A DNA stretch of 59,761 nucleotides, counting the filler, from Basidioascus undulatus (lineage: Eukaryota), in assembly GCA_000826855.1 (NCBI GenBank). It is 4 parts of 4 records of this genome, joined end to end, with 100 filler letters (N's around TTAATTAATTAA, not from the genome) between each part and the next. Parts side by side here need not be neighbours in the genome. Positions count along the whole stretch, not along the records: positions 1 to 14,877 come from JTLS01000685.1; 3 more parts are not named here. The stretch is one strand, 5' to 3'. The translations under genes were made by a program, and so were the position numbers. Under the pieces are notes generated by a model, which ran no database searches, had not been told where the DNA came from, and saw only the letters and a program-made list of their open reading frames with translations. Of this stretch, positions 1-59,761 are shown in pieces. Within the stretch, counting starts at the first letter, position 1. Each line of letters starts with the position of its first letter.

Positions 1-226
1 GCTCAGCTGTGCTGAACTGTCTTGTGACTCGCTCACGATCAGTGGCTCACTCTGTTCTCTCCTCTCGACCACCCCCCATTCCCTCGAAGCCTCACCACTC
101 TCGTATTACCCGCTCTGTACATCTCCAAACTCACACTTCGCACTTCGAAATGCTCGCTCGCACCTTCAGTCGAATCCTCCATCGCTCTCGCTTCGCTCGC
201 CCTTCGACGTTACTCTCGGTCTCAAT

Positions 227-1350
227 GTGCCGGCAATGTGGACTTCCGCGCTGCTTACGCCCATCGTTAAACTCTATCAAATGGCCGCTGGCTTATCGGT
301 TCACCGAACCTATTCCATTGCCGCGACTTCGCCTTGGGCGGCCGCTTTGCTGGCCAACAAAGACGAGGAAAAGCTGAAGTACTTATGCAGTCGACACCTT
401 TCACGGGACAAGACTGAGCTCTCTGTTTCACTGGACGATGAGTTCCACGATCACTTCCTCGATTCCTCGTATCAAGTTCTCGACCATCTGTACGACAGCT
501 CTTCTTTGGGCGCCCGGATCGAATCCTTCGAGATGCTTTGGTGGGAGGTGTCTATGTCTAGTGATGTCGAGGCCCAGGGAAGAGACGGGTGCAAGCTTGT
601 GAGTTCAATTATATTCCAAGTTCCAAAAACAGGAGAGACTGAGCAAACTCAATTGCTATTGCAGTACATTCGCCTCACCACCGAGGCATTGCACCTGTTG
701 CCCAATCTGCATTCGCTCAGACTCGATGCTACTCGTGGGACCTGGACTTTCGACTTCGCAGGAAGCTGCTTTCCACAACCGCCTCGCTGCCCTACCTCGA
801 GTTATACGGCACTGGCCTTCACAAACCTCCTCCGTTGTTCGACCGTCTTGTGGTACCCGTCCAAAGGAACTCACCCTCTCCGTGTCAGCGTGGACCGGAC
901 TGGAGATCGATTACGCACGGCACTGGAATAATTTCATGAAGGGGGAGGGGCAACGGCTCGAGCGATTGGCGGTCGACTTCTTCGACTTCTTCGGGGTCGT
1001 GTACCTCTTCAATCACGAGTGCAATTCGGAGTCCCCTCCTCTCTTCATCAGGCGCCCGAGATACTCCTCAACGGAGCGGAGCTTCCTGCTCTCCACGAGA
1101 TTGCTGTGACGCGCTTGATCCTACTGGACCTTGACAGTATCCTCAATGACACGGAGGGTTATAAAATCGCACGCCGGGAGGATGATGATGGCCTTGAACG
1201 CTGATCCAAAAGCAACGTGGGGCAGGCCAAGGTCCAGGAGCTCTGAAAAGATACCTTGTCTTACTACGCTGCGGTCGGAAACTGGCTTAAGGGACGATTT
1301 CCGGAAGTCAAGGGGTGGAAGGTCGAGACTCGGGAAAACGTTGTGATCTC
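227..1350 (+). pseudogene. Degenerate F-box/LRR-like hypothetical gene fragments
   Basis: Staggered overlapping ORFs (227-931, 726-1109, 1019-1204) with LRR-like phrases (ALHLLPNLHSLRL, LERLAVDF, LPALHEIAV); no clean splice signals link the frames. Confidence 0.3.
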
Positions 1351-2700
1351 TCTCCCTCTCTCACTTACACCGTCACCCGCGCCTGAAAGTACTTTCCCTT
1401 TGTTGAATTTGCAAACCATCGCATTTTGCGCTTTTAATCGCTTGAAATTGGGTTATCTTCAAGACTGCCTGTCCCAAACGTACTGCAAAGTGGTGATGCT
1501 GACTGTTGGCGTCATTGCCTACACTCATGGCAAGTTGAGGCACTTGGGAAGAATTGACGTCTTTTTTTTTTTCAATGGTCTAGTGGGGACATACTTCAGC
1601 GGCCGGTCATTGGCTGCAGCAGTGAGAGGTCGGACAGCATGTCGGACACTCCCTTACCCGGATAGTGTTATGTCATCCCACTAAGTGAAATATACGTAAA
1701 GTATGCTGGTGGTGGACTGCACTGCAGTAGTCTCACTGCTGCGTAGCCAGGGGCCTGTCGCCGCGCAGGCCCTTGGCTCTGCATGGCGTTCCTGCCCCCT
1801 TCCCCACTGTGACTATGTCAGTGGAAAAATTATGACTCTGCCTTTTGGATGTCCTGTCAGGTAACGGTGCCCAACAAACACGGTGCTTTTTTGCTTTTAT
1901 GTTTGCGCGATATCCGCTTCCAACAGGCGCAGTCATCGTCTGTGTCACGGTCATGTCCTCGGGCATGCCAGCCCCTTTTACTTCCAGTGTCTGGGCCAAA
2001 TTGAAGATACCCTGAAGAATACATTTTCAAGCCGCACGAGCTCAAGGGCATGAGGCCACCTTCGTCGAGCGCCACGGTGGGCCCTCGCGCGGCTTCCACC
2101 GCCACAGCGTTTAGTCAGGCTCGCGACTCGCAGTACAGAAGTGTTCTCGAGATTAAGTACCAAGACTGCAATGGGGTATCGTTTGATCAGATACACTTGA
2201 AGAAAACTCCAGGTATTCACTGTTTTAAGACTATATGTATTCCGCTGTGCGTACGGCAAGGCTGTAGAGCCTGCATAGGCAAGCGACGAACTAGACAGCG
2301 TCGTCAGTTCTGTTTTCCAAACGTCCATCATGATGAATGGTATGGAGCGTCTGTATTTTTCGCATGGACGCCGCACAAGCGGTACTTGGGGTTACCGTGA
2401 GCAGAGCAATCAAAGCATCGCCCCGCCCGTTAGGCAGCTCAGCGACACTGAGCGTCATTTGAGACATTCCCTTGCCCTGTGTTGGGCTTAGATCGAGAAT
2501 CTCTTAAAGCTCTAGGTGCCTCAAGCTGACCATCCAAGCTGAGTGCCTGTCGAGACCGCTTGAGCGGGTCGACCAGCGCTCGGGACCTCACACGTCCTCG
2601 CCTCTCCCCTCCCGTTCCGCTGCGGGTACCCCATCCCCCCATCCCAAATAAAGATCCCCAGGCCTGCACAAGTAAATACGGACTGGAAATATGCGAGACG

Positions 2701-3112
2701 TTCCCCACCAAAAGGCGGGTACGCGGGCTTTTATACAGGAGAGCCGACATGTCACACAGCGGGGTCAGACGCGTCCTGTGGAGGAGATTGCACTGGGAGA
2801 CCATCCGTCACGAAGGGGTACAATACCTGAATCACCCCTATACGGCGGTGTCCAGGCTAGGACCCGACTCCGCCTCAGGCTTTTGGGCCCGCGCTGACCC
2901 CGAGTGCCGCCCGCCTGCTGCCGGAGCCCGGAGAAAGGGGATGGATTTGGATGGGATGGGGAGGTGGTGAATGCTAATAGGGATCCGCGCCATTAAGTGT
3001 AGGATCAGGGAAGGTGGAAGGGAGACGATGAAATTCAAGGACAGCTAGCTGTGGCCGGAGGAGGAGGAGGTTGCCGGTGGAAGAGAAGCGGGTGGCATCG
3101 GGGCGTGAAACG
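2701..3112 (-). repeat. Copy A of a ~400-bp dispersed non-coding repeat (inverted relative to 12814-13216)
   Basis: Reverse complement aligns with 12814-13216; 32-nt exact block 2887-2918 = revcomp of 13003-13034; further exact blocks ACAGGAGAGCCGACATGTCACACA and CAGACGCGTCCTGTGGAGGAGAT. Confidence 0.9.
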
Positions 3113-3377
3113 GGAAGCGGTGGACTGACTGCTCAAGCCTTTCTTTCCGTCCCTTCACCATGGTCTGAGGTCGATTGTTTGAGAACACCTTTGGGTGGCT
3201 TGTCATCTACCATAGTCTACACCCTCACGCTGGCTTGACGTTCAGTCTGGCCTGTACATGTGCGGCGTGAATCTTCCTGGGCGCCGCGGCATGCGAAGCC
3301 AGTCCCGCACCAAACGTGCAGCTCTTGGTATCCTCGCGCAACTTTCTGGGCCCGGAGTCCAGTCACACCAAGAAGCA

Positions 3378-3564
3378 AGATGATATTGAAGGGTGCGAGG
3401 GTCTTGGGGAGGTCGGAAGCGGTGATCGGGAGAGTGAAGGGGGTGAAGCTGGTCTTGGGGTGGGATGCGAGGAGGGGCGCCCAGTGCGCCGCTGAGGGCG
3501 GAGAGTAGGAGGTATAGTCGTCTAATATCGCGATGCGCACATCGCCTGAGATAGTGGATGACAT
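3378..3564 (-). pseudogene. N-terminal fragment of a D-isomer-specific 2-hydroxyacid dehydrogenase
   Basis: MSSTISGDVRIAILDDY...DLPKTLAPFNII matches the IAILDDY-type family start; the expected MRERT motif and the NAD-binding domain do not follow. Confidence 0.65.
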
Positions 3565-3793
3565 GGCGTGGGTTCTGAAATTTTGAAATGGTCAAAGGAC
3601 AAGGAGATGGAGGAGAGAGCCCAAGAGGGAAGAGGGACGAAGGAAGACTAGACGGCCTCACCATGGCGTGCTCCTCCTTCGGCCCGACCTCCCGAAAGCA
3701 GTCGCGTGCTCGTCGCGTCGACGCAAATGAAAGGCCCGTCAGTAAAGAATCATGCCCGCCAATTCTTCCACTCAACGTCTCCATTCTCTCAAA

Positions 3794-6700
3794 CTATACC
3801 ATACAAGTACACCTAGGCCTGCCGCCAATCCCTCTCCGTACTCCCTCTTCCTCTCCTGCTCCTCCCGCGCCAATCCGCCTCTTTTCCGTTCTTGTCCAGT
3901 CTCTCCGCCCCACCTCAAACCGCGTCCGGCCGTGCGACATAATTGCCACCCCACGGCTTGATCCGCCCCGGACCGCCCTTGTACACGCTGCTCTCGACGA
4001 GGTTGAGCGCGGGTAGGCGGAGCGCCCGCTTGTGGTCCTGCAGCGCCCAGTGCGACAGCGCGAGGGTGTTGGTACCGTTGCTAGAAGTGTGAGAAAAAAA
4101 AGAGGGCGTAAGACTTTCGGATTTATGCTGAGGGGGGAAATAAGATAAAGAGGAAGAAGCAGACGGACTAGTTGAGAATGCCCTCGTGCACGCGGAACGA
4201 ATTTTGTGGACCTGTTGGGAAGGCGAATAGATCAGAAGATGTTAACTGATGAGAATTAAGCCGGTAAACGTACCGAGGTTTGCGACACGCTGTGTTCGAA
4301 CCGGTCCGAATTGTTAGCTATGCGGCCCGCATCACCACCAGTCAACGCGTACCTTCGCCATCTGCCACCCGTTCACCTGTTTCCGTCCAGCGAGTTTGCA
4401 CCACGTCGTGCTGTCTCTCCACTTCCCCCTCACGAATAGCAACGCACATATAGCTGACACCGATAGTCCGCCTCGTCCCCGTCAAACACAAACGCGAGCG
4501 GTATGTCGTATCCCTCCGGCAAGATGAGCTCGAACGTTGTTCTATAGAACCCGACGCCAACTTTCGGGATACCCTCCTGGGGCGAGCGTTCCTCCCAAGA
4601 GGAGTCGTCGAAGCCGGGGAGGTGGTAGCCTTTGCGCTGCAGATCAAAGCACGCTTCAGCGCCGGACGGGCGGAGCAGGGAGGAAGGGGACGTACTTCGG
4701 CGAAGAGACCGCCTGGGAGAAGAGAGTGCGAATCAGCGTTCGTGGACGCGGCTGAGATGAGAGGGAGGGGAAAGCTCTTGAGACTGAGGAGACTTACCTT
4801 CGTTGAGGATTGTACGCTGTCGATGGAGAGCGTCAATTTTGGTCGCTGTACCACTGCAGCGGAGTGGAAAGGCCGCAAGACTCACGATACGATCGGGGAA
4901 CTTGTTCTGTCCGCCGTAGTTGCCAGCAACCTGGGGATAACAGACACCCGCAGTTCAGTTGCTTGCCGTTTTCTCGCAGTATCTCAGCGGCCGCGCACCT
5001 TCCAGTGGTCGAACTGGGTGGAGTTGTCGCCGGAAATGAGGTAGTAGCCCTGTCGCCTTCGTGTCAAAGACAGTATTCTTCATTTCGCAGCGGTATTCGA
5101 AGGGGTTTGAACGGACCTGGATCCCGCGCGGCAACTTGATGTCGTCTTGGCTACCACCCGGAAGCGAGTTACTCGATTGGTTCTACCGTCCCTTATAATT
5201 CAGCGTTTCCTGCAATCTCGCCCTCCAGTCCCTCGTCGCTACTCACATAGCCCATATGGTCCTGCAGCACAGTCAAGACGTTCTCGCCCTTCTTGACGCT
5301 CTGCTGGGGGAAGTAGAACGTCTCGTTCATCGTTTTGAGCCGGGCGAGGTCCTCCATCGACCCGAGGAAGACGTCGTTGAGCCAGACGCTCGCCGCGAAG
5401 GACGACCCGCCCGAGATGGACAGGTTCACGGCCGTCGGCGTCGAGTCGTGGTTCAGGTTCGGGGTGGAGAAGTGCCCGCGCCAGATGAGGTTGCCGACCT
5501 GCGAAGGAGGCACTGTCATTGAAGGACCTAGGAAAGGCGTCTGAGTGAAAGGGATGCTCACATGGTAGCCGTAGTCGTTTGCGTAGAGAATCCACGGGTC
5601 GCCGTAGAACGGCTTGTAAGGATTGTTCGTCCTGTAAAGGAAGTCGTGGTAATGAGCATGCTGTCCTTCGAATGCGACAAGAGATTGAAACTCGCTTCGT
5701 ATGGTCCGCATCGGTCCACTTTGAATCATCAAAGTCCTGCTTGACTTCGGGCAACGAGTCCTGCCCATCCCCACACGAGCAGGTCAATGTCGCTGCGCAG
5801 CGCTGCAGGGCGTTGCACATCACTCACGATGAACTTCCACCGCTCGAAATTCGGGAACGAGAAGTTAGGACGCTCGAACTCGAGGGTCGCCTCGTACGCG
5901 CCCCACACGTTCGGCTTGACATCGATGACTTGGCCGTTCCACGTCACTTGGCGTATGTTGCTCGGCGCGACGATGGTGACGGGTGTTGTCCGGTTGATGT
6001 CGCCCCACAGGTCGAGGTCGCGGTGGTCGATCGACGCGTTTCGGACGAGGTACCTGCGAGCGTTGCGCTTCTGTCAGAAACGTGGAAGAAGAGGCGACAG
6101 AACATCGATGATGGAGACAAGACACGTACGGGCCCTGAACCAGCACCGTTTGGTTCGTTTCGAATTGAATGTAGCCCGCGTAGTTGTCCTTCGGGTTCTG
6201 CGCGATCGCCGGCGCCCAGAAAGACGTTGCCGTGCGGTAGTCGGTGACGATGCTGTAGAAACGAATAAGATGAAGTTAGACAGGCGCTACGAGCAGGACA
6301 ATGCACACATACACCAAGACGGAGCCCTTCCCGCGGCCGATGCGGATCGCTGTTAGGCCCTTTTCAAGGACGAAGTTGATGATGATGCGGTTCTTCAACA
6401 AGTTCGTAGCGCTTCAGTCTCGTCCTGAATCGAGCTGCCGAGCTCGCTTTCGCACCTTCGTCTTTTTGTAGTCCGCCTTCGTAGGCCCATGCTGCGACAT
6501 CTTCGTGCTGCGCGGCGTGTCGAAGGCCATCTCATACGTGAATCCAGGCGTGCCTTCGACCAGGATGATGTCGACATCGTCGATCTGATTGATGTGGACG
6601 ATCCCAATGGTGGCTGTCACAGAGTTAAGAAGTTAGCCGCTTTGCTACGCTGTGAAAAGAATGAACCGGACATGCAGTAGAAGATGCGGTTGTAATCGCT

Positions 6701-9628
6701 GATCTGGACTTCCGCACTGTAATGCCAAATATTAGTCTCGCTCGATACAAGATGTCTACCTGAAAACGTACACCAAAATGCGTGAGTCTCTGCCGTTTAG
6801 CGTGATCTGCCCGCCCAGCTCGGGCACCCGTATCCACCCGTACGAGTACGTGTTGATGTCAAGCTTGAAGCTTTGAATCTCGCTGCGATAATATGGAAGC
6901 ATACATCAGCGCTTTCACAATGCAAATGCAGCGACTTCGCATACTCACAACGAGCTCGAGTTGGACTGTCGCACGACATAAAAGCTCGCGCCTGTATCTG
7001 GGTTGCGCAGCGCGGTGGTGTAGATGCGGCGGTTCGTCGTGAGCATGCCGGAGCCTTCGCCCATCAGGTCGGTCTTGTAGAGGTCGGGCATGCTGCGCAG
7101 GAAGAGGCTCTGCAGCTTGAATTCGCCGTACCTGCAGGAACCGCAGTCAGATTTTGCGATGTTTCTAGCAGTCAAAGGAACGCTTTACTTCGGTACGAGC
7201 TCGCGGCCTTCTCCGATCACAGCGGCGTAGTCGTAGGACGTGTAGACCGCTGCGAAGGAGAGTCAGATCATGTGAATCTGTGCGAAGTCCGAGAAAAGCG
7301 GAGCACTTGGGAATGCGAGCTGGCCCCAGTTTGTCCCGCCGTACCTGGCCGATCCCACGTACGTGTAAGTGAGGCTGACAAGGGTCGAAAGGCAACTCCA
7401 CCTACATCATGTAGAAGTTGACGGCTTTTGGGAAAGAGTGTCAGCTCTGAGTTCTGAGGGGAGATAATAACTCTCCTTACCTGTGAAGCCCTGCGCGATG
7501 TTGTTCAGGTAAAACACCCGCGTGTAGTCCTCGCCAGTCAGGATGAGGCAGTTGTTGTGGCCAGATGTCGAGCCCCAGAAGTCGAACGCGCCACCCTGGA
7601 ACCTGTCGAGCGACGTGAGCTCGTCTCAGAAGACGGCTCCGCCGCTGCTCAGCTGGGCGTACTCGGGACTAGTCTTGGGATGCCATGGCGCAACGTAGTC
7701 GAGCTGCAAAGGCAACAAAGGTCTACAGATTGATATTATCAGATAACCGTGCACCAAAACGTACGTATTCGCGGTATGTAGTGGCAACCTGAGGCCACTT
7801 GCGGGGCTGCTCGCAGTTGAAGCCGATGGGATCTAGCGTAGCAGGCTCAGCTCCTGCACGCATAACCAAGGGGAAACCACATACACAGATCGAGCCCGTA
7901 TATGTCTGGAGACCCAAGGCCATCACCATAGCCCCAACCGTTGTAATGAGGATTCGCCCATTTCAGGTCGGGCTCGTTGAACATCGTCGGGACTACGATG
8001 CCGTGCGACCGCGAGGCGTCTTCCAGCTCTTGCATGTACTGTACAGAAGGACTGAGGATAAGCTCCCGAATGAGGCACACAGAGCAGCTTGTGTTGAGAG
8101 AGACGTACCTCTGATCGACGTGGTCCTGAGTACAACCGTTTTCCGCTGTCAGCACCGAACGGCGGGCCGAGACAGGGGCAAGACCTATCTGCTCATACTC
8201 ATTCTGAACGAACTCCAAGATTCAGTACTAATCTGTAAACCGGGTAAGAGGTCATCACGTACATCTTTCTGATACAGACTGCGCAGGCGGCTCGGGCGTC
8301 AGCCGGATGCGAAACAAGGCATAGCGGCAGACGTACATTACAGGCCCGCCGTGGGAGATCTGATGCCGCTCGACAATCTCGTTCATTTTCTTGAACTGCG
8401 GCTGCCATGAGTTCCGATCCGAGTTTAGTAAGAAGAAGAGACCTTACGTATAGTTGCCAAGTCTCGTGGAATCCAGTGTCGTTCGTCCGGATCTCCCCTG
8501 TGCGAGTGCCAGGTCAGCAAGTGCAGTGGTGCCGAAGGACGCGCGCTGACATACCCGGCCGCGCCGTGACCCATCCTATTCCAATTCCAAACGTTCAGCG
8601 GTGCTCATAATTTGGAGATGTCGCCCAGCTCACCGGGTATACCTCCGCCAGTCGTCTCCGCGCTGCAACGCATTCATCTTAAGCTTTCTCCAAGCCCTTC
8701 TCCCCAGAACGTGAACATACTTGATATATGGTCCGGGTCTCGCTGCGGAGGCAAAACTGGTAAGTGACGAGGCAAGCGCCAGCTGGAGCGCGAGGACACA
8801 CCTATCACCCACAGGCCCGCCTTCTTGCACTCGATGATGAAGGGCTCCCAGTTGTTGACGCCCTCGAGGTCCAACCGGCCGGGTGTTGTCTCGGCTGCGA
8901 AGACGGTAAGAAGGTGGAAAGGAAGATTGCGCGGCCGAAAAGCGTACTCATGGCCCAGCTGCGCAGCGTCGACTGTCAGCGTTTTTCAAGCAGTGCAGTA
9001 GTCGAGACTCGATGACTTACTTAGTGTAGATCGAGATCGTGTTGGCCCCCGATGCAACTGTCTTTTGGATTACCTAAAACAGGGGAGCTCCCGTGAAGTA
9101 GTGAACGAAACCACAGCGAGACACAAAGGTACGCACGTCGCGCCAGAGCGCCGGCACCGGCAGCCGCCAAGGGTGGATCTCGCCTGCAGAGTCCGCCTTC
9201 AGCTGGAGAACGGTCCGACTAATACCCCAGTTGAGCAAGAACTTACCGCCTTGGACGTAGATGCGCTGTGGAGGCCGGCTGCGATACGGCTTGACGAGAT
9301 AGCTGTACGAGTCCCAGTAGACCTTGTCCGTCAAGCCCGTCGAGTTCAACAATTCACCTCCGTAAACGTCTCTGTTGGGGGGCGAGAACGCGGCAGGGGT
9401 CTTGCGCAGCGGCTTGACCTCGGGCCTGAAGAACGCGGCGTAGACGAGCGCGCCGAGGCCGAGCGCGCCGGCGGCGAAGGCGACGATGAGCGCGACGACT
9501 CGCTTCCACGAGCGCGGATGGCGCTTGCACGGGCGCGGGTGCTCGGAATCCGTCTCGGGCTCGCTCGGCCCGGGGAGGAGCGGAAGGTCGTCATGCCCCG
9601 GCGTGACGGTCTTTGAGAACACCGTCAT
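3794..9628 (-). CDS. lacA: GH35 beta-galactosidase (LacA-like), many introns, N-terminal membrane anchor; 3' end approximate
   Basis: Spliced motifs WDSYS...GGEIHPWRLPVPALWRDV, RPGPYI, GGPVILYQKDNEY (acid/base), PEFQGG (nucleophile), NFYMMYGGTNWG, YTSYDY, LYANDYGYH, ENVLTVLQDHMG, NGTNTLALSHWAL. Confidence 0.93.
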
Positions 9629-10027
9629 GGGCGGCAGCGGCGCAGGATGAATACAAGAAGGCGAATAGGTGGAAGCGAGATGGGCTGGAAGCGACGGAGA
9701 CGAGCACAAGCCGACGAGGACGATGTCGCCGACGTCGGGATCGAGATGGGCAGCCAGCCAGCGAGGCGAGGGCGGCAGGAGACCGAGAGCTTGAAACGGT
9801 GAGCGTGGTCGAGCTTATCAGCTTGACCTCATCGCAAGCCCACTCTTTGCGCCCCTGCTCAGCGCCCGAACAGAAAGCTTCGAAGTCTGCAAACGTAAGC
9901 GGAATATGAATGCGAAAGGCAATGCCATATCGCAAAACGCTGAAGGAAGGCAGCATAAGGACCAGGGAAAAGGTTGACCGCACGGCAACAAGTGGCAGCA
10001 GCGTAGTCGACGAATGCAGCCGAAACC

Positions 10028-12019
10028 CTACAAAGAGATAGATAAGAAATATCTCGCGCTCGCCCCGCGCGCCGTAGATGCGACCGATGCACTGCCGCTG
10101 CCCTGCGCGGCCGCAGACACCCCAAGACTGCCGCGACGTGGAAGACGGCATATCAGCCGCGTCCTGGCTTCAAGTTTTGGAAGTCTGCCAAGACTCACGA
10201 GTAAGCGCGATCGCCCAAGCTGAACATTCGATCGAACCAGTTCGCGCACCATGCGAGGGCGGTGCGCTGGCACGTCGTGTACTGCAGGTTGAGCGGCGGG
10301 GACGTCTCGAGCTGGCGCAGGGCGCGGTAGATGATTGACGGTTGTGGAGCACCTGGAACGTAGAATGCTCTGTGCTCGAAGTTCATGTGCCGGCGAAAAA
10401 GAGGAAGTGCGCACCGAACCGGAAGGCCGAGGCGTACGCGCTCTTCCACTTCTCTTCGAGCAGCGTCGCGCAGCGCTGAGGCTCTGGACACGCAGCGTGG
10501 CTGTATCGTGCTGAGGTTCAACAATAATTCAAGAGTACTAGAGATCAAGAACTTGAAAAGTGCACCAGATATACTCGCGCGAGATGGGGGTAACGCCCAT
10601 CTTGAGCAAGCGCTCGAGGAACCATGTCCGTCTGCGCTTCGAGCCAAATCAGCATCGGTACGCTCCGAGCCGCGGGGCGCGAAGACGCACTTCCTCTCAA
10701 GTTTGAGCAGCGTACTCTCACTCAACTCCGCGAGCTCCTCTGACTCCCAGTTCCCCCACCCGTCAAGCAAGAAGCGCGACGCCTCCTTGTACACCTCCGC
10801 GAGGCCGGCGGTGTTGATTCCCGCGTGCGCGCAGTGGTACTCTGTCCTCCGCACTCCATTTTCAGCCGTGTTCGGGGAAAACGGTGGATGGAGAAAGGCA
10901 GGACGGACCGGCCATGGCCATAGCCTGTATTGGCCGCCCCGCCGCGTGCAGGAGGAGGAAGTTTGTGCAGGCGCGGTTGAGGAGCGGGACGACGAACTGC
11001 GTGGGGTGGGTCAGCATAGGGATTTTGTGAAGCGATGGAGGTTGGGACGCACTTTGTTGGACATCATCAGGAGGGCGTCAACGTTGTACCTGTTCAACGA
11101 AGCTCAGCGTCCCTCGGTTGCCGCCTGGAGATGGCCCGAGCTCACCATGTCACGTTGCATTCGAGACTGTATCGTAAAGCGTCAGCTGCAAAAACGAGAA
11201 GACGCGGGGTCTACTACGGACTGTGGATACAAGAACCGCAAGAAGTCGTGGAATGCTTCTGGCTTCGCCGGGAGTCAATCAGGGCGACTTCGAAGCGCGA
11301 GCAGCAGCGGCGCAACTCACTTCCTCCTCTTTCAGATCCACCACCGCGACCGGTTGTCTCCTCACCGACTGCGCGCGGGTCCTCGAGCGATCCCTCCTCC
11401 CTCCTCTCAACACCTCTTTGTCCTTCGCCTCTCCCTCCTCTCCATCGCCCTCCGCCTCTCCAAGCCCCATCTCCTCCACCCCACTCTCCAACCCGCCTCC
11501 AAACAGCTCGAAGGGCTTCCCTTCTTCCTCCCTCTCGTCCTCGTCCGCCGTAAACGACACGGTTACGCCCGACACGCCGCTCGCGACGGACGCGGGGCGG
11601 CGGCGGCTGGCGTCCCCGGCAGGCTGGGTCTCTGACCAGCTGCCGAGGAGGAGGGCCTGGAAAAATGGCGAGCCGAAGATGAGGATGTCCTGGTGGGTGC
11701 TTTCCACCTTCCCCCATAATCAGCCTTCCTCTTCTCTCCTCCATTCTGAGTAAACGACGACTCACTAGAACTCCTTCCCCCCACACCGAATCAGGACATT
11801 CCCCGGGTAGCCCGCCGCCCCTCCCAGAAATGTCGGGTCGATTTCAAAACCCTCTGCAGCGCCTGCTGAAACAGAATTCGAGCGCTCGCGCGGCGGAGGA
11901 GGGAGCGGGAACGCGGAGGTGGACGCGGAGGTGGAGCCAGAGGTGCTGCTGGGGGTGACGGTGGAGAGCGGCAGGGACGGGTTGCGCGCTATGAGGCGGT
12001 GGGAAGGGTTCATAGACAT
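10028..12019 (-). CDS. BTB/POZ-domain protein with low-complexity insertion
   Basis: NVLIRCGGKEF | HQDILIFGSPFFQALLLGSWSET, AFHDFLRFLYP, YKEASRFLLD; GT-AG introns; probable stop at 10028-10030. Confidence 0.8.
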
Positions 12020-12813
12020 TATAATAGAGTATTATTGGTTTGCTGGTAGATGGACGAGTGTGAAGGTGAAAGTACGAGACCAAAAGGAGTTCAAGGCGAA
12101 AGGCGGCGAGACGCGTGGAAGGCTCCGCGTTTGATGTCGTTCGGGCCGGTGCCGCCGCCGATCTGAGTGCTGCATGGACTTTCATACCATCGGCAGCCGC
12201 AATTTCAGTCTATTTCTTTACGTTGCCCGTACCTATTTGTGTGAAAAGAACAGAAAAGTCCTTTCAAGCACGCTCAACAAAACAGCCAGATTGCAACGCC
12301 GCATAGCCCTTGCATTGAACATCCCATATGGGGGGATGCAAGTCAGCCCTAATAAGCCCAAGGTCTTCCACAAACACTACAGTGAAATGGCCAAGAAGGT
12401 GAGTGCTGCATCCAAACCCCTTTCCACTGTGGAATCCTTTTTTCACCCACTAACTCCCTTGGAGGAAGTACATGGTGCTCCCCTTCCGGCAAAACTGGTC
12501 AAAGGGCTGGCCAAAGATACAGCCCCTTAACAGACCACATGTTGCATGACTGGTGCATAAGGTAGATGGACGTCATGATGCTGTCCAGGTAAGAACTACC
12601 GCGCCTGCGCAACTTTGCGCTCAAAGGCTGTCCAAGAAGCCCACCCGTCCACCTCACTTCCCGCGTTTCCGCCGACATCAGGCTTGTGGAAGGCCACAGC
12701 CCAGGTGCGAAGTTCCCGACAGATAGGACATGAAGAAATTATATCAGAATAGTAACACAGCAGCCAAGAATTCTCTGTCACGTCGCGAAGGAACGACTTC
12801 GCCGGCGCCCCCG

Positions 12814-13216
12814 CGTTTCACACTCGGTCGTCACCACTCACCTCTCTCCCATCGACCACCACCTCCGCCTCCGGCTTCGGCTGTCCTGGGCTTTCAAAGT
12901 CCCCTTCCCCCTCCGGTGCTTCTTACCCTCATTTTGAGGGCCTGCCGTTTGTCACTTCCACATTCCCATCCGTCCTTTCTCCCCTTTCTCCGGGCTCCCG
13001 CGGCAGGCGGGCGGCACTCGGGGTCAGCGCGGGCGCAGGAACCTGGGGCGGAGTCGGTCCCGGCCGGACCCCGCTGCATAAGGGTGATCCTGTGTCGTAC
13101 CCCTTTGTGAAGGATGTTCCCCCAGTGCATCTCCTCCACAGGACGCGTCTGGCCCCGTTGTGTGACATGTCGGCTCTCCTGTCTAAAACCCCACGTACCC
13201 GCCCTTTGGTGGTGAA
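12814..13216 (+). repeat. Copy B of the ~400-bp dispersed non-coding repeat
   Basis: Inverted homologue of 2701-3112; core 12980-13216 roughly 85% identical by eye, 12814-12960 more diverged. Confidence 0.9.
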
Positions 13217-13758
13217 TTCTAGTCTAGAGCTTTCTTGATTATTTTGTATTGATGTAGGAGCTGGTTAAGGATATGAAGTGGGGGTGGGTGGGTTGGTGGG
13301 ACTGTGGGACGTGAAGGGAGGGGGGACGCCCTGTCGGCGCAGCGCCGCTGCCTGGTGAGTGCTCGTCTGCGTGCCCAGTCAGTCCTTGCAGAGTGTCAGC
13401 TCAGCCAGGACATGAGAATAAAATGGCATGATGGTACAGGTTTATGGACCCTAGTCTCATCCACGAGCTCATTTGTCCCACCACGGCCTAGCTGATAGGT
13501 GGGTTGAACGCTCGAACTGCACACGGTGTCTGCTTTCCCTTGCCCAGCACGCCTTGACACTGTTACAGTTCAGGGCGCCATGACCCAACGCAGAAGAACC
13601 CTTTCCATATTGCTGAGAAACCCCTCGATGTTCATGCCCTCCCACTCACTCTCTCCGATTGCACATTGCAGGGCGGACATCGGCCGTTGCCAGTTTCACG
13701 CTTCCGGCGCTGCATTAGTGTGTGTCGTCAGCGAGAATGGGGTTTTTCAGAATCGCGT

Positions 13759-14877
13759 TCACCCCTCACCCTGACGTAGCCTTTGCGAGTTCAGTCCGCC
13801 AGAGGGATCGACACCTGCAGCCAAGCAGGCCTCGCGCAGCCGACGCAGCCGAGACATGTCCTCGGTGGACTCTGCGGTATTACTGCGAATCGAGAGCTCC
13901 GAAAGCGCTGGGGCGACAACATATTTGTGCTGAATAAATTCGAGCAACTGAACGAAACAGCTCTCCAGGGGGTGTTCAAGCCTGAGTGCGAGTTTCTGTA
14001 GCGCAATCGGGAGGACGTCAACGAGACGCGGCGCTGGATGTGGAAGTCGTGTGTCGCCCGGCGCGCCGATGAGCATCCACAGTGGAGCTTTAAGAGACCC
14101 GAGAGCGGGGTATTCCCGAAGAGGACGGTCAAAGGACATGATGGGTGGGTCCCGGGGGACATCGAGATCGAGATGAGTGAGTGCTGCTCGTGAGCTGCTG
14201 AGCGCACGGTCGAGCCGCCTCGGCCCTTGTGCCCGCCACCCCATGCACCAATCTCTTCGTACGTAAGGTATTCGAGTTCACGTGGAATGCGAAGGAGATC
14301 CCTCGAAAGTTGTGGTCGATGAATTGGTAGTACGTCAGGTCGAGTTGCGTGACGGACGAGGAACCCCACAAATCCTCAAAGGGAACCTCATCGTGTGGGC
14401 AGAGCTCCAGCATGTGAAGGGACAGCTTCTGAACGCCAGGCAGTGCCAAAGACGAGAATACAGTTTCTGTCTCGTACCCACCCTGGGTGTACCAGTGAGA
14501 AAGTGTGACTCGCACAGCGATCAAAGGCCCGCAGGAGCTCGGCGAGCGGGACCTGGAAGGCGTCCAACAGGTCCACCTCGTGCAGGGGTGCAGCGACAAA
14601 GAGTTGGAGCGAGCTGGAGTATCTGCAGAAGGCGCGGGGTGAGACCCTCGTCCATTGACTCATAAGAGTCCTCTGAGCCATGAAGTCCGAATCCTGCGAG
14701 GTATCGACTTCGAGTGAGTGGATGTGTGTTCCTAAGTAATTCTCGGCGTTCCTGTAGAGTACGAGCGAGTAGTACTATGCGCCTGTCGTCCACGCAGACG
14801 TCTTTGTACAAGAAGGGCTCGATGATCCTATGCAGTCGCCAAGAAGTGAGCGCGAGACTGCGTGAGGCGGAGAGGAG
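13759..14877 (-). pseudogene. F-box/LRR-type protein, frameshifted, 5' end cut by contig edge
   Basis: IIEPFLYKDVCV...LLARTL (post-F-box pattern) and RLVDVLPIALQKLALR, LREACLAAGV; coding signal moves across several frames without obvious introns. Confidence 0.5.
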
Positions 14878-14977
14878 NNNNNNNNNNNNNNNNNNNNNNN
14901 NNNNNNNNNNNNNNNNNNNNNTTAATTAATTAANNNNNNNNNNNNNNNNNNNNNNNNNNNNNNNNNNNNNNNNNNNN
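14878..14977. other. Artificial contig spacer
   Basis: 44 N + TTAATTAATTAA (stops in all six frames) + 44 N. Confidence 0.98.
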
Positions 14978-16637
14978 ACCACCCCCACCTCCCCAAGACG
15001 ACCCCCACCCGCTTCCTCAAGGTCGGCGCGGACGCGTCCGCGGGCCCCGCGAGCTTCCACACGCTCGAGGAGCTCTTCCTCGCCTGGGTCCTCCGCGATG
15101 CGGGCATGGCCGAGTACATCCGCCGCTCGAAGGAGGAGGGCATGTCGTTCATCCCCCATATTGAGCGGAAGGCGATGGTGGATTATCTGGAGGGGAAGAC
15201 GGACAGCCATCCGAGGGTGGTGGAGGACCAGGAGGGTGAGTTTCGAGCTCCACTCTTTACACCGATACCCTGCGTTGGTGAGCTTAAATGCGCTCGGATG
15301 CCCTGTCAGGAGGAGCCCCCGGCGACGGCACCGCACCCACCGCCCCCTCCGCCGCCGCGCCGACCAAGAAGCGCGCGTACGTCCCGAACGCAGCGGACAA
15401 GGAGGTGGTGAAGCGCATCCGCGCGAACGAGATCGAGCTGCGGGACCGGAACACGGTCCTGCGTGGGATCAAGGACATCGTACGTGTCCACCCTTCCTCT
15501 CCCACCACCTTCACCGTGCGCTGCAGTAGCCCTGAAAACGCGCGCTCACATCGCCCAACCTCCCTGTCAGAACTTTACCGCCGTCCAGCAACTCGCCGCA
15601 ACCCGCATCGGCAAGGTCCGCAACGCGCCCTCTTCCCGCGCGCCCGCTCCCGCTCCTACCACAGTGGCGCCCAAAAGCCCCGAGCCTCTGCGCGGAGCGA
15701 AGAAAGCCAGTGCGTCTCGGAGGTTCTGTTCTGGGTCGGTCTTTTCAATAGTTACTGACGCATCGTTCACGTTTCGACACTTCAGAGAACCTCACTCCCA
15801 TCATCATCATCTCCTCGTCCCCCACCTCCCTCATCACCATGCACAACGTCAAGCGTTTCCTCTCCGACGCAATGTCCGTCCCATCCCCCATACCTCACCC
15901 TCTCATCCTCTCGCTCTCCCACCCCTCTCGCTCACATGCTCCCTCCTCGATCTTCCCCTCCGAATCAGATTCGAGCCCTCCTCCCTCGCGCGCGAGCGCG
16001 CCCTGGCGTCGCACGAGTCCGCGGAGGACATGATCACGGTGTACCGGGCGAAGGAGGGCTTCGACGACCGGCGGACAAAGTGGCATGTCGTGGACTCTGT
16101 CGAGGCGCTGGGCAAGTTCGGGCCGGACGCTTGGTGAGTCGGCGTACTGAACGGGAAGATGTGAGAGGGGAGAGGGAGAGGGAGGTACTGATGTGGGGGT
16201 ATGCGGGAAAAGGGATCGCGTCGTCTGCGTCATGACGACTGGGCAGGCGTGGCAGTTCAAGCAGTACAAGTGGACCGAGCCGAAGGAGCTCTTCCGGCAT
16301 GGTCTGCCCCATCTTGTCCCCTCCTTACCTTCTCCCTCGTCCTACCCACTCAGTCGTTCGCCCGGGCCCCAACAGTGAAAGGTATCCACGTCCAATGGGC
16401 GAACGACCCGCCCAACGCAAAGATCCGGGACTGGGCAGTCACGGACCTGCGCGTAAGTCGCTTCTCCCCTTTTTCCGTTCCTCCGTTGCGCCTCCTCCGA
16501 GACCGAGGCTGACTGCGTGCCTGACGGATGAGCAGATCGAGCGCGAGAAGCGGCACACGGACAAGTCCCTCGTCGCCGGCTTCTGGAGGATGCTCGACGG
16601 CTGGATCGCGGCGCACAAGCCTTGGTTGAACGCGTGA
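14978..16637 (+). CDS. CDC73: Paf1 complex subunit Cdc73/parafibromin (5' partial)
   Basis: EIELRDRNTVLRGIK, PIIIISSSPTSLITMHNVKRFL, WDRVVCVMTTGQAWQFKQYKW, KRHTDKSLVAGFW; TGA at 16635-16637. Confidence 0.95.
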
Positions 16638-17029
16638 TGTCTGCGTCGCGCCGGGGAGGAAGAGCGTTCTCCATGTTGCTGGTCTGGGCGAGCTTATGCA
16701 CCAACTTGACTGGCTTGAAGCATATTCTTTTCTTCAAGACCGCGGCATTGTAGCGTCGCATCTCCTCTGACCCTCGGCGGAGCTGGCCCAGGAAAGCCTC
16801 GTTTCTAGGCCGCACTGGTTGTAGCGTTGAGAGGGATGGGTGCATTCGTGAGCTTCGGCACACAGACATTCATTGTAGAAGCCACTCGTCATTACGCAGG
16901 CTGAATAAAATGCGGTCGTCTACATGTCGTGCGCAGGATGCCAGCTAGGCGATAAGAAGCGGGAGGAGGTACAACACGAGTAGGTGGTGCGGTCGCACAA
17001 ACCAAGAGAAAGGTCCGCGCGAGGGATGA

Positions 17030-20000
17030 TCATGAGAAACCGACGCCGAGCGGGTCGATGTCCGTCGTGCTCTTGTCGGGCGGGGGCGGCGGGGGATACG
17101 GAGAAGGCGAGGGAGACGGCACGGCGAGCTGGGAGACCTTTGCGCGCGGCCTGGCGACGTCGACGAGGCGTGACGGGATCGGCGACCGCTCAGCGGACAC
17201 AGCGCGCGAGTCGGCGACGCGGCCCCAGGACCCCGCCTCGTTCAAGCCCGGGCGAGCGCCGACGTCTAGCGAAGCTGGAGGGGGCGGATGGGGCGCGGGG
17301 GAAGGTAGGCTCTCTGCGACACGCTTCGTATCCCAAGGGTTCGAGGGTGTGGAAGTGTTGGGCGACAGAGCGGCGCGAGAGAGGGAGGAGGACGAAGCGG
17401 TGGGTCGAGGGGGGTCCGGGCGGCGGGGGTTGGGGTTGGAAGCGGTTCGTACGGGCAGAACCGAGGCGGCTGCCGTGGCCGCCCAAGGATTATCGGCCAT
17501 CGGAAGCGGTGGAGGTGCTTGGGCGACAGCTGGCGTCGTCGCGGGCCGTTCGCGGGCTTGCAGCTCGCCTTCGGCGCCGCGCGGCGCGACTGCTGGCTCG
17601 GCAGGGCCAGTCAAACCCGTAGACAAGTTCTGGACCTGGCTGCCGATCTTGCCCGCGACGTCCTGGACATTACTGCCCCACCGAGCGAACATCGAACGGT
17701 AGCCGCCCCCGCCCGACGCGCCGGCGACTGGGTCGCTGACTTGGGACGTCGGGCGCATCGTGATCGCGGACGAGACGGTCCCGAAGGGACGGAAGGAGGA
17801 CGCGCGCTCGCGGCCGTCTCCGCTGCGGCCGGGTTCGGGGGAGGGAGGGCCCGTCGGGGCGGTCGCAGGGAAGTGGAGGGAAGCCGAAGTCGGGAGCGGT
17901 GAATGCCGGGGCTTGTAGACGGCGTAGCTGGGAGAGGAAGATGGCGAGACGGACTGGGACAAGATCTTGCCCGTGGCGAGAACCGGGTCGTCCTTGCCGC
18001 TCTCGACAGGACCGACGATCTCCTCCCTCGGCGGGCTCGCCACTTGCGCGAGTGGCGGCCCGTTCATCTCCTCGTCGCCCCGCCCAAAGATGCCAAACCA
18101 CCATCGCACATCCGCCGGATCGGGCATGAGCACGCCCATGTCATCGCTCTTGCGATCGTCGCGCGCGGGATCGTACTGCGGGTTCGCGTAGCGAGCACGT
18201 ACCGCATCCGAACCCGGCCCGAAGAATTCGTCCCAAACGCTCGACGTCGCCTGCGTGGCGGGCTTCCGACCGACGCCGTCCAACGGCGGTACTGTGCGGC
18301 GCTCGCGCTCGGTGTTGAAGAGGAAGGTGCCGTACTGCGCGGCATAGAGGTGCGTGTGGAGTTGGACGAGGAAGTCTGAGTTGAACTCGAAGCGTTGAGG
18401 ATATTGCCGCTGGAGCTGATAAATGCAGTCGAGGAACTGGAGGAAGACCGGGCTCGTCTCCTTGAGGTGATGAGGCGCGGAGAACTGCCCCTGAACCGAA
18501 GCGAGGAAAGCGCCGGCGCGTCCTGCGCCACCGCTGTGGTCGGCGCCGTTCGCGCCTGCGCCACTCTCGCCCTGCGCCGAGACGAAGAACTTCTCGCTCG
18601 ACAGGTGGCCACATCGGTCGGCGAAGCGGTGCCCGAAGCTGACGAAGTCCTTCTCGATGAGGACGGCGAGGCCCTTGAACGTGCGGAAGTAGGGGTCGAG
18701 GCAAATCTGCGCGAGCGCCGCAAGTTGGCTTGTGCGGTCCCAGCCCTGCAAAGCGGCCTCTTAGTCAGCATGACCGCCGTTCAATTAAGCCGAACGCCGA
18801 AGCAACGTACGTCCGAGCAGTGCACAAGGACATGCGATGAGTTGATATGAACATTCCGGACGACGCCCAGTACGCCGTCGAGGAGGATGGAGATGTGTTT
18901 CAAGTAGTTGGAGCGCTTCAGGTGATGCCGGTCTAGCGGAGGTGGTGATGACGCTGCGTTGGACGAAAGAGACGGGTCGGACAGACGCAGCGCGTCGATG
19001 ACGCGGTTGAGGGAATCCCGCATGACATCTGCGGAATGGTACAAGTCAGCACGCCAGCTGCGCCTATGAGGAGTATGTGAGACGCACGAATGTTCTCAAT
19101 CCCAAGATAAATTTTCTTGCAGCCCTTGTAGTTTTCCATGTTCTCCGTCCCAGCGCCGTTCGCGAGCTGCGCCATGGCGTTCGTGGTCGGCCGCGCGTCG
19201 ACGATGAGGTTGGTCGGCGTCGCGCCGTATACTGTCGCGCTCGCGTCCGGCGAGTAGGCCGAGTCGGGCTGGACGTGCGTCGCGAAAATTGACTCGATAA
19301 GCTTCTCGTCCTGGATCGAGCGGGCGTTCTTGAGGCCGACGAGCGGCTGCGAGCAGCGAGTGATCGAGCCCTGCACAGCATCCGCGCTGTCAGAGCCGGG
19401 TTCGAAGGAGCATGAGGCGGACAGACCCACGAAATTGGCCCAGTGAAGATAGGTCAAAGCGGGAATGCGAGCTTTAGAGCGGTATTTGGCGGCGTAGTTC
19501 AAGACGTTGTCGGAGATCTTGGTCGGTACCACGAGCTTGCTCGGATAAGAAGCGCAGAGCTGAGAAAAGTATCTCAGCCATTGAACTGAACTTGGCACAG
19601 CTTCAGAACTAACCTCGTAGCCTCTGTTCGCATCCGTGAACCGCCACGCCCTGCTCCTCGACCCCACGCCCTGGCGGGCGAACTCCCCGCGGGGGTTGTA
19701 CACCCTCCATCCACCGAATCCCTTGGTCTCGTCGGGAGGGGGAAGAAGTGACGGGGACGCAGTCGACGGGGGTTCCGGATTTTCGTAGGAAAACGCGTAC
19801 AGCGAGTAGACGGAAGCTGCGAGGTTTCGTCCGTGGTCAGTCATGCGCACGCAGCGCAGCCTCGGTCACCCGGGCTTCACGAAGCCAGATCAGAGAGCGA
19901 CTCACTAACAACCACCAGATCCCTAACACTCTCAAAGACCTCCGCCGCAACTTTCTCCTCTGCGATCTCGAGCGTGAAGAACCCGAAGTCCCTCGTTCGA

Positions 20001-20302
20001 AACGCGAGCGGCGTGCGGCCCTCCAGCGTTTGAGGGAGGAGGTTAAGCGACTGAACGAGCGGCCACGGGAGCCAGAACTCGCTCGAATCCTTGATCTTCG
20101 GAGCCGTTGGCGTATCAGGGCTCGACGAGGATGAAAGACTGGTGAAGACGAGGTGATGCGGAGTGAGAAGGAGCGTGCCCGTCTCGGACGTGCCTCGGCG
20201 ATGGAGAGCGACGGCCTCGACCTGGAAAGCAGACTTCTCTCAGTATAAACAGCCTACACGAATCAAATTTCCGCTGACCTTGGGCACCCGAATCGCCTCC
20301 AT
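17030..20302 (-). CDS. YMR1: Myotubularin-family phosphoinositide 3-phosphatase
   Basis: YRSKARIPALTYLHW, ITRCSQPLVG, LIVDARP, GAGTENMENY, catalytic VLVHCSD|GWDRT, IEKDFVSFGHRF, SPVFLQFLDC; long disordered C-terminus. Confidence 0.95.
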
Positions 20303-20848
20303 AAAGCCGAACCAAATGTGTGGGTGAGGACGAGATGCTGCGAGGTCGACACGGTGGTTCGCGGTTGCGGCGCTCCTGAGCCCGGCAGATCCGCCCATGG
20401 CGAGTTCCGACGGTCCTGTCCTGTCGCCAAACAAACCAAAAAAAGGCAGCACTGGCGCATTTGCCTTGGTAATTATGTGTACTTGAGCTGTTTCATAGCT
20501 TTTTACCTTTCATTTTTGTACCTACTCGAAATACACAACAATACACGGAAGCAGTCTCCAGCTCGAGGCGGTTTCCTCGCCTCACAGCCACTGACAATAC
20601 TCCTTCAACATTTTCCTCCTCCGCTGCAGACGATCACGTTCACGATGGTCGACCTTTATGTAAAGGCCACGCTAGTACCTACAGTGAAGTTTTCTTCTCT
20701 TGGAACACCTACTGCTTTCTCGCCATGCCCGCACGAAAACCATGCATTTCCGAAAAGGGCCGCCATCCCACACGCCCAACAATCCACAGAAGCACGGTCC
20801 AGAGCCCTGCCGCCCAAACGCGATGAAAGAGCGCAACGAAGCGCGAGG

Positions 20849-23800
20849 CTACACCTTCTCGTCGATATCCTCGGACTTCTCGTCGTACGAAGCCGTGACC
20901 GAGTCGGGCTCCATGCCGGTAGCGTCAACGTTCGGCGCGAAGGTGGCCGTAGGCGGGAAGACCCAGCTGAGGACGATGTAGACGAAAGCTGGGCGTGTGC
21001 GGACGTTAGTCGGCGCGAACAGGGTGCTTATGGTGAGAGGAAAAATATAAGAGCCGAAGATATACTGGCAGAGAAGAATCCGAAGAGCCACGCAAAGTTG
21101 AAGATCTTCTGTGCCCCACCGACCTCAATCTTCGAGTTGATAGAACTGTTTGCCCTTGTCAGTTACTTGGGCGATTAAATTTGAGCTACCCTACTCACTT
21201 GATCAACCCAGGCATGTTAGGCCCGACAGACACGACGAGAGCCGCGAGTGCGCGGAAGTTCTAACGCACGTCGTCGGTCAGCTGTGGGTGTGGCGCAACG
21301 GTTAAACTGATACGCACAACCCCGCCAGTGTAACGGTAGATCCCATGCGGCCGGTAAAGATCGGGAACGTAGCTGTAACCGGTTCCGTCAGTTAACGCGC
21401 TTCGGCTGCCACCTCGGAGGCTGGGCGCACATCTTCTGGCCATGCACGATCCAGTAATCGGCAATTCTGTCGATGATACGGTGTCAGCATATTTGACTCA
21501 ATGTTCAGGTTCATTAAACATACAGAAGAGCTGCAATGGGCGCACTGCAACAAGGGGAAAGTAATCAGCGAGGAACCTGTGGAATTGACGTCAAGCACGT
21601 ACAGGAAGACCTGCAATAGGAATAGAAGCTTGCGGTCAGTTCCAGTTCAATAGAATTATGTTTTTTTTTTGCTATTACCGTGTAGTTTGCCACTGGGGAA
21701 TGTAGCACAATAGCGGGTGAGCTAGACGTTGTTTGGGGTAGAAAGGTCTGGGGCTCACTGAAGCTTAGAAAATTCTGTGCGCTGGCGAGGATCTTCCAGG
21801 GAACGAGACACCATCCGCCTACAAAAGCCGTGAGGAGAGCGCCGCGCTTGATGTTGAGATACCGGGGTGCCATCTGCCACGACAGGTCAGAACATGCCCT
21901 GCATGCGTGTGAAGGAATGGAGCCCACCGCCGTGAAGTCGTTCGCTGCCGAAATCGAGTTGGCCGAGATCTGACAGGAACCAACGTCAGCGCATTAAGAG
22001 AGGCTGAATTAAGAAGAGAATCACGTTGGCGCCTGAAATGACCCCGTCAGAGTCCGTTGAGCAACGCTATGGATCTGAGAAGACGCACCAAGAGTAGCTA
22101 GGGCGAACGAGAAGCTCGCGAAGAATGCGGCAGCGCGGTTGTCCCACTGATCGATTAGGGAGCTCGGCTCCCACAGCACCCGGCCGTAAAGGTGCTCTCC
22201 GATGGAGGTGCATACGATGCCCACGAAAGCCCAGAACGTGAAGGCGGTGGGAATGATCGCGAGTTGGATGTACTGTGCACGGTCGTTCTTGGCGTAGCCT
22301 GAATTTGAGTGAGAGTTGGATGCAGTTCTCGTTCTGAATACGAGGACTACATACGAGTGAAGTCATCTGCCCAGAATGAAGTCCAGTCAGTCCGGTTCCA
22401 TGAGCAAGCTGCGATCAGGCACGCACTGATGTTCACGCTCAACGTCGCGTAATTGCCGATGACAGAGTTGATGCCCTGCCGCATAATAGGGTCAGTAGGG
22501 GATCGGTCACGCTCGGTTGCGTTGAAAAAAAAAAAAACTCCGATACCCACCGCGACCATGGCCCAGGCCTGTTTCGAGCCGCCGAGGGTGGACTTGCGGG
22601 CGAAGATCAAGTCCGCCCCCGGGCCGGCCCGAACGAGAGCCCAGATTAGCATCGCAATGGCACAACACGGGACGACGATGCTCTTGATGAGGAAGAGCCA
22701 GCGAATGCGCTGCATGGAGACGAGGCAGAAGGGAACTTGGGCGGCCCAGTAGAGGCTGGATCGAGTCGAGCTCGTCAGCGGTATGGCGAGCATTAACCCG
22801 GTGGTGTGTGCCTCTCACAAGTACGAAATCATCTCTTGCGTCGTGATGCTGTTCCACATATGTCAGCAAACCGAAATCAAGCAGAAGGGGAACCCTTTTG
22901 AACGCGAACTCACTCGGCAGACTCGGGGAGATGGTTCGGCAGACGGGCGAACGACGGCCAGATAGCCTTTCCGAATGGGATGAGTGACAAATTGTGCACC
23001 GGTCGAGACAAACTCAGCTTACCTTAATCATTCCCCTGACCGCCAGTCCACCAGTGTACGTCTGGATTCCGTACCTGAGAATCGGCCAACGTAAGTGAAG
23101 ATGCGTATCCTCCAAGCAGCGCGCATGCTGTACCAGAAGCAGGCCAGGACAACACGGGAGATGATCGCAAAGTAGGAGAAGTAGAAACCGAAAGACGACC
23201 TAGATTGAACCTGTGAATAGGCAGCGGGCAAGCATTCAGATGTCAGAATCGTCGGAAGGTTGCCTTGGGCTCACCGGGAACGGGATCCGCAGGCGAGCTC
23301 CGATCTATACAAAAGTGATGTCAGTCATGCAACACAGCAGAACATTGTTCTTCCATGTACTTACGGTGCCGTTCAACGTGATGGCCACAGCGACGATCGT
23401 GTGACCAACAACGATCGCGACGAGCGCCTACGAAATCAAGTTCGATAAGACCATGTAGGCGTCACAGAATATTGGAATTGATTGCGATATACCTGGCGCC
23501 ACGAGAGGCCCATGGCGAGCATGCCCTGAAGCCAGGACGTGGACACGAAGATGAGATGAGTGGCATCGATAGCTCTAAGAGCGGTTCTCGAGGGATAAGC
23601 GTACGGAAGCGCAATTCCAGGTGCTGATGTTGAACGCGTCGGAGATCCAGCTACAAGAGTACTGCGCGTCAGGAAACCCGAGGCCAGCTCGAAGCGAAGC
23701 GAAAGGGAGGGAGGGGCACGGACTAGGTCACGTAGTTGAACGCCTTCCCCGCACACAAACAATCATGAGACGTGAATGGGATGAGTATATGCATTCAGAA

Positions 23801-24049
23801 AGCCGTCGCAAATCTGCAGACGACTGACCGTCCAGGTACGCTCCTCCTGCGGCACGACGTCCATGTCTACCCGGCCAGTCCACGCTTCACCCACGCTTTC
23901 CAGCATTCGAGGTTTGAGAGAGGCCACACACCCTTGTTCGACCACTTGTCCGACGGCGCGAACGTGGCTTTCGTCGGCTGGAGGCGCCAGCCCTCGACGG
24001 TCCTGTACTTGGACAGCCGCGAGCGGATGCCGGAGATTTGGGCGGACAT
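20849..24049 (-). CDS. NCS1 nucleobase:cation symporter (Fur4/Dal4-like uracil/allantoin permease)
   Basis: WSNKDMDVVP..ERTWT, WISDAFNIS, RSSFGFYFSYFAIISR, NYATLSVNI.DFTR, SANSISAANDFT, PRYLNIKRG, PWKILAS; many short introns. Confidence 0.92.
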
Positions 24050-24114
24050 GCTGGGATTGGGTGAGCAGCGGAGGCGAGAGGAAGCTGCCGGCGTCGCTGC
24101 GTTGGGGTGGGGGA

Positions 24115-24236
24115 GATAAGGATGACTGGAGGCGAGGAGAAACTGCCGGCTTCAGTCAATGATGAAGAGTGGGAGGAAAAAGAGATAAGAAGGAAGACGC
24201 ACGAGCATTCATTGCAAAGACTTCCGGGGAGATAAC
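24115..24236. promoter_or_regulatory. Cluster of three GATAA sites upstream of the NCS1 permease
   Basis: GATAAG 24115-24120, GATAAG 24184-24189, GATAAC 24231-24236, all within 190 nt of the ATG at 24049. Confidence 0.45.
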
Positions 24237-24997
24237 GGCGGTTCGCGGCCCGGAACCTTGGCAGGGCCGGTCGTGTTTGGTTAGTGATTGTCTCAGAACA
24301 ATTTCAGCCGCGACGCGTCTTGCACGCGTCCCAGCGCGTCCTTAAAGAGCGCTGCGATGCAGTCTCGAGGTCTTGAGTATCACGTGGTGTTTGCAACCGT
24401 GTCAGGGTCCCATAAACGTGTAGGCATTTTCAACCGTGTTGTTCCCGAAGTGTCCGTTTACCATCGGTGGCCCCTAATCTGCATACAATGTCCTCGGTGT
24501 CTTTTGCAACCGTTGCCAGTTCCATGAGGCTTGGATGTTTTGAGAGAATTATTGAGGCTTCACAAGTCTCACGAGAGTTGCTTGGGTCTCGATCAGTGGC
24601 CCAAAGATTTGGTGTTCTGTGCTGTTAATCCTTTCAGCGGCGAGTTAGAACTCACTTCGGGGCAGCATCGAGAGACTTGCCCTGGTGTCTCCGGGGGAGA
24701 AGAGGTGAAGCTGACAAACATACAGTCCTTGAAGGCCGACGGCGAGGGCGACTTGCGTTGAAGCCGTCCATCACACACAACGCACCGCCGCCCCGGCTAC
24801 GGAAAAGTGTATCATGGCCGCTTACATAGAGAAGAAGACATTCATAGCCCCCGTGACGAGATCCTCCCCAAAAATCAGTAACTGCAGACCGACCGACTCC
24901 CAAAAGCTAAAGGCGAGCTGTTGAAACGGCAGCCCTCCTTCGACCATCCTTCAATCGACATACCCGCACTTTGACACACCGTCATCACGTTTCCAGT

Positions 24998-25520
24998 ATG
25001 CCCAACCTCTCCGCCGTAGTCCTCATCTCCGGCATCAACGGTTTCATTGCCTCCGAGATGGCAGAGACCTTCCTCCCGCTACACCGTCCGCAGCACGGTC
25101 CGCTCGCAGTCCAAGGCGGACGCGTGGCAGACGCTCTTCCCGGAGTACTCGAGCCAGCTCCAGTTCGCGCTCGTGACGACTTCACCAAGGATGGGGCGTT
25201 CGGTAGAGGGCGTCGACTACTTTGTCCACGCTGCGTCGCCGCTGGGCAGTCTCGATGTGAGCAAGCTGCGTCACCCGCCCCCACAGGTTACTTTGTATCT
25301 GAAGCAGCAGGGAACATTTAACTGACAAGGTGCTTCTGAACTACAGGAGAACAAGCAGGACGTCCTTGTCCCGGCGCTCATGGGAACGCCCGTGGCCGTC
25401 CGCGCTGCCGCCAAGGAGCCTCGCGTCAAAAAGCTCGTGATTCTTTCGTGAGTCTACCCCGTATGGATCTCTGACAGCTTTCAGTCTCATGTTGGTCCTT
25501 CAGGTCGATGGCGGCCGTTG
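24998..25520 (+). pseudogene. NADPH-dependent aldehyde reductase (Gre2/Ari1-like extended SDR) pseudogene
   Basis: VLISGINGFIAS, YTVRSTVRS, VDYFVHAASP, VLVPALMGT...AAAKEPRVKKLVILSSMAAV; frameshifts near 25075 and 25175-25200; C-terminal half with YxxxK not found. Confidence 0.8.
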
Positions 25521-25852
25521 TCGCCCCCTGCACAAGACTAAGAAGGCACCGGGCGACCTGTTGTCCGCATGCGACCGCATGCACAGACGCGACAGTACTG
25601 ACGCAACCAAGACGCGACCGCCGACCTCCATCCTGCCATTCAATGCCAATGGCGCATCCGGCATTCTACATCGGAACGGCGCAACATATTGGATCATAGC
25701 CAAAAGGCACATGTCATATGCGAAAGTACAGGGGGTGCTAACGGGAGTAAATGAGGCGTAAGAACTAATCATTCAAGCAAGCGAAGGTATCACGAAAACA
25801 AAAAACAGAAAGGAAGCGAAGAATGTCAGAGCAGCTCAATGAGCGCGAGCGC

Positions 25853-27178
25853 CTACTTGCGCGCGGCCTTCTTCTTGGGCGCGGCCTTCTTGGCCGCAGG
25901 CTGAAGAGGGGGACCGTCCGTCAGTCACGACGATGATAAAGGGAGCGGTGATGGGCCCACACACCTTCTTAGCAGCCGGCTTCGCCGCCGTCTTCTTGCC
26001 CGCCGCCGCCTTGGTCGTGGAAGAGGTGGCCTTCTTCACAGGAGCCTTCTTGGCCGGGGCCTTCTTCGCAGGAGCCTTGGGCGCGGCGGCCTATGGCGAG
26101 GATGAGGATGTCAGTAACGACGACGACGCGTTGGATGGGTACAACAGCGAGCACACATACCTTCTTCGCAGCGGGCTTGGCAGCAGCCTTCTTCGCAGGC
26201 GCGGGCTTCACAACCTGAAGGTCAAGGGGCGGGTCAGCAAAGCTGGTTGGCCGGGCGGACGCCGAACGTCAATGCACCTTCTCCTCCTGCTTAGCCTCAG
26301 TCGCGCGCTTGGGAGCAAGCTTGATCTTGCCAGAGATGCCTGTTCAAAAGAGCAAACTGAGAATGAGCAAGGCGAGCTCGATGCGAAGATTCGAGAACTT
26401 GTGGGCGCGTACCCTTCGGCAGGTTGAAGACGCCCTTCTCCTCGCCGCGCTTGATCGCCTGCGAGATCTGGGTGATGATCGGCTGCGACTCGGTGTCGAG
26501 CTTGTACTTGGTCGCGAGGTACCTGATACGCGGAAGAAACAAGAAAGTCGGCAAGCCGAAGAGCGGCGTGGATGCGACTCGTTCGGACAAGGGGTGACGT
26601 GACGCACTTCTTGATCTGGGGACGCGAAACACCGGTGCGGGCGTCGTCGGGGTTGGCAAGGATGGTCTCCCTGAGAGATAGAGGGGTAAAGCGTCAGATA
26701 CTGCATTGCTAAGAGCATACCGACTGAATGCAGAGTCGCGAGTCAAGATATAAGAGAACCGAGCGGGGAGGCGGTGTGGCGCCTCCCGCCGTCCCACGCG
26801 TCCACCGACCCAGGCGACAACAATCGCCGCCTCGCATCTGGGACACTGCGACCTTCGCTATGCGACGGAGATGCATCTGCGTCACGTGCGAATACGGGGA
26901 CAGTGGAAGAAAGAAGTGGTAACGCGTGCGGACGCGCGGCTGTATCCGCGAGGGTCATGGGGCCATCTGCGCCCGCCCGCGCCGCACCCCCGCCAACGAC
27001 GACCCCGCCCGCAACGTTCGCCACAGAGTCTAATGTCGCTCCAACGCGTGGATATTGTCGACAGAACCCCTTGGAGGCAAACTCACTTGATCATGTCGAC
27101 GTAAGACGGGTGGTCAGACGTCTTGCGGCTCGAGGCAGCCTTCTTGGTCGTCTTGGGGGCGGAGGTCTTGGAGGCCAT
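25853..27178 (-). CDS. HHO1: Linker histone H1
   Basis: Globular domain HPSYVDMIK|ETI...GVSRPQIKK|YLATKYK...AIKRGEEKGVFNLPKG|ISGKIKLA plus Lys/Ala/Pro-rich tail; TAG at 25853-25855. Confidence 0.95.
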
Positions 27179-28126
27179 TGTTGTCGGTGTTGTTGGGCGG
27201 GACGGGGCTGAAAGTGTCGATGGAGATGTCTGGGTGCTGGAAGCGTGGAGAGCAAAGACTCTTGTGGTCCTGTTGACGGAGGTGGGCGAGTGACTTTGGG
27301 CGGATAGTGATGGCGGAGAAAGAAGGGGATTCAGACGAGGCCGCGGACTGAGTGGGCTTTCAGGCGCAATCGCAGTCTCGCTCTCGCGCGCGACTTTCAT
27401 GACCCTGTCTGACCCTCCGCCCTTTCTCGACTGATCTCTCGTCTCTTTATTTTTTTCACCCCTTCTTGAGTTGGTGGTCCTGGAAGAATAGAGCTCAATA
27501 TTCCTAGACATGGTCGTAAGGACCCATAGAAGGCAAAAATGCGCCAGGGATCAAAGAGAACGTCCGCCCACCTGCGAGGCCTCGTCGCGTCGGCAGCGCG
27601 CGCTTGACTTCTTGTACACCTCTGCACTTTGCCCGTCTCCGCCCTCTGATCCAAGCTCTGCAGGTTTGATGTGGGCGGTGTTAGGTTCCTTTTTCATATC
27701 CAAAGGTGAAAGGGATGCCGGCTCAAGTTCTATGAGGACTGAAAGTACGATCTGCCTATAGTAGAGCTGAAGTTTTGCACGGCGCAATGCAGTGTTGATA
27801 GCATTTCCACGCATTTGACTGCGTTATCTCAGGCCGATTTCGCGTTCGTTCCTCCAAGCAAATTTGCTGCCCATGTCCGTTCCGGGTAATCCTCGTGCAC
27901 GAACTTGCTGATTTCCTCTTCCGAGGTATTTTGTTCCTTTCCCGGAGAGAGGAGTGCCGCTATCGGAACCCACTGTACCAAGATCTTGAGCACGGCGCAG
28001 ATTGGCCGGACCCTCTCGAACAACTTGCCCTTAACCCCCTGCCCGTTTTCGCAACAAACAGTCTTACGATACTATCTCTCCATCTACTTGACCAAATATC
28101 GTGCGTAGCACTTCGAACGCAGTCTC

Positions 28127-28230
28127 ATGACGCCCCCGTCGGCTACTATCGCATCTCTCTTTCGAGGCACGCTCGTGCACACCCCAATTCGCGGAGAGAT
28201 CGATATCCTCCCAGACCATCTCATCGGTAG
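28127..28230 (+). pseudogene. Isolated first-exon fragment resembling a guanine deaminase N-terminus
   Basis: FRGTLVHTPIRGEIDILPDHLIG resembles the start of fungal guanine deaminases; no PGFxDxHxH amidohydrolase motif follows before the convergent carrier gene. Confidence 0.5.
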
Positions 28231-28744
28231 CACCAGCTGTTCCAACACTTCATCTACGATAAAGCGCTCATTCAGGTTCGGTTTGCAGCGGTTGACTCAA
28301 CCGGGCGCATCTCGCATCTCGCGGTGTGGGTGCAGGGGAGGCGGCTGTATCCGTTCGCAAGCGCTGCTGGGGCAGCCCCTTGATGGACCACGTGATTTCT
28401 TGCATATATGTACCCCGCTGCTATCTCGCACGGGCAAGCGAGGCATCCTGCAGTCCGTGACGAGCGAGTGTCTATTATGCGTATGCAAGCGGAGAGATGC
28501 AAGTAGCGGTGTGTGGGTGGTGGGGGACGGGTATGTCGGCGCGTCAACAAGACAAGTCCCCAGCAATCCAGAACAAAAAGAACAACAACAAAAAGCGGGC
28601 GGGTAAGTGATATTCCCCTCGTTCATCCTCCTCTCCGATCGTGCCTCAGTGTCCCGCGTGTGGAGATCCGCAAATGTCCGCCCAGCTCCTTCTATGGTCC
28701 GGCCGCCATCCGACTCCGCTCGTACGCCCTCTCAATCATCGACG

Positions 28745-29852
28745 TCATGCTCTCGTAGATGGACCATACGCTGCCCGCCCGCCCAGCGCCGCCGTGATGA
28801 GCCAGAGCCCCGTGCGGTTAGTGGGAGAACGGGAGATGGGAACGTACAGGCCGTGCGTGAGCATGCTCCGGATCGCCGACACGCCCAGCCCGCGGTACAG
28901 GCGCGAGATGCCGACGAGCAGCGGCCGCGGCGGCTGGTTCGGATCGGATCCGCGCGCGAGGTGCACGAGGGTTTGGAACGCTGAGCGCTGAGGTAAGGAC
29001 GAGAGCATCCGTTGTTGTACTGGGCCACGGGCGCGAGGGTCAGGGCTCGAGAAAGCGACAGAGCAACGTATGGTGGGCGACATACCATTAGTCTTCACCA
29101 CATCCACCGGGTCTGTGAATGAGAATCAGTGAGCAGCCAGGCTCGTGCTTCCAAGATGTCACACCAACGCACAAACCAAGAACCCTGTCGGTTACGCCTC
29201 GACCGGTCAGCTGCAGCCCCTCCGGCGCAATATCGGAAGCGAAACGGAACGCACAAGATCCCAATCCAGCGAGACTGCCTCCCAAGAACGCCGCCACGCT
29301 CGGTGCAATGACCGGCCCTCCTTCCCGAATGGCGTGTCTTGACGCGATGAGCTTCATCGAGTCGTACAACCCAAAGTACAGCCCTGTCCCAAGCGTATCT
29401 CGAGCTGCATGGACCGCACCACCACCCCACCGTCCCAGATCAGCACTCGCCATCCCCGTCCATCCTCCCCGACTGAGTACGAGACGTACTGAAATGCAGC
29501 GGCAGGCCCGTATAGATCCCCCTGACCCCGCGGGTCTTCCAGATTTCCTTCCCCGCTGCGATCGTTCCCATCTCCCGGTAGGGCACGCCCTTGGTGCGCG
29601 CAATCTGGAACTCGAGCTGGCGCTTGATCTTGACGAGCTCGAACGGCGCGGACGCGACGGAGATGATCGCGCCCGAGGAGAAGCCGGCGAGCGCGCCGGA
29701 GAGCGCGACGTGCAGCCCGTTGTGCGGGGACAGCCCGAAGCGCGTGTGGAGGTAGTTCTTGGAGGAGGTGTAGATTGTGAAGGAGGTTGCTCGGCTGTGG
29801 AGGTGGGTGGTGGTGGTGTGGTGGTGGTGAGCGGCAGGGGGCCCGAGTAGGG
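28745..29852 (-). CDS. Mitochondrial carrier family (SLC25) protein, 5' partial
   Basis: Carrier signatures PFELVKIKRQ and PVDVVKT; GVRGIYTG, RLYRGLGVSAIRS. Confidence 0.9.
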
Positions 29853-29952
29853 NNNNNNNNNNNNNNNNNNNNNNNNNNNNNNNNNNNNNNNNNNNNTTAA
29901 TTAATTAANNNNNNNNNNNNNNNNNNNNNNNNNNNNNNNNNNNNNNNNNNNN
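29853..29952. other. Artificial contig spacer
   Basis: 44 N + TTAATTAATTAA + 44 N. Confidence 0.98.
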
Positions 29953-30249
29953 CTACGAGGGTAGCACTTCCACCACGGGTGCTCGGTCATGCGTACTCTT
30001 CCCCCTACCTCGGGACACGGCTCCGTCTCGCTCTCTGACGTGGAGGACCTGCTCGCCGACGAGCACGGTGTTCGGCTGGCGGTCCAGGGCGCAAGGGTCG
30101 TGGGGTTTGAGGACCTGGATGCGCAGGGGGCGGAGGTTGAGGGCGGGAGGGTGAAGGCGCTGGGTAGGTATGAGGTGAAGGTGCAGCTCGATGGGCAGGA
30201 GGAGCTCGTCCGCTTGAGGCTGGACGTTGTGGATGGGCAGAGCCAATGA
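29953..30249 (+). CDS. C-terminal part of probable mitochondrial ribosomal protein bL9m
   Basis: HGSVSLSDV...RVKALGRYEVKV resembles the L9 C-terminal domain (GSVt..DI...IK.lG.Y.V.V). Confidence 0.6.
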
Positions 30250-33200
30250 GCGGCGGTGAGGGGGAGGTAGAGGGGCTGAGGGGAAGCATGGATACTCGGC
30301 GGAGCGGTGCTTGCTGATTCGTCCCGACAGCTCTGTGCGTCCGAGAACTGACCTTCCGAAATCTTCGATCGCTCGTCGTGCCGTACCGTCTACTCGAATG
30401 CATCGCTCAGGTGCCTCTCGCTACCCCTCCGTGACGAGGGAATCGTCTGACTTGCAAGCTCGGGACCTCCGCTCTTCCTCTGACGGTCCAACGATGACTT
30501 CCCGAAGACGTACATTCGAAATCGTCGTCCGATCATCTTGTCCCTCTTTTTATTCGTGCCGTCCTCCGACGAGCATGCCAGACCATCGATTATGTCAATC
30601 AAGTGCCTTTCGCTCTCCCTGACTAACCCACGTCCCTTCCGGAGCATCAGAACACGTCTTACCCCCAGCAGGGCAGCTGTTAGCCGTTCGTGGGTTACGC
30701 AATCCTACACGACAGAGTCACAATAGCTTAGCTCTCCAACGAGTCTTGCCGCCTCGCCTCGCCAACTCTGGTCGACTCTTATGCTCGTCCAGTGCTATCT
30801 GCAAGACCTGCGCTCTGGCACTGCCTGGACGCATCAGTTGCCTATTTGGTAGAACTCGCTCATGATCGCCTCACAGCCGAGTTCTCGCAACCTATAGATG
30901 CCTCCCTTCGACGATACTGCGCGTCCTGCGGTCGAATCGCACACATTACTCCAAAGAGTTCTATGGGAAAAGGTCGCTTCACCGGCCTTTTCACACTCTC
31001 ATCCTTTCCGCTCCAGCCCACGCAGTACGTCGACAGGACGCTGCGCTCTTTCGCCTTCCCGTCTACTCGCACGCACGCTCGCCTTCCCGTAGCAGATGAT
31101 CACACTATAAATCCCAGCTCAAGCGCAGCTTGCCCGCCTTTCGTCACTTTCACTCTTTGTTCCTTCACCCTGCGAGACTCTTCAACCCCTCAAATCTCAA
31201 ACCCCGCCTGGCGGAGCATCTCCACTCTCCCTCTGGCGCATGGACGCCTCGTGGGAGACCTATCCCCTCCACCACGGAGGAAAAGAAAGAAATCATACCG
31301 CGAGGCAGTAGATCGGGTCGAGGTTGCACAGCCAGGCGGACGCTCACCTCCACCTCCCCCTCAAGCAGCCGTAACTCCTCCAGCTCCCCCACGCGCCTTC
31401 CCCACTTCCCCGGCGGTCCACCACCTCTCCCACCACAACTTGCACAGCTCGCCCTCCCAGAGCGCGAAGGCTTTATGCGAGAGGTCTAGGACGCGATTGC
31501 CCACCGGCACTTGCCATTTTTGCGCAGTGCGCGGTGGGTGGGCTGAGAAATGGTAAGAGAGTGGGTGGGGAACGAGGCGAGTGGGAGTGTTGGTAGACGG
31601 GGCGCACGGCGTGTATCGCTGAAGATCCTCACGGAAGCAAACTTCCATTGCGGGCGGAACAGCGGCGGCGCGGATGAGCAGTTGTGCAACATGCGAATGC
31701 GCAACACAACCCTCCGAAAAACTTCAAACTTCAACCGCGCCGGCTGAGCAGATGAAACCGTCTTTTTCCTCTTTTTATAAATTATCTCAGAGTGAATGTG
31801 CAGGTCTGAATGTTTTGTATCAAGGTGTGGACGTAAAGAGGGTCGCGCAGTCGGTGGTAGTTTTGCATAAGCGTTTCACAACCAGTTATCTTCAAAGACG
31901 ACACTGCTCTATTCTTACAAGTGTTTACAGCCCGAGTGGTGCCTTGGCGGTCGACGAAATGCAAAAACGAGGTGATTAGCCCAACCACGCGACACTTGCC
32001 GGTTGCGCTATTGCCCCGCGTCGTCGGACATTTGCTCTCGAGTGACCGTGACCCTCTCACGCTTGAATTAAGTTGAATCACAATGTTTTACAGGCGAGAA
32101 AGAGAGTTATCATGTGTAAAAGCCCACGGAGCACCGAAACAGCGAGTGGCTTCACGCGGAAGCCGGAAGCATAGTTTCACATTCTTTGTGCACTTGTATC
32201 GCTCAGACTCGCCTCCCCTGAATGAACCTTGGTTATCATCTTCTTATGTCACAACCCCCTCCTCCTTGACTATACTCTTGCCGCACTCACTCATACCTTT
32301 TACAAACTCCGCTAATCAGGGCCCTCTCGCAGTTCCTTCCATGAACGTGCTCCGCTGTAAGTTGTCTATACCCCACGATTCTGACTCGCGGGCTCCTGTA
32401 TTAGAAGACTCATGGGGCAGAAGTCTTCTTCTGGGCAAAGGAGCGGCTCGGAGGGTGCGTCGGGTGGAAGCCGAAGTCCAAGCCGATGACACTTGAATAT
32501 GTGAAGGTGAGCCCCGCGTGTGCTACGTCCATTTTGAGATAGCTTGCACTGCCTCCGGAGTCAATAAACAGCTCGTCTTTGAAATAATTGAGGAGGAGGG
32601 CCCCATGCGCGTGCAGGAGATTCGAACCTTTTCGAAGCTGGTACTGTCGCTCGCAATGTTTCATGGCCAGTCAACAGAGTGGACAGGGCTGAACTCAGTC
32701 ACATGTCCGCGCAAAAAGTTGTTCCCTGACCGCGCCTTCATGCGAGACCTCGTCGAATACAGGGCCGGACTCCAGTTCATCGCGTGCATGCTCAGAAGTC
32801 TGAAGCCCGTACGCCTGAACCTCTTCGCCATCGCTTGACCGTTCCGACGATACTAACAGGGGTCGGTTAAACTTGCAGGACTTCGAGGCGGGCGTGCCCA
32901 AGCACGCGGCTCCGCACTTCGTTCATAGCATGCAGGTCACTCTTGACGCTACATCAGTAACTACCGTTTGGACGAGACTTCGGTGAGTGCGACGGGGGCC
33001 CGGGGCTGGCTGGTTTGATTGAACACTAGATCGGCCCTCATCTCCGTGAATTGAAGGTTCGATAGCAGAGTTATGGATGGTTGGAGAAGGACAGGACCAA
33101 GAGGGCGGAAGCGAGAAGGAGCTCGAGCAGGAGAGAAGGCCTGAGCATTGAGCAGCTGGCTCAGCGACGCAATGAGGTGGTAACTTTAGTAGTCTGGCTT

Positions 33201-35668
33201 TCGTCCAGTTTAAGAGGGACTGGGCTGGGTCTATTAGCCATGCGCGTCAGGCGTTGTCGTCGAGGACTCTTTCCTCTGACGAGCGTCTGCCGCTGAAGAG
33301 TTTCCTGGGATCCGGAAGAGGGTCTGTAAGAAATAAGTTTCTTGTCAAGGTCAAATCAGACTCTCACAAGTGGACAGCGGGCCCGAACCACAGTGTCCTT
33401 CGACGGAAATTGATATCTCTTGAAGGAGTCGTCCTCGTCCACACAACCACAGCAAATGCAATTGAGCCCTTAGCTCAAGGCACTGGTATACTGTGTTTCC
33501 CTCATCAAGACTCCTGCTCAAATCGACAAGCTTCAGGCAGTCACTGCCTGACTCACCTCCTCGATTTTTTTGACCCTACCAGCCCTTCCGAACCACCCAC
33601 TCCTTCTTCAGACCCTCATCTTAACATTCTGCCTTCCCAATATATCAACAGAATGTTCGCCACATGCCTGCTCGGTTGCGCGTACTTTTCTCACTGTTTC
33701 AAGTGTGATTCTCGCAGCACTTATCGTTGTCACTCCCAGTTCCTAAGGCGCTGAAGGAGTGGCTGGGGGTGAACCCGAGGCGGGAGCCCATGAATCTTCA
33801 ACAAGCTCAGGTGAGTACCTTGTACCGGGATCAGTCAGCCTTCGGCCTTTCCGATTACGACTGCCCCGCAGCTCGTCTTCGACACCTTGAAGGAACACCG
33901 CAAGAGTTCGGTCTTGGTCATCGAGACAGGAGTGAGATATCCCCTGGCAGTACTATTTTGTCTCATCCCGCCTCTGAAAAGCAGAACAGTACAGACTGGA
34001 CATCGTCCTCACGCGGGACCTGGAGGAGCTCAGGGATGGCATGGCGTTCGTGGACGACATGCTCGCGAGTATCCAGCGGGTGAGCTTCTCCCTCGACCTT
34101 GGAGTACTAGCGAGGAGACATTTCGAAGGATCAGTCGGCTCAAGGTAAGGTGGGAACCAGGACCTGGACCTGGGCCTTCCAGAGCCAGGCTTGCGCTTCA
34201 TTGAGCGTGTCACAGTTGCATTCGACGCCTGGCCTGGAACTCTGAAGTGAGATAAAATAAAGAGAGCCTCTAGGCTCCGCATTACTCTCGTTAAAGCTCA
34301 TGTTATCCGTTCTCGCGTGGTTCGCTCAGATCCTGCCCCGTCTTGAGCGGTACAAGCTTGTGCAAGAACAACTCGCGAATGCGAGAACCGAAGTGGACCC
34401 CAAAGCGGTGTTCTCTGGATTATATAAATGTACGGATTTAGCCCGGATAAGGAGGAAATATTATCGAGTTTGGGTAAGGGGTGAGGTTGCGGCCGACGTT
34501 ATCTGGGATGTTGGCCAATGATCTGAGATAATCAATTTCCGAAGGTCTTTTACGCGGAAGTAGTCAGATACTTTTTACTATTTTTCAGCCTCCTTTTGAT
34601 TTTTGAATCACTTGCACATCAAGCAAACCTGCATGCTTCCCGGCGACTGAAGCGCTCGTTGAATCGGAGTTCCACCAGAGTAGGCAGCAAGTAAGAGTCA
34701 GCCGCAGCTGGAGTTCTGTCTAAGACCTCTAATCAAAATCCAATGGTGCGACGAGTGGTGAGTCGCAGCAGAGATGGTCGACGGCCGCACATAGAGAGCT
34801 GACGCCGTCGTAACCACAGGTTCAGCTGGTGTACTGAGCACAAGGTCCTCCATAGACGAATACGACCAGATCGACAAAGACATCACTCCTGTATATCTGC
34901 CTTTCCTTACCTTTTCCCGGCGTCCTGCTCAATCGCCCGGAATGCCTCAGCTTCTCGACCTCCCCTCCTCACTCCTCGCCTCTCGCGTCGCATCCCCTTC
35001 CAAGCTTCCCAGCATGTCCTACTCCATCTACATTCCGCCCAACGCCTCATTCTCGAACCTCCCGCTCCTTTCGGGAGATGACACCACGAGCGACCGCTCA
35101 TTCGCCCACCTGGACCTGCTCACCCCCATCACCCATCTCCTGCCCGAGATGACGATCTGGCTATTCAGGTCACGATGATCTTGCCAGGAAGATCGGCGAG
35201 AATGGCGCGCGGTTTGTACGGGAGCACTGGAGGTGCGACCCCGCTCTTCCCAACAGTCCCTCATCGGTAAGATTTTAGGCTGATTCTGGCCCATGCGAAG
35301 GTGGGAGGACCTGCAGGCATACAACCTCTTGTTGTTGTTGGAATACGCGAGAGTCTTGGGCGACGGGAAGGTGATGAGCTACTATCATTGATTTGGCTTC
35401 ATCTTTTTCTTCGGGATAATTACCTTACAAATTGACTTCAGCTTGGTCTCCAATCTTTATCGGAAAGCTCCTGACTGCGTAACAGCAAAAGTGAAGAAGT
35501 CGTTCGATATGGCGGGCCATGCATGCCGAGGAGAACGCCACGGGATTACAAACGAATAGTGAGAGAAACCAAAGAAGGAGGGGTGAACATGATACAAAGT
35601 CGTAAAGGAAGCGTCCCAACTAGGCGCATCTCGCAGACACCGTCAGGCCCTGCACGCACGCAAGCTCC

Positions 35669-37319
35669 TCAGCCTCGGCCTGCACCTTGCCGGGGAGTGG
35701 CGTCCTTCACGAGCGAGTGAACGGCGCCCTTGAGCGCGTCTATACCTGCCTGGTATATCTGGTGGTGGAAGACCAGGCGGCCGTTGTCGAAGACGCGGAC
35801 GTTGTGCTCGAGGAGACGCTGGCGCCACACCTGCGCCGGGAAGCCGGCCGCTTCGATGCCGAGGACGACCATGTTCGTCTCGCACGAGCACAGGAGGGGA
35901 AGGTCTAGCTCGCCAACGAAGTAGTCCGCGACCGCATTGGCTTTCGCATGGGTCTCAGTCATCGTCGGCAGGGCGTGGTCCAAGGCGGCCATGCCCGCAG
36001 CGGCGAGCATGCCCGGCTGCAGAGTTACCCAGACATGAGCTCGCCACTTTCGCTATCGGGTAAATGGTAAAATAGTACTGACCTGGCGTGCACCACCACC
36101 GAACATTTTGCGGTATCACTTTGCACGGTTGATGAATGCTGCGGTGAAATGGAGATGTCAGCATGCGACGGGCCTCTGGAAAGTAAGTGAAGCACCTTGC
36201 ACGCACCCTTGGTACCAACAATCACCGAACCCACGGGAGCTCCGACGCCATTCTGAACACAGAGAGAGATCGAGTCGAACTGGTCTCAGTATTCCTTGAT
36301 AGGCGCCCTCGGCGGCGACCGCATCGAACAGGCGAGCACCGTCGAGGTGTACGCCCGGGCGGTCGGGGTGGGCACGCGCCCACTCCGAGATTCCGCGAGC
36401 CGCCTCGAGCTGGATGAAGTTCATACAATTGTCAGTATAAGGCGCTCGTATCAGCTCAAGACCGGAGATGAACCGGAAGGATGGTGCCGATGAGAGTGTT
36501 CTAGAGGCAAATAAGCGTCGTAGGGGCGAAATGGATGTTGCCGTCGGCCACGAACTGCTTTGCGACGTCGTCCCTGAAAGTGGTTCCTTATAAGTCGGAT
36601 ATTCTTTCCACTCATTCAAAGAGAAAACAAAGGACGCACTTGGTCAAGAACTTCCCGTTCGAGGGCCTGACAGGAACGTCGTTGGATTGCGAGAGCATAC
36701 CGATCCCGCCAGATTCCTGTCCAGTAACAAAAGTGTTAGTGGAAGACAGAGAACAGATGAAAAGCGCTACCCAGTTGTAGACGTGCGCACGCTAATCGCA
36801 GAGGAAGGTGTGCGGAGGCTGCTTGAGGTGTGTCCGAATGCAGATTTGGTTGCCCTGTAGCCGTACATTCGCCCACTTAGACTGAAAAAACCACAATTCA
36901 TTTATGCAGAAAACAAGTCCCAGTCCATACCTGCGTTCCCGAGATGCACCACAAAGCAGCCTCCTTCCCAGTCATCTCCGCGAAACGACGCTCGATCGCC
37001 TCGACAGACGGGTCGCCTTTGTAAATGTCGTCGTTGAACGTGGCGTTCAGCATAGCCTTGATAATTGTTGGCGTGGGAACAGTGAAGACATCCGGCCGGA
37101 AGTCACTATGGAAAGGACAGCTTGTCTGTCAGTCGTTGTCGAATACGTCGGTGTGAGAAATGGGTATGTACCGAACTAGACGCTCGAGCTGCAGCCTTGC
37201 GGAGAGCATCGAGGGATACCATTGATCGTGCCATCATCTTTAATGGAAGACGCGACAAGGCCGTCCGTGATGGCGTTCACGGAGGACGTGGAAAGGTGAG
37301 TCACAGCGACGGGAGCCAT
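35669..37319 (-). pseudogene. Low-specificity threonine aldolase / fungal alanine racemase family pseudogene
   Basis: DFRPD, GKEAALWCISGTQGNQICIRTHLKQPPH, PSNGKFLT, VHLDGARLFDA, ETNMV, RLVFHHQI; in-frame TAG at 36792-36794 and 36501-36503, a TGA and frameshift near 36290-36305, and the PLP-lysine site reads QNG instead of SKG. Confidence 0.88.
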
Positions 37320-37708
37320 TGCGTGCAGGTAAGAGTGGATATGCGAGGGGCGTGAATCAAGGGGCGCGAATCAGTGAGGTTTGGGATCGAGAAAGAACAG
37401 CATCTGCAGTAAGTTTAAATATCACCAGAACAGCATCCGTAGGGCATTCGATAACGTGGCGAGTCGGCGCTGGCCGACGGCGGTGGACTACCTTCGGTGC
37501 CTTTGGCAAACGGCGAGTTGCAGTGGATCTTTCGCCGACGGCCAAATGATCGCACGGTGAACGCATACCGGTCACCTGTATCCTTGCGGGCCTCTTTGGT
37601 GGGCTTCATAATTGTGGATTAGAAAGAAAAGAAAGGAGCATTAGATGTTATCTGTTCTGCAATCTGCCGTAAGCTGAACATGCAGGCCACCTTCGCAGCG
37701 CAGCACAT

Positions 37709-40591
37709 TCATGTTCCACCGGTTCTGTCTTGCGACGCAGGGGCCAGTATGCAGGGCATAAAGCTTTCCAACGCTTGCATAACGTCGCCCGCCTGATCAA
37801 ATTCAGGGAAAAATTGGTCGAGGAAGTTGAGGTCAAGGTCTCCGGCGGGATCGACACCGAGAGCGTTGGAGATATCCGGCCTGTGAGGAGGAATTGAGTC
37901 GATGACACGTCGGTCTTGTCAGCACCGCAAGACGACACATACGTGTATGGCTCCAGCACAATCGACAGCTCCGGAATGTGCTTGACAAGCAGCGGTACCA
38001 GGTGGGACGCGCGAGAGAGTGTAAGATCGGCTATGTCCCAGCCGTAGTCTCTCCTGGCGTTCGAGAGCACGGTGATGAAACGGCGGAGAGCGTAAAGCGT
38101 GCGCTGACAGATAGCCGAGTCGCTCTCGTCGGAGCGATCGGACTGCAGCGTGAGGCGGATGAGGAGGACAAGGGTTGTGGAAAGGTGGAAGGACGAGTCT
38201 GTCGTAATCGCAGAACGCGGGCGTGCAATGTTCAGCATCACCCGAACGAGCGAAGCGAAGAAAGGAGACGCACAGTTTGCGATGTAACCCGCATAATCGT
38301 CGGCCGTCAAGGAGCAGACGAGTTCCACAACCTCCTCCGCGACCTGCAGCGCTGCGCGCTGAGCATTCGCCATCATCTCAGGCGACGCCTTGGCGTCCGG
38401 AGTCACAGCGTTCAACGCGGTCCTAGAAAGGAGCAGGGCGACGGCATGGTACGAGAGTTGAAGAGAGCCTGTGCAGAGGATGCAGCATCAAAGGGTCAGC
38501 GATTGGAGCACGCGGCGAGGAGGAAATGAGCGGGGTTTGCCAGCCACGCAGCACTTACGAAGACCGGGCGGCACCCGAATTTCAAGCGCTGCTTCCGCAA
38601 CGAGAATCTCCAGCTGACCGCGCCATCGGTCGAGCTCCTGACCGAACTTGGATACGATCCGGAGCGACACGCTCCTGCCTCTGAGCTCCGAGCGGACCGC
38701 GAAGAGCTTGCGGAGAATGCGATCGATGATGAGGGTGAGCTCGCAGAGCGCGACGAAGGACTTGTGCGAAGCGCTGTCCGTCAATGAGCACCGAGGCAGC
38801 GGCACGTCCCAGTCTTCGAACGCTATGCAACTCGACCGGCCGTGGCAGAGCGCCGACCTGCGCACCGATCAGGTAGATTAGCGTCAGATCCCCAAGAACA
38901 GCCGCCTACAGCCATCTGAAGTTCGAAACTCACCATTTGTCATGTTGAAGCAGGGCCCACCATAATCTGATCCGCAGATCGCGCTCCCAAGTCGGTATGG
39001 CCCAACGCGAGCAGTCGAGATGGAGGCCGAGCAATCGGGCAGCGGCGACGGTCTGCGAGAAACATTAGCGAAATAGTCCACCGGAAGGAAAAGCGACCGG
39101 CGCACCTGGCCCAACACAATGAAGTTCTCCCTCGGATTGATGCTCGGACGGCCGCCCATGTTCAGCAGGTTGGCCTGGATAGTCGATAGGCGCGCGCGCG
39201 CCGGCTGCATGCGGAGGAAACCCAGAGTGATCGTCCACACACGGTTGATGAGGTGCCGGAGCGGCGGGTCATACAGCAGCCCTTGGGTGATGTAGCAGCA
39301 CTGAACGCCGGGCGGGATGACGGATTCGGCCTGGATGTGCTTCGCGGACCAGATCGGCAGAGCTTGTCCGTCGTTATTGAAGTAGCTGAGTTGCCCCCCT
39401 CCGCGCCCGTCATCAGCTGCGTCTGTTGCTTGTCGGAGGAAAGGTACACGATAACCAGACGTACTTCTGCATGAGTCGAGGCACGGCGTCCGCACCCACG
39501 ACCTGTGCGATCGCCGCGAGCGCGTCGACCCCGCTGGGCTGGCTCTCCTCGTACGGCCTAGTACGGTTGAAGATGAAGAAGACGGGCGTGGAAGGGTCGT
39601 CGGAGACCTGCCGAACTTTGAAAGCCGATGCGCCGCTCTCGTTCCCGGCCGGGGCGGAAGGGGCGGCGCTCGAGGCGTTCTCGTCTGTCGCCACGGATGC
39701 GATCGCGCTGAGGACGAGCGCGTCGCGCTCCGAGGTCGCGCCGACGAAGTGCGGCTCGAGTTCTTCGTCCGCCTCGGAGTCGAGCGCACGACATTCGGTG
39801 GGTGTCTGATGGAGCAGAAGAAGCAAGAAGGTCAAGAGAGTCGATAGCGTGGGATTACAGAGATGTGCTTGCATTCGAGGGCATGGAATGCGAAGGAGTC
39901 GGGTCCGGACAGCGCTCGATACCGGAGAAAAGGCTGGACAGGCTCGAAGCGGCTAGACGCGTCGGAGGAGGCACGGGTGGAAGCGCGTGCGAAGCGAGGT
40001 CGGGAAGGATTTGAGAGGTAGATGGAGCGGGAATGGCGAGAGAGGTAGACAGCGCAGGAATGGCAAGTGATGCGCTCGAAAATGTGGTGGCAGACTCCGG
40101 TGCTGATTCGGAAAAAGACGACCGAGGTCAGCATGGAGGGGAGGCCTGCTACGCATATCAGGCACGGACATCCGCTCTCAGCTGGATCTGAAGGAATAAA
40201 GCATTAGAGGCCAACAAGCAAAAGAGTACAAGCATGGCTCACCATCTCTCCCCCCATCTGCATCTCTCCCGCCAGCGCGCGGCGCGTCAGCGGCCTTGAC
40301 GGTCCGGGGCCGCTTTCCGACCGGCGCGTCGAAGGTGCACCGCTTGCCCGCCAGATCGCAGTTGATGCAGGCCCTGTTCGCGGACGGGATAACGCAGCGC
40401 TGCTTGCGCGTTCGGCAGCGGTCGCATGGGCGTTCCTTGCGCGAGCGGTAACCCCGGTGCGACTGGATGTTCCCCAGGACGCCGGGCCTGCGCGATCGAG
40501 CATGAGTTTTGCGCCGGCTGAAATGCATGAAGTGCACGTTGGCTTACGAGGTTCGTTGGGAGGAAGTGCTATCAGAGCTCGAAGGTGGCAT
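37709..40591 (-). CDS. Zn(II)2Cys6 transcription factor with fungal-specific TF domain (Dal81/TamA-like)
   Basis: YRSRKERPCDRCRTRKQRCVIPSANRACINCDLAGKRCTF; ARLSTIQA.LL..GGRP; ARLLGLHLD...W.IP.WERDLRIRLWW; GWDIAD. Confidence 0.9.
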
Positions 40592-41724
40592 GGCGATGGG
40601 TAAGCAGAGGACGGCGAGAGGAGGACATGGGCGCAAGAAGCAATAAGAGGCAAATGAAAGTCAAAAGATGGAAGACAGCCCAGTTTGTCGCTCGCACCGC
40701 CAGCCGCCAGCCCGGGTCATTTTCAGCCTGCAGTGTCGTTTTCAACACTTTGTTTTGATATTTCCTCCTATCAGAGAAGAAAAAGGTATCTATTCTTCCT
40801 TCGGTCGCGAAGACGCCAAGTGGAAGTACACAAGACGGCGTCCCTGTTTCGTGCACCCCGAAGTTGGCAGCCGTAGCCTCTGTAACAGAAGCGACGAGGA
40901 AGTCTGGGAAAATAGCAGACAGGGATATTTCTAAGGAGCATTTAGGCAAAACAACATCAGCATGCCCAAAATATGGCGAAGATAAACTAGCAGCGGTTGA
41001 CAGACAGCATGATGCGACGGACCAGCGGCTGTACAACATCTGCTCCTACTCGTCTCACCTCGTATCCCGTACATGTACGCTGGAACTGTTATGGAAACCT
41101 CTTTTCATAGCCAATGATCAGTTCTCCTAGATGATATTGCGGCCATCCGGCGGAGGGAGGCGAGGGGACGACGTGAAGGCAGGAAGCAAGAAGGCGTCTG
41201 TGCAAGCCCAGCTGCTACCACAACCCCATTCTTGATCTCCAAATTTCATATTCTGCTTTAGGCTAATAAGGGATCAGCCTCTTACCCATTCGCAGTCACT
41301 CTCATTGGTGGCGGGTCTTGTGCAGCAAGAGCTTGATACCCGCCTGATTTCGAAGGCTCCATGACAAAGTCCGGAAACTATCACCTCGCGAAAAGCATGG
41401 AACTCCTTTCGGGAAGTAATAAATAGAAACACACCCCCATGGACAATGAGGACGTACGGGCAGCGGTTGATGCGACAAGGCAGCCGGACACCATCTCATC
41501 TCACTTAGGTCAGTAAGTACCCCGAGCCTGCCATGGTACTCATGCTGGCTCCAAATATTTGCCTCGAAGAAGTATTAACAAAGCTCAAAGAGACCGGTGA
41601 ACAGCATACCCACCAAGCAGCGAAGACGGACCGCCTCGCCGCACAGGCAGTGCGACACGAAAATACAACATCTCGTTTCATCTCCTCGTACAAGCACAAC
41701 AAACCCCGCACCTCCCCTCTCCTC

Positions 41725-43328
41725 TCACATTCTCAACCGATCAGCAGGCATCTTCCTCCCCTTCCTCGGGCCGACCGCGATCTGACTCCCTCCTCCCGCC
41801 CCGCCCCAATCGAACTTCGGCGCCGGCCTCGGCTTCAGCATCCCAGAAGAGATGGTCGTGCCCAGCGCGGCGCGTTTGGGGGGAGGAGCGCGCGAGATGA
41901 AGGAGGGGATGATGTGTCTGTCGTCCGGGTCGGAGTCGTCGTCGTCTGGCGGGAGGACTTCGAGCGAGTCGTCGAAGGAGGGGGAGGGGGTGGGGAGCGC
42001 GCGGCGCTTGCGCTTGGTTATGGTTGAGGTGGTGGAGCGAGGGGGGTAGGGTTGGATGGCGCGGCGCGCGGGCGAAGGCGAGAAGGAGGGGGCGTCGCCG
42101 TCGAACACCATCGAGTCATCGTTCAAGTCGAAGTCGGAGGAGAAGAACGTCGCGTCCCCCGCCCCGCCGCCCCCCCTGGAGATGGACGCGCGGCTGTCGC
42201 GCAGACGGCGGACCTCGTCTTCGAGCTCGTTCACGCGCTGCTCGGACGCTTCGGCGTCGGCTTTCTTTTCGCCGTACTGCGCAGTGGGGCGGGACCGTCA
42301 GCGTCGGTAGTGTGAGAGCGGAGAAGACGCAGAAACGAAGGGCGCCAAAGACAGAGAGAACTGGCATACCTTCTGCTTCCAGGTCAGAATGCGCCCCCTG
42401 GACGTCTCCGCGTCCTCCGCAGCCTTGTCAAGCTTTTCCTTCAGCTTCCCCACCTCCCGCTCGAGCTCGTTGATCTTCCTGCCATCCCATCCAGCACCCA
42501 CCCATGCGCGCATTAGCACTTTCCCTCTCACCCACACCCCTTCGCGCTTCCGTAACTCACCCTTCCTTCATGCTAATTATCTTCGCCTTGGTCGTCCGCT
42601 CGCGGTCCACATCCGCCTGCAGCGTGCTGCACTGCTGCTTGTACTCGGCCGCCTTCATATCCGCGCGCGCAAGCGCGGCCAAGTGCGAGGTGTCCTTCTC
42701 CGCGATCTTTCTGGCGTGCTCCGACCGCAGGTCGGCCGTCTCCTTCTGGGCGGCGCCGAGCGCGGACTCTAGCCTGTCGAGGGCCTCGCGCTGGTCGATG
42801 CGCTTGGCGAGTTTTCCGAGCTCGTTCGAGAGCTTCTCGAGGAGCTAAACCAAGTATCCCCATACGATACCACTCCCGCCCGTCAGTGACCCATGCGCCG
42901 AAGAAGGAAGACGAGTGTGACGCACCGAGACGACCTCCGGCTGCTCCGGATCTGCCCTCCCCAGAGCCTGCACCGTCCACGTCCGCTCGCACACCGCGAG
43001 CCCCGCGCGGCTCTTCCCATTCACCCCTTTCAAGCCCTTGATCGCGCTCTCAAGCGCCTGCGCCCCGCCGTCGGGCGCAGCGTCGTACGCGGAGAGATGG
43101 AGGCGGTACGGTCGGTGCGCGCCCATGTCCGAGCGACATAGCGGACAGGGTGGATTGTCGGATCTGGAAATCCATGGGTTAAGACAGCATTCGTGGAAGA
43201 GGTGGCCTAAGGATGGGGACGCATCAGCTTGCGGTGAGGGGTCGAAGAGAGATATCAAGGGGCGCACCGCAATGGGTCGCGACGGCGGTGGACGTGCTGA
43301 GCGGGTCGTTGCAGATGGGACATTCCAT
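41725..43328 (-). CDS. N-terminal RING finger plus coiled-coil E3 ubiquitin ligase (TRAIP-like architecture)
   Basis: CPIC...THC|GHLFHECCLNPW...CPLCR (RING-H2), heptad-rich exons, acidic/disordered C-terminus. Confidence 0.85.
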
Positions 43329-43733
43329 GGCTCAGGAAGCTACCGCGGGTGCATCGATAGGTAATTTGGGCCGTCGGTGATGGTCAGGACGACGGCGGTA
43401 ACGGCGAGAGAGATAATGTCGATGGCCAAGACGCGACTCAGGGAACATGGACAGGGAACATGGACAGGCGCGCCGCGCACTTAAACGCAATCAAGCCTGA
43501 CCCAGCCTCAAAGCAAGATCGCACGGAGTCGCTTTCAAACTGATAAATTCCGTAGTTCTCTCCCGACTCTCCCGAGAAAGTGTAAGTGAAATGCGTGGGA
43601 AGGCCGGGAGGTGTTCTGCTTTCCGAGAACTAGTGAGTGTACGTAGTCTGTACAAAAGACGTACACAGCGTCTTTGTTCCCTTGCCGTCCTAGGCCGCGT
43701 ACAGGGCCGTTGTTTTGAAGAGATTGAGTTTAT

Positions 43734-44810
43734 TCAAAGCAGGAAGAGACAAAGATTACCTTGGGAGTGATGTGTCAGACGCGAAGGAGCAGCGCGACCG
43801 CAACAGACACTGCTTTCAGCGCAAACATCTATTCCATAAAGGTTCAGTCTGTATGGCATCGGCACAATCGGACATTCAGAGTCCTCAGCTCTTCTCCTTC
43901 TCAGCCGCCACATCCCCTCCCTCCCCCAGCGCAGCGAGCAGCGCAAAACGCCCCGCCAACCCCGGCGCACTTCCTCACGGACCTCACGCGGCGGGTCGTC
44001 ATCTGTTCCGCCCTCCCATTTCAGCGTTGTCCCCGGGCGTAACCGCTTCATCTTCAAATAATCTACCCCCCCGCCCGGCTGATGTCCGCGAGTGGAAATA
44101 ACCGGATGGGCGTGGGCGGGAAGTGCATTTGGAGGTAGAATACCTTCCAGGACAGGAAGCGGAGGACGCGGGATATCCAGAGGCGGAGAGTTGGGGGCCC
44201 GGACGGGGAGCGGGCGGGGTAGAGGGTGAGGGTATCTGTTGATGGGGCGGAAAGGATGGATGTTGGGAGGAAGGCCGAACAGGAAAGAGAGAAGGTCGCG
44301 GCGCACCTGACCGCACGATCCGTCCCAGTACTGGAGAGCGTGCAGCGCCGGGATGCACAATAAAAGCGCGAACGGCCCGAGCTCCCTCCATCTCTTCCTG
44401 ATAATCTGCGCACAGCCTCAGTTCAGCAACAGGCCCCCCTTTCCTCCGCAGCACAGTAACTTACCGGCACCGCCTCCCTAAGGTCTCCCAACATTCAAAG
44501 TTCATCACAATAGAAAGCACCAGAAGATCGATCGGCGGCCCGCCTGACAGGGCGAACCACCAGTCGGCGGACCACCGCGCGTAGGACTCGCGCTGGGCAG
44601 ACTCGGTCTCGTATGTGTAGGAGAGCGTGCCGTCTGCGGTGCCATAACAGCTGAGGGTGGGGTGCGCGGGGAGGGGGCGCGTGTAGGCGGATGGGAGGGA
44701 AGGAGGAATGTGGACCTTTTGGGGATGGGGGAGAGTAGGTCATTTGGGATTAGGGGAGGGTGAGGAGGCCCAGGAGGGGGGAGGAGGGAGGGAGGGAAAG
44801 GGGAGGGGGG
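43734..44810 (-). CDS. Hypothetical protein, 5' cut by contig edge; boundaries uncertain
   Basis: Exon-like segments bounded by GT/AG (LSCYGTADGTLSY..RWSADW; ETLGRRC; ELRLCADYQEEME; CIPALHALQYWDGSCGQ); family not recognised. Confidence 0.4.
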
Positions 44811-44910
44811 NNNNNNNNNNNNNNNNNNNNNNNNNNNNNNNNNNNNNNNNNNNNTTAATTAATTAANNNNNNNNNNNNNNNNNNNNNNNNNNNNNNNNNN
44901 NNNNNNNNNN
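44811..44910. other. Artificial contig spacer
   Basis: 44 N + TTAATTAATTAA + 44 N. Confidence 0.98.
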
Positions 44911-45237
44911 CTTTCCCGGATGCATTCGTTTCATCCAAACAACAGGCCGGCAGTCTTCTCCTCCCCTATCGCCCTCTTCCCAGAGTCCAGTACGCCCGCA
45001 ACGACCGCCAAGCGCGAGGCGCTGCGCGCGCGGGTGGAGCAGGCGATGGAGAAGGGGGAGATGAGCGCGCGCCCGGAGGAGGACGCGCATGCTTCGTCGG
45101 GGGGCAGCGGGCTGGAGGGGAGCGGGACCAGTGGGGCGAGCGGGACCAGTGGGGCGAGCGGGACCAGCGGGACGGAGGAGGAGGAGGGTGGGGAGGGCTT
45201 GGAGGAGGACGACTTCTTTGGGGAGGACGAGGATTAG
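44911..45237 (+). CDS. 3' end of a hypothetical protein with acidic EDDFF tail
   Basis: Open frame near the contig start with strong GC3 bias, ending ...EEDDFFGEDED*. Confidence 0.55.
   Translation, partial: LSRMHSFHPNNRPAVFSSPIALFPESSTPATTAKREALRARVEQAMEKGEMSARPEEDAHASSGGSGLEGSGTSGASGTSGASGTSGTEEEEGGEGLEEDDFFGEDED
45121..45171 (+). repeat. Coding 18-nt tandem repeat (SGTSGA)n
   Basis: AGCGGGACCAGTGGGGCG x2 plus partial AGCGGGACCAGCGGG. Confidence 0.85.
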
Positions 45238-47238
45238 GGTGTGGGAGCAGGGCGGGAGACGGGAGGGAGGGAGGGTATACCCTTCGGTGCGTCTTGTGCG
45301 TTCTAGAGACGAGAGGTTGCGGTGGCAGCGCTGCTATACTTGCGGGTATGCTCATAAACCCGGGATGGCTTGAAGCGCACTCTCCTTCTTCTTGGTCCTT
45401 CCGCATTCGCCTTCCTCACTTTCGTCCAACGTCTTCGCTCACTGCTGCCATCAGTCGTTTTTGGCTCACTCACTCTTCGATCAACACACTCGTTGCGCTT
45501 GTCCGACCCACCAGCTAACTCTCATGCGCGATATTGCTTTGTTTCAATTTGCTCATAGAAACCCGATGGCCGGCGCTGCACTGAGATGAGCAGCTGGCAA
45601 TGCTTTTCGCGTCGCTGTAACGCTTCGAGGTTGTCTTCTGGCTCAAGCTTGACTCAAGACCACCCGAATCAACCTGACTGAAGTAATCTTCGACCGCTTT
45701 GCGAACTCTCTAATCACCCTCAGGTCCCGCTTTTTTCGTTCAGCTCAACGACTGTTCCTTCCTGTACCCGTTCACTCAACTGGCCTATCACGGTTCGAAT
45801 GGCCTTTCCGTAACCTCTACATGGTCGACTACCCATCACGCACGCACAACCAACCAAAGCTCGCTTTCCGCAGAGTTTTCCAACGCCGCGTCCAGTGAGC
45901 TCTGGGCTCTCGACTCGCCCCGCTGTCGGAGATGACGGGAGACGGGACGAACATGCCCGCTTGTTTCTGTCCGGTATCTCGTTGTAATCATCGGGTTTCA
46001 TTGTACTCCTGTGCAGCTGCTATATTGATCGCGCAGTAGCGTCGGATGCACTGTCCTCTTTCAGGCTTGTCATCTTACACTGAACAGCGACGCAGTGCCG
46101 CGGGGATTCCAACGAAACTTGGAGAAGCAGTTTGGCTCCATAGAATGCTTCTTCCCTAAATGCAATCTGCTGTTCCGCATGCACGACTTTGACTGTCCGT
46201 GAGAAATCAGCGTTGCAAACAGAAGCGTGTCTTCGTGCGCCGTGTGCATGCTCTGGTAACGAGATCCGAACGATTCCTCGCATTAGTACAGTTTGGCAAT
46301 CATCTCCACCAACCTCCTTCACGAGCAGGAAGACAAGTCAAGCACGTCAACTTGTTCGAAAAGCGTCTGGTTTCTTCGCGTAATCTTGAATGACAGAATA
46401 GCCGCATGTCCAGATATAACTTAGTCGAGGCCGTTGGTTGATGTGAACGGGGGCAGGTGCAGGTTTCCACAGGGGAATACTAGCCCCATTGGGATGGATG
46501 GACATTTGGGAACTTTTTTCATATCTAAAAGTAGAAGAGGGAGTCTGCCTATCTTTGTGATGGCCTGGATCGGTGGGTGTCAAGAATGCCATAGCCACGG
46601 CCGGGGGTCTGCTGCTACCACTCTCCGTAGCCAGGCCATTCGTGCTAATGTTGCTCCTTTATCCCAAAAAGTGTTCATGCAAATCCAATATTTAGATAGA
46701 GAAGAAGAAGAACCGACATCTGGTGTCGGTTATATGCTGAGGCGCGGCAAGACGATTTTTCACCGCAATGAACAGGAAGTCCTTCAGGCCGTTGCTCACT
46801 ATCCCCTAACGTCGTATAGGGGGATAGTCCCTCGTCATCCCTCTCATTGGAGTAGCTTTGAGCGCGGTAGGTATCTCAATCTCTGTGCCATGAACGTCGT
46901 TTCTACCCAGCGATTTGAAGCGCAGGACGCAGCGTTCAGGGTCAGGAGCGAAGCGGAAGTTACTTCGTTGAGTGGTCTGCGAGTGGCGTGTGGTTGTTGT
47001 GGTAGTTGATGATGGCACGAAGGCAAGAAGGGCTGCTCCGGGAGATTTGCCAGCGCAGCTGCGACAGCCCTGAAAATCCACAGCAACACGTGCCGCCATT
47101 CAAAACTGAACTGTCAATAATTGAAGTCGGAGATCTCATTTAGCATTACTTCCATTTTCCATTTCCAAGAGGTCTGCATCGTAAACGTCTGCATCAGACA
47201 AGCTGCTCGCTTCGATCCTTTCGCACCTGGAAGCCCGC

Positions 47239-48873
47239 TTGATTCTGCGCTGCACGGCGACCTGCCGTCGTCTCCATGCCCTCAGCCAAGAGCCCAGCGT
47301 ACAGCTCGCTATCACCCTCTTGCTTGCTTCCCTGCTTCCGGGGATCCCATCCAGCTTGATGCCTCGAGCAGCAGCTTACCCTCGTCGTCACCAGGCGCTT
47401 TCCGCATCGGACCGACCTCTTCGACTATTCGACGCGCGGGGCGGAAGTCCAACATTTCGCTTTGAGCAGTTCGAACATCGTCATCATCGAGGATGGCTAT
47501 CTGGTGATGTACGAACCTTCCAAGAAGCAGCAGCCTCCGTTCTCGTCGACGAGCTGGAAGCTTGAACCCAGCGACCGGGAAATCGCCTTCAACCCCATCG
47601 ATACTCAGGCCTTCAACCCTCGCGCTCTACTTGTGGATGAGTTAAAAGATCTGGTTCTGTTTGCTGAGGGTCTTCCAGGCCTCGGACTGAGCGACTCCCC
47701 TAGCTCGGAGGAGGACGAGATTGAACTACGCTCGCGTATCTTTTTGCTCTCCTCCGGCGTGCCACACCCGCTGGCGCAGACCCCTACCGGCCTACATCGG
47801 CTCATCGATAACATCATTGATGCCCGGCATCCCAGCGAGTTCCACTACGAGAGGCGGCTGCAAGTCGTCGAAAACTGCATCGGAATCTTGAACGCTGAGT
47901 GCTTCGTTCTTCGCCGTTGGGCAACTATGGAGCAGGTTCTGATGCGTTGCGGTGTCGTACGAGGCCTCATTTTGTGCTGAGCTGACGATGTTGTATTGCT
48001 CGGTAGGTTGTCAAGCCGCTCACCGATTTTTCATGCTCTCGTCTTTTCGCTATTCACGTCGTTTGTTTTCATCGCTCCCGACGCCGTGCTCTTGACGGAG
48101 CTGTCGCTCAATCTCCAAGGGAGGACACCGTCTCTTGTTCTCGTCTCCTTTTCGAAGGGAGAGCAGACGCTCCTTGGATAACACGATTGGATCTGCCGGC
48201 CGTCCCTTTTTGGAGCACGCATGCAATAACATTCATGTAGCCTGCGGGACCGTTCCTTCTCTCAGGGCATGCAGTGATCCCGAAAGAGGCATCGTCTCTC
48301 TTACGTTGGCCTTTGAGCGTGACGACAGCCTTGACATTTCCAACGCAGTCACTCACTGCCGTTATCCCGCTATCGCTCCTTCTTCCTCAGCGAGGCCACG
48401 CGGGTAGCGTTCCCTGGGACGAGTGGGCAGGTGATCAGACGCGGTGGTCCAGCGGGGTGGTAGGGGCCGGGGGTTGGCAAGCTCTTGCAAGAGCGGGTAT
48501 TCCGGGCGGAGGGAGCATGGGCGGAGCGAGAGATGGTGATTCTCGGCGCAGCTCCGCGTGGCTGGCTCGCACACCACTCCGCCGGCATGGCACTCGCATT
48601 GTCCTTCTCGAACAGACTGTCTCTCCACCTAGCCGGACATCTTCGACAGCCCCTACCTCGCCTCTCCTATCAAGTCAGCCTTGCTTACTCCGAGGCGCTC
48701 GGACTGGCGTCGGGAGTCCTACTTCTGGGGATGGAGTGGAACCGGCTGACTGTACAGGTGCGCTACTCATGCCTCATTCGAAACTTCCCTCTTGGCTGAC
48801 AGCGTCTGCTTCGACCGCTCAACTGCAGGAGGAGGCAAACGGTGACAGCTGGATTACGTTGCTTGAGACGTGA
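47239..48873 (+). pseudogene. Basidiomycete-type F-box protein, apparently frameshifted
   Basis: ILRCTATCRRLHAL..SVQLAITL (F-box helix), LLSSGVPHPLA, VPWDEW....TRW; segments lie in different frames. Confidence 0.55.
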
Positions 48874-51179
48874 TACTGGAGGCTCGGGCGCTGGCTTGGT
48901 ATTTTCCCATCTTGGCTCTAAGTGAAGAAAAGCCTGAAGAATAAAGAAACGACCGGTGACTGCGATATGCATGAACTTTTTGGCTGCGGTATATTTGCAA
49001 ATCCTGGACTTTCGCGCTGTTCCACGTGCGGTGCGCCCTGCGAGGCTGTGGCTCACGAGCTGGATTTTAACCTCATTAAGGATGCATAGTGTCCACACAC
49101 ATAACGAAATGACGACGTTTGTCAAATGGAGGCAGAGTAAACACTGTCAGGCTTTTGATGCGCTCATCCGCGGCGAGTCTGCCGAGCGCACCGACTTTCC
49201 TTTTTACCTGCTATAGCCTTGCGGAGGACAACATGAGTCAAAGTCAAACAGCGTATGATGCATGTAGCAGATGTAGGGCACTTCTTCCTCATTTGTGGTG
49301 GGTCTCAAGGCCTACGCAACTGCAACTGCGCGATTTCCCAGCTTCAAATGTACAGCAGCTGTGGCAAATACCACAATAGCTGTGTGGAAAGCACATAAGG
49401 GGGCTGCCGAGCAGCCAGTAAATCATCTTGTATCCGTCAGGTCTGGCAACGTGTCTGGAGGCATCACGTACGAAAGCATCAGGTGCACCCGACTGTGCGC
49501 GTACATGCCGCATTACCATCCAAGCGGGGCAAAAGTACTCAAATGTTTTTGGTCATTCACACATGCATGCACTCGGCGTGATCACCGCTTGAATGGGGTT
49601 AGGGTTACAATACTTGCAGAAACAAAAGGGAAGAGACGGGCATCAGCCGACGCCCACAGCCCTCACGCACCATCATCCTGGCGCTCCAGAGGAGCATCCA
49701 GGCGGCAGCGCGCGCACGTCATCGGGGCAACCACCCAAGGGCAGCGCACAGAGTTCTCGGTGGAAAGGGAAGGGGTTGCGAATCTTCGTCGCCCGTATAA
49801 CGAGGTGGCAGATGTAAATCTGCGAGACTGGATACTTCCTATAGAATAAGATCCTATGGAGTACCGTCATGAGGAAAAGAAGAGGGCTGAGGGAAGCAGC
49901 TGCATTTATGCTCAGCAAGACAAGTTTGGTGCTGTACAGTTCTGGGAGGAGGTGCGAACGAACTCGATGAGGTCTTAAGTCCGAATGCCAGCATCGACGG
50001 TCGTGAGAACGTACTTCTTTGGATGGAAGGCTTTTGTGAAGACTGGACCACATAGATAAGTCAAGCACTCGATTGAATGTGCCGAAACGACAGAGGGCGG
50101 CGTAGCCGGAATAACACGCAGCCATTTCGATCTCACAGTGCTTCTTCGTCCGCACCCTCACCTCGTCCACGGCTCTCGCACTGCCTTAAAGCTATTCTGG
50201 GTCCTCGCTATGAAATGGGATTCGATATCGAACTGCAACAGCTTCGGTCGAGCGCGTGCTCGCGCACTGATCCTCGTCTTGTCCGCGTCTTCGAGTCGCT
50301 GCATTCGACCCTCGCAGCACTCCCTCGTCCCAATCATCCGTCCTCCGTTCGTGCTCACCCAGGCGACCTTGCGTAAATGTTTTTTTTTCGGTCCTCAACC
50401 CATCTCAGGATCGCCATCTTTCATATTTGAGCTGTCGGAGCATTTCGCTGCAGGTTCGTGTCCGCGGGCCGGTCGTCTTCTATATCCCACCTTCACCGAC
50501 AGGGGTCGGCCGCTTTTAGACCAAGATGCCTTTTAAATAACATTTCCTAGGGCACTTCGAATTCTGTCATACTAGAATGAATCAACTCGCTCTTCTTCCG
50601 TATCTCATTCCCGGTCTAGTCGCACCCTTCAGTCGTGTTCTCTTGAGTCCAACTCTTGCGTGAGTTACCCTGCCTCCCTTCACACACGATATAGATTTCA
50701 AATGTTCTGCCCACGGATCAGGAGATCACCATTACTGTCCTTGAATTTTTTCAGCCCGTGCAAACGCACCTGCTTCTCGCTGCTCGTGCTAACTCGCCCC
50801 GCTCACTAACGCCAACCTATCTGCCGTCACTGAATCGACTCTTCCAAGCGGGCCGTCTGTATATGGGTGACCAAGAGTGTCCGATCGAGTTGTCGTCTGC
50901 CTGCTGACCGACACAGCCCGAGAGTAAGGACGGCAAAGGTCCTGGCTAACTTCTGCGTCGTATCATGGGTACATTGGTCTCATCTCGAATACCCAACTGT
51001 GGCATTCCTGTCAATACTGCTTCAATCACCCGAGAACGATGTGCAAGCGCTGGTCCTGCATCCTTGCAGTTACCTCGTTGCTATGCCACACCGAGCCCGC
51101 AACAGCCATTCTATTGTTCAGCTCCCATCAACCCGTTTATCACCATAACAGTACGTACTCCATCTCCCCTCCAGACTAT

Positions 51180-52950
51180 TCACTTCTCTCCCACCAAAAC
51201 CTTCTTGACATATTCCGATGTCGGGCGAAGCGGGAGGCCTGCCTTGCTGTACACTGCGTCGATAGCCTTCATCTGCTCGATCGAAGACTGAGGAGTGCAC
51301 CAGTAGTGCGCTGAAATACCAAAATATGTGGTGAAAAGAAGCGCTGAATCAGCCAGCATCTGCTGCGTCATGTAAGACGAGCACTTACGGGTGCGTCCTC
51401 GGACCTTGTCCACAAACGCCTCGAGCTGGTACCGGTAGGTGGAGAACCAGAACGGATCTGCACGTTTCATATGCCAAATACCATAAACGCAGCCCAAGGG
51501 CGACACGAGAACCGAACAACTCACATTTGCCTTCGGGGTCGGTGTAGTGCTTCTGGTACTCGGTCTTCCCTGTCGCCTTGTCCTTGATCGAGATGTAGTG
51601 CTAGATCGAAGGAACTTCAGCGCATATTTATATTTAGTTAATTAGACCAATAGTCATTACTCACGTAAACATGAGGCATCACTGCGGCACAGAAACGAGG
51701 TCAGCATTCGCTCTCAGGCTCGTGCGAACTGCAAGATAGACGCACTGTAGTTGTAGTAATAAATCACCGCCTTCTCCATCTCAACCTCGGAACAAGGCAC
51801 TTCCCACTTCCGTTTGAAGCCGAGGAACGATGCGCGGTCATGGTCCGCCTTGATCTCGGCCTTCACGCCGCCCGGGAACTCAAGGGACGCCTGCATTCGG
51901 CTATCCACAGCCCGATGAGGGTCGTGCTGCCAGAGCGTGGCCTGCGCTGAAGACACCGATGTGGGGCTTGTTCCGAGGGTGTTTCGAAGGATGTTGATCT
52001 GCATGAAGCGGGAGGCTCGCCGTCAGCAGAGCCATGACAGGTGTGGACAGGATAGTGGCTGGCGCTTCCGGGGCACACGCACAACATAGGTGGAATCTGG
52101 ATCCCGATACAGTCTGTCAGATTTTAGGATGTTTTGTAACCAAACTTCTGAACGAACCCATCAGGCACCCGCCGCCGAGGGGGAACTTCCACCGAATGTT
52201 GTCCTTCGGCACAGCTACAGGGACAGAGGTCAGCCCAGTTCAAGCGATAGTTCGAAAGCGGGGACGAATTCTTGACGTACCTCCTCCTGGAACGGACATG
52301 TCTGCGTAAGCCCGTATAGGCTTGCCGTACTTGCCAGACTGGACGAGTTTGGTGAAAGCCAGGGCAGCCTGCACGGACAAAGTCAGAAAACGGCTCGCCA
52401 GCTCCGACTGGCACTCACAGAACTTACAGGATGAAAGCTGGTATGGAACGCCTCGAGTACAATGACGCCTTTCTCCTGAGCTCGAGCGAACACCAGCTCT
52501 GCCTCTTCCGCGTTGTTGCAGGAGGGCTTCTCGAGCAGGACGTGCTTGCCCGTCTCGATGCACTTGAGCGTCCACTCAGCGTGTGCGCCGTTCGGGAGAG
52601 GGTTGTAGATTACACTGGGCAAGTGCATTAGCTGCCATTCAAACTAGATAACAACGATTACGGGGCACTTACTCGACATTTGGATCCGCTACGAGGGACT
52701 CGTATGAGTCGTGCACGACAGGAATGCTGTACTGCTTGGCATAGGCCTCGGCTTTGGACTTGTCACGGGCGGCAACCGCGGTCACAGTGATGTCGGGGTG
52801 GGTGAGGATAGTAGAGAATATGGAGACAGGGCAAATGTTGGCCGCGGAGAGGATGCCCATGCGGAGGGCGTTGGGGTTCTTCTTGGCGGCGTGCGCATCG
52901 CAGTACCACCACTGGTGGTAACCGGTCAAGATGTCCAGGAGGGTGGCCAT
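51180..52950 (-). CDS. Gfo/Idh/MocA oxidoreductase (dihydrodiol/D-xylose dehydrogenase-like)
   Basis: GILSAANI, AVAARD, IYNPLPNGAHAEW, GKHVLLEKP, TYRYQLEAFVDKVRGR, QMKAIDAVY.KAGLPLRP. Confidence 0.92.
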
Positions 52951-53488
52951 GAGTGGTAGTAGGACTGGAAGTGGTGAGCGAAGATGAAAGAGTGGTCGAG
53001 TAGGAATGGCAATCGAGTGCAGAGGCCTTCTTGTTGGCGCGCCGTCCGCCTCGCCTTCTACCAGTTACACGTGAAGATCACATTGAGCTGCCACCTTTCC
53101 GTGAAGTCGGCAGATGTGTGATCTTTCCGCCCTCCATGTTTACGTTAATCCCCGGGATAGAGCGGAGAGAAGAGCGTCTTCAGCGGTCTCGAGGCGAAGG
53201 AGCTGTCGTCGTCCGGTCCCGGCCCGCTGCTCCGCCCCGACACGTCGGACAACAAAGTGCCTCCGTTCTTGGGACTCAATCCTCCGGTTCGGATGCCTTT
53301 GGATGCCGCAGAGCGGCTACTTCTCGCTCGAACGTGACAAGTCGGCGGCGGCGGGTCTATGGAAGCAGGGCTCGGCGGCAGCAGCACTTATATGCGACCG
53401 GGATACGTCCGTTTGGCAAGAAAATCTCCACTCTCAGCGTTATTGCGTTCACTTTCCACTTCTGCGTTGAACACATCTCTTAAACAAT

Positions 53489-55031
53489 ATGAAGATATCC
53501 GGAAACACCTTCGTGATCACGGGCGGTGCGGGCGGCATTGGCGGCGCCGTGGCCAGGGTGGGCTTCACTTGCGTTGAGCCTTTTCATAAGCATGCAAACT
53601 GATGTCTAAAACCACACTTTCAGGATCTTGTATCCCGTGGGGCGAATGTAGCTCTTTTCGACGTGGTCCCTGAAGAGAAGGGAAGGGAGGTGGCGGCTTC
53701 GATTAATGAGAAGCACGCCCTCTACATCCGAGTGAGTTCGTCCAAACTTCTGTATCTGTCTCTTCTGTTGACCAAATCATAACTCTCGAACCTTCAGGTC
53801 GATATTACCAGCTCGGAGAACACACAGCAAGCAGTTCAGAAGACCGTCGACACGTTTGGGAACCTGGTCGGCTTGGTTCACTGCGCAGGCATCGCTATTA
53901 AGGTACGCCTCTTTCGCTCTTTAACTCAGCAGGTCAGCGTGAACGGAAGATTCTGATGCGAACTTCTGCTTTCTGGCAGCGGGAGTGGAGCAACAAGATC
54001 TCCGACTCCATCGATAACTTCTCCAAGATGCTCGATGTCAACGTGCATGCGATTCACAGTTTTGGTGCCTGTTTTCTAAGCAGGCTGACACCCAGTTTAT
54101 AAAAATTAACGCAGACTCGAGGAACCTTCATCGTCGGCGCGCATGTTGCGGACGCGATCAACGCCCAGTACGAGTCAAAGAAGACCGTCTCGAATGGCGT
54201 CAACGGCTCCTCTGCGCCCAACTCTGTCCCGCAGACGCCCACTGCCGAGCAGGCGCGCCTACTTCAGTCATCGGGGGACAATGGGTACGCCGATCCGCAC
54301 GCGCTCGACAACGAAGGCAGCCGGTTCTTCACCACCGACGAGGAGCGCGGCATCATCATCAACTTCGCAAGCGTCGCTGGTCATGACCTCTACGCTCGTA
54401 CTCTGAGCTATGGGCCGACGAAGGCAGCGGTCCTGGCTCTCACAAAGTGTAAGCGATTCTTGAGCACAGCTCAACGTACACGAGTTAGGTAACTGACTAG
54501 AGGACTTGTACAGCGTTCTCTGACTTCCTGGGTCCGAGCGGTATCCGCGTCAACAGCATTTCGCCCTCTATCGTGAAGGTGTGTGGCGCTTGAGTAAGCG
54601 TTCGCTGCCACTTCAGCTGATTCGGCATTAGTACTCCAGTCTGGAATGACCAACGCCTTCAGCACCTACTTTCAAGAACAGCTCACCATGACTGCCACTT
54701 TTCCCCGCCGCCCTGCAGAGCCTGTGCGTGCATTTCGATCCTCCTTACTTGATCGCCCAAGTTTCCTACGGGATTTACATTGCGGAGACTGAGACCTGTT
54801 TCTATTGCTCTTCCAGTCCGACATCATTTCCACCATCGTCTACCTGATCGAGTCCCAGTTCGTCAACGGCCAAGACATTCGCGTCGATGGAGGTTGGCGC
54901 CTCGTTACCATTAAGCCGTCCAACGGGCAAGTATCCCTTTTGAAACTCCCACCTTCGAGAATTGCAGCTGAGCAGCCAAACGCAGCGCTGCTGGAGCGGA
55001 CCCTCGCGAGATGGCGCCCGGTCTTGAGTAG
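53489..55031 (+). CDS. Short-chain dehydrogenase/reductase, HSD17B10-like
   Basis: ITGGAGGIG, VHCAGI, ERGIIINFAS, YGPTK, GIRVNSISP, NGQDIRVDGGWRL; predicted end DPREMAPGLE* (TAG 55029-55031). Confidence 0.9.
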
Positions 55032-57378
55032 GCGGCACGCAGTTCCTACGACGATGGGACATTGTCTTGGGCTTCATGGGTTGTACTCGATGAAAGGAGC
55101 ACGACTGTTCAGCATAGGTCTTGAAGAGTCTGACCAGTATTCTTCTGCGTTGCAACACTGTCGCGGGGGCTCGGTCTTATCGGTACCATACCTCAGATCG
55201 CAAGCTTTGGGGTTTCAGGCGACTTCCAGTGGTATTTGTGCCAACAGCTTTGACACACAATATACTTAATAAATCGGCAGGAGAATTATCGGGGGTGAAA
55301 ACTCGCATGCCTCAGATCTGAGGATCCCGGTCCCCCACTCCTGCAACTTCCCGATGTGGTCTCCTGGCATGCGTTGGATCGAAGGATTGAATTCAGAGGG
55401 TTCGCAAGTGGACAAAAACACGCGTATTTTCACAGTGCATTTTAATGCGGCAGGGCGTGTATGTAACTCAGACATTTACTCCGTGACGCTCCGCACCCAT
55501 CAACTGTCCTTGCACATCGCCGTCGCTTCCGCTTGTTGCTATTGATGGGCAGGACGGGCTCGTCAGGTCGGCGAAGAGATTGTTCGCAAGGTGATGGTCG
55601 AAGCAGGATTGTGACTCGGTTGGAAAGGGAGGGGAATCGTACGCGGGAAACAAGGTGTTGACGAGAATGTCGTCCGGAGGCGAGGCGGAGAAATTTGAAG
55701 TGGGAATATCAATGGGGGGTGCGCAGATGAGCTTGGGCGGAGTGGGTGCTACATATGTCATTTCCCCTGTGAGCAGGGCTACACCCACAGGAGATACATG
55801 TTGGAAAAGGCTCACGGTCTCGATCTTGACGAACTTGTCGCGAGCGCTCGCTTCCAGCTGCGACTTTATGGGATGATCTGCAGCGCATGCACTTGGAACT
55901 GGAGGATTCGCCGTACCTCTGCACGAACGATGAGTTGGGGGGTTTGAGATGGGTTGAGAGCGCGGAGGAGAGCGGTGCAGGGCATGGACGACGAGGATAG
56001 GCGAAGGAGTACGTTGCGGAAGTGTTGTCTGGTTGGGTGGGATTCACCGAGCATCTTAGAGTGGAGCGGGTAGCAGAAGATTGGAAGTGTTGAGATGTGT
56101 AATTTGGGAAACAGGTAGATCTTCCAGAACAAGGAGTAGTGAAGGTCGAGAAGAAAGGTCAGACGTTAAGTACGGCCAGCCGGTTGCTTTCGATGCTTAC
56201 ACCGATCTGTGTGTCCTGACGCAAGGTGATGCAGGGAGGGCCGTACCCAGTGTATTTGACAAGACATTTATAGTCCTGTCTTTTGGTCGTCTAGATAAGC
56301 AAATGGAATTGGGAAGACGGGACACTTGTCATGTCGATCAGCAGGGAGCGCGCTGTGCCGATCGCTCACGCTTGTCACTGTGCCTGCAGCTGTCCGCTGG
56401 CGTCGTTGATCCTTCTGTTCCTTTGCTCCTTACATGTATGTGCCGAGCGAGAATACACGTCTCGATGGTTCCTGAAAGGCCTGTTAGTTTCGTTCTCATG
56501 GTCACTACATTTCAATCGCGATGTGGACTGCTACGGCAGTGCTATGGGAGGCTCAATGAACATCGCAGCCTGTTTGGGAGCATTTATTAAGAGGATCATA
56601 GTGGCTCTGCCTAGGCAAAGATGTGCAAATCTTGTCTAGATATTCCAGGCAGAGTGAGTACTGCGGCAGGCTTCTGTTTCCGCTTGAAGTCTTGCCTCCT
56701 GTTGCAGGAGCGAGCTTCTGCCGCTGAGTACCGTTTGCCATAGATGGGGCCCATTCAATAAGAACAATCAGAGAACCTCTATCGGTACTGAAGAGCTGAT
56801 ATGGAAGAGAAACTGCTGGGACTGCACCGCAGCGTGCGCCAGTGGCCAGCTTTGACTGCTTCTTCACGGTCTTCGCCGCAAGTTCCAGAGCTCCTCAAGC
56901 AGAATTTGTAAAGCACGACCAATTATAATGCCGCATTATCCGTGAAGGTGGCTTTGAGAGAGTTCGCAGGCCCAAGCTGCTGTGCTGACATCGCACAATT
57001 GCGAGAAGGCAAGCGGACTCCGCGGAAGCCGTCCAGGTACGCACCCTCCCTCGGCCGCCAACTTACCCGGCAAAGCGATCCGTACGATAACCTGATAAAC
57101 AACAAGCCGTCGATAGTTTGAGCGCATCACTGTTTCCTTCACCCAACCTTCACCTTTGTGAGCTGGCAACGTGCACTGTTGCACGCGAGGAGGCAGCGCT
57201 AGCTGGGGCACGTGCGGACTACTGCGCTTACGAACGGTAATGGTGGATGTGCCTAATCGATGCATCCTAAGCAATACGGGACCTCAAAATGTACTGGATC
57301 TTCAGAGAAAGCTGCTCTTGTTCTTGAACTCCTACGATCATCCTCCTTGTCCCCCTGAGAAGCGCGAACTTATCAGTC

Positions 57379-59008
57379 ATGCGCGGCTTCGCCCTCTCCC
57401 TTGCTGCCCTCGGCGCTGCCGCTGCGGCCAGCGCTAAGAAGATCTCTATCGAGGAGGGGAACCCGTATGGGGGAGATGATGCACCGCAGTTGAGGTTCCC
57501 GGGGGACTTTACTAGGTATATCCTTGTTCTGGTAACAGGCGGTTCGTGCAAGCTGATCCCTGGCTGGTTGGACAGGGACATCGTGCCTGTAAGTTTCTGA
57601 TTCTACCTTGATTTGCTCCCTTACGAGGGTGCAACTGAAGTGAAGTATTAATAATAGAAATGGGGTCACTCCCACAACGACTACTGGCGAGACGTCCCTC
57701 TCTACACAGCCATCTCAAATGGTACTTCTCCCCTCTCCCCTCCCTCCCCTCTCTCCGCGTCTCGCTTCTTACCCAGACTCTCCCATAGGCGTGCTCAGCG
57801 TCGAAGCGGACGTGTGGCTCCTAGACGGAACGCTCTACGTCGGGCACTCGGCCTCCGCGCTCACCGACGACCGGACGTTCTCGGGGCTTTACGTCGAGCA
57901 GCTCGTCAAGATACTGGACGAGGCGAACCCGAAGAATCGGTTCACTGAGGGGTTGGGGAACGGAAAATGGGTAGGTGGATTCGTTTCTGTGGATTGTAGC
58001 AAGACTGAGGCTCTGATTCTGATGCCGCATGACAGAACGGCGTGTACGACGCGTCCTCGGGGACGAGCCTGCAGCTGCTCGTCGACATCGTGCGTCCGAC
58101 CGATCATATTCTTTCACACACTGAAAGGGTCATGATACTGAACGAAGCAAATTTCAGAAAACTGACGGCCCCGAGACCTGGCCGTTCGTCGTGAAAGCGC
58201 TCGAGCCGCTCCGCTCCAATGGGTACCTCAGTGCGTCTTCTACCTTCTCTTCCTCACCCACTCACCCCACTCCTTCCCTCCTTCATTATTAACCCCATGC
58301 TCCCCCCCACACACCCACCCGAAGCCGCCTGGAACGGCACGCACACCGTCCCCGGGCCCGTCACGGTCATCGGCACGGGTAACACGCCGATCGAGCAGGT
58401 GCGTTTGCCCTCCCCGCTGTCACAGACCTGCAGCGTAGACCAACTGAATGACTGGCTGTTGCATTTGGGTTCAAAGGTCGCTCCCCTCCAAAACCGAGAC
58501 TACTTCTATGACGTCCCCACGCACATCCTGAATGACACAATCACGATCGACGGGCAGCAGTACAGCTACAACAGCTCCATCTCGCCGCTCACGTTCGTCC
58601 TCCTCCTTCTCCTTCCCCACCTTCCCAGAAAGTGATATTGACGGGGAAGAGGGAGGGGGATGTAGTTCGGACAGCTTCAGCGAGCTTATCGGCTGGGACG
58701 GCTTGTCGCCCGCAAACGAGACCGTCCTCGCGTCGCTGGAGGAGTACAGCGCTGCCGCGCACGCGCGGGGGATCAAGATGCGGTGGTGGTGCGTTGATCC
58801 GCCTCCCTGCCCCCCCTTCTTCCTTAATCCTTCTTCGTTGTCGGTCCATGGTCAAGTGGGCTGAAGGGTGGTTGGTGCGGTGGGGGAATGTGGCAGGGAC
58901 ACGCCCGGCTGGCCCGTCTACGCGCGCGAGGCGGTGTGGAAGGCGCTCATCCAGGCCAAGGTGGACTGGATCAACGCGGATGATTTGGGGGCGCTGGCGG
59001 AGTTCTGA
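57379..59008 (+). CDS. AIM6: Secreted PLC-like phosphodiesterase, Aim6 family
   Basis: Signal peptide MRGFALSLAALGAAAAASA; HSHNDYWRDVPL, SVEADVWL, LYVGH, LLVDIKTDG, VTVIGTGNTP, RWWDTPGWP, WINADDL. Confidence 0.88.
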
Positions 59009-59761
59009 GTGCGGGTCTGCGCGGGGGCCGGAGGAGCAGCCCGGAGGAGCAGCTCATAGAGGAGAAATAAATACTTCGGATTTGCGTGACGAGAAAGGCA
59101 GTGTGGTTTGGGGCGATTGGGGAGGGCGTGGGTACGACTGGCGAGGTCGTATCGGAAACCAGCCCTTTTACCGTCTCTCGGCTGAGTATTTTCCAACGCA
59201 GCTTGAATAGAGAGAGGTCCCGAGGCGAGCGAGAGCGAGGCCAGCCCGAGAGGTGGAGGTCCAAAACGGCGAAGCTGTGAAGCATCGAAGGGACGTGAGA
59301 ATGTTAGGTATCGAGAGACGCTCTGCGAGCTGAGAAGCACGGGGACTGCAAGATTCAGATGGAGGGTGTACCATGGCTCGCGAGTACATCTAGCGGAGGA
59401 ATACGCGAGCGGACATCCGGTCTGCCTTGATCGAAAGAAGCGAAGACGTTTGAATTGGGTGAGAAGCGGATGCCGAGTGGCTAGCTGGTAGCTTTGGAGT
59501 CGAGATGAAGATGGAGGGAATGGTGCTCGATGGTGCTTGCGAACGAACGCGATGTGAAGAGACAGGCCGATGGCAGGCAGACGAGCCCAAGGCGAGGTAT
59601 GGGATGGGCGATCGAGCTGTGAGGAAGGCGCACGAGTATATGGTAGGTGTGAAAAGCCGGAAAAGACCCAGCTTGAGACTGGGTCGGTCTAATAGCATGG
59701 GCGTCCGAGCATCCGCACACTTCCCCTTCCCCAAATCCACTCGCCCCTCCTCTCCGCAGCA

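Follow-up and report, generated by a model that had tools for sequence, protein, structure and literature searches.

Two inverted copies, A and B, on a contig of about 15 kb from Basidioascus undulatus represent a real non-coding element in two old, diverged copies. Our preferred reading, which is tentative and to which we assign a probability of roughly one in three (0.35), is that they hold the 5′ LTR, the priming site and the leader of an LTR retrotransposon that is not primed by a tRNA and that carries a self-priming-like structure. The window, meaning the whole stretch of DNA that was analysed (59,761 nt), consists of four pieces of ~14.9 kb in order of falling length, and both copies are located on the first piece. 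N-linkers with a six-frame stop separate the pieces (14878-14977, 29853-29952 and 44811-44910), and no feature may be taken to span a linker. All results rest on n = 2 copies. Among the 120 matches listed for a myotubularin frame on the second piece, the best named ones belong to Basidiomycota but reach no more than 58-67% identity, which suggests a basidiomycete source with no near relatives in that collection, presumably shared by the first piece.

Alignment of A (2701-3095) with B (13216-12834) gave 78.1% identity over 397 columns (E 9e-77), and this is the sole long self-match within the window. The result bears out the preliminary description, which had reported 2701-3112 and 12814-13216 as inverted homologues with no credible ORF in common: the core contains four gap columns (2+1+1) that break the frames, and stops occur in the frames. 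No third copy was found in the window with nhmmer. Beyond the element, the flanks of A and B are unrelated, and both copies are directed toward the contig ends, which are 1.7 and 2.7 kb off.

Random pairs (n = 100) set a baseline of 46 ± 3% identity with a maximum of 52%. Relative to this, identity between the copies amounts to 117/240 columns upstream of 12814, 21/23 at 12980-13002, 144/169 (85%) at 13003-13167, 44/49 (90%) at 13168-13216, 81/142 (57%) at 13217-13350 and 143/281 past 13350. The alignment score of the 5′ part (12814-12979) was reached by none of 200 local shuffles and that of the tail by 11 of 200. This weak similarity, which extends to ~13350 in B and ~2570 in A, was absent from the preliminary description. 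Soon after the core (Table 1), G-run tracts of the G-quadruplex type occur on the sense strand of each copy (13280-13325, +, in B; 2659-2629, −, in A); the window holds 28 such relaxed motifs.

Table 1. Coordinates of the features of copies A and B within the window; helices are predicted and LTR assignments are candidates.
Feature	Position	Strand	Counterpart in copy A	Basis or observation
Copy B, homologous stretch as first described	12814..13216	+		self-alignment
Copy A, homologous stretch as first described	2701..3112	−		self-alignment
Pyrimidine-rich 5′ part; U3-like (as an LTR) or promoter-like (as an ncRNA gene)	12814..12979	+		64% identical to A, 112/176 columns
Conserved core of B	12980..13216	+	2941-2701 (−)	85-90% identical, ~240 nt
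Weakly similar tail: T-rich, G-rich with G-quadruplex motif, 14-nt polypurine run 13313-13326	13217..13355	+	13-nt polypurine run from 2613	81/142 columns
5′ arm of 13-bp closing helix	13019..13031	+	2902-2890	pair probability 0.8-1.0 in each copy
3′ arm of closing helix, one bulged U	13144..13157	+	2773-2760	one U-A/U-G difference between A and B
Inner hairpin H1; 5′ arm 13045-13051 alternatively pairs with 13199-13205 (7 bp)	13045..13075	+		fold prediction; G-C in B, A-U in A
Invariant 4-bp hairpin with CCAC loop, adjoining the closing helix	13132..13143	+		pair probability: A 0.86, B 0.01, joint fold 0.76
Terminal hairpin	13199..13212	+	2718-2705	probability 0.48 in B, 0.99 in A
Candidate 392-bp LTR of B, ends TGTCAC...GTGACA (6-bp inverted repeat)	12776..13167	+		inferred from termini
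Invariant GTGACA, candidate LTR 3′ end	13162..13167	+	2755-2750	both copies
Invariant 15-mer right after CA, at the primer-binding-site position; no TGG start	13168..13182	+	2749-2735	both copies
Invariant 14-mer, imperfect pairing with 13168-13182; candidate self-primer	13003..13016	+	2918-2905	both copies

The F-box-like frames at 1-1700 (+) and 14877-13759 (−) run off the contig ends, each with its 3′ end facing a copy. One of them has a Pfam F-box-like match at E 0.16, and the other we take to be F-box-like. Between the copies lies a spliced beta-galactosidase gene (9814-3870, −; Pfam BetaGal_ABD2, E 1e-16), the extent of which was read from frames. A frame at 3573-3375 (−) has a start that is presumably D-2-hydroxyacid dehydrogenase-like but loses this likeness after ~65 codons, 260 nt upstream of A; no continuation was seen down to 1600, and no family was confirmed for it. 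The frame upstream of B matched three repetitive proteins only and nothing in Atlas.

Pair probabilities were predicted for each copy folded alone and then for the two jointly as an A/B alignment. The pairing proposed for B between CGGGGTCAG (13019-13027) and CTGGCCCCG (13149-13157), and the corresponding CTGACCCCG in copy A, were all found in place. The closing stem common to A and B comprises 9 bp, a further 4 bp past a bulge and 4 bp outside, predicted at 0.8-1.0 in each copy; that the helix runs 4 bp further inward (CGCG/CGCG past one bulge) and ~16 imperfect bp outward had been missed. The nested hairpin of GGCGG (13047-13051) with CCGCT (13071-13075), enclosing GGTCC/GGACC, is located where it had been described and is predicted in B (0.98) but not in A folded alone (0.01). 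It reaches a probability of 1.0 only in the joint fold, and the inner domains of A and B fold differently when each copy is taken alone. The motifs of the outer helix and of the terminal hairpin are likewise present, but the two structures cannot coexist because both use the same CCGCC; the predicted probability of the outer helix (GGCGGG 13006-13011 / CCCGCC 13198-13203) is 0.38 for B and 0.01 for A, and it is 0.0 when the aligned pair is folded. The joint fold contains 69 predicted pairs, with 10 altered on one side and 2 on both.

The preliminary description had named a folding energy no better than that of shuffled controls as an outcome that speaks against a structured element. This is what we found for copy B (z +0.44; 135/200 shuffles as good), and copy A is mildly better than its shuffles (z −1.95; 5/200). 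The opposite strands gave z +0.51 for B (137/200 as good) and −1.73 for A (8/200), and folds of the whole element fell between −0.75 and +0.8. The longest ungapped helix, counting Watson-Crick pairs only, was reached by 129/150 shuffles for B and 19/150 for A. The columns that differ between the copies number 25/98 in the inner part and 9/143 outside it (p = 4.5e-5), so that the arms are spared, and the three longest invariant runs are by themselves not unusual (p = 0.065). We also considered whether the purine-rich tail pairs over a long distance with the pyrimidine-rich 5′ part, and rejected this as compositional: 8/300 shuffles reached it for A and 142/300 for B, and swapped pairs were equally stable.

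The joint fold has an energy of −86.5 kcal/mol on the sense strand, which is the strand favoured in the preliminary description, versus −76.1 kcal/mol on the antisense strand. When the same substitutions were re-placed at random, an equally stable sense fold arose in 9/150 runs starting from A and 1/150 starting from B, and the corresponding antisense counts were 40/150 and 13/150. Restricting the substitutions to blocks gave 37/250 from A, which is clearly not significant, and 0/250 from B, with the strand difference reached in 25/250 and 7/250 runs. The proposed wobble-based asymmetry between strands stands in size, but its significance is just moderate and it vanishes with DNA parameters, under which the strands are equal (−33.7 vs −33.0). 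Two copies cannot show covariation, and the two double changes were reached by 138/500 shuffles. The conserved complementary arms and the substitution nulls lend moderate support to an RNA-level fold on that strand, probably single-stranded, as had been proposed; against it stands the ordinary energy of copy B.

The case for a retrotransposon starts at the termini of B. TGTCAC at 12776 lies 38 nt before the clear A/B homology begins, a second TGTCAC occurs in B at 12950, and the TGTCAC terminus is absent from copy A. Both strands of the window together hold 17 GTGACA sites; a TGTCAC is found 330-450 bp upstream of two of them, and these are the pair of B read both ways. Among random CA sites, 100 of 1171 have a 6-bp terminal repeat 200-520 nt upstream. 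B also has a rival terminal pair (TGTGGA 12685 / TCCACA 13140), in which case the 13-bp stem would be the primer duplex. No tRNA-type site is apparent, as no TGG start occurs 0-5 nt past any CA in either core. The candidate primer duplex has 13 pairs, including 3 G-U, with 1 mismatch and 1 bulge, and because this imperfection is identical in A and B it is not the product of decay. Among 489 random CA sites, at least 69 have a duplex energy as low as its −17.5. None of the 12 CA sites of the two cores is followed within 0-5 nt by a perfect complement of 10 nt or longer; the longest measures 6 nt and lies in B, and copy A has none of that length or above.

Either copy could form, by prediction, duplexes of 13 bp and 7 bp beside the primer-binding-site position, at distances of 10 and 16 nt. 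A three-duplex score around the CA, which was devised after the data had been seen, came to −67.8 and −67.3 on the sense strand and −57.1 and −59.2 on the antisense strand; 2/150 shuffles reach the score of each copy, and 1 of 488 window tiles exceeds it. The crossing helix 13045-13051/13199-13205 carries the sole Watson-Crick double change among shared helices with at least six Watson-Crick pairs, and such a change was reached in 28/150 and 16/150 null runs. Downstream of either copy no second LTR was found, none of 17 frames matched gag or pol, and a target-site duplication was not assignable. An open frame downstream of A (2391-1978, −) has no database match and a structure model with pLDDT 33; its W..L...L..RY.P pattern we take to be gag-like, as in retrotransposon capsids.

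We hypothesize that A and B stem from two related subfamilies of an LTR retrotransposon, of which they are old remnants. Each copy would still carry the 5′ LTR together with the primer-site position and the first part of the leader, with the remainder lost or diverged. Selection for the fold would have acted on genomic RNA while the ancestors were active, and not at the present loci. By likeness to Tf1, transcription would start near 13003, and the first ~14 nt of the RNA would anneal to the 15 nt right past the final CA of the putative LTR (13168-13182). The bases that follow (13019-13031) would zip up with the U5 end (13144-13157), and a third, crossing duplex between 13045-13051 and the leader (13199-13205) may form in competition with the two local hairpins. 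Reverse transcriptase would then cut the 5′ end of this same RNA and extend it, and no tRNA would be involved.

The self-priming elements Tosmo1-3 and Tcry1, and Tj1 as regards the ends, have TGTCA...TGACA termini and LTRs of 392-406 bp, and in self-priming fission-yeast elements a three-duplex 'pretzel' forms around the primer-binding site (PBS), with divergence in U3 and just past the PBS (bioRxiv 10.1101/2022.12.06.519325). The element resembles this Tf1/sushi group (Tf1, Tf2, Tj1, Tosmo1-3, Tcry1) in the TGTCA...TGACA ends and 392-bp length of the candidate LTR of B, a post-CA sequence that can pair inside that candidate LTR, two predicted flanking duplexes and the U3/post-PBS divergence. 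Unlike in the group, the primer duplex here is imperfect and wobble-rich, A is without the 5′ terminus, and no TATA box, second LTR, 5-bp target duplication, gag or chromodomain-bearing pol was seen. As a criterion for self-priming, 10 nt or more of the LTR should be perfectly complementary to the PBS, which lies 0-5 nt past it (PMC6317226), and Tf1 requires perfect complementarity (PMC5445492). The element may work like the Tf1 leader, yet it is not assignable to the Tf1 group: the searches turned up neither a perfect 10-nt complement nor a second LTR, gag or pol. Self-priming has also been proposed for Cryptococcus Tcn1 (PMC7175516, PMC4600332, PMC2864245).

The Conserved Hairpin Site of GalEa (Copia) offers a second comparison (PMC5445492). 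Like this site of the fungal GalEa elements, the copies have no tRNA site, a conserved block over the (here candidate) LTR end and a palindrome that crosses the last bases of the LTR, which here is GACATGTC. They differ in that the GalEa 9-mers are absent here and in that the pairing partner lies upstream within the candidate LTR, versus 12-41 bp downstream in GalEa, an element which that source reports from Pezizomycotina only. Unfavourable to the retrotransposon reading is that two remnants both have the PBS side and lack the interior, where solo LTRs would be more expected; S. osmophilus has 63 solo LTRs versus 15 degenerate ones (bioRxiv 10.1101/2022.12.06.519325). The preliminary description had left a choice between the end of a mobile element and a new ncRNA family. 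Neither is established, and the former fits somewhat better because of the LTR-like termini in B and the priming-site-like layout.

The main rival, which we consider possible but unlikely, is a pair of paralogous genes, A and B, that encode a structured, lineage-specific ncRNA of ~240 nt (12980-13216) with a long closing stem, a multi-branch top and a 3′ hairpin. The sequence upstream would be a decayed promoter and that downstream a terminator region, selection would act at the present loci, and the RNA would be a protein-binding scaffold. The peaked profile, with conservation highest in mid-element and in both complementary arms, fits such genes equally well, the joint fold favours one strand, and there are only two copies in 60 kb. 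The failure of B to fold better than its shuffles and the different inner domains of the copies folded alone argue against this rival, as does the lack of a positive marker or of a family signature common to the copies.

The searches for known RNAs bear on the same point, and they agree with the earlier impression that no tRNA, SRP or RNase P pattern is present. Nothing in the window matched an Rfam family at the gathering score, and relaxing the cut-off to E ≤ 10 near the two copies yielded 2 and 3 chance matches, none of them to ribozymes; ARAGORN returned nothing, and no tRNA cloverleaf was found. The hammerhead motif CUGANGA is absent from both copies, and a loose HDV descriptor matched 6 and 8 times on the strands of B and 0 times on those of A. 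None of the motifs examined for RNase P/MRP (CR-I/CR-V P4), U1/U2/U5/U6, Sm, box C, TPP or group I P7 is common to both copies. The same holds for Pol III boxes; a T4 run occurs in A only, and there is no tail. The telomerase template (CCCTAA/TTAGGG) is absent from the copies, and the 4-bp hairpin with its 4-nt CCAC loop is unlike telomerase P6.1, which has a 4-bp stem and an NUNGN loop (PMC3592445).

Basidiomycete RNAs may evade standard models, and this speaks for the RNA genes: the SRP RNA of basidiomycetes was overlooked by such models for years (PMC4605306). The element resembles that RNA in size class, long closing helix, branched top and being missed by Rfam, but the copies are without its 5′ UGUNR Alu loop, poly-U end and A-containing apical loops, and the helix-8 A-C/G motif is not common to A and B (PMC4605306). 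RNase P/MRP RNA is detected by Rfam in Auricularia (PMC9849065); we judged its detectability in basidiomycetes from this source together with PMC1636426. In the main text of a survey of fungal motifs, basidiomycetes go unmentioned (PMC5640933).

No homologue was found in any outside collection scanned, which counts against an RNA family, but these collections contain few fungi. In viral contigs, four DNA patterns gave 3, 10, 1 and 0 loci, none of which aligns past ~25 nt. One metagenome scan returned 7 loci, all in the coding DNA of one bacterial gene, presumably serC, with the pattern in other spacing. Prokaryote genomes gave 0 loci for two patterns, and nothing beyond short chance pieces turned up in phage and plasmid records. 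It is likewise possible but unlikely that the core still functions as a structured RNA, of a family not yet described and from a poorly sampled basidiomycete lineage, switching between a nested fold (the inner and terminal hairpins) and a pseudoknot by means of the covarying 13045-13051/13199-13205 helix. If derived from a retroelement, such an RNA would represent wobble-tolerant self-priming outside the Tf1 rule.

Less probable, in our judgment, is an old local inverted duplication, the core of which was conserved for its DNA sequence, as promoter or enhancer sites, or homogenised by gene conversion, with helices that arose by chance in a stretch of 67% G+C. The ordinary folding energy of B, the frequency of long helices in shuffles and the non-significant block-restricted null from A are what such a duplicate would give. 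Each copy also faces the 3′ end of an F-box-like frame, the core has two 8-bp DNA palindromes, and A has TATAAAA. The flanking frames, however, are without mutual similarity, no run of the block-restricted null from B reached the observed fold, and the clustering of differences between the arms is unlike an even conversion tract.

Quite improbable is a Helitron 3′ end (a hairpin plus CTRR, read on the strand that is displaced) or a SINE-like repeat of which the central domain is conserved. Helitrons were recognised by a 3′ hairpin, 5-8 nt and CTRR, with insertion before T (PMC4289320, PMC11417382). As in the canonical 3′ end (HLE1) of these sources, B has a GC-rich terminal hairpin (G-T allowed), a 6-nt spacer and then CTAG followed by T at 13219, where identity falls. 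Three of the 20 hairpin-plus-CTRR sites followed by T in the window are in B (13219, 13261 and 13352, +), within 135 nt, but none is in A, and looser criteria give 67-361 sites in the window. The site at 13352 has a perfect 5-bp Watson-Crick stem. At the matching place A has CTCG, which resembles the motif but is followed by C; there is no 5′ TC border, and 240 nt are conserved versus ~30 nt in HLE1. The cut-off frame upstream of A would suit such an element, but similarity continues past 13222, DNA parameters give no strand preference, and no RepHel or RT was seen in the window. Direct repeats of 7 bp bracket each copy (12768/13214 and 3138/2526), which also speaks for this reading; about one per search is expected by chance, and the 3′ repeat of B aligns with similar letters in A. 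In both copies the upstream repeat is followed by C and then (T/A)GTCA. A SINE-like origin is further disfavoured by the lack of Pol III boxes and tail. A composite transposon with A and B as its ends was rejected, as no duplication of at least 4 bp was found at the tested lengths.

If the copies are remnants of an LTR retrotransposon, the finding would be a modest one, a remnant suggestive of a less stringent priming structure than that of Tf1. It would bear on basidiomycete elements such as Tcn2-5, the priming of which is described as unexplained (PMC7175516). If A and B are instead a pair of RNA genes, they would add a new family to the RNAs of fungi, from a phylum in which even SRP RNA was long missed.
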